Assembly (NCBI GenBank): GCA_030606485.1
Contig: JAUWGH010000006.1
Span: 1 to 32,000, forward strand
Source of the DNA: Promethearchaeota archaeon
GTDB lineage: Archaea > Asgardarchaeota > Lokiarchaeia > Sigyniarchaeales > SOKP01
Length of the DNA: 32,000 nt
Reading direction: 5' to 3'
The notes under the pieces were generated by a model. The model saw only the letters and a list, made by a program, of their open reading frames with translations, did not search any database and had not been told where the DNA came from. This document shows positions 1 through 32,000 of the stretch, piece by piece. Position numbers and translations under genes: made by a program. Positions within the stretch are counted from its first letter, which is position 1; every line of letters starts with the position of its first letter.

Positions 1-81
1 TTAGATGACTTGAAAGCAGAAGCTAACCTTACAGTAGAAAAGCTTATAGAATTATATGATATTATGGATTTGTTCTTTTAA
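1..81 (+). CDS. 3' end of a gene entering from the left edge (…LDDLKAEANLTVEKLIELYDIMDLFF*), function unknown
   Basis: Frame 1 is open from base 1 to TAA at 79-81 with amphipathic-helix-like composition, convergent with the thiolase. Too short to assign. Confidence 0.45.
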   Translation, partial: LDDLKAEANLTVEKLIELYDIMDLFF

Positions 82-264
82 CAAGTCGCTTTATAAGAAA
101 CAATTTCGCATCATTTCTTGGATAATTTCATCATATTACAATCTAGACCTTGAAAATATCTTATTTACTAAAAAAAAATAAATTTTAAAAAATCCTATTT
201 TATCATAGCATTTGTAATTTTTCTATTAAGTAAAATTAAATACTAAATGAAAAAAAAAATTATT

Positions 265-1440
265 TTAATCTGCTTGACCTAAAATACTAACGCTGCAAAC
301 GCAAAATGCTCCACCAAGATTATGAGCTAATCCTATTTTAGCATCAGGTACTTGTCTTCCTTCCGCTCTTCCTTGAAGTTGTTTAGTTACCTCTTGCAAC
401 ATTCTACATCCAGTAGCACCGATTGGATGCCCAAAAGCTTTTAGGCCTCCAGATGGATTAACCGCAGTTTCACCATCCCAATTAAATGTACCATTCTTTA
501 ATTCTTCAGCTGCCATTCCACTGTCGCAAAACTTTAAATCTTGACAGTTTAAGAGTTCAGTAATTGTAAAACAATCATGGACTTCAGCACAACTGATTTC
601 TTTTCTGGGATCCGTTATTCCGGCTTCTTTATATGCTAATTCTGCTGCTTTTCTGGTCGCTGGAAATGAAGTGAAATCGAAGCTCGGCCAATACCAAGGC
701 ATTCCTGTATAAACAGCTAATGCATTAGCTTTTACTAAAATATAATCATCTCCATGGGCATAACTCGGTGCAAGCTCTGGACTCGTTAATATCAATGCTG
801 CTGAACCATCTGAAATAGCACAACAATCGTATCGACCCAAAGGATCTGCAATCATTGGAGCGTTTAAAACCGTTTCTAATGAAACTGGCCTTCTAAAATG
901 GGCTTTAGGATGATGTGCTCCATTATCATGATTTTTTACTGCAACTCTCGCTAAATCTTCCTTGGTCCATCCATAATCTTTAAAACTACGTGTAGCTGCT
1001 AGTGAAAATATCGCAGGGGCAGAAGGTCTTGGATACATTGGATGACCAAATTTCCGAAATCCAGGTAAACCTCGGGATCCCTCATCTAATATTTTTTCAA
1101 CACCGCATGCTAAAACTACATCATTAACACCTGAAGCGACAGCATTGCATGCATTTCTAAATGCATCCATACCTGAAGCACAATAATTTTCTACTCTTGT
1201 AATTGGAATACCCCACAGTTTTAAAGCATCTGCAAATGTTCCGCCTGATAATCCTGTAAAATAATAATATATTCCCATCCAAACTGCTTCAATCTCATTT
1301 CTTTTTACTCCAGCATCTGCCATTGCTTCATCGGTAGATTTAATCAATAAAGAAAATTGATTTTCATCCCATAATTCTCCATATTTTGTTGCACCAACAC
1401 CAATTATTGCAACTTTATCTCTAATACCTTTTACTACCAT
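265..1440 (-). CDS. Thiolase, SCP2-thiolase (SCP-x-like) subfamily
   Basis: VENYCASG (nucleophile Cys), EVHDCF, NPSGGLKAFGHPIGATG and C-terminal HNLGG. The HDCF plus GHP combination is the SCP2-thiolase-type signature. Confidence 0.9.
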   Translation of the reverse strand: MVVKGIRDKVAIIGVGATKYGELWDENQFSLLIKSTDEAMADAGVKRNEIEAVWMGIYYYFTGLSGGTFADALKLWGIPITRVENYCASGMDAFRNACNAVASGVNDVVLACGVEKILDEGSRGLPGFRKFGHPMYPRPSAPAIFSLAATRSFKDYGWTKEDLARVAVKNHDNGAHHPKAHFRRPVSLETVLNAPMIADPLGRYDCCAISDGSAALILTSPELAPSYAHGDDYILVKANALAVYTGMPWYWPSFDFTSFPATRKAAELAYKEAGITDPRKEISCAEVHDCFTITELLNCQDLKFCDSGMAAEELKNGTFNWDGETAVNPSGGLKAFGHPIGATGCRMLQEVTKQLQGRAEGRQVPDAKIGLAHNLGGAFCVCSVSILGQAD

Positions 1441-1494
1441 TTTTTTTCATATTTTTAATAAAATTAAATAATAACAAAAATTTTTTTGAAAAAA

Positions 1495-1899
1495 TCACCA
1501 ATCCTTGAGATACTTTGTTAGATATTTAAAAATGTAGGTTGTTGCTTTTGTATTACGTCTTAACTTATCCAAATTACCTTGAAATTTAAATTTACCCATC
1601 CTCATCGCAATAGTTGGGTCTAATTCTCCTTTAAATAATCTTCTCCAATTAGTCTCATTTGCCGAAATATAACATTCAAAAGGTTTTTCGGATGGTCCAC
1701 CAATGAACTCCACACTTCTAACTTTTCCGTGCCATAAATCAAGCCATAAATAATAATTTTTTTTTAATTTATTACCATCAGATAAAAACTCTATTGTAAT
1801 AGCTCCTTCCCAATCTTTTGCAGTTTTCCTATAACTTTCATTTTCATTTAGATCATCCATTATCTTTTTTTCAATTTCTTGGTTAGGAATTTCCACCAT
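1495..1899 (-). CDS. SCP2 sterol/lipid-binding domain protein
   Basis: 134 aa with the C-terminal SCP2 pattern WRRLFKGELDPTIAMRMGKFKFQGNL and a WLDLWHG segment; 54 bp upstream of the thiolase on the same strand. Confidence 0.8.
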   Translation of the reverse strand: MVEIPNQEIEKKIMDDLNENESYRKTAKDWEGAITIEFLSDGNKLKKNYYLWLDLWHGKVRSVEFIGGPSEKPFECYISANETNWRRLFKGELDPTIAMRMGKFKFQGNLDKLRRNTKATTYIFKYLTKYLKDW

Positions 1900-2031
1900 A
1901 ACAAGTTCTTGTTTTATCTCATTTTGAACCTTTTTAATTTAATTATCTTATAGTTGAAATTATTAAAAAAGATTTATTTTCTAAAAAAATCAATAAATTT
2001 TAGATGAAAAAAACAATATTTGAAAACTTCA

Positions 2032-2350
2032 ATGAAATAATTTAATCCATTCTCTAATATGCTATAATGAAGGGGAAATTGAGGGTTGGGGTTATGATTG
2101 TAAATATATAAATTCATCCTTTAACTGTCCGTTTTTACGCAATGACGATATAAATTGTCCGATAAAGAATGGTTTTAAAAATCGCCCGAATAAATGTACT
2201 GTATGTAAAAAAGGAGAAATTGATTATTGGGATCAAACTCCTGCCGAAATTATTTTTCAATGTAGATTTTACCATACATTTTATCCAATATCATTTGAAA
2301 AAGAATTATTAATATATTTTTTAATTGTTATTATTTTATTATTGACATAA
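2032..2350 (+). pseudogene. Cys-rich, Zn-ribbon-like ORF with a hydrophobic C-terminus and no in-frame canonical start (frameshifted or non-canonical start); absent from the ORF track
   Basis: Open frame 2036-2350 reads …CYNEGEIEGWGYDCKYINSSFNCPFLRNDDINCPIKNGFKNRPNKCTVCKKGEIDYWDQTPAEIIFQCRFYHTFYPISFEKELLIYFLIVIILLLT*. The nearest ATG (2032) is one base out of frame. Confidence 0.45.
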
Positions 2351-2412
2351 TAAAAACAAATTTTTATCAAAAACAATAACGTTTATTTATTGTATTTTAA
2401 AAGAAGATTTTT

Positions 2413-5400
2413 ATGAGAATAGATGAAGATTTCATTCTTGAAGAAATTAAGCAGAGAATAGATATTCAGTATTATTATAAAGTTCTTAAAGATAAAAAAG
2501 AGATTAAGCCGGAATGGATGCTTGAAGAACAGAAACCTGAAAGTTTAGTGGAGCAAATATTTTTAAATATATTGAGAATTTTAAAAATCCCCGAAAAACA
2601 AATCATTTCTCAGAATCGTGTTAAAACTTTTGATTTATATAAAGAAAAGAAATATCGCTATCCAGATTTTAAAATAATTAAACATCGAAAAAGCGAAAAA
2701 AATCTATTGATCGAGTTAGAACCATTCAATTCAGATATTCAAATTGGAATAAAACAAGCAAAAGAATGGATTCAAGATATCAATATCGGTTCATTTAATA
2801 ACGCCATGGCTATTAACTTGAGTAATTTCATATTAATTTTTTTTAACGGTAATACAGTTCGAGAAAAAGAGCTAAATATTGAAGAAGCATATAGTTATAT
2901 TTCAGATGTTGTTTTTGGAAAGAAAATAACGATTAATTTAGAGAAAATTAACAAGATAACTGAACAGTTTTATAACCAATTCTTCGCGTTAATACATGGT
3001 GGATCCTATATTAGCACCAAAGAAGAAAGAATTTCGATATCTGAAGAAAATTCTATTTTTAAAAACCTCTTATATGATGAAAAGTTACATGAATCTGAAA
3101 AAATTGAATTTTTATATACAATTTTCAATAGACTCATTTTTATTAAGATTTTAATGGATTGGGGGTCGATATTTAATCTTTTTGACTATCTGCGTCAAGT
3201 TCCAGAACATTTAATGCATACCGAATTAAATAATCTATTTTTTAAAACACTAGCTGTTAAAAAAGAAAATAGGGTTAATTTACCAAAAGAATTCGAGAAT
3301 GTTCCATTTTTAAATGGAGGTCTCTTTAGACTTACAAAAGTCGAAGAAGATAATCCTAATTTAATGATTGAAGCAAAATATTTACTAAAAATTTTCGAAT
3401 TTTTAGAAAAATATTCGTTTTTAGATAATGGAGCAGACGAATCTTCATTAAATAGTGAGATATTAGGTTACATTTTTGAAAAAACTATAAAATTTCGTAA
3501 AGGTACTGGTTCATATTATACTCATAATTTAATATGCGATTTTATTTGCGAAAATGTATTATATCCTCATTTACTTATCAGAATAAACGATTTTCTTAAG
3601 GCAAAAGGATACAAGGAAAGTGAGTTACTTGAGAATTTTGAAGAAATTTTTATGCTAAAAGAAAAGACATTACTAGGAGTTTACGAAAAAATTATAAAAA
3701 ATCTTAAAGTTTGCGACATTTGCGTTGGTTCAGGCGCTTTCTTGTTATCAATGGGTAATTTGTTATTAGAAGTTCATAAAAGAATACTAAAAACATTAAA
3801 TAAAGAAATAAATGAAACCAAAATTAAACATTATATTGTCGAATACAACTTATATGGCGTAGACTTGCTACTTTCTGCAATTCAAATATGTCAGTTAAGA
3901 TTATGGCTTTGGATCTCGGAAGATTCCGAAGAAATTATGCCTCTTCCAAATATTGAATATAACTTAAGAGTAGGAAATTCTTTACTGGGAACTGTATCCC
4001 AAATTAACATAAGCACAGTTAATTATCAATTTATTAACAAAATACAGGGCACTGATTTCCTAGACTTTAGCGATCCTAAAATTTCGAAAATTTTAGAAGA
4101 ATTAGAAAGTGGAGTAATTACTTTTTCTTCATTAAAGTCTCTTAAAACAACATTAATTGATCTTTATTTATACAGTCACGATAAAAATACTATTTTACTA
4201 AAGGATTTAATTGAAAGCCTAAACAATCTTATTGTTGATGACGCAGATAGAATTTATCTAAACACCCTAAATGATATTATTAATAAAAAAAACCTAAAAA
4301 ACAATCTGAATACAGAGTTCCTGAGAAGAATGAAAGCGTTTCATTGGTATTTAGAGTTCCCGCAAGTTTTTCCTAAAGGTTTTGATATTATTATTGGAAA
4401 TCCTCCTTATGTCTCAGTCAAATTTATGGAAAAAATCCCAATTGAACAAGATATACAATCCATAACTAAGAAGTTGAAAAAAAAAAGGAAAAAGATAAAA
4501 AAATTAAAATCTGAAAACACGATCGAAAAATATAAAGAGATTATAATATCATTGAAGAAAGAATTAAAAATAAAGGAAGTATTATTAGAAACTGATTATT
4601 ATAAACAAGAGAAAATCGATAATTCCTTATATAAGAATTTTCTTAAAAACAATTATAATTGGGCCTATAAAATCTATGACATATTAATTCCATTTTTTGA
4701 GAGAGGATTATCTCTACTAAAAAAAAATAACAAAACATATCTTAGTTTTATTACTTCAAATAAGTATTTAGCAACGGATTACGGCGTAAAAATTAGGGAG
4801 GCCTTTCTAAATAGTTACAACATCGAAATATTAGTTGATATATCCATGATAAAGGTGTTTAAAGATGCTGCAGTTTATCCAATTATTACTGTCTTAAGAA
4901 ATTTTAGTAAAAAGGAGGGTTCGATGATACAAGTAGGTAGATATTCGGATATAAATGAATTAGGAAGTTATTTACATCCTATAGAGCTGGTGAGATATAA
5001 TAACCAAGAAACTAATTATTTGATATATATTCCTCTTCACCTCGAATCGTTCGAATTATTTGATAAATTATATTACCATCCCAATTGTTCAACCGTTGGA
5101 AAAGGGTTTATAAATTGTTATCGAGAATTTGATTTTACACAATGGGGAAATTACGAAGTGTTTGTATCAGAAAATAGAGGAAAGAAATTAGGAGAGGATT
5201 ACTATAATTATATTACTAATAACGATATTTTCCCCTTCCAATTAAATCCTGTAAATCAATTCTATTTTTTAAGAGAAATTCCGAATTCAAAAAACCCAAA
5301 TAATTTAGAAATTGTAGAGGGAAAGTGGAATATTTTTCAAAACGAACTTCTTATGATAAGAGAGGTGGCTTTAGACTTAATGTGTGCCATTGGGAAAAAT

Positions 5401-5904
5401 TTTGCAAATATTGGAAAGATATACGCATTGAAATTAAACCCAAATTCAGACCTTAATTATTTATCCAATTACTATTTTCTGGCTTTATTTAATTCTAAAT
5501 TATTAGATTTTTACTTTAGGGTTATGTTTTGGAATACACATTTAAGTGGAGGTTATTTAAATTTTCACTTTAGCTATCTGTCTCTACTTCCTGTTCTTAG
5601 AATAGATTCAAAATCGTTGGTGTATAAGCAAATTGTATTTTTTTCAAAATTGCTTTCCATGAAATACATAGATTTGGTAAAAATATTATTAGATTTATTG
5701 ATCTTAAAAGCTCACTTTCCAAATGATTTAGATCTAAAAGATATAGACCTTACCTTTTTAGAAGCTTTTCTTGATATACAATTAACCGATGAAATTATAG
5801 AAAATGTCTTAATAGAATTAAGAAAAATTGAAAGTGAAGTTAATAAATTAGCTCAAAACAATTTATATCAAATAATGGTTAAAGAACGGCAATTTGAAAA
5901 ATAA
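2413..5904 (+). CDS. Type IIG (Eco57I-like) restriction-modification fusion: N-terminal nuclease, N6-adenine methyltransferase and C-terminal target-recognition region
   Basis: GSYYT, CDICVGSGAFL (SAM-binding motif I), NLYGVDL and GFDIIIGNPPYV (motif IV); N-terminal YPDF…IELEP nuclease-like motif; C-terminal ALFNSKLLDFYF pattern typical of TaqI-like TRDs. Confidence 0.85.
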   Translation: MRIDEDFILEEIKQRIDIQYYYKVLKDKKEIKPEWMLEEQKPESLVEQIFLNILRILKIPEKQIISQNRVKTFDLYKEKKYRYPDFKIIKHRKSEKNLLIELEPFNSDIQIGIKQAKEWIQDINIGSFNNAMAINLSNFILIFFNGNTVREKELNIEEAYSYISDVVFGKKITINLEKINKITEQFYNQFFALIHGGSYISTKEERISISEENSIFKNLLYDEKLHESEKIEFLYTIFNRLIFIKILMDWGSIFNLFDYLRQVPEHLMHTELNNLFFKTLAVKKENRVNLPKEFENVPFLNGGLFRLTKVEEDNPNLMIEAKYLLKIFEFLEKYSFLDNGADESSLNSEILGYIFEKTIKFRKGTGSYYTHNLICDFICENVLYPHLLIRINDFLKAKGYKESELLENFEEIFMLKEKTLLGVYEKIIKNLKVCDICVGSGAFLLSMGNLLLEVHKRILKTLNKEINETKIKHYIVEYNLYGVDLLLSAIQICQLRLWLWISEDSEEIMPLPNIEYNLRVGNSLLGTVSQINISTVNYQFINKIQGTDFLDFSDPKISKILEELESGVITFSSLKSLKTTLIDLYLYSHDKNTILLKDLIESLNNLIVDDADRIYLNTLNDIINKKNLKNNLNTEFLRRMKAFHWYLEFPQVFPKGFDIIIGNPPYVSVKFMEKIPIEQDIQSITKKLKKKRKKIKKLKSENTIEKYKEIIISLKKELKIKEVLLETDYYKQEKIDNSLYKNFLKNNYNWAYKIYDILIPFFERGLSLLKKNNKTYLSFITSNKYLATDYGVKIREAFLNSYNIEILVDISMIKVFKDAAVYPIITVLRNFSKKEGSMIQVGRYSDINELGSYLHPIELVRYNNQETNYLIYIPLHLESFELFDKLYYHPNCSTVGKGFINCYREFDFTQWGNYEVFVSENRGKKLGEDYYNYITNNDIFPFQLNPVNQFYFLREIPNSKNPNNLEIVEGKWNIFQNELLMIREVALDLMCAIGKNFANIGKIYALKLNPNSDLNYLSNYYFLALFNSKLLDFYFRVMFWNTHLSGGYLNFHFSYLSLLPVLRIDSKSLVYKQIVFFSKLLSMKYIDLVKILLDLLILKAHFPNDLDLKDIDLTFLEAFLDIQLTDEIIENVLIELRKIESEVNKLAQNNLYQIMVKERQFEK

Positions 5905-6127
5905 AGATGAATGAAATGGCTATTATTAACTCAATTTTTTTAAGAACTGATAAAAAATTATAAGATTTAAATATTCAAAATATTTATGTTATTATTAATC
6001 TTTATGATTTTTACTCAAATTCAAATAAGCTTAATAAAGAAATGACTCTAATCCTAAATCATAAGTGGATTAAACTAATTGAAAATATATGTAGATTAAG
6101 CTAAAATTTGAAAAGATTCTACTAATC

Positions 6128-6976
6128 TTAATAGTTTATAATTAAAACCTCTTTAATTTGTCCTCTACCCGAAGCATCTGAATTTATAGCTCTTCTTGCA
6201 TAAACTGTTTTTAAATCATATTTTTTATACAAATCTAAAATAAATTCATTATAGGAATTACTTAACATAACTTTACATCCACGATTATCTAACTCTTCAT
6301 AAACTTTAAACAATCTCACTTGATCTTCTTTATTAAAATTCTCTTTGGTATAACTAGTAAAATTAGCAGTAGTCGAAATTGGTTGATATGGAGGGTCAAA
6401 ATAGATAAAATCATCCTTTTCTGCAAAATCAAGACAAATTTCAAAATCTGAATTGATAATTCTAACTCCTTTTAACACTTGATATACAGTTTTTAAATTT
6501 TTTTCATCACAAATATTTGGGTTTCTATATCTTCCATAGGGAACATTAAATTCTCCCTTACTATTTACCCTATACAATCCATTGAAGCATGTCTTGTTAA
6601 GATATATCATGCGAGCTGCTCTTTCTATATTTGAAAGATTTATAAATTTTTTAGGATTTTTATCAATATGTCGAATCTTATAATAAAATTCTTTATTATT
6701 ATTTTTTTTATGTACTTTCAATAATTTAATTAATTTATCAACATTATCTTGAATTACTTTATAGATATTTATTAATTCTTCATTAAGATCAATTAAAAAA
6801 GCTTCTTTTGGTAATAGATAAAAAAATAGGGCACCGCCTCCCAAAAAAGGTTCTATATATTTATTAATTCCTTTAGGGAGATATTTATCTATTTGACTTA
6901 ATAATTGTCTTTTCCCTCCAGCCCATTTTAAAATTGGATAAACTTTAGAAAAATCTTGAATAAGAAATTCTTTCAT
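6128..6976 (-). CDS. dam: Dam/DpnIIA-family DNA adenine methyltransferase (probably GATC)
   Basis: PILKWAGGK, YIEPFLGGGALFF, YLNKTCFNGLYRVN, FNVPYG and YFDPPY motifs. GATC specificity is inferred from the family. Confidence 0.9.
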   Translation of the reverse strand: MKEFLIQDFSKVYPILKWAGGKRQLLSQIDKYLPKGINKYIEPFLGGGALFFYLLPKEAFLIDLNEELINIYKVIQDNVDKLIKLLKVHKKNNNKEFYYKIRHIDKNPKKFINLSNIERAARMIYLNKTCFNGLYRVNSKGEFNVPYGRYRNPNICDEKNLKTVYQVLKGVRIINSDFEICLDFAEKDDFIYFDPPYQPISTTANFTSYTKENFNKEDQVRLFKVYEELDNRGCKVMLSNSYNEFILDLYKKYDLKTVYARRAINSDASGRGQIKEVLIINY

Positions 6977-7150
6977 TTTCTGATATTTTATTTATTTTTT
7001 CAGTATCCATATTCGCTATCAAATTTTAAATATGAATATTCATCGAGAAAAAGATTCTCAAATATTTTTTATTTTTAAAATTAATAAAGTTTTTTGTTAA
7101 GATCTCTGAAAATAATTATATTTTTTAAATACTCCGAAAAAATGACTTAT

Positions 7151-8038
7151 CTATTCAAGTTTCCACTTATGCAACCGAGTAATAAAACCACTTTCAAGCA
7201 TCCAGATTTCAGCTTCGCCACTAACCACTTGTAAAATGCTTTCAATAAAAAGAATATTGAATAGAAACCATAAACGATCTATTTCTTTTTTTATCTGTGT
7301 AACTTTTTCGTTATCTTTAGTAAAAAATGGAGTTAAATCCTGCTGTACAGCATTACTCTTAGGATCACCTAAAGGAAAAATAAACTTAACAATTGCGGTT
7401 GTTTCATCTATGATATATTTTTCAGCTTTTTTTTGAATTTCTGCAACTTCTTCAAAAGATTTTAAAGTACTTGCCCTAAATCGCCCTTGAAAATGTCCAA
7501 TCGAATATCCAATAAATTTATTTGAAATCCAATTACAAATTCTTTCATAATATTGATCATTAGTTTCATTTTCTTTTGAAGGAAAAAATGCTTTAATTTT
7601 TTCAATAGGAGTTTTTTTCAGACGATTAATGATTGCATCTTTGTAAAATAAAGAATCTAATGAAGATCTAAGATTTCCTTCATTTGTTAATGGCATATAA
7701 AATTCATAGATAGTAACAGTTTCATATCTCTCTTTTATAAAATCATCACGCATTCTTCGAGTTTGTGAAAAATGTCTCTTGAATTTATTAAAAGATGATA
7801 AATTTCTAAAAGTTTCACCCACTTGATATTTATCTTTCTCATGCTCAAGTAATAATGGTTTAAAAATTTTTGTAAAATAAGTATTAAAAGTAGATTCTTT
7901 ATCCCACTGAGTAATATTTTTCAAGTCTTCTTTGGTAAAATATTCACTAGTTTGATATTTCTCTCTGAAAAAATTAAAAACTTTCTTGATACTAGTATCA
8001 GAATTATATTTTTCATTTTTTAAATTCAAAATTATCAC
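7151..8038 (-). CDS. Hypothetical protein, 295 aa, possible N-terminal winged helix; candidate defence gene
   Basis: Long ORF with a GTG start, directly upstream of and co-oriented with dam. FTKEDLKNITQWDKESTFNTYFTK…KYQV resembles an HTH with wing. No catalytic motif recognised. Confidence 0.7.
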   Translation of the reverse strand: MIILNLKNEKYNSDTSIKKVFNFFREKYQTSEYFTKEDLKNITQWDKESTFNTYFTKIFKPLLLEHEKDKYQVGETFRNLSSFNKFKRHFSQTRRMRDDFIKERYETVTIYEFYMPLTNEGNLRSSLDSLFYKDAIINRLKKTPIEKIKAFFPSKENETNDQYYERICNWISNKFIGYSIGHFQGRFRASTLKSFEEVAEIQKKAEKYIIDETTAIVKFIFPLGDPKSNAVQQDLTPFFTKDNEKVTQIKKEIDRLWFLFNILFIESILQVVSGEAEIWMLESGFITRLHKWKLE

Positions 8039-8555
8039 TTAAACGTAGTATTATTTTTTTAGATTTTTCTCTTGATTATTCTTTTTTATTTTTTTATAAT
8101 TATAACATCTTTTAAAAATATTAAAAAATACTCTTCATAAAAATTTTCTTTAGTATAACTAGTATTATTAGATATATACGAAATTGGTTGATATATAGGA
8201 ATAAAATAAATAAAGTTATCCCTTTTAGCGAAGTTTAAATATTTCTCAGACTCTAACAATTCTTTTTGCTTTTTTATTTTGCCTTCTTTTAAAATTTCGA
8301 AGTGAAATAATATTATTATCTTCCCCGAAATAATTTAAAATGCTTCCTTGAAATTTATTTGCTCTCAATATCCTTCTTGACTTTAAACTCTAATCGATAA
8401 TAAAAACTATGTTTGTTTTCATTATTAAATGAATCATTTTGAAAAAATTAAAAGCGTTATTCTTGAAATATGAAAATATATCTCTGTAGAACTTTTAATT
8501 GTTTTATTAAAAAAAAAGTAAAAAAAATGAGATATTTATTTTTTATTTCTTTATT

Positions 8556-9002
8556 TTAATCGTATCTCTTTCTTGTTAATAAAAGCCAGAAGAAACCAAT
8601 TAATCCGATAATAAAAGCCACTATTACTATATAATTCGGCCAATAAGTCAAATCAAAAGAAGCTGGAGCACTAATCCAACTTATTATCGCTGAAACCCCT
8701 GTCACAACCATTAAACTTAGAACTACAAGTGCTTGTCCCATAGCCCATTCTTCTTCTTTAAACATTCCTATTCCCGCAACTAAACACCAGAAACCTAAAG
8801 CTACCGAGATTAGACCTTGCGAACCAAAAAAACTAAGAGCAGCAGCTGTATCAGGATTCGTTGCAAAATCACTCAACCAAACTGGAACCAAAATACCGCC
8901 CCATGCCAAGAAATCAAGAATTCCTTTTACTATAAAGAAAACACCAACTATCAGCAGCAAAATATTCAATAATTCATTTGAATCTTTTTCAACTTCACTC
9001 AT
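8556..9002 (-). CDS. Small integral membrane protein (about 4 TM helices), function unknown
   Basis: Four hydrophobic stretches separated by short polar loops, with a basic C-terminus (RKRYD). Confidence 0.75.
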   Translation of the reverse strand: MSEVEKDSNELLNILLLIVGVFFIVKGILDFLAWGGILVPVWLSDFATNPDTAAALSFFGSQGLISVALGFWCLVAGIGMFKEEEWAMGQALVVLSLMVVTGVSAIISWISAPASFDLTYWPNYIVIVAFIIGLIGFFWLLLTRKRYD

Positions 9003-9209
9003 ATTGAAATCATTCTCTAAATTTTTAATTAAAATTTAAGTTTTGTTTGTGAATAAATCAATTGATAGTTATAAAGTTTGTTTATATATTCATAATATTA
9101 AAGGTATTAATAAAAAAACGTTCAGAATTAGTTAGATTTTATTTAAACAATGATAATACTGCGGATAACTGATAATAATCATTAAATTAAATACATTAAT
9201 CTTATAATT

Positions 9210-10487
9210 ATGGTCAGAGATAAACCAATTCTTTTTGAAAGATTTCCAAACTTAAAGGATAGGATTCCATGGGTCGCTATAGGCAAATATCCGACTCCTG
9301 TTCAAAAGATGGAAAATTTAGGAAAGGAGCTTGGGCATAATAACCTATGGATTAAAAGGGATGATATAAGCACCGATTTCTATGGTGGAAATAAAATCAG
9401 AAAATTCGAATTTGTTTATGGGAAATTTTTAAAGTCTGGAAAAAAAATCGTTGCAACTGCTGGTGGCATAGGCACAAACCACGGATTAGCAGCTGTATTT
9501 GTTGGGAATAAATTTGGATTGAAAACACGATTATATTTATTTCCTCAACCTTTAACGTGGCATGTTCAGCGTTCATTATTATTATATCATCATCTTGGTG
9601 CAAAGATTATATTTGTAAAAGGTATTTATAGATTAGTACTTAAACTTCTAGGATTAAGATTATTTAAACGAAAATATTATTTAATGCTTTTTGGAGCCTC
9701 ACCTCTGTTGGGTATTGGTACTTCCCTCGGAACATTAGGTTTTGTAAATGCAGCTTTTGAATTAAAAAAACAAATAGATGCTGGAGAGATACCTGAGCCA
9801 GATCATATCTTTGTACCATGTGGTTCTACGGGGACTGCGGCAGGTTTAATTGCTGGATGTAAAATTACTGGATTAAAAACAAAAATTAGACCAGTTAGAG
9901 TAGCTGATGCAATCGTAATAAACACTAAAAATATTGCGAGAACTGCAAATAAGGTTATTAAACTTTTACGCAAATATGATAAGTCCGTTCCTGATATTAT
10001 AATAAATGAAAGTGATTTTGATTTAGAAATAGATTATTATGGCTCAAATTACGGTGTTAAAACTAAGCGTGGTCAGGCAGCTGTTGATAAAATTTATGAA
10101 TTAGAAGGAAAACAGAAAGATTTCAAAATTGAAACAACTTATACTGGAAAAACATTAGCAGCGATGATTGATTTTGCAAAACAACCCGAAAATAAAGAAA
10201 AAGTTCTATTATTTTGGAACACCTATAACTCAGTCTCATTAGATGATCATTTGAAAAAGACAAATTTTAACTATACCCAACTTCCTAAAAAATTTCACAA
10301 ATTTTATGAAACATCTTTTCAATGCTGGAGAATAAAAAAGTGTTTAGAGCAAAAGAGGAAAAAATGTCCCTCTTATTTATGTGATGAATATCGATGTTGG
10401 AAAGTTAAAGTATGCTCTGAACAAGAGAGAAAGAATTGCATCGCGTATAACCAATTAAAAGATATTATAAAGCTTGAAGATGCATAA
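9210..10487 (+). CDS. PLP-dependent D-cysteine desulfhydrase / ACC deaminase family enzyme with a C-terminal Cys-rich extension
   Basis: LWIKRDD…GGNKIRK (PLP Lys), GGIGTNH, VPCGSTGTAAG, ETTYTGK and LFWNT; the last ~55 aa hold two CW-x4-C-x7-C-x2-Y repeats. Confidence 0.85.
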   Translation: MVRDKPILFERFPNLKDRIPWVAIGKYPTPVQKMENLGKELGHNNLWIKRDDISTDFYGGNKIRKFEFVYGKFLKSGKKIVATAGGIGTNHGLAAVFVGNKFGLKTRLYLFPQPLTWHVQRSLLLYHHLGAKIIFVKGIYRLVLKLLGLRLFKRKYYLMLFGASPLLGIGTSLGTLGFVNAAFELKKQIDAGEIPEPDHIFVPCGSTGTAAGLIAGCKITGLKTKIRPVRVADAIVINTKNIARTANKVIKLLRKYDKSVPDIIINESDFDLEIDYYGSNYGVKTKRGQAAVDKIYELEGKQKDFKIETTYTGKTLAAMIDFAKQPENKEKVLLFWNTYNSVSLDDHLKKTNFNYTQLPKKFHKFYETSFQCWRIKKCLEQKRKKCPSYLCDEYRCWKVKVCSEQERKNCIAYNQLKDIIKLEDA

Positions 10488-10578
10488 TTTTTCAGATTTC
10501 TATTTTATTTAAATTGAAAATATTATTATAAAATCTAAAAATAAAATTTATTTCATAGTAATAAATTAATGATATATT

Positions 10579-10878
10579 ATGGGTAAAAAAAAAACCGTAG
10601 AAAAAGAAGAAGAAATTGATGACATTCCAGATCAAGAGGAAATAAATTTAGAAGAATGGGACGATGATTTAGAAGAGGAAACCTATGAGGATCTAAGTAA
10701 AATTAAAGATGAGATGCTGGCAGATGAGACTGATAAAGAAAAATCGGGGCGTTCAGCAAGTGAAATTGAAAAAATGTTGAAGGCTACAATTTGTGTAAAT
10801 TGTTCGGGAAGTAGTTCAAAGAGAAATTGTAAGATTAGAACCGAATATGGTTGTCCACCGGATAAAGCTAACAAATAA
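10579..10878 (+). CDS. Small acidic protein with a C-terminal four-Cys motif
   Basis: D/E-rich N-terminal half followed by CVNC-x8-C-x7-C; ATG start and clean intergenic context. Confidence 0.7.
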   Translation: MGKKKTVEKEEEIDDIPDQEEINLEEWDDDLEEETYEDLSKIKDEMLADETDKEKSGRSASEIEKMLKATICVNCSGSSSKRNCKIRTEYGCPPDKANK

Positions 10879-10920
10879 AAATCTACAATGATAATTTAAA
10901 CCAACTTTTGAAAATTTTTA

Positions 10921-10953
10921 AAAAAAAGGATTCTTCGGAATTTATTTTTTTTT
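10921..10953 (+). terminator. Hairpin with a C(UUCG)G tetraloop followed by a U-tract; possible terminator
   Basis: aaaaaaagg-ATTC-TTCG-GAAT-ttattttttttt about 45 bp after the stop at 10878. The perfect stem is only 4 bp, extended by G-U and A-U pairs. Confidence 0.35.
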
Positions 10954-11007
10954 AGTTTTTATTGATGTTTTTTTTACAGTATTTAAGTTAAAATAATATA
11001 GGGAACC

Positions 11008-12006
11008 ATGCTTTCGAAAAATAGTAAAAGAATAATATTAATTACTGTGGATATTTTCTTTTCTGCTTTTATCTTTTATGTCAATGCATCTTGGAAAAAT
11101 CCTATTTATACATGTTTTATATTATCCCTTACAACTTTTCTAATTGTATTAATTCCATTTGAAGTTTATTGGAGTTTTCGTGATATATGGTTTGATAGAT
11201 GGAATAAGATTAACCTAAAAAATATACACGTGGAAAAAATAAGCATTTCTGTTGAAGGGGGATCTTTATCTGGTGCAATATATCAATTGAAAATTTCTAA
11301 TTCAACTCATTTATCTCAAAATAAACCCATAATCATAATATCCCCGGGATTTTCAGATCTAAAAGAAGATTTAGAATATTTTTTCCTTCCAATCGTAAAT
11401 TCTGGTTATCCAGTTCTTGCTTATGACGCTCGTGGTACTGGTGAATCTAAAAAAGTAGGAAAAAAAGCTGATATTAAGAATAGAATTAATGATTTTTTAC
11501 ATATTGTGAGATGGATTCAAAAAAATGATAAGTTAGGCAATAAAGAGATTTATACAGCCGGATTTAGTATAGGTGCGTTGACCATTTTATGTGGAGGTTT
11601 TCCTTTAGAAGAAATTAAAAAAATATTTGCAGTATCTGCAATTGCTGATTTTAGAGAAAATATTCCTCATTTTAATCCAATTGTGTGGCTTCGATATTTC
11701 TTTAAAGGAATACACCAATTTCCCAACGAAGAAACCAATTTAGCAATATCTCCTTATCATGTGATTAAAAACTTTAAAACTCAAAATTTTTCTGGTTCCG
11801 AGGCTAAATGGAAAGAATTCACCAAAAAAGTAATGTTAGTTCATGCAAAAAACGATAGAATCGTAAAATTTAAGAATTTTATAAAAAATAAAGCATTGTT
11901 GGAGTTATCAGAAAAAAATACTTTAGTTTTTAAAAAGGGAGGTCATTTGCTTAAAAAGAATGAATTGTCTATAGTTACTTATGCTTTGAATTTCTTTAAA
12001 AATTAA
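11008..12006 (+). CDS. Membrane-anchored alpha/beta-fold serine hydrolase
   Basis: Two N-terminal hydrophobic helices; SPGFSD oxyanion region, YDARGTGES, GFSIG nucleophile elbow, AKNDRIV (Asp) and GGHL (His). Confidence 0.85.
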   Translation: MLSKNSKRIILITVDIFFSAFIFYVNASWKNPIYTCFILSLTTFLIVLIPFEVYWSFRDIWFDRWNKINLKNIHVEKISISVEGGSLSGAIYQLKISNSTHLSQNKPIIIISPGFSDLKEDLEYFFLPIVNSGYPVLAYDARGTGESKKVGKKADIKNRINDFLHIVRWIQKNDKLGNKEIYTAGFSIGALTILCGGFPLEEIKKIFAVSAIADFRENIPHFNPIVWLRYFFKGIHQFPNEETNLAISPYHVIKNFKTQNFSGSEAKWKEFTKKVMLVHAKNDRIVKFKNFIKNKALLELSEKNTLVFKKGGHLLKKNELSIVTYALNFFKN

Positions 12007-13168
12007 AATTTACAACTGCTTTAATTGTTTCTCTTACTATCTCTATTGTTTTATTGATATTATCAATTTTTTTATTAAAATAGACTTGGTTGCTTTTGCA
12101 TTTCTCAATTTCTTCTAAAAGATTAAAAAATTGTTTATCACATTCTAATTCAAATGTGAATGTTTTAGGTCTTTGAGTAGAATGTCCCAAGCATACAAAA
12201 CATCCATGATCTTCTGGGTGAAGAAATGCTGGTTGTCTTATATCCCACATGAGATCTTTCAATTTACTTTGAACATTTCTTGCAATTGATCTGCAAAAAT
12301 CACCGCTCTTGTAATTATAAATATAAGCAAAGGGCAATTTGTCATTATTTTTCTCCCAAGCTTCTTTTAAATTCTCTCTTAATTGTTCCCCTTGGTTAAT
12401 GGTAATATTAAAATGATGATGATCTAAATCTGGATGGGGTTTCACAAATAATGGTTCTCTTTTAGGCAAAACTTCTCTTTTTACGAGATATTCAACAATC
12501 CACATTTTATAATAATGTTCTAATTTGTAGAAAGCATTTAAATTTTTAACCATATCCTCTGTAAATCTTCTTAATAATGAAGTTTCATGAAAATCGATTA
12601 AATATATCTCGAGATCCCTCTCCCAGTATTCCTGAATAAAATTTTTAAAGACTAAAGCATTTTCCGGAATAATATATGGGTTATTGTCCTCATCTTTCTC
12701 TATATAATTTGAAATAAAAGTCTTCCTCCAATATCTATTTAAATTGTCACCATTTTTCAAATAATAACCGGATTTATTATCAGGTCGAGGGTTTAAAAAA
12801 CCATAAGGGTTCATTAATGGAAAAAATATCATCATCGAAGACTCCGGCTCTTTAGGAAGAAATTCACTATTATTTGTCGAGATTAATCCATATAGATAGG
12901 ATATCTGTCCAAAAAGCCCGCAATACTCATTATGTTGGGATCCAACCATGATATATACTTTTTTTAATTGGTCTAAGCTTTTTGGCTTATTAATCGTTAA
13001 TACAGGTATTTTTCCATCTGAAATTTCTAGAAATACAAGTTCAATGAGATCATTTTTATTAAAATTGTCAAAGATTTCATAAATTTCTTTTAATAAATTG
13101 TTTCTATCTTCTGGATTTAAAATCTTTTTTAAGATATTTGCATCAATATAATAATCTAATTTATTCAA
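11996..13168 (-). CDS. M14-like (carboxypeptidase / AstE-AspA-type) zinc metallopeptidase or amidohydrolase
   Basis: GSQHNE, PLMNPYGF, NGDNLNRYW, IDFHET and late FTFELE match M14-clan motifs, although the first Zn motif is HxE rather than HxxE. The TTG start overlaps the upstream stop by 8 bp. Confidence 0.7.
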   Translation of the reverse strand: MNKLDYYIDANILKKILNPEDRNNLLKEIYEIFDNFNKNDLIELVFLEISDGKIPVLTINKPKSLDQLKKVYIMVGSQHNEYCGLFGQISYLYGLISTNNSEFLPKEPESSMMIFFPLMNPYGFLNPRPDNKSGYYLKNGDNLNRYWRKTFISNYIEKDEDNNPYIIPENALVFKNFIQEYWERDLEIYLIDFHETSLLRRFTEDMVKNLNAFYKLEHYYKMWIVEYLVKREVLPKREPLFVKPHPDLDHHHFNITINQGEQLRENLKEAWEKNNDKLPFAYIYNYKSGDFCRSIARNVQSKLKDLMWDIRQPAFLHPEDHGCFVCLGHSTQRPKTFTFELECDKQFFNLLEEIEKCKSNQVYFNKKIDNINKTIEIVRETIKAVVNFNF

Positions 13169-14552
13169 TTAACCTACTCCAATCTGAAAAATTAATAATT
13201 TTATAATAATTTTCGGTGATGCTTTTAAAAAGTACGCATCCAATACAAAACATATCAACAAAATCCTCATCAGAGAGGTTCAATATATCTCTTGTTCTTG
13301 GTGATATGGCTAATGCACGATCTGCCTCAATGTTTCCATTATAACCACTTAAATTAACCACAAACTCCTGTTTATTCAATGTTCCTCCATAAGAATTACG
13401 CGCAATTCTAACCAAACCACCAATTGGAATTATTTTTCCTTCTTTTTGACTCAAATATATTCTGATATCAAAAGTGTGATTTCCATTTCTCCAATTAATT
13501 AAGGAGAAATTTGCCATTTCCATAATTGTGTAGGGATATGGATCCCGATTTTTAAGAAATTTTCCGAAAAATTCATCTTTACTTTTTTTAATAATCTTTT
13601 TAAAATTAGAGGGATCTTCGTCAGAACTAATAGGAATAATACCTGCTCCACCAGATCCACCACTTGGCTTGATAATAAAATTTGTTTTGTAATTTTTAAC
13701 AACAAAATCCATTTTTTTCAATAAATCCTCTTCATTCATTCCTTTACTAAACATCAAATATTTTACTCGATATTTTTCTAACTTACTTTTAGCAAAATAT
13801 TCAGCCAAATAAGTTAAAGATTTATCATCTGTAATAAAAAAAATCGGATTGACAATAATTGTATTAATTTTTCGAAAATCTTCTCTCATTAATCGCTTAA
13901 AATCTTCATCTTCTATCCTACGAGCAATTCCATCTCCGATTAATAAATTTATTTTTTGATCTTTATACATAACCCAATTATCTCTAAATGAGATATTCAA
14001 GGCTATATTTCTATAATCTGTGATAAAAAATGCCACATCTTCAGTAAAAAATCCTTTAACATTTAATTCAGTATAAATATTGACGCTATATCCGATTTCT
14101 AATATTTTTTTTTTCAAATATTCTAATAGAAAAATCTTTTCATGAAGCAGCGCATCATTAATAGGCGTGCCAACTAAAATAAAGAGCTTATTATCTTCTC
14201 TTTTATTGTTTTTTAAGGAATTTTTTATGGCTTGTAAATATCCATCATATAACAATCCTTGTTGTTTAGATGTTATGATTGAAAGACCTCTTGATGAGCC
14301 TCCATTGGTCTCAAGTATGAAAAATCTTTTACGCCCATTATTTTCTTCTACCATAAAATCAATAGCCCCAGCATAAAACATTTCTTTCTCAATTAAATAA
14401 TTCTCCTTTGATTTCTCCAGTTTTTTTAATGCCCTTTCTCTGAGTTTATCAGCGTATTTATCATCCTGTGATTCTCTCAATGATTTAAATGATATTAAAT
14501 TTACACCAAAATATTTACCTAATTCAATTAAATCTGAATCATCTAAGTTCAA
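13161..14552 (-). CDS. Circularly permuted ATP-grasp amide/peptide ligase
   Basis: The metal-binding motif AIDFMV…FILETNGGSSRG is at the N-terminus. TDDKSL, IIKPSGGSGGAGI, FDIRIY, GGLVRIA and VVNLS follow in the order seen in circularly permuted type-2 ATP-grasps (DLRPF…GGLTRVA…VVNSS). Confidence 0.8.
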   Translation of the reverse strand: MNLDDSDLIELGKYFGVNLISFKSLRESQDDKYADKLRERALKKLEKSKENYLIEKEMFYAGAIDFMVEENNGRKRFFILETNGGSSRGLSIITSKQQGLLYDGYLQAIKNSLKNNKREDNKLFILVGTPINDALLHEKIFLLEYLKKKILEIGYSVNIYTELNVKGFFTEDVAFFITDYRNIALNISFRDNWVMYKDQKINLLIGDGIARRIEDEDFKRLMREDFRKINTIIVNPIFFITDDKSLTYLAEYFAKSKLEKYRVKYLMFSKGMNEEDLLKKMDFVVKNYKTNFIIKPSGGSGGAGIIPISSDEDPSNFKKIIKKSKDEFFGKFLKNRDPYPYTIMEMANFSLINWRNGNHTFDIRIYLSQKEGKIIPIGGLVRIARNSYGGTLNKQEFVVNLSGYNGNIEADRALAISPRTRDILNLSDEDFVDMFCIGCVLFKSITENYYKIINFSDWSRLIE

Positions 14553-14591
14553 TTGTTTTCCCCAAAATATTTCAAATATAAAAAAAAAATT

Positions 14592-15833
14592 TTACAGATA
14601 TAAATACCCCTGATAATTTCCCTTGACGGAGAGCCTAAGACTTCCTATTACGATCTTTTTAATTTTAATTTGCTCCTTATAATTAAAATCTGAATACAAA
14701 AGAAAATAGTGTTTCTCAGTATTTATGTTAAAAAGAAGCCCTATATTAATTAGTTCATTCTTTTCGGTTTTTAAAGCAATAATTACATAATGATAAGGTA
14801 ATTTTACCAATTCTTCTAAATATAATTGTTTTTCGATAATTTTCTCATTTTCCAAGTCATACTCCTCTTTAATCAGAATTATCTCATTAAAAGGAACAGT
14901 AATTTTGCGAAATTGTTCAAAAACCATGGCAAATTGCCTTTGTCTTAAAAACCGGCGATCTTCTTTAGTTCTTTCAAAATAATATTTATTTTCAGCATCT
15001 ATTAAAAAGATTTTAGGTTTTGAACTGAGTTTTTTTATATCTTTCTCAATTTCCTCTAACTCTTTTACTTCCTTGTTTTTAAATATGATAGCATAATCTG
15101 GTTGAATCATAGAAGTAAAATATTTTTTATAAAGTATACCAGTTTCTGTCTTGATCCAGCCATCTGTATCAATAAGAATAAATCGAATTTCTTTATTTTT
15201 CTTGCAAAATTCTTCAATTAATTCTTTAGAATAATGTGGTAAGATATATTTCAAGTCAGCTTTTGGAAACGTAGAACCAATAAATTTTGTGTCTTTAGAA
15301 AGAAAATCTTGAGTTGATAAAATATGTGAATCTATCATTCCAATATTAATCGTTGTGGGAATATACATCTGCTGTTGCCCTAAATCTGAATCTAAATATC
15401 CTCCCTTTAAACCCTCTGCTAATAATTTATTGGCTAAATATTTAATAATTGTCGTTTTCCCGCTGCTAAGACCTAATACCATTATTTTTACTGGTGTAGT
15501 ACTGGTCGATTTTTTAATATCTTCAATAATTTTATTAGAAATTTTAGCCCAACTTTCTGGAATCGAATTATCCTCCAATTCAATAACCTGGTCTTCATTC
15601 GCCACATAAATATCAATTTCAGAATCTTCCAAAAATAATAAAGGATACCTTATACCGGTTGTAATAATTATTACATTAGGATCTTTTTTATTCGGTTCTA
15701 AAAGATCTATTCTTTCTCTTTTGCCTTTAACCTTTATAACTTTTCCAAAAATCTCAACTTCTCCATTTAATAATGCGGCCTTAGAAGGTCCAGCTAATAA
15801 AATTGATTGCCCTTTTTTGTATTTTTTTATCAT
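14592..15833 (-). CDS. Clp1/Grc3/Nol9-family polynucleotide 5'-hydroxyl kinase
   Basis: N-terminal beta-sandwich-like segment (ILLAGPSKAALLNGEVEIFG), P-loop GLSSGKTT, DSDLGQ, IDTDGW and lid RRFLRQRQF. Confidence 0.85.
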   Translation of the reverse strand: MIKKYKKGQSILLAGPSKAALLNGEVEIFGKVIKVKGKRERIDLLEPNKKDPNVIIITTGIRYPLLFLEDSEIDIYVANEDQVIELEDNSIPESWAKISNKIIEDIKKSTSTTPVKIMVLGLSSGKTTIIKYLANKLLAEGLKGGYLDSDLGQQQMYIPTTINIGMIDSHILSTQDFLSKDTKFIGSTFPKADLKYILPHYSKELIEEFCKKNKEIRFILIDTDGWIKTETGILYKKYFTSMIQPDYAIIFKNKEVKELEEIEKDIKKLSSKPKIFLIDAENKYYFERTKEDRRFLRQRQFAMVFEQFRKITVPFNEIILIKEEYDLENEKIIEKQLYLEELVKLPYHYVIIALKTEKNELINIGLLFNINTEKHYFLLYSDFNYKEQIKIKKIVIGSLRLSVKGNYQGYLYL

Positions 15834-15912
15834 AACTTAATCCTCTTTCCCCTTTAAAGCAATATTATTGAATTGCTTTAAAATACTAATTTAGAAGATA
15901 AAAATTTAAATA

Positions 15913-16356
15913 TCACATTTTAATTTCCAAAACTTTAAAAATTTCACTAAATCCAAATTTAGTAAATAAATTACTTGCGCCTTCATCTAACTCCGTTTTA
16001 ACAATGATTCTTACAGAATTAATATGGTTCCTTTTAAAGAAATCAATCGAATATCTTATTAATTCTTCCCCTAAACCTTCTCCTCTATAACTTGGATCAA
16101 CTATTAAGTTTGAAATATTTCCAAATAAAAATCCAAAATTTGTTTTTCTAATAGAAATCAAAGCCATCCCTGCGACCTTGTTTTTCATCTCGTTAATCGC
16201 AACTATCATTTCATTCTTAACATCTTTCTTAAATTCCGCTATTAATGAGTGCTTCCAACGTTCCTCGTCAAATTCTTGATTTGTTATTGAACATAATTGT
16301 TTCATTAAATTAGTGATTTCTTCTGTATCTTTCTCCGTAAATGCACGAATTTGCAT
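15913..16356 (-). CDS. GNAT-family N-acetyltransferase
   Basis: Acetyl-CoA-binding motif A NLIVDPSYRGEGLG and C-terminal ASNLFTKFGF; 147 aa. Confidence 0.85.
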   Translation of the reverse strand: MQIRAFTEKDTEEITNLMKQLCSITNQEFDEERWKHSLIAEFKKDVKNEMIVAINEMKNKVAGMALISIRKTNFGFLFGNISNLIVDPSYRGEGLGEELIRYSIDFFKRNHINSVRIIVKTELDEGASNLFTKFGFSEIFKVLEIKM

Positions 16357-16529
16357 GATACTATATTTTTTTCCTTCAAATTTTTTATAGATCTATATTG
16401 CGAAAATATTTCGCGAAATATATATTCTTAGAATTTTAAGAAAAAGATATATAGATAAACATTTTATATTTTTAACATAGATAAACTCAATAAAGAATGA
16501 AATATCTCCCTTTCGTTGAGAAAATAATT

Positions 16530-17720
16530 ATGAATAATGAAAAAAAAGAAAAAGATGATTCACTTTCAGATGCCCTATCCGCATTAGGTTGGATAGAAGA
16601 AGAGGAAGGCAAAGAAAGCAAGGAAGAAATGCCGTCTTCTTTGGAAGATCAAGTTAATTTCTTACTGAAAAAAAATAAGCAATTAGAAGAACAAAATTTA
16701 ATGCTAAAAAATTATATTGAACAGTTGGATTCAAGCTCCTCTAAAGCTGAAAAACCTGAAGTACCCGCCGATTTTGAGTCAAAAATTAATGAAAAAGATG
16801 GAATTATTTCTAAATTAACGGCAGAAAGAGATAACATTAAAAAAAAATTAAAAGAACAAAGAGAAAAAATCATTTCCTTGGATTTAAAAGTTGGGGAACA
16901 AAATGATATATTGATTGAAAAAGATAAACAAATCAATGAGTTTTCTATAGAATTTAGCCAATTAAATGAAAAGGAAAATCTAATCAAGCAACTTAAGGCA
17001 AAAATTAAGGAATTTGAATCAGGAGAACATGGTATTAGTGAATTTCAAGAAAAAATTAAACAACGAGATTCTCAAATTCAAGAACTTCATCAACAAATTC
17101 AATATCTTGAGAAAGATACTATCCAAAAGTCTAAGTATGACAAATTAAAAGTTATTATTGAAAAGAAAGATGAAATTATAACACAAAAAGAAAAAGCTCT
17201 TTTTGATAAAGAAAACTCTCTCAGTAAAGCAAAAGAAGAAATTAATGAATTAACAGGAAAAGTTAAAGAAACAGAAAAAATTCAAGAAAAAATAGCAGAA
17301 AAAAATGAAGAAATTAATTTTCTTAAAGGGGAAATAAATCATTTGAATCAACAACTTGAAAAATCCAAATCATTGCAAGATAAAATTAAAGAATTTGAAG
17401 AGCAACTTATTAAGCGAGAAACAGAAAATGTGGAAATCACTAAATCAAGCATGGTAAAAGAAGAAATTGTAAAAAGAGTTGAACAAAAACTCGAATTAGC
17501 TCAAAAGGAGAGTGTAAAAAAAGATATTGAAATTGAAAATTTGAAAATTAATTTCGAGAAAGAATTAGAAGCATTAAAGACTAAAGAGAATAGTTATCTG
17601 GATAACATTCAAATCCTTAAAATGGAAAATTCACGGATGGAAAAGGAATCTGGAAAACTAAAAGATGAAATAATTGATTTAAAAAAGAAAATCAAAGTTC
17701 TACGTAGAGGTAGTTCTTAA
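16530..17720 (+). CDS. Long coiled-coil protein (~396 aa), function unknown
   Basis: Near-continuous K/E/L/I-rich heptads and almost no Pro after residue ~90. The ATG at 16530 (MNNEKKEK) seems a more likely start than 16497, but either is possible. Confidence 0.75.
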   Translation: MNNEKKEKDDSLSDALSALGWIEEEEGKESKEEMPSSLEDQVNFLLKKNKQLEEQNLMLKNYIEQLDSSSSKAEKPEVPADFESKINEKDGIISKLTAERDNIKKKLKEQREKIISLDLKVGEQNDILIEKDKQINEFSIEFSQLNEKENLIKQLKAKIKEFESGEHGISEFQEKIKQRDSQIQELHQQIQYLEKDTIQKSKYDKLKVIIEKKDEIITQKEKALFDKENSLSKAKEEINELTGKVKETEKIQEKIAEKNEEINFLKGEINHLNQQLEKSKSLQDKIKEFEEQLIKRETENVEITKSSMVKEEIVKRVEQKLELAQKESVKKDIEIENLKINFEKELEALKTKENSYLDNIQILKMENSRMEKESGKLKDEIIDLKKKIKVLRRGSS

Positions 17721-17768
17721 AAAATTTTTGCTAAAAAAGAAAATGAATAAAAAATATTTGGAAATTTA

Positions 17769-18026
17769 CTACTTTTCGCGCCATTCACAGCCACACTTTC
17801 CACATTTGTATTTCTTACCCCAAATTCGAGGGTAATCGAGAACGATCACTCCCTTATCGACACTCTCGTGAATCATATGTTTAAGTACCTCACCACATTT
17901 AGGACATTTTCGACGTCCCTCTGGTTTTGGTACGGTTAATATATCTGAGAACTCTTCGCTTGGAGGAGGAGTTTCTGGTTCAGTTTCTTTTTCTGGTTCT
18001 TTATTTTCTTCAGACATTATATTCAT
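17769..18026 (-). CDS. Stand-alone Zn-ribbon protein, paralogous to the C-terminal domain of the adjacent gelsolin
   Basis: CPKC-x30-CGKC preceded by an acidic Pro-rich leader; 43 of the last 57 residues are identical to the gelsolin C-terminus (hand alignment). It may start at the Met at 18017. Confidence 0.8.
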   Translation of the reverse strand: MNIMSEENKEPEKETEPETPPPSEEFSDILTVPKPEGRRKCPKCGEVLKHMIHESVDKGVIVLDYPRIWGKKYKCGKCGCEWREK

Positions 18027-18182
18027 TATTTTTTATTTTGTATAAACATGCAATATGTATATCAAAATCATATTGGTTTACATATTAATCTTTTTGGATT
18101 AATAACGTTTTTCTGAATTAAAAAAATAAAAGGAAATTTAAAATAAATAAATTATTTTATTAGGGAATACTATTTCTTTAGG

Positions 18183-19148
18183 TTACTTCTCCCTCCACTC
18201 TGTCCCGCATTTTCCACACCTATATTTCTTGCCATATACTCTTGGGTAATCCATTATGATGTTATTTTTGTCAATGGTCTCATGAATCATATACTTAAGT
18301 TCCTCGCCACATTTGGGGCATTTACGCCGTCCAATGGGTTTTTCTACTGTTAAAATCCCAGTATCAACATCCATTGCAGTTGGGGTAGGGGGTTCTTTTA
18401 TAGGTTCTATTACCATTTCAGGTTCCTTTACTGGTTCAGGCTCAGGTTCTTTTACCGGTTCAGAGACTTCTTCTTTCTCTAATGCAGATTCTGCAGAAAA
18501 TTGTACATGTTCATCAACAGAGGTCTCAACTTTTTCTTCGAAAATTTTCATAAATTCTGAGTCGTCACCTTCCTCAAAAATAACTTCATTTTGTGATCCT
18601 GCTCTCTCAGCATCAAAACTTCTTGCCCATTGTCCGGCTTTTACTTTTTCTTTAACATTAGTATTCGCACCTTGCCAAATATAAATTTTATCGCCTAAAT
18701 CTGCAATAAAACAATCTTCAGAATCTAAACTTTCTTTTTTAAAGGGTACTTGGATAAATTTCATGGTATTTATATCTTCAAACTCTTCAGAAGAGACTCT
18801 ATAGAGTGTGTTTACATGCTCTCCCGCACCTGACCAATCACCAGTGTCTACATCAATGAGCATAGTCTTTGCTAAATTTTTATCTACGATTTTCATTCCT
18901 CCAACAAGTTGCAAAAACTCTTTAATCTCTTGACCTTGGTCAAGAGTGATGATTTTTGCAGCACCACCTCTTTTTCCATCCAATTCTCTAGCTTTCATTG
19001 CCGCAAATGTTTTTTCATCTACTGAACAATATTTGCCAAGCCATATATAAATTGTTTTTTCATCATCAACAATATAAGTATCTCCAGAGGAAAATATTGG
19101 CTTATTTACTTCCTTTAATTCACCCTTAGCAACTATATATATTTTCAT
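18183..19148 (-). CDS. Two-domain gelsolin (Asgard 2DGel-like actin regulator) with a Glu/Pro linker and C-terminal Zn ribbon
   Basis: Two gelsolin-repeat signatures, FSSGDTYIVDDEKTIYIWLGKYCSVDEKTFA and LDSEDCFIADLGDKIYIWQGANTNVKEKVKA; EPVKEP repeats; CPKC…CGKC. Confidence 0.88.
   Translation of the reverse strand: MKIYIVAKGELKEVNKPIFSSGDTYIVDDEKTIYIWLGKYCSVDEKTFAAMKARELDGKRGGAAKIITLDQGQEIKEFLQLVGGMKIVDKNLAKTMLIDVDTGDWSGAGEHVNTLYRVSSEEFEDINTMKFIQVPFKKESLDSEDCFIADLGDKIYIWQGANTNVKEKVKAGQWARSFDAERAGSQNEVIFEEGDDSEFMKIFEEKVETSVDEHVQFSAESALEKEEVSEPVKEPEPEPVKEPEMVIEPIKEPPTPTAMDVDTGILTVEKPIGRRKCPKCGEELKYMIHETIDKNNIIMDYPRVYGKKYRCGKCGTEWREK
18390..18475 (-). repeat. Imperfect coding repeat, EP(V/I)KEP x3, in the gelsolin linker
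   Basis: The protein reads SEPVKEPEPEPVKEPEMVIEPIKEPP; the + strand DNA shows recurring ggttc…ttt(t)a…ggttc units. Confidence 0.6.
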
Positions 19149-19157
19149 ATAAAAAAT

Positions 19158-19208
19158 ACCTCACAAATATTAACTTATATTTTTCTTATGTTTCTTTCAA
19201 TATATAAA
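19158..19208 (-). promoter_or_regulatory. Putative TATA box and Shine-Dalgarno-like site of the gelsolin gene
   Basis: Minus strand has TTTATATA at 19208-19201 and GTGAGGT at 19164-19158, 9 nt before the ATG. TATA-like words are common in such AT-rich DNA. Confidence 0.4.
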
Positions 19209-19271
19209 TTTATATCAAAAAAATCCGATTAAAATTAAAAAGATAATTGGGTTGTAGCAGATCTCGAGGAT

Positions 19272-20645
19272 TTATTCGTATTCGCTCATAGCTTTTTTAA
19301 TTCTCGAGACAAATTCTGGAATTTTTCTAATATCTATTGAGCTATATGCAATTCTGAAGCCGTTAATTCCTTCATGAGGTTTTTCTATGGGAATTACTCC
19401 AATTTTGTATTTTTTTAGCAACAAATCAGCAAAATCAGTAGCTTTAATCGACTTTAAATTGACAAATAGAAAGAAACCACCACGATTAGGATCAATAGAA
19501 ATTTCATTGCTTTTAATTGTATTCAATTCTTGATTAAGTAAAATATACCTTTTTTCCAACATTTTTTCTACTTTTTTACGGTGCTGTAGGGTTTTTTCAA
19601 TTTCCTGACTTGAGAGTAAAGAGTTAAGAATAGTTTGGTATAAAATATTTGAATTTGAGATTGTGCTTCTTATAAAACCTGAAAATTTATTTTCTATTTC
19701 AACTTTTAACTGTTCTAATTCAAGGTCAGTTGTGATCCAATTTTTATGTATTCCTATAGTTAGTGCACCTATTCTCCCTCCATACATTAATAATTCTTTA
19801 GTTATTCCGTCTAACTTGATTGGAATGATATTTTCTTCCAATTGAAATAAATCATAAAATAATGAGGTTTTTATTGCGTCTATATCATAAGTATATCCTT
19901 CATAGGCATCATCACAAAAAATTATTAATGGTTTTTTGTTTTGGATTGCGATTTTTTTAAATAAATCTATTAAATCACTAGCCTCCTTTCTTGTTGGAAT
20001 ATATCCCGTAGGATTGTTTGGAATATTTAAAATTAAAATTATTTTATCCTGTGTTTTTAACACATCTTGCATCGCTTTTTCTAAGCTTTTTAAATCAATA
20101 GTGTCTTCGGAGAAATAGTTAAAAGATTTTATTTTAGCTCCAATATTTTTTTCTATGATATTATCATAATTACCCCATCTTTTATCTGGCAAGATGATAT
20201 ATTCACCTTGATTTATGAACATACTACAACATGTAAAAATCCCATGAGTAATCCCAGGTGTAAATAGTGTTAAAGTCAGATATTTTTCGAGATCTTTTAA
20301 TGATTTTTTTTTGTTATCATCCAATTGTGATTTCTTAATAATCCAATCTTTCCATCTCTTTCTACTATCAGTTAAACCAGGAATAGAAGCATAAGGTACG
20401 ACATTAGTAATATCAGTATTGAAAAATTGTTTTATATTTTGTAGATAACAAGGAACCCATCGATCTCCTCCAGCCTCAATAAAATCTTTTTCAAAACCAA
20501 ATGCTGCTCCAATTGTTCCACTTATTTCTGCTTCTTTTTTTGCTCTTTCAGCCCAATAAAAAATACTTCGTGGTAAGAAAATCTTTTTTCCGACTTCAGA
20601 AAATGCCTTATAAATTGGAGTATTTTTAATTGTTTCAAATTCCAT
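19272..20645 (-). CDS. Class I/II PLP-dependent aminotransferase
   Basis: LNIPNNPTG, DDAYEG, LDGITKELLMYGGRIG (PLP Lys) and FRIAYS. Confidence 0.88.
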   Translation of the reverse strand: MEFETIKNTPIYKAFSEVGKKIFLPRSIFYWAERAKKEAEISGTIGAAFGFEKDFIEAGGDRWVPCYLQNIKQFFNTDITNVVPYASIPGLTDSRKRWKDWIIKKSQLDDNKKKSLKDLEKYLTLTLFTPGITHGIFTCCSMFINQGEYIILPDKRWGNYDNIIEKNIGAKIKSFNYFSEDTIDLKSLEKAMQDVLKTQDKIILILNIPNNPTGYIPTRKEASDLIDLFKKIAIQNKKPLIIFCDDAYEGYTYDIDAIKTSLFYDLFQLEENIIPIKLDGITKELLMYGGRIGALTIGIHKNWITTDLELEQLKVEIENKFSGFIRSTISNSNILYQTILNSLLSSQEIEKTLQHRKKVEKMLEKRYILLNQELNTIKSNEISIDPNRGGFFLFVNLKSIKATDFADLLLKKYKIGVIPIEKPHEGINGFRIAYSSIDIRKIPEFVSRIKKAMSEYE

Positions 20646-20803
20646 AATTAGCTATTCTTAGTAAGAGTAAAGTTATAAATTTTTTTTTAAATAGAAAATC
20701 CTTTATGGTTCTGTGAAGAAAATGAAAATAAAAACAAATAAGTAAAATATGCTTATTTTTGAAAGTACGTATTTTTAAATATATGCAAATCTAAATTATT
20801 CTT

Positions 20804-21412
20804 ATGGAAAATCAAGATTTAGATGAATTAAATAAAAAGATAAAAGAACAGTTTGATAAAATTACTAAAAACTTTAATAATCTTTTTGAAATAAAGAAGG
20901 TTAGTGAAGAGATTGAAACAAGTGATGTTAAACAAAAAGCCCAAGAAGCAGATGCAAAATCGGGAGACCTTACGAAGATAGATATTTCAAAAAATTTTGA
21001 AGGAGAATGGAATAATTTTATATCTGGTATTCAAAACGGATTTGGAGTTTTAAAAAAATCTACGGAAGAACAATCCAAATCTTTTTTAGAACAATCAGAA
21101 GAAAATAAAAATAAATTTAATCAATTCTTTAAAAATTTGAAAAATAAATGGGATACACAAATTAATACCTGGCAAGATGAATTTAAGCATAAGCAAGAAA
21201 AAACTAAACTTGATTGGGAAAACAAATTGCAAAAAATTAAAGGGGATTATGAAATATGGCAAGAACAGCAAAAACAAGAATTCAAAGAAGGAATGAGGGA
21301 ATTTAGCAGGGCAACTATAAAAGGAGCTTATCAATTTTTAGTATTTATGATTCCTATTCTTGTAGTTGTGATTGTCCTAGTTTGGGTATTAAGTTATGTC
21401 CTTCCCAAATAA
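20804..21412 (+). CDS. Helical/coiled-coil protein with a single C-terminal TM helix (tail-anchored topology)
   Basis: About 175 aa of charged amphipathic helix, then FLVFMIPILVVVIVLVWVLSYVL and a 2-residue tail. No N-terminal signal peptide. Confidence 0.75.
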   Translation: MENQDLDELNKKIKEQFDKITKNFNNLFEIKKVSEEIETSDVKQKAQEADAKSGDLTKIDISKNFEGEWNNFISGIQNGFGVLKKSTEEQSKSFLEQSEENKNKFNQFFKNLKNKWDTQINTWQDEFKHKQEKTKLDWENKLQKIKGDYEIWQEQQKQEFKEGMREFSRATIKGAYQFLVFMIPILVVVIVLVWVLSYVLPK

Positions 21413-21550
21413 AAAAAGAAAGTTATCTGGTCTTTAAGTTAAAAATTTAATTTTTTATTAAATTATGATTTAAATAATCTACTGTTTTTAGCTAATATAT
21501 CTTTATTTCTATAAAAAAAGCGCATAAAAAAGAAATATTATTAAATTGGG

Positions 21551-22612
21551 TCAATACCAAAAAGGTTCTAAAACAAAAATTATCATTAAATAAGCCAGAC
21601 CACAAGCTAAGATTGATAAATAAAACACTAATAGATTATTATCAAAAATAATCCTTCTTTTAATAAATTTTAAATCTAAATTAATTGTAAAGAATTCTTT
21701 AGTTTTTAGAATTCCATAAAAGATCAAAGGTTGGAAATATCTAATAAAAGGAACACTAAAAAACATAAATGAGACCATTGTAACAATGGAAACGAATGTT
21801 ATTTCTATAGGGTCTGCCTTTTTTAATCTGAATATTAAAAATAAAATAGAAATAATTGCGATTAGAAGAATTCTGAAATAAATAGGAGCAAATTCTGCAC
21901 CCAAACTCTCCCAATAAAGATAAATATTGATATAATCTTCCCAGAAAAAAAAGGGTAAAATTAAGAAGCTAAATAATAGGGGAACTACTGATATTAAAAA
22001 AATTTTCATTTCTCTCCAATCTTTTTCAATAAGATATTTTATAAAGAAAAAAGCTACAGTAGGTAATGTATACCATTTCGAAACAATTGATAATGATAGA
22101 AAAATGTAAAATAAATATCGATACTTAATTTCTTTTTTGGGATAAAATATCAACGCCAAAAATAAAAATATAAAAAAGAAAGAGTCCGTAATATGGTACC
22201 CACAATTATCTAAGCTAAACACATTATTTAAAAATAAAAAGGGGTTGATTAAAAACAAACCAAATACATATTCTTTCTTTGGTATTTTAAAACTCTTAAT
22301 AACAAAATAAAACATCAAACAAATTAACATATCAAAAAAAAATGCCCAAAAAGTAAATACTTCAAGAGATCCAAATGATAATACAATGAAAATCTCTAAC
22401 AAAAGCATAGATAAAGGTGGATATACATATAAAGGAATGAAATTTAATTCAACATCTCCCCAACTTCTTGATGGATCTATAACGTGTATATAATAATAAA
22501 AGATTAACATGAATATTCTTATTGCAATTCCCGTAAATATAAAGATTGGAGCCTTATAATCTAACAATTTTTCTAAAAAAGATTTCTCTTCTAATGTTAT
22601 TTTATTTTCCAT
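21551..22612 (-). CDS. Polytopic GT-C-fold glycosyltransferase (GT87 / PIG-M-like)
   Basis: About 9-10 TM segments; acidic first loop (SWGDVE) followed by YVYPPLS; later LSIVSKWY. An AGGTG SD-like site lies upstream at 22621-22625. Confidence 0.65.
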   Translation of the reverse strand: MENKITLEEKSFLEKLLDYKAPIFIFTGIAIRIFMLIFYYYIHVIDPSRSWGDVELNFIPLYVYPPLSMLLLEIFIVLSFGSLEVFTFWAFFFDMLICLMFYFVIKSFKIPKKEYVFGLFLINPFLFLNNVFSLDNCGYHITDSFFFIFLFLALIFYPKKEIKYRYLFYIFLSLSIVSKWYTLPTVAFFFIKYLIEKDWREMKIFLISVVPLLFSFLILPFFFWEDYINIYLYWESLGAEFAPIYFRILLIAIISILFLIFRLKKADPIEITFVSIVTMVSFMFFSVPFIRYFQPLIFYGILKTKEFFTINLDLKFIKRRIIFDNNLLVFYLSILACGLAYLMIIFVLEPFWY

Positions 22613-22878
22613 TTATATTGCACCTAAATCGTAGATAATTTAATTTAATAAAAAATATAAATTTTTTAAATTAAAATAAATTATTCTTAAATATTTTTAA
22701 TTAAAAAGCTTATCATATAGTTATAGGAAGGAGATATATAATCAGTTTATGCTAGATAATGATTTTTATAAGATTTTTCTTATACAAATTATTTGATTCG
22801 ATTTTTAATTTATGAAATAATAAAATAAAATAAAGATTTTTTTATTTTACAATAAATACAACAGAATGGTATTAATTT

Positions 22879-23982
22879 TTGAAGACTTCAATTGTTGTTC
22901 CAATGTGGAATGAAGAAAAACGGGTTGAAAATTCATATAATAAATTGTATGAATACATCTCTAAAAGTGATTTGGATATTCAAATAGTTTTTGCTACTAA
23001 TGGATGTACAGATAAAACAGTTGATATTATTAACGAATTAAAGAAAAAAGATTCAAATTTAATTCATTACGATTACCCGGAATCAATTGGAAAAGGTAAA
23101 GCTATACAGCAAGCCTTCGAAATGGTCCAAACACCTTATGTTATTTTTATGGATTGTGATATTGCAACTGATTTAAAACATGTACCAGAAGTTATTGAAC
23201 ACTTAGAAAATGGAGCTGATGTTGTGATTGGCTCTAGAAAATTAAAAGATTCTGAATGTAAAAGAGGTTTTAAACGCCGTATTTTCAGTACCTTCTATAA
23301 CTCAATGGTTAGAACCCTATTTAGGTCAAAACTTAGAGATCATCAATGTGGATTTAAGGGTTTTCGAAGAAAATCATTCTTAACTTCACTTAATGATATT
23401 GAGAGTTCAGGTTGGTTCTGGGATACAGAAATTTTAATAAAAGCACAAAGGAGAAATCTAAAAGTTGTAGAAATACCTGTTCATTGGGAAGATTTGGATG
23501 AACAATGGTCAAAGTTTAATCTCTTGGGGGATACAAAAAAGATGGCGATAAATCTAATCAGATTTCGATGGAAACTATTTGCTCCATGGTTTCAACAATT
23601 AATAAAATTTTTAGTTGTTGGTGTTAGTAATACACTAGTCTCCATATTTATTCTCTGGCTGCTTGATTTTACAATAGGGCGAGGTTTTTGGGGTTATCCA
23701 TTTGCTTATCTTATAGGAACTACTAATAGTTTTATATTAAACAAACTTTTTACATTTAAGAAAAAACGATTTACGAAAATAACAATATTTCGATATTTTA
23801 TATATTTGGGGTTAGGGATTATTGCAGGAACGATTTATTCATTAATTGCGATTTTTCTTGAGGTTATTATAGGATTAAATTATGTTTATGCAAGTTTTGG
23901 TGGAACAATAATTCACTTTATGGTTCAATTTGTGTTTTACAAATTTATTGTTTTTAAAATGAAAGTAAAAAAATGGGAATAA
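22879..23982 (+). CDS. GT2 polyprenol/dolichol-phosphate glycosyltransferase (ALG5/DPM1-like) fused to a C-terminal GtrA-like membrane domain
   Basis: It reads on the + strand (TTG AAG ACT TCA at 22879; TGG GAA TAA at 23974-23982), so the track label is wrong. Motifs VVPMWNE, GKGKA, FMDCD, DHQCGFK and WFWDTE; 4-TM tail starting LIKFLVVGVSNTLV. Confidence 0.85.
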   Translation: MKTSIVVPMWNEEKRVENSYNKLYEYISKSDLDIQIVFATNGCTDKTVDIINELKKKDSNLIHYDYPESIGKGKAIQQAFEMVQTPYVIFMDCDIATDLKHVPEVIEHLENGADVVIGSRKLKDSECKRGFKRRIFSTFYNSMVRTLFRSKLRDHQCGFKGFRRKSFLTSLNDIESSGWFWDTEILIKAQRRNLKVVEIPVHWEDLDEQWSKFNLLGDTKKMAINLIRFRWKLFAPWFQQLIKFLVVGVSNTLVSIFILWLLDFTIGRGFWGYPFAYLIGTTNSFILNKLFTFKKKRFTKITIFRYFIYLGLGIIAGTIYSLIAIFLEVIIGLNYVYASFGGTIIHFMVQFVFYKFIVFKMKVKKWE

Positions 23983-23983
23983 T

Positions 23984-24688
23984 TTATTTTATACAATAAC
24001 CTACTAAAGAAAGCCCAAATGGTAATTTAAAACCAGAATTTATTAACCTGTTTTCAATTTTAAGCAATCTCACAAAAATTTTTTCTAGTAAATTTGGTAG
24101 ATTAAAAAAATCCAATTTCGGTTCTGATCTTTTTTTCATTATTCTCATTAGTGATACTGGTAAAAATAATAATGAATTCCAATAACTTATTTTAACTTTT
24201 CTAAAATCTTTTAGGAGTTTTAAGATAGTTATTTCACTATACCTTCTGAAATGGTTTAAAGCCTTGTCATGAGAACTAAAAATAAATTGAAATGCAGGTA
24301 CTGTAAAAACTAAATACCCTCCTTTCTTTAATACTCTTCTTACCTCTGATACGGCTTTAAAATCTTCTTCAATATGCTCAAAAACATCAAAAGAACAAAC
24401 AACATCAAAATATTCATCAGGATAAGATAAATTTCTTACATCACACAATTTTTTTTCAATATATAGATTTTCAGGAATTAAGTCAAGAGCCTTTTGATTA
24501 ATATCTATAACATAAACATCTCCATATTTATTCAATATTTTAAGATCTATGCCTGTTCCTGCTCCAATATCTAAAATCTTTAATGTTTTTCCTTTAACTT
24601 TACTCATTAATACATTAATTAAATTCTTTTTACCTCGAAACCAAAAATTTTGTTCTGTTTGTCCAGCGATAAAATCCTTATAATCCAT
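23984..24688 (-). CDS. Class I SAM-dependent methyltransferase
   Basis: ILDIGAGTG, FDVVCSFDVFEHI and LKKGGYLVFTVPA; this type often sits in surface-glycosylation clusters. Confidence 0.85.
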   Translation of the reverse strand: MDYKDFIAGQTEQNFWFRGKKNLINVLMSKVKGKTLKILDIGAGTGIDLKILNKYGDVYVIDINQKALDLIPENLYIEKKLCDVRNLSYPDEYFDVVCSFDVFEHIEEDFKAVSEVRRVLKKGGYLVFTVPAFQFIFSSHDKALNHFRRYSEITILKLLKDFRKVKISYWNSLLFLPVSLMRIMKKRSEPKLDFFNLPNLLEKIFVRLLKIENRLINSGFKLPFGLSLVGYCIK

Positions 24689-24970
24689 AATTAGAAAGTT
24701 TTTCTATCTATTAGTTTATAGTTTAATTAAGAAATATTAATTTTTAATACATTCTATTTCTTTTAACTTAAAATTGGAATGAATAAAATTTATGCCCGAA
24801 ATTTAAAAAAAAGTATTAGATCTTCAAGTTCTTTTTAAATTCTTAAAAAAAAAAGTAAAATATTCGTTCTAATCTAAATTTAAAAAAAATTATAAAGCAA
24901 TATATACCTTTTCTACTTAAAGATTTTAGACCTAATTATTAAATTTGAAATTTTTAATAAAACTGACATT

Positions 24971-25939
24971 ATGACCGAAATTATCCGTGTAGAAAATTTA
25001 AGTAAAAAATTTATAAATAAAAAAGATAAAACTGAAGTCTTGGCTGTTGATAGCATCAATTTTTCAGTAAATTCCGGTGAAATTTTCGGTTTTTTAGGAC
25101 CAAATGGTGCAGGTAAAACGACAACCATAAGAATGCTAGCCTGTTTATTAAGACCAACTCTTGGAAACGCAATTATCAATGGTATGAGTATATTAGAAGA
25201 ACAAGAAAATATAAGAAGTATTATTGGATTTTTAACAGAAAATCATGGGAATTATGAAACTCTAACTGTTAAACAGAATTTAGAATTCTTTGGAAAATTT
25301 TATAATATTCAAAATCTCAATGAAAGGATTGAAGATATTTTAGAACAATTTGAGATGTTAGATAGAATTGAGATGTACGCTGGTGAATTATCAAAAGGAC
25401 TCAAACAAAGGCTGGCTTTAGCTAGGACCCTAATTCACGACCCTAAAATTCTTTTTTTTGATGAGCCTACTGCTGGGTTAGATCCAATTGCCGCTGTTAA
25501 AGTAAGAGAATTAATTCTAAAATTAAAATCAAAAAATCGGACTATATTTATTAATTCTCACAATTTAGAAGAAGTACAAAAGGTTTGTGATAGAGTGGGG
25601 ATTATCGATGAAGGTAGGATAAAACGGATTGGTACATCAGATGAAATTGGAAAAAATTTGTGGGAATTTAGAATTTTAGAAATTAAATTGAAGAAACTAT
25701 CCGATGAAATTATATCTCGATTATCAAAATTTGATTTTATAAAAGAAGTATTTCTAATTAACGGTTGTATTAGAATCCATTTAAAAAATTTGGAAGAATT
25801 TACTCCCATTATTGTTGAAAAAATTGTAGAATTGGGTGGAAAAATAATATCAGTTGAACCTATTGAGTATAGCTTAGAAGATATTTATATAAAATTAATG
25901 GAAGATTCGAAAATTAATCAACAATCAGGGGAGAAATAA
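24971..25939 (+). CDS. ABC-2-type exporter ATP-binding subunit
   Basis: It reads on the + strand (ATG ACC GAA at 24971), so the track label is wrong. Walker A GPNGAGKTT, signature LSKGLKQR, Walker B FFDEPT and H-loop SHNL. Confidence 0.92.
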   Translation: MTEIIRVENLSKKFINKKDKTEVLAVDSINFSVNSGEIFGFLGPNGAGKTTTIRMLACLLRPTLGNAIINGMSILEEQENIRSIIGFLTENHGNYETLTVKQNLEFFGKFYNIQNLNERIEDILEQFEMLDRIEMYAGELSKGLKQRLALARTLIHDPKILFFDEPTAGLDPIAAVKVRELILKLKSKNRTIFINSHNLEEVQKVCDRVGIIDEGRIKRIGTSDEIGKNLWEFRILEIKLKKLSDEIISRLSKFDFIKEVFLINGCIRIHLKNLEEFTPIIVEKIVELGGKIISVEPIEYSLEDIYIKLMEDSKINQQSGEK

Positions 25940-25941
25940 TA

Positions 25942-26745
25942 ATGAAAGTAAAAAATTCTTTTTATATATTTAAAAAAGATTGGCAAGAAATTTATAAGAA
26001 TAAGGAAATTTTATTGCCTATTATTATATTACCAATACTCTTTTCAATTATCTTTCCAATTCTACTTATTGGATCTGCTTTACTCATCCCACCAGAAGAA
26101 ATTAATAATGGTGAAAGTCTTAGAGATTTAATTCCTTTCTTTCAAGGCCAAGAAAATGAAGTTTTAAAAATTATTATTTATTATAATATCAACTTTCTGA
26201 TGAAACCACTTTTCTTATTCACTCCCATGATCTTGACTATGGTAATAGCCTCTGATTCTTTTGCAGGAGAAAAGGAAAGAAAAACAATTGAAAGCCTTTT
26301 AATACTTCCGATAACTGATAAAGAATTGATTTTAGGAAAAGTCTTGACAGCATTTATTCCTGCAATTATAGCAACATGGGCTGCTTTTGGAGCATTTCAA
26401 GCACTGATCTTTTTCATGACTTACGATATAATTGGCTTTAATCTCATTGGATTGGACTGGTATTTATTACTATTTTTATTTACACCATTGCTTTCTTTTT
26501 TTTCCGTAATATTAATGATAATAAACTCATCAAGAGCAAAAGACGCCAAATCTGCCCAAAATGTGGCGGTAATAATCATACTTCCTGTAATCTCCTTATT
26601 TTTCTTACAAATGGCAAATATTTTTGTATTAGACGTTATTAATATACTTATTCTATCAGGTTTTCTCGGATTATTAGATTTATTGATGATTTATTTAGGG
26701 GGAAAACAGTTAAATCGAGATCGTTTGATATCACGAATAAGATAA
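25942..26745 (+). CDS. ABC-2-type exporter permease
   Basis: About 6 TM helices with the motif SFAGEKERKTIESLL…LILGK; 2 bp after the ATPase. Confidence 0.88.
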   Translation: MKVKNSFYIFKKDWQEIYKNKEILLPIIILPILFSIIFPILLIGSALLIPPEEINNGESLRDLIPFFQGQENEVLKIIIYYNINFLMKPLFLFTPMILTMVIASDSFAGEKERKTIESLLILPITDKELILGKVLTAFIPAIIATWAAFGAFQALIFFMTYDIIGFNLIGLDWYLLLFLFTPLLSFFSVILMIINSSRAKDAKSAQNVAVIIILPVISLFFLQMANIFVLDVINILILSGFLGLLDLLMIYLGGKQLNRDRLISRIR

Positions 26746-26769
26746 AAAAGTGAGGAAAATAATAAATTT

Positions 26770-27441
26770 ATGAATTTATTCGAATTATTTATATTTTCTT
26801 TTTTAGTAGCATTAACTGGAGCAATATCTCCTGGACCCCTACTAACTTTTACAATATATAAAACTCTTAAAAGTGAAAAAAAGGGGTATTTAATCGGGAT
26901 TTTGGTTGTCATTGGGCATGCTGCATTAGAATTTGTTTTAATTTTATTACTTTTAACTGGAGTTTCATTTTTTCTTCAAAATATCACCATTCTAATCTTA
27001 ATCGGCTTAATTGGTGGCTTTCTTCTATGCTTTTTTGGTATAATGGTTATTAAAGATGTGTTAAAAAATAGGATCAATATAGAAATAAAAAAAGAAGATA
27101 CAATGGATATTAAAGGTTATAGCAGAAATAGTATTTTAGGAGGAATTTTGGTCTCTATGAGCAATCCATATTGGTGGCTCTGGTGGGCAGTAATTGGTTT
27201 AAGCTTTATGGTAAATTATGAAGTAAGATTTGATCAACCCATTAATATATTATTATTCTTTTTTGGACATGAAATGGGTGATTTAATTTGGTATTTCGCA
27301 ATTTCTGCGTTTGTATATTTTGGAGGGAAATCTTTTAATCCTAAAGTATTTAACATTATTCTGATACTTTGCGGGCTATTTATGGTCGTATTTGGTCTAT
27401 ATTTAGCCATAAATCCACTTATAAATCCACCAACTACATAA
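26770..27441 (+). CDS. LysE/RhtB-family translocator
   Basis: GAISPGP, GHAALE and SNPYWWLWW; about 6 TM helices. Confidence 0.85.
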   Translation: MNLFELFIFSFLVALTGAISPGPLLTFTIYKTLKSEKKGYLIGILVVIGHAALEFVLILLLLTGVSFFLQNITILILIGLIGGFLLCFFGIMVIKDVLKNRINIEIKKEDTMDIKGYSRNSILGGILVSMSNPYWWLWWAVIGLSFMVNYEVRFDQPINILLFFFGHEMGDLIWYFAISAFVYFGGKSFNPKVFNIILILCGLFMVVFGLYLAINPLINPPTT

Positions 27442-27578
27442 ATCAATAATTTTTTTTTCAAATTTTGAATAAAATTGAAAATTTAGTAGTTTATATAGAT
27501 TGAATTGAGATTATGTTTGTAGTAATTCGGAAATTTAATCCTATTATCAAAATAAATTCAAAAAAAAGGTTTTATTAA

Positions 27579-27839
27579 ATGATAAAGTTGGATAAAAAGA
27601 CTCAAACTTTTTTATCAAGTAAATTATTATGTATCTGTCCTCTCTGTAAAAAATACATTTACGGTAAAGATATAGAAATTGTTAAAATTGAGCCCTCTAA
27701 AGTAAAACGATGGCCTATAACTGTTGTGCATTGTCATTCAAATAAAAATTATCCTATACATGCATTAACTCTTTATATTGATGCAAACTTCTCAATTCGT
27801 AGCAGAGATGTCTCACAATATTTAAAAATACAAACTTAA
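27579..27839 (+). CDS. Small putative metal-binding protein (CxxC…HxH…H; LYIDANF)
   Basis: 86 aa with CPLC, WPITVVHCH and HALTLYIDANFSIR. Confidence 0.65.
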   Translation: MIKLDKKTQTFLSSKLLCICPLCKKYIYGKDIEIVKIEPSKVKRWPITVVHCHSNKNYPIHALTLYIDANFSIRSRDVSQYLKIQT

Positions 27840-27888
27840 AATCAACTAAATGGAGTTTCAGTATCATATCCATTAGAGTTTTAAATCT

Positions 27889-30390
27889 TTATCTAAAATA
27901 TTTTCCAATTATTGAATTTTTATTTAAATTCAAATCTTCTGGCGAGCCCTCAGCTATTATTTCTCCACCAGCTGGACCGCCTCCAGGACCCAATTCTATG
28001 ATCCAATCAGTATAGGACAAAATATCCAGATCATGTTCAATAATTACAACACTATTCCCTCTCTCAACCAATTCATTTAATAATGTCAATAATTTCGCGA
28101 TATCATATGAATGAAGCCCTATGCTCGGCTCGTCCAATATGAGTAAAGAGTGAGCTTTCTTCTCTCGACCTAATTCTTTCGCCAACTTTACTCTTTGTGC
28201 TTCACCACCGCTTAAAGTAAGCGAAGATTGCCCCAAAGTCATATATCCCATACCAATTTTATCTAAAATCTCTAAAATTTTAACGATGTTTGTTTGACCT
28301 TTAAAAACTTCTAACGATTCCTTAACTGTTAAATCTAAAACTTCTCTAATTGTTTTTCCCTTATATCTAACTTCAAGAATTTCTGGTTTATATCTCATAC
28401 CTTTGCATTCATTACATGGAATCGATAGTCCGGGCAAGAACAGTGATATTTGCAGATCTTGATATCCATAACCTTTACAAGCTGGGCATCGTCCCTTATC
28501 AGAATTGAAACTGAAATGACCAGCTTTATATTTTTTCCTTTTTGCTAAAGGTTGTTTCGCGTATAAATTTCTAATCTTGTCCCATATCCCAATATAACTT
28601 GCTGGAAAGGAGGTTCGAAGGCGACTGAGAGGCTTTTGATTTACTATTATAACTTCATCAATATTTTCCCACCCAATTATATATCCTGAAGTTGTTAAAT
28701 CTCCCTCACCACCGTTTTCTACCTCCTCCAATGCCTTTATTTTTTTATTGCTTCTTTGCCTTTCGAAATAAGGTGTTATTAAGGGGACTAGTGTATCTGA
28801 AATGAGCGAGCTCTTTCCACTGCCAGATACACCCGCAATTCCCACTATTAAGCCCAATGGAATATCAACTTTAACATTTTTCAAATTATGAGTGTTAACT
28901 TTCTTTAAATTAATTTTGGGATTATGTTTAGAAACTTTCTTTCGATCATTAGCGCTCTTTTTAGGAATTTCCAATTCACCGCTTAAATATTTACCAGTAA
29001 TTGATCTTTTGGACCTTGTGATACCCTCTAATATTCCTTGATATACAATTTCTCCACCTTCAATTCCCGCACCAGGTCCCATATCGATTATCTCATCAGC
29101 AGAGGATATTAATTTTTTATCATGCTCAACTATGATAATGGTGTTTCCCAAATCTTTAAGCGATTTTAACATTTTCACGAGATTCTCTTTCTCTATTTCG
29201 TGAAGTCCCATTGTAGGCTCATCCAAAATGTATATTAGCGAATTTAATCCGGAATCCAGATGGTTCATTAACGCTAACCTGCTTAATTCCCCACCCGAAA
29301 GAGTGGGTAATTCCCGATTTAAGTGAAGATAAGGAAGTCCAACATTCACTATACTTTTTAACTTTTTTTGTATCAAACTTTTAAGACCACGGCCTTCAGA
29401 TGTTTTTAAATAGGAATTATCTAGAAGATCAAAGAACTCTATCAACTCTGTAATAGTCATCATTGCTAATTCACCAATATGTTTTTCGCTTATTTTGATT
29501 TCTCGGGCTCGATCGTTTATTCTATAACCCTTACATTCAGAACACAGTTCTTTTTTCATGTAATACTTCATAATTTTTTTTCTCCTATAATCACTCGTAC
29601 CAGAAGTCATCGCTCGTTCTATATGGGGTATAATTCCTTCAAATTTTCTTGCTCTCAAGACCCCCGAAAAAGTTTTGGATTCCCATCTAAAATTCAGCTT
29701 TTTGTTACTTCCAAATAAATACAAATGTTTAATCTCTTCTGGAAGGTCTTTATAAGGGGTATAAATGTCAAAGTCGAATATATCTCCCAATTGCTCTACC
29801 CAGTGGAGCTGGTCAGCAAAACAACCAGATCCAACTTTTGTAATCTCAATCAAGTTTAAATTTGGGTCCTTAACGATTAAATCCTCTGTAAAATGCATGA
29901 TATAACCCCTCCCTTTACATTCAAGGCACATCCCAGATGGTTCGTTGAAGCTAAAGTGTTTAATTTGCAATGGTTCGACTTGCATACCGCAAATGTCACA
30001 CTCTAAAGCCGGCTTTTCGACGAACTCTTTGCAAATCGGACAAATTAATACACCTTCAATTGCGTAGAACATTCTCAAAAGATTATAAATGATTGTTTTT
30101 GTCCCAACCGTGCTTCTAGGGTTAACAACTCTCGTTGTTCTCTGCTCCACAGCGATGGTGGGGCTCAATCCAGTTATCATATCGAACGGGGCTTCATCAC
30201 TCCCACGCGGCGGATAACCAACCGCCTGCATATATCTCCTTAACCCTTCGTCAAATATAGTGTCGAAAGCTAAGCTCGACTTTCCAGATCCACTCACTCC
30301 CGTTATTAATACCATTTTATTTTTCGGTATTGAGATATCTATATTTTTAAGATTATGAATTCGAGCGCCTTTAATTTCTATCTTATCCAT
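27889..30390 (-). CDS. uvrA: UvrA-family ABC ATPase, probably class II (UvrA2/DrrC-like)
   Basis: GARIHNLKNI, two GVSGSGKSSL Walker A motifs, LSGGE signatures, DEPTMGLH and DEPSIGLH, and Cys-pair Zn sites. At 833 aa it is shorter than canonical UvrA (~940 aa), and no uvrB/uvrC is in the window. Confidence 0.88.
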   Translation of the reverse strand: MDKIEIKGARIHNLKNIDISIPKNKMVLITGVSGSGKSSLAFDTIFDEGLRRYMQAVGYPPRGSDEAPFDMITGLSPTIAVEQRTTRVVNPRSTVGTKTIIYNLLRMFYAIEGVLICPICKEFVEKPALECDICGMQVEPLQIKHFSFNEPSGMCLECKGRGYIMHFTEDLIVKDPNLNLIEITKVGSGCFADQLHWVEQLGDIFDFDIYTPYKDLPEEIKHLYLFGSNKKLNFRWESKTFSGVLRARKFEGIIPHIERAMTSGTSDYRRKKIMKYYMKKELCSECKGYRINDRAREIKISEKHIGELAMMTITELIEFFDLLDNSYLKTSEGRGLKSLIQKKLKSIVNVGLPYLHLNRELPTLSGGELSRLALMNHLDSGLNSLIYILDEPTMGLHEIEKENLVKMLKSLKDLGNTIIIVEHDKKLISSADEIIDMGPGAGIEGGEIVYQGILEGITRSKRSITGKYLSGELEIPKKSANDRKKVSKHNPKINLKKVNTHNLKNVKVDIPLGLIVGIAGVSGSGKSSLISDTLVPLITPYFERQRSNKKIKALEEVENGGEGDLTTSGYIIGWENIDEVIIVNQKPLSRLRTSFPASYIGIWDKIRNLYAKQPLAKRKKYKAGHFSFNSDKGRCPACKGYGYQDLQISLFLPGLSIPCNECKGMRYKPEILEVRYKGKTIREVLDLTVKESLEVFKGQTNIVKILEILDKIGMGYMTLGQSSLTLSGGEAQRVKLAKELGREKKAHSLLILDEPSIGLHSYDIAKLLTLLNELVERGNSVVIIEHDLDILSYTDWIIELGPGGGPAGGEIIAEGSPEDLNLNKNSIIGKYFR

Positions 30391-30409
30391 GTTTTTCCCT
30401 CTTTATTTT

Positions 30410-31033
30410 TCAAACAAATGGTTGTCTTATTACTGTCTTTAATTTTTCAGGTGCAGTTTTTCTCGGATCGCTCAGATAGATCTCGTGGTGCTTTTGTTTA
30501 TGTCCATCAAAACTCCCTCCCTGCGATTTAATAAAATCATGTATCTTATCAATCGTTGGGCCCTCATCTTTAAATGGACCAATGTATAAGATGTGCGCAC
30601 TCTTTCCTTCATTAAATTTTTCTAATCGAAGGTTCGAAAAGATATCAGGGAGTTCTGGTTTTTTCTCTTTCGTAATCTCAATTGCCTTATCAATCATCTT
30701 TTGAGTAATCCAATCCGGTTGCATTATCATCATAGTCCATTCCCATTTATCTCTTTTACCTTCTCTGAAATCTTTCATATCCTTTGCCCACCACAACCCT
30801 TCTAGAGGTGGAACTACGTAATCCTTACCTCTCCCTTTGCTTAAAAACTTGGTCTTAAACGCAACCGGGTAAAGAACTCCGAGCGCGTCCGTGTACTCTT
30901 TAGAATCGCCTGGAGATCCCATTCCATCTATCATAAGGAATTGCATCTCGGGAACATCGACTATGACGACCTCGTTTACGCTAGGCTTGTACAATTCTTT
31001 AAATTTATTTTTAAAATCTATTTTTGTTGGCAT
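30410..31033 (-). CDS. GyrI-like small-molecule-binding protein
   Basis: KELYKP, FLMIDGMGSP, PPLEGLWW, WTMMIMQP, HILYIGPF and HHEIYLSDP. Confidence 0.85.
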   Translation of the reverse strand: MPTKIDFKNKFKELYKPSVNEVVIVDVPEMQFLMIDGMGSPGDSKEYTDALGVLYPVAFKTKFLSKGRGKDYVVPPLEGLWWAKDMKDFREGKRDKWEWTMMIMQPDWITQKMIDKAIEITKEKKPELPDIFSNLRLEKFNEGKSAHILYIGPFKDEGPTIDKIHDFIKSQGGSFDGHKQKHHEIYLSDPRKTAPEKLKTVIRQPFV

Positions 31034-31110
31034 ATTTTTTACCCTTTTTTTTGTTTTATTTCATGTGTTTAAAATCATCATTACTAATCTAACCATTTTA
31101 TTTACCTTCT

Positions 31111-31539
31111 TTATTTTTTATTTGGATTATATTTATATCCGCAATCGTAACATTCTTCGTCGTGAACGCATATCTCGCCTCCACATTCAGGACAAGTGTA
31201 AAGTAGCTTTTGCTCTTCAAGCCATTGATCCACTCCAATTTCTTTCATTCTATTTAAATTGTCTAAAAAATTAACGTTATATTTTGATTTATACCTATTG
31301 TTAATGCTCGTCAATCGTTCGCAAGGCATTTTTTCGCATTCAAAACAATATTCGATTTCATTATTTCTTAAAGCCTTGCAACCCTTCTTAACGAAAGCGC
31401 AATTTTTATCTTGAGCTTTACATCCCTTGCACCCTCTCTTATACCCCTTTTCCTCAAATAAGTCTTTCTTTTGGAGCAAATAGCTTCTACAAGCTCCACA
31501 ATAGACTCCACAACGACCAGCTAAATTATTTTCTTCCAT
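31111..31539 (-). CDS. DUF3795-like Cys-rich protein with a C-terminal Zn ribbon
   Basis: CGVYCGAC…CKGC…C…C…YCFECEKMPC, then CPECGG…CYDCG. Confidence 0.8.
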   Translation of the reverse strand: MEENNLAGRCGVYCGACRSYLLQKKDLFEEKGYKRGCKGCKAQDKNCAFVKKGCKALRNNEIEYCFECEKMPCERLTSINNRYKSKYNVNFLDNLNRMKEIGVDQWLEEQKLLYTCPECGGEICVHDEECYDCGYKYNPNKK

Positions 31540-31552
31540 GTATCAAATCCCC

Positions 31553-32000
31553 TTATAATTTGATTTTTGATAGTGCTTTAAACATGTTCTCTTCCAAATC
31601 GACTATACTCCAAATTATATCTCGCAATTCTTCTAAATTAACATGCGCGATACAATCGTTTCCGCCAGTCTCCATTGCCTCTTTTAACGCGCCAGAGAAC
31701 TCGCTCCACAATGCTACAGATTGTTTTGCGTTTAGTAACTGATTTTCTACGATCTCAATCTCTTCTTGGCTCCACGCTCGCGGACTCTCTTTGGCATATT
31801 GAGGGATCTCTTGTAGAAAATCAACAAATAAGTTTCTGAAATTTGATCCTCCAGTGCCGTATTCCTCGATGAATCCGTACATGCTTTCAAATTGCAAGTA
31901 GGACTGAGACGCCTTTCCTTCGGGGGAAGTGTGCATTTTAGTTGCACTAAGCGTATCTTTCCATTTACTTATGGATTTACCAAATTTTCTTATGCCACCA
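31553..32000 (-). CDS. C-terminal part of a gene entering from the right edge, probably DUF4872 / BtrH-like
   Basis: The frame stays open from 31936 to the window end (GGIRKFGKSISKWKDTLSATK-MHTS…), so the track Met is internal. MYGFIEEYGTGGSNFRNLFVDFLQE resembles DUF4872 as I recall it. Confidence 0.6.
   Translation of the reverse strand, partial: GGIRKFGKSISKWKDTLSATKMHTSPEGKASQSYLQFESMYGFIEEYGTGGSNFRNLFVDFLQEIPQYAKESPRAWSQEEIEIVENQLLNAKQSVALWSEFSGALKEAMETGGNDCIAHVNLEELRDIIWSIVDLEENMFKALSKIKL

Follow-up and report, generated by a model that had tools for sequence, protein, structure and literature searches.

A compact ligase-hydrolase gene pair in Lokiarchaeia as a candidate system for making and breaking an amide bond

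The 32,000 nucleotides analyzed here (the window) open a contig from a Promethearchaeota archaeon and encode, on the minus strand, a circularly permuted ATP-grasp ligase followed by a divergent M14-clan hydrolase. We propose that this operon makes and breaks one kind of amide bond, and we give about an even chance to the reading in which it does so on a small soluble metabolite, the likeliest type of substrate. The folds, the motifs, the circular permutation, the coupling of the genes, their conserved linkage, and the pattern of loss are shown here, whereas what reaction the pair carries out, on which substrate, and in which direction it is regulated are inferences. Neither protein passes a Pfam threshold, and NCBIfam models likewise recognize neither family. 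A literature search retrieved no publication describing the pair, just as an earlier note, made from the sequence alone, had known of none. The features are as follows.

11996 to 13168, minus strand: divergent M14-clan zinc hydrolase, 390 aa, TTG start (from the ORF, an alignment, and a model)
13161 to 13168, minus strand: overlap of the ligase stop and hydrolase start, 8 bp, TTGAATAA (read directly from the sequence)
13161 to 14552, minus strand: circularly permuted ATP-grasp carboxylate-amine ligase, 463 aa, TTG start (from the ORF and its translation)
14574 to 14583, minus strand: TATA-like TTTTATATTT, within the 39 bp that separate the ligase start from the Clp1 stop
14592 to 15833, minus strand: Clp1-type P-loop polynucleotide kinase (Pfam CLP1_P, 1.6e-28)
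15913 to 16356, minus strand: GNAT acetyltransferase (Pfam Acetyltransf_1, 4.4e-13; weak rimI-like NCBIfam match)

Both ORFs and their overlap, described in the earlier note, were recovered at the same positions. The ligase ends in R-L-I-E and a TAA stop at 13163 to 13161, while the TTG start of the hydrolase occupies 13168 to 13166, with a Shine-Dalgarno-like GGAG at 13180 to 13177, 8 nt on its 5' side. The 8-bp overlap indicates that the two genes are translationally coupled. Choice of the TTG is consistent with an alignment in which the nearest orthologues start at the same position; the earliest in-frame ATG is codon 74, and a start there would cut off conserved sequence. The TATA-like element is a possible promoter belonging to the pair itself. 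Because homologues of the pair number in the hundreds, with E-values as low as 1e-290, the two ORFs are evidently genuine genes and not chance openings.

The ligase was recognized by its motifs and by its fold. Its Mg/ATP motif, D65…E81-T-N83, lies close to the N terminus, and the other motifs quoted in the earlier note were each found, namely KPSGGSGG (residues 295 to 302), FDIRIY (361 to 366), GGLVRIA (378 to 384), and VVNLS (398 to 402). K295, D362-I-R364, R382, and N400 come after ExN, in the C-terminal half. Motif residues are nearly completely invariant among 50 aligned homologues, and D65, E81, and N83, which stand ahead of K295, G298 to G304, D362/R364, and N400, are invariant, as are those later positions. 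The AF2 model (pLDDT 84) has an ATP-grasp fold, with a Foldseek probability of 1.00 and VIA-align Z scores of 10 to 16 to many ATP-grasp enzymes. Permuted ATP-grasps cover model residues 2 to 422 (42 to 453 for the best of them, 3k1t), whereas canonical ones cover only residues ~120 to 450. This difference in span, together with the motif order, bears out the circular permutation that had been claimed. Also, hhalign places the ligase segment IDFMV...LLETNGG on the RimK iDi...lEvN motif only with a rotated alignment, a weak match with an E-value of 0.07.

Every one of the nearest structural relatives of characterized activity is a small-molecule amide ligase (GshA-type, glutathione synthetase, YjfC/YgiC, GspS, TryS, and Cp1B). 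Foldseek ranks glutathione synthetases from human, plants, and yeast highest (E ~1e-10). The best VIA-align match is 3k1t (PF08886; Z 15.9), a T. ferrooxidans-type GshA; Z is 12 to 14 for eukaryotic glutathione and homoglutathione synthetases, 12 for YjfC/YgiC, ~11 for GspS and trypanothione synthetase (10 to 12.6 across YjfC/YgiC, GspS, and TryS), and 9.8 for Cp1B. Of the other structures compared, 2hgs is eukaryotic glutathione synthetase, 3n6x a bacterial CP_ATPgrasp_1/2 protein, and 9cjn fungal Cp1B. With the permuted enzymes the ligase shares a topology in which an ExN Mg-binding hairpin precedes the ATP core, in alignments that are collinear and nearly full length (Z 10 to 16), and it would share their acyl-phosphate carboxylate-amine ligation chemistry too; it differs in its partners, which include neither a fused CHAP amidase nor a second glutathione enzyme.

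Identity to these permuted relatives is only 8 to 15%, at TM-scores of ~0.4 to 0.5. In the Atlas, the clusters closest in fold are those of CP type-2 ATP-grasp, GSP_synth, and GshA (TM ~0.5), and language-model features point to the GshA and GSP_synth families. Fold similarity at TM ~0.5 and 10 to 16% identity leaves the substrate class unfixed. Profile searches place the ligase in none of the Pfam or NCBIfam models of permuted ATP-grasp families. PF04174 and PF14403 (CP_ATPgrasp_1/2) gave nothing at an E-value of ≤0.1, the likeness to them being one of fold only (TM ~0.53), TTL (PF03133) gave no match at the same cutoff, GSP_synth gave none, PF03199, the second eukaryotic glutathione synthetase profile, gave none either, and PF03917, PF08886, and PF02955 all stayed below threshold. 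With 93 representatives among 1.84 billion, the family forms a small orphan group, restricted to one anaerobic sediment lineage.

The second protein was called M14-like in the earlier note, an identity that is upheld at the level of fold. Its AF2 model (pLDDT 87.5) matches CPA4/CPB at a VIA-align Z of 21.7 (260 aa aligned; rmsd, 3.2 Å), with model residues 3 to 390 lying on CPA4 residues 5 to 307, and Foldseek gives an E-value of 5e-8 for the M14 fold. The Foldseek check suggested for both proteins has returned a permuted ATP-grasp fold and an M14 fold. Across M14 carboxypeptidases (CPA/CPB, CPT, and the bacterial CCP-like 4a37/4b6z), the match is full length at Z 20 to 21.7; the hydrolase is ~80 residues longer than CPA and is no nearer to CCPs (Z 20.0 for 4a37/4b6z versus 21.7 for CPA/CPB), and a search for PF18027, the CCP N-terminal β-sandwich domain, gave no match. 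Pfam PF00246 does not match the window protein even at an E-value of ≤10; its homologue P0220 (39% identity) reaches 26.5 bits and clears the cutoff of 21.6, and other homologues score 13 to 15 bits.

Among 55 aligned homologues, the zinc motif is Q78-H79-N80-E81, that is, HxE and not HxxE. Alignment by hhalign with canonical Asgard M14s and with the AstE-like partner gene of a distant ligase relative, L057, sets H79 on the zinc histidine and then opens a one-residue deletion ahead of the glutamate; SAQHGDEWNG in the L057 partner corresponds to AQH-NEYNG in the window protein. The motif could mean changed activity or none. In the same alignment of homologues, NLN144-R145-xW, H194 in DFHETS, and E342 are invariant and keep the M14 order and spacing, which makes them candidates for the N-R pair, the second zinc histidine in DFH, and the C-terminal catalytic glutamate of M14 enzymes. 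In carboxypeptidase A, the Asn-Arg pair binds the free terminal carboxylate. An extra cluster of H250, H252, C292, H317, and C323 is invariant in the main family only.

The pair is a conserved module, which the earlier note had left to be checked across Asgard genomes. Both genes occur in 43 of the 301 Asgard genomes sampled, and in all 43 the two matches share a strand, with the hydrolase match beginning at most ~70 bp downstream (≤~25 bp in 42); the genes are -20 to +22 bp apart in every relative examined. Within one Asgard family, ~40 genomes keep order and adjacency constant, and the pair recurs in two other Lokiarchaeial contexts, L009 and L035, making three, where the partner genes match the hydrolase family by hhalign at 7e-30 and 3e-35. 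More distant ligase relatives adjoin an AstE/AspA-type M14-clan deacylase (L057, Pfam 2.5e-27; L018, 8.5e-17). These partners are bona fide AstE_AspA_cat proteins, with a weak hhalign match to the window hydrolase family (E 0.006), whereas the window hydrolase lacks a match to PF24827 (AstE/AspA) and its L009 orthologue has a weak one (E 0.021). Moreover, the hydrolase is absent or decayed in about one-third of ligase-bearing genomes, either by clean deletion or as remnants between intact flanking genes, while the ligase there retains all its motifs. The hydrolase is therefore dispensable, and an obligate writer/eraser cycle is unlikely.

Neighboring genes provide context. Of the 15 loci in the window's own family in which the ligase is present, 14 have Clp1 immediately upstream of it, but Clp1 is missing from the surroundings of the pair in L009 and L035, and the GNAT acetyltransferase is a variable upstream neighbor found in about half of related loci; both are therefore regarded as context and not as part of the core module. 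Genes for alpha-E, transglutaminase, and Anbu, the usual neighbors of bacterial circularly permuted type-2 ATP-grasps, whose absence had been remarked upon, are indeed absent among the window proteins scanned (1 to 21.4 kb). Gelsolin is among the eukaryote-like genes near the pair, which, like the source names of the homologues, support an Asgard origin. Elsewhere, remote ligase relatives neighbor an Asp/Glu racemase (L056) or two Ddl-like ligases and MFS exporters (L036), and in L009 two genes of the same orientation, for a pyruvoyl arginine decarboxylase and a deoxyhypusine-synthase-like protein, precede the pair, with a gap of 212 bp before the ligase; these neighbors suggest small-molecule pathways. 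L035 has EF-1alpha, S7, and S10 as neighbors, L057 has SecE-NusG-L11-L1, and an RtcB-like gene adjoins the ligase or lies close to it in four contexts.

On the metabolite reading, the ligase would use ATP to phosphorylate a carboxylate and would then couple this group to an amine or to the amino nitrogen of an amino acid, giving an N-acyl-amino acid or a short peptide whose terminal carboxylate is free. The co-translated hydrolase would hold that carboxylate by N144/R145 and cut the adjoining amide bond, with zinc on H79, E81, and H194 and with E342 as the general base. The substrate would most likely be a dipeptide-like or N-acyl-amino-acid small metabolite, the level of which the hydrolase may tune, recycle, or proofread; the ligase would be the essential partner and the hydrolase an accessory dropped by several lineages. 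Such add-and-remove chemistry is plausible because the apparently retained N144/R145 pair fits the carboxylate that an amino-acid-adding ATP-grasp creates. To this extent the earlier proposal of a reversible amino-acid ligation and removal module stands, as a coupled pair with plausible chemistry; its protein target is weakened, as the analysis points to no acceptor protein and leans toward a metabolite. Against the reading preferred here, a ligase coupled 1:1 to a hydrolase that reverses it looks futile unless the two are regulated or act on different molecules, no biosynthetic partner for a known thiol turned up, and the repeated translation and RNA-processing neighbors (Clp1, RtcB-like, EF-1alpha/S7/S10, and L11/L1) would fit a protein target.

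A protein target is the basis of the leading rival, which we consider possible at a clearly lower probability: the ligase would add one or more amino acids to an acidic C terminus or a side chain of a protein, one active in translation or RNA processing, and the M14 enzyme would trim them. Precedents exist, since RimK acts on ribosomal protein S6, LysX modifies LysW, and TTL/TTLL enzymes modify tubulin; Iyer et al. are also said to have predicted protein modification, in 2009, for bacterial circularly permuted type-2 ATP-grasps. An ATP-grasp beside a carboxypeptidase with a candidate terminal-carboxylate-binding N144/R145 is fitting chemistry, the neighbors named above recur, and ArgX/LysX has the highest sequence identity among the structural matches of the ligase (17%, Z 11). 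However, the nearest characterized structures act on small molecules, the operon holds no conserved candidate acceptor gene, the loss of the eraser in about one-third of genomes counts against it, and the RtcB-like gene is found widely (in 141 of 301 genomes), shows no covariation with the ligase, and has no linkage to it in the genome from which the window comes. A narrower version, in which an Asgard-specific reversible tagging of the C terminus of a translation or RNA-processing component is tied to Clp1 and the divergent RtcB-like enzyme, is doubtful. The analogy with the tubulin code (TTL/TTLL with CCP/M14D) held for the logic of the chemistry, as the same two superfamilies are paired and an amino acid is added to and removed from a C terminus, but specific kinship to TTL/TTLL or CCPs did not hold. 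TTL is nonpermuted and matches only the core, ligase residues 122 to 450, at a Z of ~10, as Ddl or LysX does and compared with 11 to 16 over nearly the full length for the permuted small-molecule ligases, and neither tubulin nor another acceptor is implicated; the likeness is one of chemistry, with homology at the superfamily level only. The metabolite reading is preferred over tagging because the structural relatives of the ligase with characterized activities all produce small metabolites of the N-acyl-amino-acid or peptide type; Cp1B, for instance, makes epoxysuccinyl-amino acids (PMC12568646).

Three other readings concern the identity of the substrate or the order of the steps. Polyamine conjugation, in which the ligase would join agmatine, spermidine, or a similar amine to a carboxylate (for example, that of an amino acid or peptide) and the hydrolase would serve as the amidase, is unlikely. 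GspS, TryS, and YgiC/YjfC are collinear matches, the fused amidase of GspS/TryS undoes the ligation (PDB titles agree), and the arginine decarboxylase context of L009 would suit such a pathway; nevertheless, this context occurs in one lineage only, with its 212-bp gap, N144/R145 suggests a leaving group with a free alpha-carboxylate, which polyamines lack, and GSP_synth is unmatched. GspS remains instructive as a permuted small-molecule amide ligase genetically tied to a hydrolase of the same bond class, although its amidase is a fused CHAP domain and the hydrolase here is a separate M14-clan polypeptide. The NAGGN trio (the GNAT-ATP-grasp Ngg, AsnO, and an M42 hydrolase) likewise links an amide ligase to a hydrolase, one of M42 and not M14 type, a comparison that draws on a weak GNAT match. 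Slightly less probable again is sequential editing, in which the M14 enzyme takes a C-terminal residue off a peptide or protein and so exposes a carboxylate that the ligase extends with a different residue, or else serves as a noncatalytic substrate-binding partner. A two-step pathway would escape the futility of a coupled synthetase and hydrolase, and the noncanonical HxE motif counts in its favor, but the invariance of all remaining catalytic positions argues for an enzyme that is probably active, and many genomes have an intact ligase without the hydrolase, which is therefore not needed to trim beforehand. Finally, it is very improbable that the ligase is an archaeal orthologue of glutathione synthetase or gamma-glutamylcysteine ligase. 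The top Foldseek and VIA-align matches and the GshA clusters among Atlas features favor it, but the TM-scores are low, the three profiles fall below threshold, the family is confined to one anaerobic lineage, and the 100%-complete genome shows no clear enzyme for the other glutathione step, nor a clear GshA or GCS2 partner for a known thiol: PF04262 and PF08886 have no match, GCS2 has a 36-residue fragment match only, and the PF03917 search, which gave no match in this genome, gave none in the control genomes either and is thus uninformative.

With this ligase, the small set of circularly permuted ATP-grasps, of which eukaryotic glutathione synthetase is a member, gains an archaeal branch, and the hydrolase suggests that HxE can take the place of HxxE in an M14 zinc site. 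It has no present bearing on the origin of the tubulin code. If tagging were true, the pair would be a prokaryotic counterpart of the tubulin and RimK codes, arising from an enzyme lineage for which no action on proteins has been demonstrated. The repeated closeness to Clp1 and the RtcB-like protein hints at a link to RNA or translation biology. A compact, conserved pair of this kind should lead either to a new metabolite made by Lokiarchaeia of sediments, perhaps a compatible solute, a thiol, or a signaling dipeptide, or, less likely, to a new protein modification.

Two long ORFs lie head to tail on the minus strand of the window, in a region of 27% G+C:

13161-14552, minus strand: ligase, a 463-aa circularly permuted ATP-grasp protein
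11996-13168, minus strand: hydrolase, a 390-aa M14-like protein

The ligase gene ends in ...SRLIE-TAA, and the TTG start of the hydrolase overlaps this end, with the two genes sharing the 8 bases TTGAATAA. GGAG stands 8 nt upstream of the hydrolase TTG. This start is credible because the next in-frame ATG, at codon 74, falls inside conserved sequence and because, in the alignment of homologues, the closest orthologues have their first residue there too. The ligase also starts with TTG, preceded by GGGG, and the 39-bp spacer between it and the stop codon of the upstream Clp1-type polynucleotide kinase gene contains the TATA-like TTTTATATTT. The earlier note had described two coupled genes, the 8-bp overlap, and a set of ligase motifs, all of which were confirmed from the ORFs, translation, and alignment. 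At the opposite end of the pair, the 3' ends of the hydrolase gene and a convergent alpha/beta-hydrolase gene (11008-12006, plus strand) overlap by 11 bp (11996-12006). A sequencing-run search listed no RNA runs carrying the stretch; the DNA runs that carry it are metagenomes of cold seep, marine sediment, subsurface, and vent.

Close homologues of both proteins all come from Asgard metagenome-assembled genomes labelled Promethearchaeota or Lokiarchaeota. A phylum-wide sample of 301 genomes has the ligase in 63 of the 68 members of the window's own family and in one of seven from the sister family; it was not found outside these two families. When 1.84 billion representatives were searched exhaustively with a profile, only 93 relatives came back. 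The hydrolase is present in 42 of the 68 own-family genomes. Conservation of the pair across Asgard genomes, a check named in the earlier note, bore out the linkage: in all 43 genomes with both genes, the hydrolase comes just downstream of the ligase in the same orientation. The distance is no more than ~25 bp except in one genome, G077, whose contig stops 90 bp beyond the hydrolase start. In the loci that were fetched, the two ORFs are spaced between -20 and +22 bp. The two genes are translationally coupled, and their linkage is conserved. The pair is kept even in different surroundings, as exemplified by two loci in which the gene downstream of the ligase matches the hydrolase profile (7e-30 in L009 and 3e-35 in L035). 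The pair is preceded by arginine decarboxylase and a deoxyhypusine-synthase-like gene in L009 and flanked by EF-1alpha and phosphoesterase/HD genes in L035. A fusion search found no fused ligase-hydrolase or other longer forms, which is weak evidence, and a complex prediction for the two proteins scored 0.12 against a mark of 0.32 and was counted neither for nor against the pairing.

Approximately 22 genomes carry the ligase with no match to the hydrolase, and two more have fragments only. One genus (7 of 28 positive) accounts for most of the hydrolase-less genomes, and a second for some of them. Five of these loci show a clean deletion, with the conserved convergent alpha/beta-hydrolase gene coming straight after the ligase, and every ligase motif is kept in these genomes. 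The hydrolase is thus a faithful yet dispensable partner. The reversible add-and-remove module proposed in the earlier note is partly supported: coupling and conserved linkage speak in its favor, the dispensability of the presumed eraser against it.

At the sequence level, the ligase is a member of none of the named permuted ATP-grasp families. Pfam and NCBIfam match residues 242-385 to ATP-grasp at sub-threshold scores only, and a sequence-profile search of the PDB gave no meaningful match. The protein nevertheless carries an intact set of ATP-grasp active-site motifs, in the order D65...E81-x-N83, KPSGGSGG (295-302), FDIRIY, GGLVRIA, and VVNLS, almost wholly invariant across 50 homologues. 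An AlphaFold model built with the family alignment as input is confident (pLDDT 84; pTM 0.87). Foldseek ranked eukaryotic glutathione and homoglutathione synthetases at the top (E ~1e-10), followed by 3n6x, 3k1t, YjfC/YgiC, Cp1B, and GspS. In VIA-align comparisons, 3k1t, of the T. ferrooxidans-type GshA family, scored highest (Z 15.9), ahead of eukaryotic glutathione synthetases (Z 12-14), YjfC/YgiC (Z ~12), and GspS/TryS (Z ~11), all of them collinear with the model over residues ~2-422. Canonical ATP-grasps (ArgX/LysX, Ddl, TTL, and PurT) reached Z ~10 over residues ~120-450 only, and these alignments end ahead of the canonical enzymes' own C-terminal ExN region. Because the spans of structural alignment and the motif order agree, the model confirms the circular permutation that the earlier note had read from the sequence, an arrangement known for eukaryotic glutathione synthetase. 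Atlas fold and feature searches likewise returned circularly permuted type-2 ATP-grasp, GSP_synth, and GshA (TM ~0.53). A RimK-type HMM was too insensitive to show the permutation, giving 8-14 bits with both natural and rotated sequences; with the alignment rotated, hhalign found the D...ExN match only as a weak alternative. The ligase is therefore placed in the ATP-grasp superfamily, and in its permuted assemblage by topology.

The hydrolase has no Pfam or NCBIfam match, and the PDB sequence-profile search was without a meaningful match here too, although one homologue lies above the Pfam M14 threshold. Its model (pLDDT 87.5) matches M14 carboxypeptidases over the whole length (Z 21.7; 260 residues; 3.2 A), in agreement with the M14-like assignment of the earlier note at the level of fold. 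The family zinc motif reads A-Q-H79-N-E81-Y-N-G; in a profile alignment with canonical Asgard M14s (HHARE) and an AstE-like partner (AQHGDEWNG), a one-residue deletion turns HxxE into HxE. N144-R145 corresponds by motif and spacing to the carboxylate-binding pair of CPA, and H194 (DFHETS) and E342 are invariant among homologues. By its fold, the modeled hydrolase is a member of the M14 clan, with a carboxylate anchor, candidate zinc His and Glu residues, and a candidate general base, yet it lacks the strict HxxE.

In the own family, the ligase lies directly 3' of the Clp1-type kinase in 14 of the 15 loci that include it, and Clp1 is absent around the pair in L009 and L035. In L035, a Lokiarchaeote contig, the pair is inserted into a conserved ribosomal gene string between EF-1alpha and S10, and a ubiquitin, E2 (UQ_con), and E1 (ThiF) cluster (L035:1-2402) lies ~4 kb away. 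Among distant relatives of the ligase (20-45% identity), those in L057 and L018 have an M14-clan deacylase of the AstE/AspA type as direct neighbor, and the one in L056 is followed by an Asp/Glu racemase; the neighbors at some loci are uninformative. At two loci, remote relatives that look bacterial are arranged as follows:

L054:2571-5403: overlapping tandem ligase paralogues (43% identity), then an MFS-like gene
L036:6001-8025: ligase relative fused to a GPP34 (Golgi phosphoprotein 3-like) domain, adjoining two Ddl-like ligases and MFS transporters

Another recurring neighbor, ~400 aa long, has no Pfam match. Its gene directly adjoins that of the ligase in L018 and L057, and it lies within 2-4 kb of it in L009 and L035. 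The four contexts are unrelated, and mutual identity among the four copies is 31-49%. Their coordinates, followed by those of the own-genome copy, are:

L018:2221-3420; L057:3132-4358; L035:11223-12431; L009:1013-2230
G000:C1:94827-96035 (L060:7825-9069), minus strand: own-genome copy, on another contig than the window, adjoining MetRS

The motifs of this protein (KPNACGM, GNHF, HGS, HQG, and PHGGGY), its features in the Atlas, and its hhalign alignment with the canonical RtcB of the own genome (probability 79%; E 1.7e-5) point to a probable divergent member of the RtcB superfamily; canonical RtcB is separate (L059:988-2460). Co-variation with the ligase was rejected, as the gene occurs in 141 of the 301 Asgard genomes, including many families that lack the ligase. 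In L018, the 399-aa gene that follows the ligase was tested as a hydrolase orthologue and rejected; it belongs to this RtcB-like family.

Other genes of the window and own genome are as follows:

within 2413-8038: Type IIG restriction-modification gene of Eco57I/MmeI type (1163 aa)
6128-6976: Dam-type D12 methylase
7151-8038: 295-aa gene without an assigned family
9210-10487, plus strand: PLP-dependent (PALP-fold) enzyme with a ~90-residue C-terminal extension
10579-10878, plus strand: 99-aa acidic/Cys-rich protein, its N-terminal two-thirds highly acidic and its C terminus Cys-rich (CVNC...C...C)
18183-19148: two-repeat gelsolin, a eukaryote-signature gene
L060:14969-16393: longin and Arf/Roc-type GTPase, eukaryote-signature genes on the other contig, close to the RtcB-like gene

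Positions 2413-8038, upstream of the pair, look like a defence-island-like stretch. Cys and Lys/Arg residues abound in the PALP-fold extension (CWRIKKC...CPSYLC...CWKVKVC...C), which is an unusual addition to a protein of this family. The 99-aa protein has no family match, and throughout the own family its gene is conserved beside the convergent alpha/beta-hydrolase gene. The gelsolin and longin/Arf/Roc-type genes are consistent with Asgard origin.

The earlier note had likened the pair to the tubulin code, an analogy without backing from specific kinship: TTL aligns with the ligase on the core only, CCP-like bacterial enzymes match the hydrolase (Z 20) no better than CPA-type carboxypeptidases do, and the likeness to TTLL/CCP is one of chemistry only. 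Tagging of protein tails by the pair is a less likely reading; neighbors from translation and RNA processing speak for it, but no acceptor was identified and the ligase has no TTL-specific similarity. Plain glutathione synthesis, despite the top structural matches, is highly improbable, with no glutathione-pathway partner found in the complete own genome. The pairing resembles that of GspS synthetase/amidase, and polyamine conjugation is an unlikely but conceivable role; that the second gene serves sequential editing or is a non-catalytic partner seems rather unlikely as well.

We favor a pair that makes and breaks a metabolite, to which we assign an even chance, because the ligase's structural kin make small conjugates and its distant partners are small-molecule deacylases. 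The characterized relatives (GshA, glutathione synthetase, GspS, YgiC/YjfC, and Cp1B [PMC12568646]) all make small N-acyl-amino acid, peptide, or polyamine conjugates, and the partners in distant lineages are of the AstE/AspA type. A literature search found no description of the pair, or of an Asgard ATP-grasp with a carboxypeptidase, and the pairing is, as far as this search shows, previously undescribed. In such a make-and-break pair, the ligase would form an acyl-phosphate and couple it to an amino group, giving a product with a free terminal carboxylate, which the hydrolase would recognize in order to cleave the bond.

Follow-up and report, generated by a model that had tools for sequence, protein, structure and literature searches.

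The window, as we call the whole stretch of 32,000 nucleotides of contig JAUWGH010000006.1 that was analysed, carries two adjacent genes on its minus strand: a two-domain gelsolin gene (18183..19148; 321 aa, P0001) and, directly downstream, a small gene for a free-standing Zn domain (17769..18026; 85 aa, P0002). The gelsolin gene was recognised from its open reading frame, its Pfam matches and its match to PDB 7WHG, and its product falls into three parts. Two gelsolin repeats occupy approximately residues 1-205 (18534..19148, minus strand), where Pfam Gelsolin (PF00626) was found twice at the N-terminus (E 6.9e-27) and where the sequence aligns with 7WHG_G and with G1-G2 of eukaryotic gelsolin and villin. 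They are followed in the translation by an acidic, Pro-rich linker with EPVKEP-like repeats (approximately residues 206-264; 18357..18533, minus strand) and by a Zn domain with the cysteine pattern CPKC...CGKC (residues 265-321; 18186..18356, minus strand), which was delimited by BLASTP, alignment and a profile match of E 1.1e-33 and aligns with residues 277-335 of 7WHG_G. The phmmer match between residues 1-321 of P0001 and residues 1-335 of 7WHG chain G (E 6.4e-120) is collinear from end to end, linker and Zn domain included, and identifies P0001 as a full-length orthologue of Loki2DGel (PDB 7WHG).

Loki2DGel and MKD1-2DGel have been shown to sever and sequester actin under the control of calcium (Akil et al. 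2022, Commun Biol 5:890, PMC9433394). P0001 resembles both in its two gelsolin repeats, its acidic linker and its extreme C-terminal (CxxC)2 domain with a Tyr-tipped loop; its linker stands in the same position as their 'Link' and differs in length among the genomes of the genus. Compared with Loki2DGel, the window gelsolin has a shorter EP-repeat linker and a length of 321 versus 335 aa. Eukaryotic gelsolin-family proteins also carry C-terminal additions such as the villin headpiece, in which a small domain placed after the repeats on a flexible linker brings an extra binding activity. The two cases are alike in principle, a small domain being appended past the gelsolin repeats through a linker, but the folds are unrelated, and the Loki Zn domain, which also occurs on non-actin proteins, showed no binding to rabbit F-actin in vitro (PMC9433394).

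The free gene, which has orthologues in three relatives, encodes an acidic, Pro-rich leader that is conserved within the genus (residues 1-28; 17943..18026, minus strand) and a Zn domain (residues 29-85; 17772..17942, minus strand) supported by BLASTP, a profile match of E 4.6e-33 and an AF2 model. Translation may in fact begin at the second ATG (18017; MSEEN...), as a comparison with the N-termini of 64-aa homologues suggests. A discrete Loki Zn-domain protein of 64 residues has been reported (TFG08877.1, Fig. 1e of Akil et al. 2022; PMC9433394), and P0002 is likewise a free-standing form of the domain, a likeness judged from 63-67-aa homologues (sharing 59-73% identity with P0002 in the family alignment) and not from TFG08877.1 itself. 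It differs from the 64-residue form in its leader of 21-28 residues, which is missing from most of the 63-67-aa homologues, and from the usual free forms in that its gene sits behind a gelsolin gene, not a Ras-like gene. The account of Akil et al. does not include a free paralogue directly downstream of a gelsolin, the arrangement found in the window's genus.

Maintenance of the free gene

A key question is whether this small gene is maintained, as the preliminary description had supposed for both copies, or is decaying neutrally. Comparison with the orthologues in the three relatives gave dN/dS values of 0.08-0.13 at dS of up to 1.06, and the leader alone gave about 0.11-0.14. Four genomes or contigs keep an uninterrupted frame of exactly 85 codons, and an independent contig encodes a 93% identical protein in the same gene order. 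All four cysteines and every family-invariant residue are retained in P0002. Purifying selection of this kind speaks for maintenance and against neutral decay.

The 156-bp spacer between the genes (18027..18182, minus strand) is itself conserved: 153 of its 156 positions are shared with two near relatives and 139 (89%) with a third genome (G001). The 89% identity was found across genomes whose flanking genes show dS of 0.35-0.73, so the spacer exceeds the synonymous-site conservation of its flanks. Past the stop codon of the gelsolin gene it has an oligo-T stretch, TTTTATTTTTTT (18120-18131), and the motif TTTATA (18041-18046) stands 20 nt ahead of the free gene's first ATG. We read the former as a putative archaeal terminator and the latter as a putative TATA box, and the free gene probably has its own promoter; because the spacer holds both elements, the two genes are probably transcribed separately. 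A scan for promoters and terminators of the sigma-70 type gave nothing above shuffled sequences, although a sigma-70 model is not meaningful for an archaeon. Taken at the sequence level, the free gene is a real, selected copy of the gelsolin's Zn tag, and from the selection and the promoter-like sequence we infer that it is expressed.

Relationship of the two copies

The preliminary description had the same domain ending both genes, and BLASTP bears this out: residues 265-321 of P0001 and 29-85 of P0002 are identical at 43 of 57 positions and positive at 51, without gaps (E 9e-32). It had also called many of the differences conservative or synonymous, in agreement with the 51/57 positive positions and with the DNA, where the 171 aligned bases are 69% identical, 32 of the 53 differences fall at third codon positions, and 22 of the 36 differing codons are synonymous and 14 non-synonymous. 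In the dN/dS comparison of the copies that it had proposed, dN came to about 0.2, with dS saturated.

The best tree places the two copies in different clades. The free copies of the genus form one clade (99/95) and its gelsolin tails another (97/89), each predating the radiation of the genus, and a careful 57-row tree of the 60-column domain placed the free copy apart from the gelsolin tails of the genus, although the AU test does not reject a sister relation (p 0.28). A quick 165-row tree of the same 60 columns was unstable, and a constrained tree outscored the free search. On these data the free copy is an old paralogue of the gelsolin's Zn domain; the word 'duplicated' in the preliminary description holds in the sense of old paralogy, but the copies are not sisters in the best tree. 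Similarly, an acidic Pro-rich stretch does precede both domains, as had been noted, but the similarity between the leader of P0002 and the gelsolin linker does not rise above composition (558 of 5000 shuffles score as high). Homology of leader and linker, which would have marked a partial tandem duplication, was set aside for this reason. Recent gene conversion of the window copies, considered in view of a common 'EELK' stretch, was rejected: the stretch is rich in synonymous differences, and identical DNA runs do not exceed 18 bases in 12 genomes.

Free and gelsolin-borne domains nevertheless co-vary. Within a genome, the identity between the free copy and the gelsolin tail was higher than the cross-genus identity between paralogues in nine of the ten genera compared (+5.3 points; sign test p 0.011; 0 of 20000 permutations), with synonymous sites saturated in 12/12 genomes and a longest identical DNA run of 18 bases or fewer. 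Such co-variation fits a shared partner, as suggested in the preliminary description; old gene conversion or a lineage-specific amino-acid bias could be its source instead, recent conversion being excluded.

Conservation and distribution of the Zn domain

The 'Zn domain' was described at the C-termini of unrelated Loki proteins, together with a free 64-aa version and a conserved Tyr loop; that of Loki2DGel was disordered in the crystal, and its zinc binding was modelled only (PMC9433394). Both window copies have the (Cys-X-X-Cys)2 pattern CPKC...CGKC, and all 21 aligned sequences share the four cysteines, from which we infer zinc binding. Of the 60 alignment columns, 10 are invariant and 15 nearly so when free and fused forms are taken together. 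The segment DYPR(V/I)(Y/W)GKKY, which corresponds to a hairpin with Tyr at its tip, is nearly invariant, W replacing the second Y in the free copy of the window. The AF2 model of the free Zn domain (pLDDT 84) shows a zinc ribbon of three strands, the DYPR segment lying in a long beta hairpin (E26-37/E42-49).

A census with a profile of the domain, which had been proposed together with a survey of its fusion partners, matched 362 representative clusters at E<=1e-3. The domain ends 10 residues or fewer from the C-terminus in 147 of 150 representatives, 18 of which are 100 aa or shorter. Among 113 long representatives, three are gelsolins and one each carries a Ras/Roc, a TPR and an LRR family; the others are coiled-coil proteins or have no Pfam family. 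The window's genome has seven copies of the domain on four kinds of carrier. In the genome census, the multi-copy state and strong matches were confined to the window's order, in which every genome searched has free Zn-domain proteins, and elsewhere a genome has a single weak match of ~60 aa or none. Some hits bear the NCBI labels 'Hodarchaeota', 'Thorarchaeota', 'Hermodarchaeota' or 'Odinarchaeota'; the spread beyond Loki that they imply is unsupported by the genome census.

Against PDB, the profile of 21 domains has one strong match, residues 277-335 of 7WHG_G (E 3.7e-31), and the next lies at 2e-3. In sequence, the domain is a sharply conserved Lokiarchaeal family found at many C-termini, and not the generic Zn ribbon that the preliminary description had allowed for.

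Genomic context of the free gene

The same-strand tandem of gelsolin and free gene is present in the same-genus genomes in which the locus was read (G000, G001 and G002) and on one independent contig, and was seen in no genus but that of the window. The other genera of the family have the free gene behind a Ras-like gene, on a contig other than that of the gelsolin gene, and at all seven loci outside the genus (7/7) a Ras-like gene of ~200 aa is followed directly by the free Zn gene. Consecutive locus tags in the original Lokiarchaeum data (LCGC14_1050650 and LCGC14_1050660) agree with this order. Within the window's genus, the Ras-like protein is instead fused to a Zn domain of its own (326 aa); BLASTP aligns the Ras-like part of the fusion with stand-alone Ras-like proteins (E 7e-25 and 1e-18), and the fused Zn domains cluster with the free proteins in the tree (86/71). 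A homologous ~240-aa protein with seven hydrophobic segments is encoded after the fused gene and, 0.7-3 kb downstream, at four of the seven other loci.

The Ras-like protein gave no Pfam family at E<=0.01, but its AF2 model (pLDDT 91.4) has a Ras-like fold, with Rac1, Rac3, Cdc42, RhoA and Rab43 as Foldseek matches (E about 1e-9, TM 0.6-0.66). The sequence at its P-loop varies (GSRNSGKE, GSKDSKKE, GNIDNNKR and others), GK[ST] being absent throughout, and GxD stands in place of NKxD. By these signatures it is a 'dead' small-GTPase-like protein. A complex prediction for one Ras-like protein and its adjoining free Zn protein (G014; alignments A4 and A5) scored 0.00, a value obtained without controls that weighs neither way.

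Because the free gene elsewhere belongs with the Ras-like protein, its tie to gelsolin may be incidental. The free protein would then be a small subunit of a module consisting of the dead Ras-like protein and, often, the nearby seven-helix membrane protein; a fusion of the original free gene with the Ras-like gene would have followed in the window's genus, where a further free copy would lie beside gelsolin by chance. The constant gene order outside the genus, the Lokiarchaeum tags, the fusion and its place in the tree, the small-GTPase fold without a conserved P-loop and the recurrent seven-segment neighbour all favour this account, which we consider a serious possibility while giving it somewhat less than even chances. 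Neighbourhood and fusion are no proof of physical binding, the tree tests allow more than one origin for the 85-aa copy (AU p 0.28 and 0.14), and the gelsolin and coiled-coil carriers of the domain are left unexplained unless the module is a common dock.

Alternatively, the free copy might be, as the preliminary description suggested, a built-in regulator of the window gelsolin, competing for the docking site of its tail and so tuning where and when actin is severed, with adjacency preserving co-regulation. The tandem kept in the three genomes and the independent contig is in keeping with such a role, as are the co-variation of the free and gelsolin-borne domains within genomes and a one-contig genome of the sister family in which a free 66-aa copy adjoins the gelsolin gene tail-to-tail. 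However, the other genera of the family have no tandem, the T-run and TATA-like box in the spacer point to separate transcripts, and at least five further proteins of the genome carry the domain, so that competition would not be gelsolin-specific. We regard a dedicated regulator as rather unlikely.

Discussion

Asgard gelsolins are among the few archaeal actin-cytoskeleton regulators that have been studied experimentally and bear on the origin of eukaryotic cell architecture; the structural study of 2022 left the role of their Loki-specific Zn tail to be explained. That study had already presented the domain, its free form and the idea of a shared partner (PMC9433394), and the window brings no new kind of element. 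What is added here is the selection on the free gene, the conserved spacer, the genus-only tandem, the Ras-like link, the C-terminal census, the order-limited multi-copy state and the co-variation. These comparative results narrow the search for the partner of the tail: the tag is order-specific, strictly C-terminal and present on many proteins, its free and fused copies share a lineage-specific constraint, and the free form is tied genomically to a dead small-GTPase-like protein. Now that Lokiarchaeia can be cultured, a partner search by pull-down is well defined.

The interpretation that we prefer, and hold to be somewhat better than an even bet, is that a Loki2DGel-type gelsolin stands beside an old, selected free paralogue of a domain that serves as a shared C-terminal docking tag, the free copy acting on the same putative partner. 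The docking face would be the invariant surface made up of the GRRKCP knuckle, IHE and the DYPRxYGKKY hairpin with Tyr at its tip. Through this surface, carriers as different as gelsolin, the dead Ras-like protein and several coiled-coil proteins would be plugged into one common cellular partner, and that site would also serve the free protein, whether as a stand-alone subunit, an adaptor or a competitor. We lean towards a stand-alone subunit because the usual genomic partner of the free gene is the Ras-like protein, not gelsolin. Points against the docking tag are that the Zn domain of Loki2DGel did not bind rabbit F-actin and was disordered in the crystal (PMC9433394), that the fold is a generic zinc ribbon whose structural neighbours are uninformative (best Foldseek E 0.58, best VIA Z 4.1), and that the co-variation, drawn from ten genera, may have other sources.

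A more specific version of the shared docking tag can be imagined, although we would give it little weight. The Zn domain would be the plug of a recruitment system specific to Lokiarchaeales, its socket, on the membrane side, would consist of the dead Ras-like protein and the seven-helix membrane protein, and all Zn-tagged proteins (gelsolin and long coiled-coil, TPR and LRR proteins) would dock there, with the free Zn protein setting the number of open sockets. If true, the actin cytoskeleton would be linked through such a system to a receptor-like protein of the membrane, in analogy to the recruitment of effectors by Rho GTPases.

Instead of docking on a common partner, Zn domains might associate with each other, their long hairpins pairing; proteins with the tag would thereby become cross-linked, with the free copy as a cap or bridge. 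In favour of this, coiled-coil and hence oligomeric proteins are frequent among the carriers, the co-variation of paralogues within genomes is what domains in contact should show, and the exposed beta hairpin of the model could extend a sheet. Tail dimers might bundle actin, though, and bundling by full-length gelsolins was not seen by Akil et al. (PMC9433394). We consider self-association improbable, if slightly less so than the membrane-side socket.

More doubtful still is a nucleic-acid-binding zinc ribbon of the TFIIS, Rpb9, NrdR or small archaeal zinc-finger kind, the free protein being a small regulator unrelated to the cytoskeleton. The nearest, if weak, structural neighbours of the domain are indeed the ribbons of the TFIIS C-terminal domain, Rpb9, the NrdR N-terminus, Rpp21 and L44e, with which its AF2 model shares two CxxC knuckles, a three-stranded sheet and a long hairpin, and its RRK knuckle is basic. 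All these matches are below significance: Foldseek against PDB returned generic zinc ribbons at E 0.58-0.9 and TM 0.48-0.54, and VIA-align gave a best Z of 4.1 (NrdR) and 3.2-3.5 for TFIIS, values that chance can give with a domain of this size. Unlike the generic ribbons, the Loki Zn-domain family has RRxCP, IHE and DYPRxYGKKY motifs of its own. Pfam HVO_2753_ZBP (PF07754, formerly DUF1610), whose members are likewise small archaeal CxxC...CxxC proteins, matched P0002 at 19.1 bits (E 0.0011) and P0001 at 14.4 bits, under the cut-off of 33.2, and P0002 is no member by Pfam's rule. The C-terminal siting of the domain on gelsolin, Ras-like and coiled-coil proteins also points away from such a role.

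Lastly, the shortness of the small ORF and the fact that no Shine-Dalgarno sequence was noted upstream might recall a decaying, unexpressed remnant of a partial duplication, a reading that the low orthologue dN/dS, the intact 85-codon frame, the conserved upstream region and the retained cysteines and family-invariant residues make extremely improbable.

Among the free homologues, one is labelled 'DUF1610 family' in its JGI record, and the two nearest to the window's copy outside the genus (P0004 and P0031) both lie on contigs under 1 kb.

The gelsolin and free Zn-domain genes

Two neighboring minus-strand genes of the window, separated by 156 bp, encode the 321-aa gelsolin P0001 (18183-19148) and, downstream, the 85-aa protein P0002 (17769-18026). 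P0001 contains two gelsolin repeats (Pfam, E 6.9e-27) and aligns from end to end, Zn domain included, with Loki2DGel (PDB 7WHG chain G; E 6.4e-120, residues 1-321 to 1-335). The last 57 residues of P0001 and P0002 align without gaps, with 43 identical and 51 positive positions (E 9e-32); the shared C-terminal domain had thus been described accurately in the preliminary description. According to the published work, the two gelsolin domains of Loki2DGel are followed by a linker and then a potential zinc-binding domain, which lacked interpretable density in the crystal and does not associate with F-actin; homologues of this domain are widespread among Loki proteins, exclusively at C-termini, and small proteins consisting of the Zn domain only exist (PMC9433394). 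The finding is therefore a correct observation of an already known Lokiarchaeal module, on which our literature search found no paper later than Akil et al. 2022.

The DNA of the two Zn domains is 69% identical over 171 aligned bases. The differing bases number 53, 32 of them at third codon positions, and fall in 36 codons (22 synonymous and 14 nonsynonymous differences). The dN/dS check initially proposed for the two copies gave a dN of ~0.2 with saturated dS; these values, together with the share of synonymous codons, indicate that the pair is old and constrained and not a fresh duplicate. A careful tree built on the 60 columns of the domain places the free copies of the genus in one clade (99/95) and its gelsolin tails in another (97/89), so the paralogy is older than the radiation of the genus; the clades are not sisters in this tree, and a forced sister relation is not rejected (AU p 0.28). 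The acidic, Pro-rich character noted earlier is common to the leader of the free protein and the linker of the gelsolin; the similarity of the two does not go beyond composition (558/5000 shuffles as high). When the same-genus genome G001 (L024) is compared with window positions 18186-18356, the gelsolin Zn tail has a dN of 0.16 vs 0.04 for the repeats of the same gene and a dS of 2.4 vs 0.35, over 57 codons only; this faster divergence suggests a different history or rate of the tail.

Maintenance of the free copy

Orthologues of the free gene, all of 85 codons and in the same position, are present in G001 and G002, both of the window's genus, and on an independent contig (L008). Pairwise dN/dS values range from 0.08 to 0.13 (dS up to 1.06), with 0.11-0.14 for the acidic leader where computable; for comparison, the gelsolin repeats of the neighboring gene yield 0.06-0.18. 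The free copy is a gene under selection, with its 85 codons kept exactly and no neutral decay, and the earlier suggestion that it is maintained is borne out. The 156-bp spacer is more conserved than the synonymous sites of the flanking genes, with identities of 153/156 to two near relatives and 139/156 to G001. On the minus strand it includes a T-run after the gelsolin stop (18120-18131), a putative archaeal terminator, and TTTATA (18041-18046), a putative TATA box 20 nt upstream of the first ATG of the free gene. In that case, the true start may be the second ATG (18017), leaderless and giving MSEEN..., which the MSEE/MGEE beginnings of the 64-aa homologues resemble. On the other side, a 407-aa coiled-coil protein without the Zn domain (16497-17720, plus strand) is convergent with the free gene across a 48-bp gap and is also kept in the near relative L008.

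Distribution and carriers of the Zn domain

A profile built from 21 Zn domains (A2) detected the domain in each of the 31 related genomes from the window's order, at 3-11 copies per genome. In a 151-genome sample of the phylum, strong multi-copy matches were confined to this order (f1 25/25, f2 2/2 genomes), and other families had a single weak match of ~60 aa or none, in agreement with the published statement that occurrence of the domain outside Loki is not consistent (PMC9433394). Several MAGs carry the NCBI labels Hodarchaeota, Thorarchaeota, Hermodarchaeota, Odinarchaeota or Heimdallarchaeota, in disagreement with the genome grouping; these conflicting labels are no evidence of spread outside Lokiarchaeia.

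Among 1.84 billion representative proteins, 362 clusters matched the profile at E<=1e-3, and in 147 of the best 150 the domain ended <=10 residues from the C-terminus. Gelsolin repeats were present in 3 of 113 long representatives and Ras/Roc, TPR and LRR in 1 each, the remainder having coiled-coil-type matches or none. The census of fusion partners suggested at the outset thus places the domain at the C-terminus of gelsolin, Ras/Roc, TPR, LRR and coiled-coil carriers. Of the seven copies in the window's own genome, one is on the gelsolin, one is the free gene, one belongs to a 326-aa Ras-like fusion and four to coiled-coil proteins of 293, 253, 260 and 119 aa (L032-L035, outside the window). 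The latter end in a more divergent ...CxxCG(Y/E)EF version of the domain (C2:324751-324915, C13:42708-42854, C10:169075-169209 and C4:183673-183822; pattern ...R(V/I)(I)CPxCG...YAKKxICxxCG(Y/E)EF), and two of the four frames have one in-frame TAA upstream in a six-frame search. A short ORF (~110-145 aa) encoding a divergent Zn domain shares the contig of the gelsolin in many genera of the family, at a distance of 4-11 kb (G005:C25, G006:C51, G012:C25, G014:C5, G016:C181, G017:C35 and G165:C36); its likely 119-aa counterpart in the window's genome is 165 kb from the gelsolin.

Co-variation of free and gelsolin-borne domains

Do the two forms share a partner, as was proposed? After plain old duplication, the gelsolin tail of a genome should be no closer to its free copy than the tails of other genera. 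In 15 genomes of 10 genera, counted as one genome per genus, the own-genome pair was more similar in 9/10 genera, with a mean difference of +5.3 percentage points (sign test p 0.011, Wilcoxon p 0.005; 0/20000 label permutations reached the observed mean). Lineage-specific states common to both copies are scattered across variable positions, such as RRV in one genus and CGCVW in another genome. This co-variation is modest positive evidence for a constraint that acts on both forms alike, such as a single partner; old gene conversion or lineage-specific amino-acid bias is also a possible cause. Recent conversion is ruled out by synonymous sites saturated in 12/12 genomes and identical DNA runs of <=18 bases.

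In the AF2 model (pLDDT 84), the Zn domain folds as a three-stranded zinc ribbon that has a long hairpin, and its nearest structural neighbors are generic ribbons at chance-level scores, so the fold gives no pointer to function. Most likely, the domain would act as a C-terminal docking tag common to several carriers, and the free protein would occupy the same site as their tags.

Genomic associations of the free gene

In genera other than the window's own, the free gene (63-67 aa) lies directly 3' of a same-strand gene for a ~200-aa protein without a Pfam family in 7/7 loci, and in the original Lokiarchaeum data the consecutive locus tags are consistent with this order. By sequence comparison, the upstream protein is not a gelsolin but a homologue of the first 200 residues of the Ras-like fusion (E 7e-25, 1e-18). 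Its predicted fold is that of a small GTPase (pLDDT 91), with Rac, Cdc42, Rho and Rab as structural neighbors (E about 1e-9, TM 0.6-0.66). Since the conserved P-loop GK[S/T] and NKxD motifs are absent, this Ras-like protein is probably a pseudo-GTPase. The 326-aa fusion (C12:156569-157549, or L003:1492-2472, minus strand, outside the window) joins the degenerate Ras-like domain to the Zn domain through ~70 aa of linker, and these two parts are separate adjacent genes in other genera, Ras-like (~200 aa) and then free Zn (64 aa). Just downstream of the fusion, a minus-strand gene (L003:532-1251) encodes a ~240-aa protein that has seven hydrophobic segments and belongs to no Pfam family; in 4/7 loci outside the genus a homologue lies 0.7-3 kb past the free gene, on the strand of the Ras-like/free Zn pair (L017:3438-4181, L019:4507-5217, L009:8131-8916 and L013:7494-8198). 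The simplest history is fusion of the Ras-like and free Zn genes in the window's genus, with the 85-aa gene as a second free copy.

The usual genomic tie of the free gene is thus to a dead Ras-like protein and not to the gelsolin, which weakens the earlier reading of the free copy as a built-in gelsolin regulator. The tandem position with the gelsolin was seen in the window's genus only. In a one-contig genome of a sister family (L018, G026:C1:4001500-4008000), the gelsolin-Zn gene (347 aa) and a free Zn gene (66 aa) are arranged tail-to-tail with ~150 bp between them, and their Zn domains group together in a quick tree; proximity to the gelsolin therefore arose repeatedly or dates back further than it appears.

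Follow-up and report, generated by a model that had tools for sequence, protein, structure and literature searches.

The window analyzed here, a 32,000-nucleotide stretch of contig JAUWGH010000006.1 from a Promethearchaeota archaeon, carries a gene orthologous to that of the extended two-domain gelsolin (2DGel) published from Lokiarchaeota, and the architecture of its product, two gelsolin domains (D1 and D2) followed by a linker (Link) and a C-terminal zinc ribbon (Zn), is real and already known. With a probability of about 0.85, the protein is read as a calcium-regulated, actin-binding orthologue of the Loki2DGel/MKD1-2DGel type whose ribbon would be a separately conserved docking module. 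The architecture, the homology to a crystallized protein, the conservation of signature residues, and the predicted fold class and distribution of the ribbon are supported directly by the results described below.

Domain architecture and relation to published gelsolins

A sequence-only reading of the gene had proposed two gelsolin repeats, an acidic, proline-rich linker of about 60 residues with EPVKEP repeats and a four-cysteine C-terminal ribbon, and all of these features are present in the protein (Table 1). The Gelsolin family (PF00626) matches it in two stretches (E 6.9e-27), both above the curated cut-off in a genome-wide scan; the three or six repeats of the eukaryotic gelsolin/villin family were not detected by Pfam or by that scan, which found two. 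The linker (residues 206-263) is 58 residues long and contains 9 prolines, 17 acidic (D+E) and 5 basic (K+R) residues (pI 4.1), with EPVKEP repeated twice (230-235 and 238-243) and EPIKEP once (248-253). The ribbon cysteines, C277, C280, C311 and C314, form two CxxC knuckles within the last 58 residues.

The same reading had also considered this architecture unusual and uncharacterized. A search of solved structures returned an end-to-end match, ribbon included, to chain G of PDB 7WHG, "Lokiarchaeota gelsolin (2DGel)" (residues 1-321 against 1-335, 403.6 bits, E 6.4e-120), and the Zn-module profile matches the tail of that chain (residues 279-334, E 7.5e-29). The comparison with published 2DGels, which the reading had itself suggested, places the architecture among the characterized Asgard gelsolins, and the claim of novelty fails for this reason. 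The two domains, full-length collinearity, the LxDV motif, the calcium-site side chains and a (CxxC)2 Zn domain with a tyrosine-tipped loop are all found in the window protein, as in the Loki2DGel type. A related database protein (P0086) is 57.7% identical.

Table 1. Features of the 2DGel locus, in positions of the window
Feature	Positions	Strand	Basis
2DGel CDS, D1-D2-Link-Zn, Loki2DGel type, 321 aa + stop, ATG start	18183..19148	-	ORF, Pfam, 7WHG alignment
Gelsolin domain D1, about residues 1-90	18879..19148	-	Pfam stretch 19-79; alignments to 7WHG and gelsolin G1
WH2-like LIDV, residues 97-100, in the D1-D2 connector	18849..18860	-	7WHG alignment
Gelsolin domain D2, about residues 116-205	18534..18803	-	Pfam, structure-database alignment, genome scan
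Linker start, residues 206-225, semi-conserved VQFSAES motif	18474..18533	-	7WHG alignment
Variable acidic Pro-rich tether, residues 226-263, EPVKEP x2 and EPIKEP x1	18360..18473	-	Sequence
C-terminal Zn-ribbon module, residues 264-321	18186..18359	-	Profile match to 7WHG tail, AF2 model
Free-standing mini-Zn gene, 85 aa, acidic Pro-rich leader and ribbon; separate related gene	17769..18026	-	
Coiled-coil protein, 407 aa, convergent with the 2DGel/mini-Zn pair	16497..17720	+	
Aminotransferase gene, conserved upstream neighbor of 2DGel	19272..20645		

The crystallized protein, Loki2DGel, is Lokiarchaeum GC14_75 KKK44901.1 (Akil et al., 2022, Commun Biol; PMC9433394). It shares with the window protein D1, the LxDV connector, D2, a linker with semi-conserved first 20 residues and the (CxxC)2 Zn domain with its tyrosine-tipped hairpin, and differs in length (335 aa against 321 aa), in the motif (LVDV against LIDV) and in the variable part of the linker, which is predicted to be helical in GC14_75 and is rich in EP repeats here. 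D1-D2-Link-Zn is the commonest 2DGel architecture in Loki (PMC9433394). It is also that of MKD1-2DGel from Promethearchaeum syntrophicum, a member of a different family of the order; orthologues from the sister family are about 52-55% identical to the window protein. Both have linkers built from proline-rich hexapeptides (PEPVQV nine times in MKD1, EPVKEP/EPIKEP here); the linker of MKD1-2DGel is longer, with 79 aa and nine copies of the proline-containing repeat, predicted to be extended (PMC9433394), and its Zn module carries the states of the sister family (Q5, R25 and others).

Thor2DGel and the extension-less 2DGels of the PDB 7C2G/7C2H group share the calcium-dependent actin-binding two-domain core (Akil et al., 2020; PMC7444086). 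The match to 2DGel3 covers residues 3-203 of the window protein (E 4e-24); Thor2DGel-type proteins lack the linker and the Zn module. Eukaryotic gelsolin, villin, CapG and adseverin have homologous repeats and G1-like calcium-site residues (villin E 1.8e-35, gelsolin E 2.4e-30), although they have three or six repeats and no zinc-ribbon tail. Eukaryotes likewise add targeting domains to gelsolin repeats, such as the villin headpiece and the leucine-rich repeats (LRR) of flightless; the appended Zn module occurred only in Asgard archaea among the genomes searched. The case for a calcium-regulated actin cytoskeleton older than eukaryotes depends centrally on Asgard gelsolins, and the window gene leaves this case unchanged, because it is one more orthologue of an architecture already crystallized and assayed.

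Conservation of the gelsolin core and variation of the linker

The 2DGel gene was present in all 60 related genomes searched, and the ribbon ends each of the 32 complete orthologues (loci whose frame no contig end cuts), 28 of them from the window's family and 4 from the sister family, so that the layout recurs far more often than chance would allow. Outside these two families, in more remote ones of the same order and class, only the gelsolin core is matched. A ribbon-seeded database search found over 100 separate clusters (90% identity) of proteins near 335 aa in length that combine Gelsolin domains with the ribbon.

Conservation was measured in a set of 33 sequences composed of the window protein, 31 other complete orthologues and the database protein P0086. 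Mean identity to the window residue was 0.65 in D1, 0.66 in the connector, 0.72 in D2 and 0.71 in the Zn module, against 0.39 in linker residues 206-225 and 0.23 in the remaining linker; the Zn module is thus conserved to the same degree as the gelsolin domains and the linker is not. The candidate type II calcium-site residues D23 and E45 of D1 are invariant (33/33), as are the candidate residues E167 and D179 of D2, and at the candidate type I residue D57 and its D2 counterpart D145 no fewer than 90% of the sequences agree with the window protein. In the computed alignment D23, E45 and D57 correspond to D66, E97 and D109 of gelsolin G1, and D145, E167 and D179 are their equivalents in D2. Within LIDV, L97, D99 and V100 are invariant (33/33); position 98 is isoleucine only in the window's genus and lysine in 31 of the 33, giving the family consensus LKDV. 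D99 aligns with Asp102 of Loki2DGel, which coordinates calcium in the LVDV motif of that protein (PMC9433394).

The window genome also encodes four actin-family genes (best 445 bits) and two single-domain gelsolins. Given the conserved signature residues and the presence of actin genes, calcium-dependent binding and regulation of Lokiactin through D1, the connector, D2 and the linker start, as published, would be the likeliest function, the actin and calcium activity of this particular orthologue being presumed from homology. Published orthologues were assayed by gel filtration, pyrene-actin, sedimentation, TIRF and in-cell experiments (PMC9433394). Strength and mode of action differ between orthologues, because in solution assays with rabbit actin the GC14_75 protein had little effect; MKD1-2DGel showed robust calcium-dependent severing and 1:2 sequestration of actin (PMC9433394). 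The weak effect of the GC14_75 protein and the isoleucine at position 98 count against the actin-regulator reading of the window protein. In the mechanism proposed here, the aspartate of LxDV (LIDV in this protein), with calcium bound, would mimic the basic residue of WH2, D2 and the first 20 or so residues of the linker would sit on actin, and the outcome would depend on the orthologue, being monomer sequestration, severing/capping or bundling. In the Loki2DGel structure, the first 20 linker residues are ordered on the actin surface (PMC9433394).

Beyond that segment the linker would be a disordered, acidic, proline-rich spacer, free in sequence and length. Its length ranges from 52 to 102 aa across orthologues and takes values of 52, 58 and 66 aa within the window's genus, as EP[VI]KEP units were gained or lost. 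Repeats of the EP type arose independently in three or more further lineages, such as (EP)n in G025 and EEPKEEP in G016. Most members of the family have a stretch of the type AAPGIPG ahead of the ribbon, which is absent in the window's genus and has EP[VI]KEP repeats in its place. This pattern fits a spacer selected for acidity, extension and flexibility rather than for sequence.

The free ribbon gene and co-variation with the gelsolin-borne module

Downstream of 2DGel, at a distance of 156 bp and on the same strand, lies a small gene (mini-Zn) whose ribbon is 75% identical to that of 2DGel over 57 aa. Oligo-T runs after the 2DGel stop codon and a TATA-like box before the mini-Zn ATG suggest that the small gene may have its own transcript; a scan for sigma-70-type promoters and terminators was set aside as uninformative, the host being archaeal. 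A free mini-Zn gene of 62-88 aa is found in nearly every genome of the order. The order aminotransferase, 2DGel and convergent coiled-coil gene is conserved across the family, and the coiled-coil gene (26-39% identical) occupies the same convergent site downstream of 2DGel in most genera. Only in the window's genus is mini-Zn inserted between the two, in tandem with 2DGel; elsewhere in the family it encodes 62-68 aa and is located on other contigs. In the sister family mini-Zn is convergent beside 2DGel in two of the four genomes examined (L036 and L037) and lies 4.4 kb away in a third.

The adjacent mini-Zn gene may be a recent partial duplicate or a relocated orthologue, and a maximum-likelihood tree of 57 Zn modules did not separate these origins (57 columns; five of its rows, an unrelated 115-aa helix-hairpin-helix-plus-ribbon ORF, are disregarded). 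As a side observation, several genera of the family (L042, L045, L048, L050, L051 and L054) encode, 1.3-1.9 kb from mini-Zn, a protein of 115-122 aa whose N-terminus is helix-hairpin-helix-like and whose C-terminal CxxC...CxxC ribbon is of another kind.

Four columns of the 57-aa core distinguish the two families; free and fused modules follow their own family at all four, and no column separates free from fused modules. This co-variation is essentially one family split, the sister family being represented by four gelsolin-borne and three free modules. It points to a constraint that free and fused copies may share, exerted by the same partner or by each other, or to gene conversion; independent duplications could also have produced it.

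If the copies constrained each other, Zn modules would bind one another, so that a homotypic module would cross-link 2DGel, GTPase-like and coiled-coil carriers and mini-Zn would act as a cap or competitor. The lineage-wise co-variation with no type-specific columns, the presence of a free copy in nearly every genome of the order and its proximity to 2DGel in the window's genus and in part of the sister family are in line with such binding. However, a shared third partner or gene conversion predicts the same co-variation, and bundling was not reported under standard low-speed sedimentation (PMC9433394); homotypic binding is considered unlikely. Complex prediction with the 2DGel Zn module, the mini-Zn protein and two zinc ions (score 0.02, mark 0.32) gave no evidence either way.

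Distribution, fold and proposed role of the ribbon

Earlier work reported homologous Zn domains both at the C-termini of multi-domain Loki proteins that are otherwise unrelated and as small proteins in their own right, and did not find them consistently beyond Loki (PMC9433394). A profile search of 1.84 billion representative proteins recovered 472 clusters at E<=1e-3, with carriers of 35 to 920 aa. In 142 of 146 the last CxxC lies at most 15 residues from the C-terminus. Most carriers have no Pfam domain; gelsolin, Ras/Roc, TPR, LRR or coiled-coil-type matches occur in a few of them. Among 251 sampled genomes of the phylum, multiple copies are confined to this order, whose two sampled families carry between 3 and 13 strong matches in each genome (54/54 and 5/5 other genomes); the genomes of several other Asgard families contain a single, weaker match each. 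Five such genomes, from five other Asgard families (L060-L064), were inspected, and in each the match is a stand-alone protein of 48-66 aa with the signature CPKCG...DK...Y...P[IV]Y[AK]KK...CxxCGxEW, which is shared with the module. No curated family covered these stand-alone relatives in the Pfam and NCBIfam scans, and the matches of both the ribbon and its distant stand-alone relatives in these databases are generic, sub-threshold zinc-ribbon families. The stand-alone relatives modestly extend the published statement on the distribution of the Zn domain beyond Loki (PMC9433394). Because single-copy stand-alone relatives occur in other Asgard families, their distribution suggests that the free mini-protein may be the older form.

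The strict module ends three proteins in the window genome, namely 2DGel, the adjacent 85-aa protein and a protein of 326 aa. The module of the latter (L003 1492..2472, minus strand; G000:C12) is 55% identical, and its N-terminus has a sub-threshold Ras match (E 1e-3) in which the P-loop position appears degenerate (GSNYEKS); a clear Ras/Roc-plus-ribbon fusion was found among the database representatives. Two looser relatives of the ribbon in this genome end a 293-aa proline-rich/glutamine-rich coiled-coil protein (L004 1498..2379, minus strand) and a 119-aa coiled-coil protein (L005 1294..1653, plus strand); they have the pattern CPxC...Y.P.PIYAKK..C..CG.EF, closer to the single-copy ribbon of other Asgard families than to the strict module. 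At two of the five stand-alone loci the next gene on that strand encodes a protein of 156-180 aa whose N-terminus is coiled-coil-like, the two proteins being weakly related (E 3e-7); this neighbor had no detectable relation to the coiled-coil-ribbon fusion of the window genome.

[quoted passage not shown] Its best Foldseek neighbors are the ribbons of TFIIS domain III, RPB9, RPA12 and RPC11 (probability up to 0.97, E>=0.096), VIA-align returns NrdR (Z 4.0) and TFIIS (Z 3.5), and the 46-module profile matches the T. celer RPB9/TFS ribbon 1qyp over both knuckles (E 5.4e-5). Ribbons of the TFS/TFIIS domain III/RPB9 type resemble the module in having four cysteines, a hairpin (predicted in the module) that separates the knuckles and a WRE at the end of the C-terminal knuckle, and the knuckle [FY]xCxxCxxxWRE is common to the module and the TFS of the window genome. 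These similarities and the basic character of the ribbon would be expected of a nucleic-acid- or RNA-polymerase-binding finger derived from such ribbons, which would link actin regulation to transcription or RNA. This reading is highly unlikely, however: hhalign of the ribbon against the genome's TFS spans 13 columns (the last knuckle) with a probability of 33%; PF01096 (Zn_ribbon_TFIIS) is not among the Pfam matches of the window protein at E<=1; NCBIfam TFS_arch scores 16 bits (E 0.014), below its cut-off of 64.75; and the fusion partners are cytoskeletal, GTPase and coiled-coil proteins rather than nucleic-acid enzymes. The hairpin between the CxxC pairs also has 30 residues, six more than the 24 of the TFS type, and the acidic D-E tip that forms the catalytic loop of TFS is not present (DYPRVYG, in general DYPRxYG, against RSADEG in the genome's TFS). 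Since hhalign spans the last knuckle only and the hairpin tip is non-acidic, homology to the genome's TFS is not supported and, with these weak scores, TFIIS-like is best taken as a fold-class label for the predicted ribbon, not as a demonstrated derivation from TFS. C2H2-finger matches (PRDM9 and others) in the profile search of solved structures were discarded as knuckle-only.

Most likely the ribbon serves for docking at a cellular site common to its carriers, whatever the carrier. The basic ribbon (pI 9.3) would dock its carriers to one shared partner, which may be a protein complex or else an anionic surface, for instance a membrane, and the free mini-Zn protein would bind the same site as the carriers' ribbons. 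A latch that holds the protein inactive when calcium is absent, the ribbon turning back onto the gelsolin core (acidic, pI 4.7) or the linker, comparable with the latch helix of six-domain gelsolin, is a very improbable alternative: the opposite charges and the long flexible tether would permit it and autoinhibition of this type is established for eukaryotic gelsolin through its C-terminal latch helix, but the module also occurs on its own and at the end of unrelated proteins, for which reason a carrier-independent target is favored. The crystal with actin and calcium has no electron density for Zn or for Link past its first 20 residues (PMC9433394), which bears neither way on a calcium-free latch.

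The authors of the published work left the role of the tails open and considered binding to a cellular feature or complex probable; in their hands no co-sedimentation of the isolated Zn domain with F-actin was seen, and in human cells a GFP-Tail fusion gave a diffuse signal (PMC9433394), results that say nothing on an archaeal partner. The docking role of the ribbon and the existence of a partner are probable. From the sequence-only reading, which had proposed an actin regulator tethered to an unknown target, an Asgard 2DGel with the ribbon as probable tether is retained, a hypothesis shared with those authors, and the uncharacterized status of the architecture is not. The fold class, the C-terminal position, the stand-alone relatives and the co-variation narrow the search for a partner without naming it, a question already flagged in 2022 (PMC9433394).

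A wider, tentative and on balance doubtful extension of the docking reading is that an ancient single-copy mini zinc-ribbon protein multiplied in this order and was fused to many C-termini (2DGel, Ras-like and coiled-coil proteins) as an "address tag", so that the carriers would share one hub for which the free mini-protein competes. If true, regulators of the cytoskeleton would be recruited by a primitive system of this kind.

A protein identical to the window protein is public as a hypothetical protein, and the 2DGel locus was seen again in cold-seep and marine-sediment metagenomes from several studies. Pieces of 31 letters at 18117-18151 were dismissed as low-complexity noise. Parts of the gene that RNA-library contigs leave uncovered say nothing about its expression. 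Positions 18609-19143 are covered by a contig from one metatranscriptome, with 17 differences that indicate a related strain, and positions 18193-18433 by a contig from the metatranscriptome of another study; at about 97-98% identity, both matches give a weak hint of expression in close relatives, contigs from RNA libraries being no proof of it.
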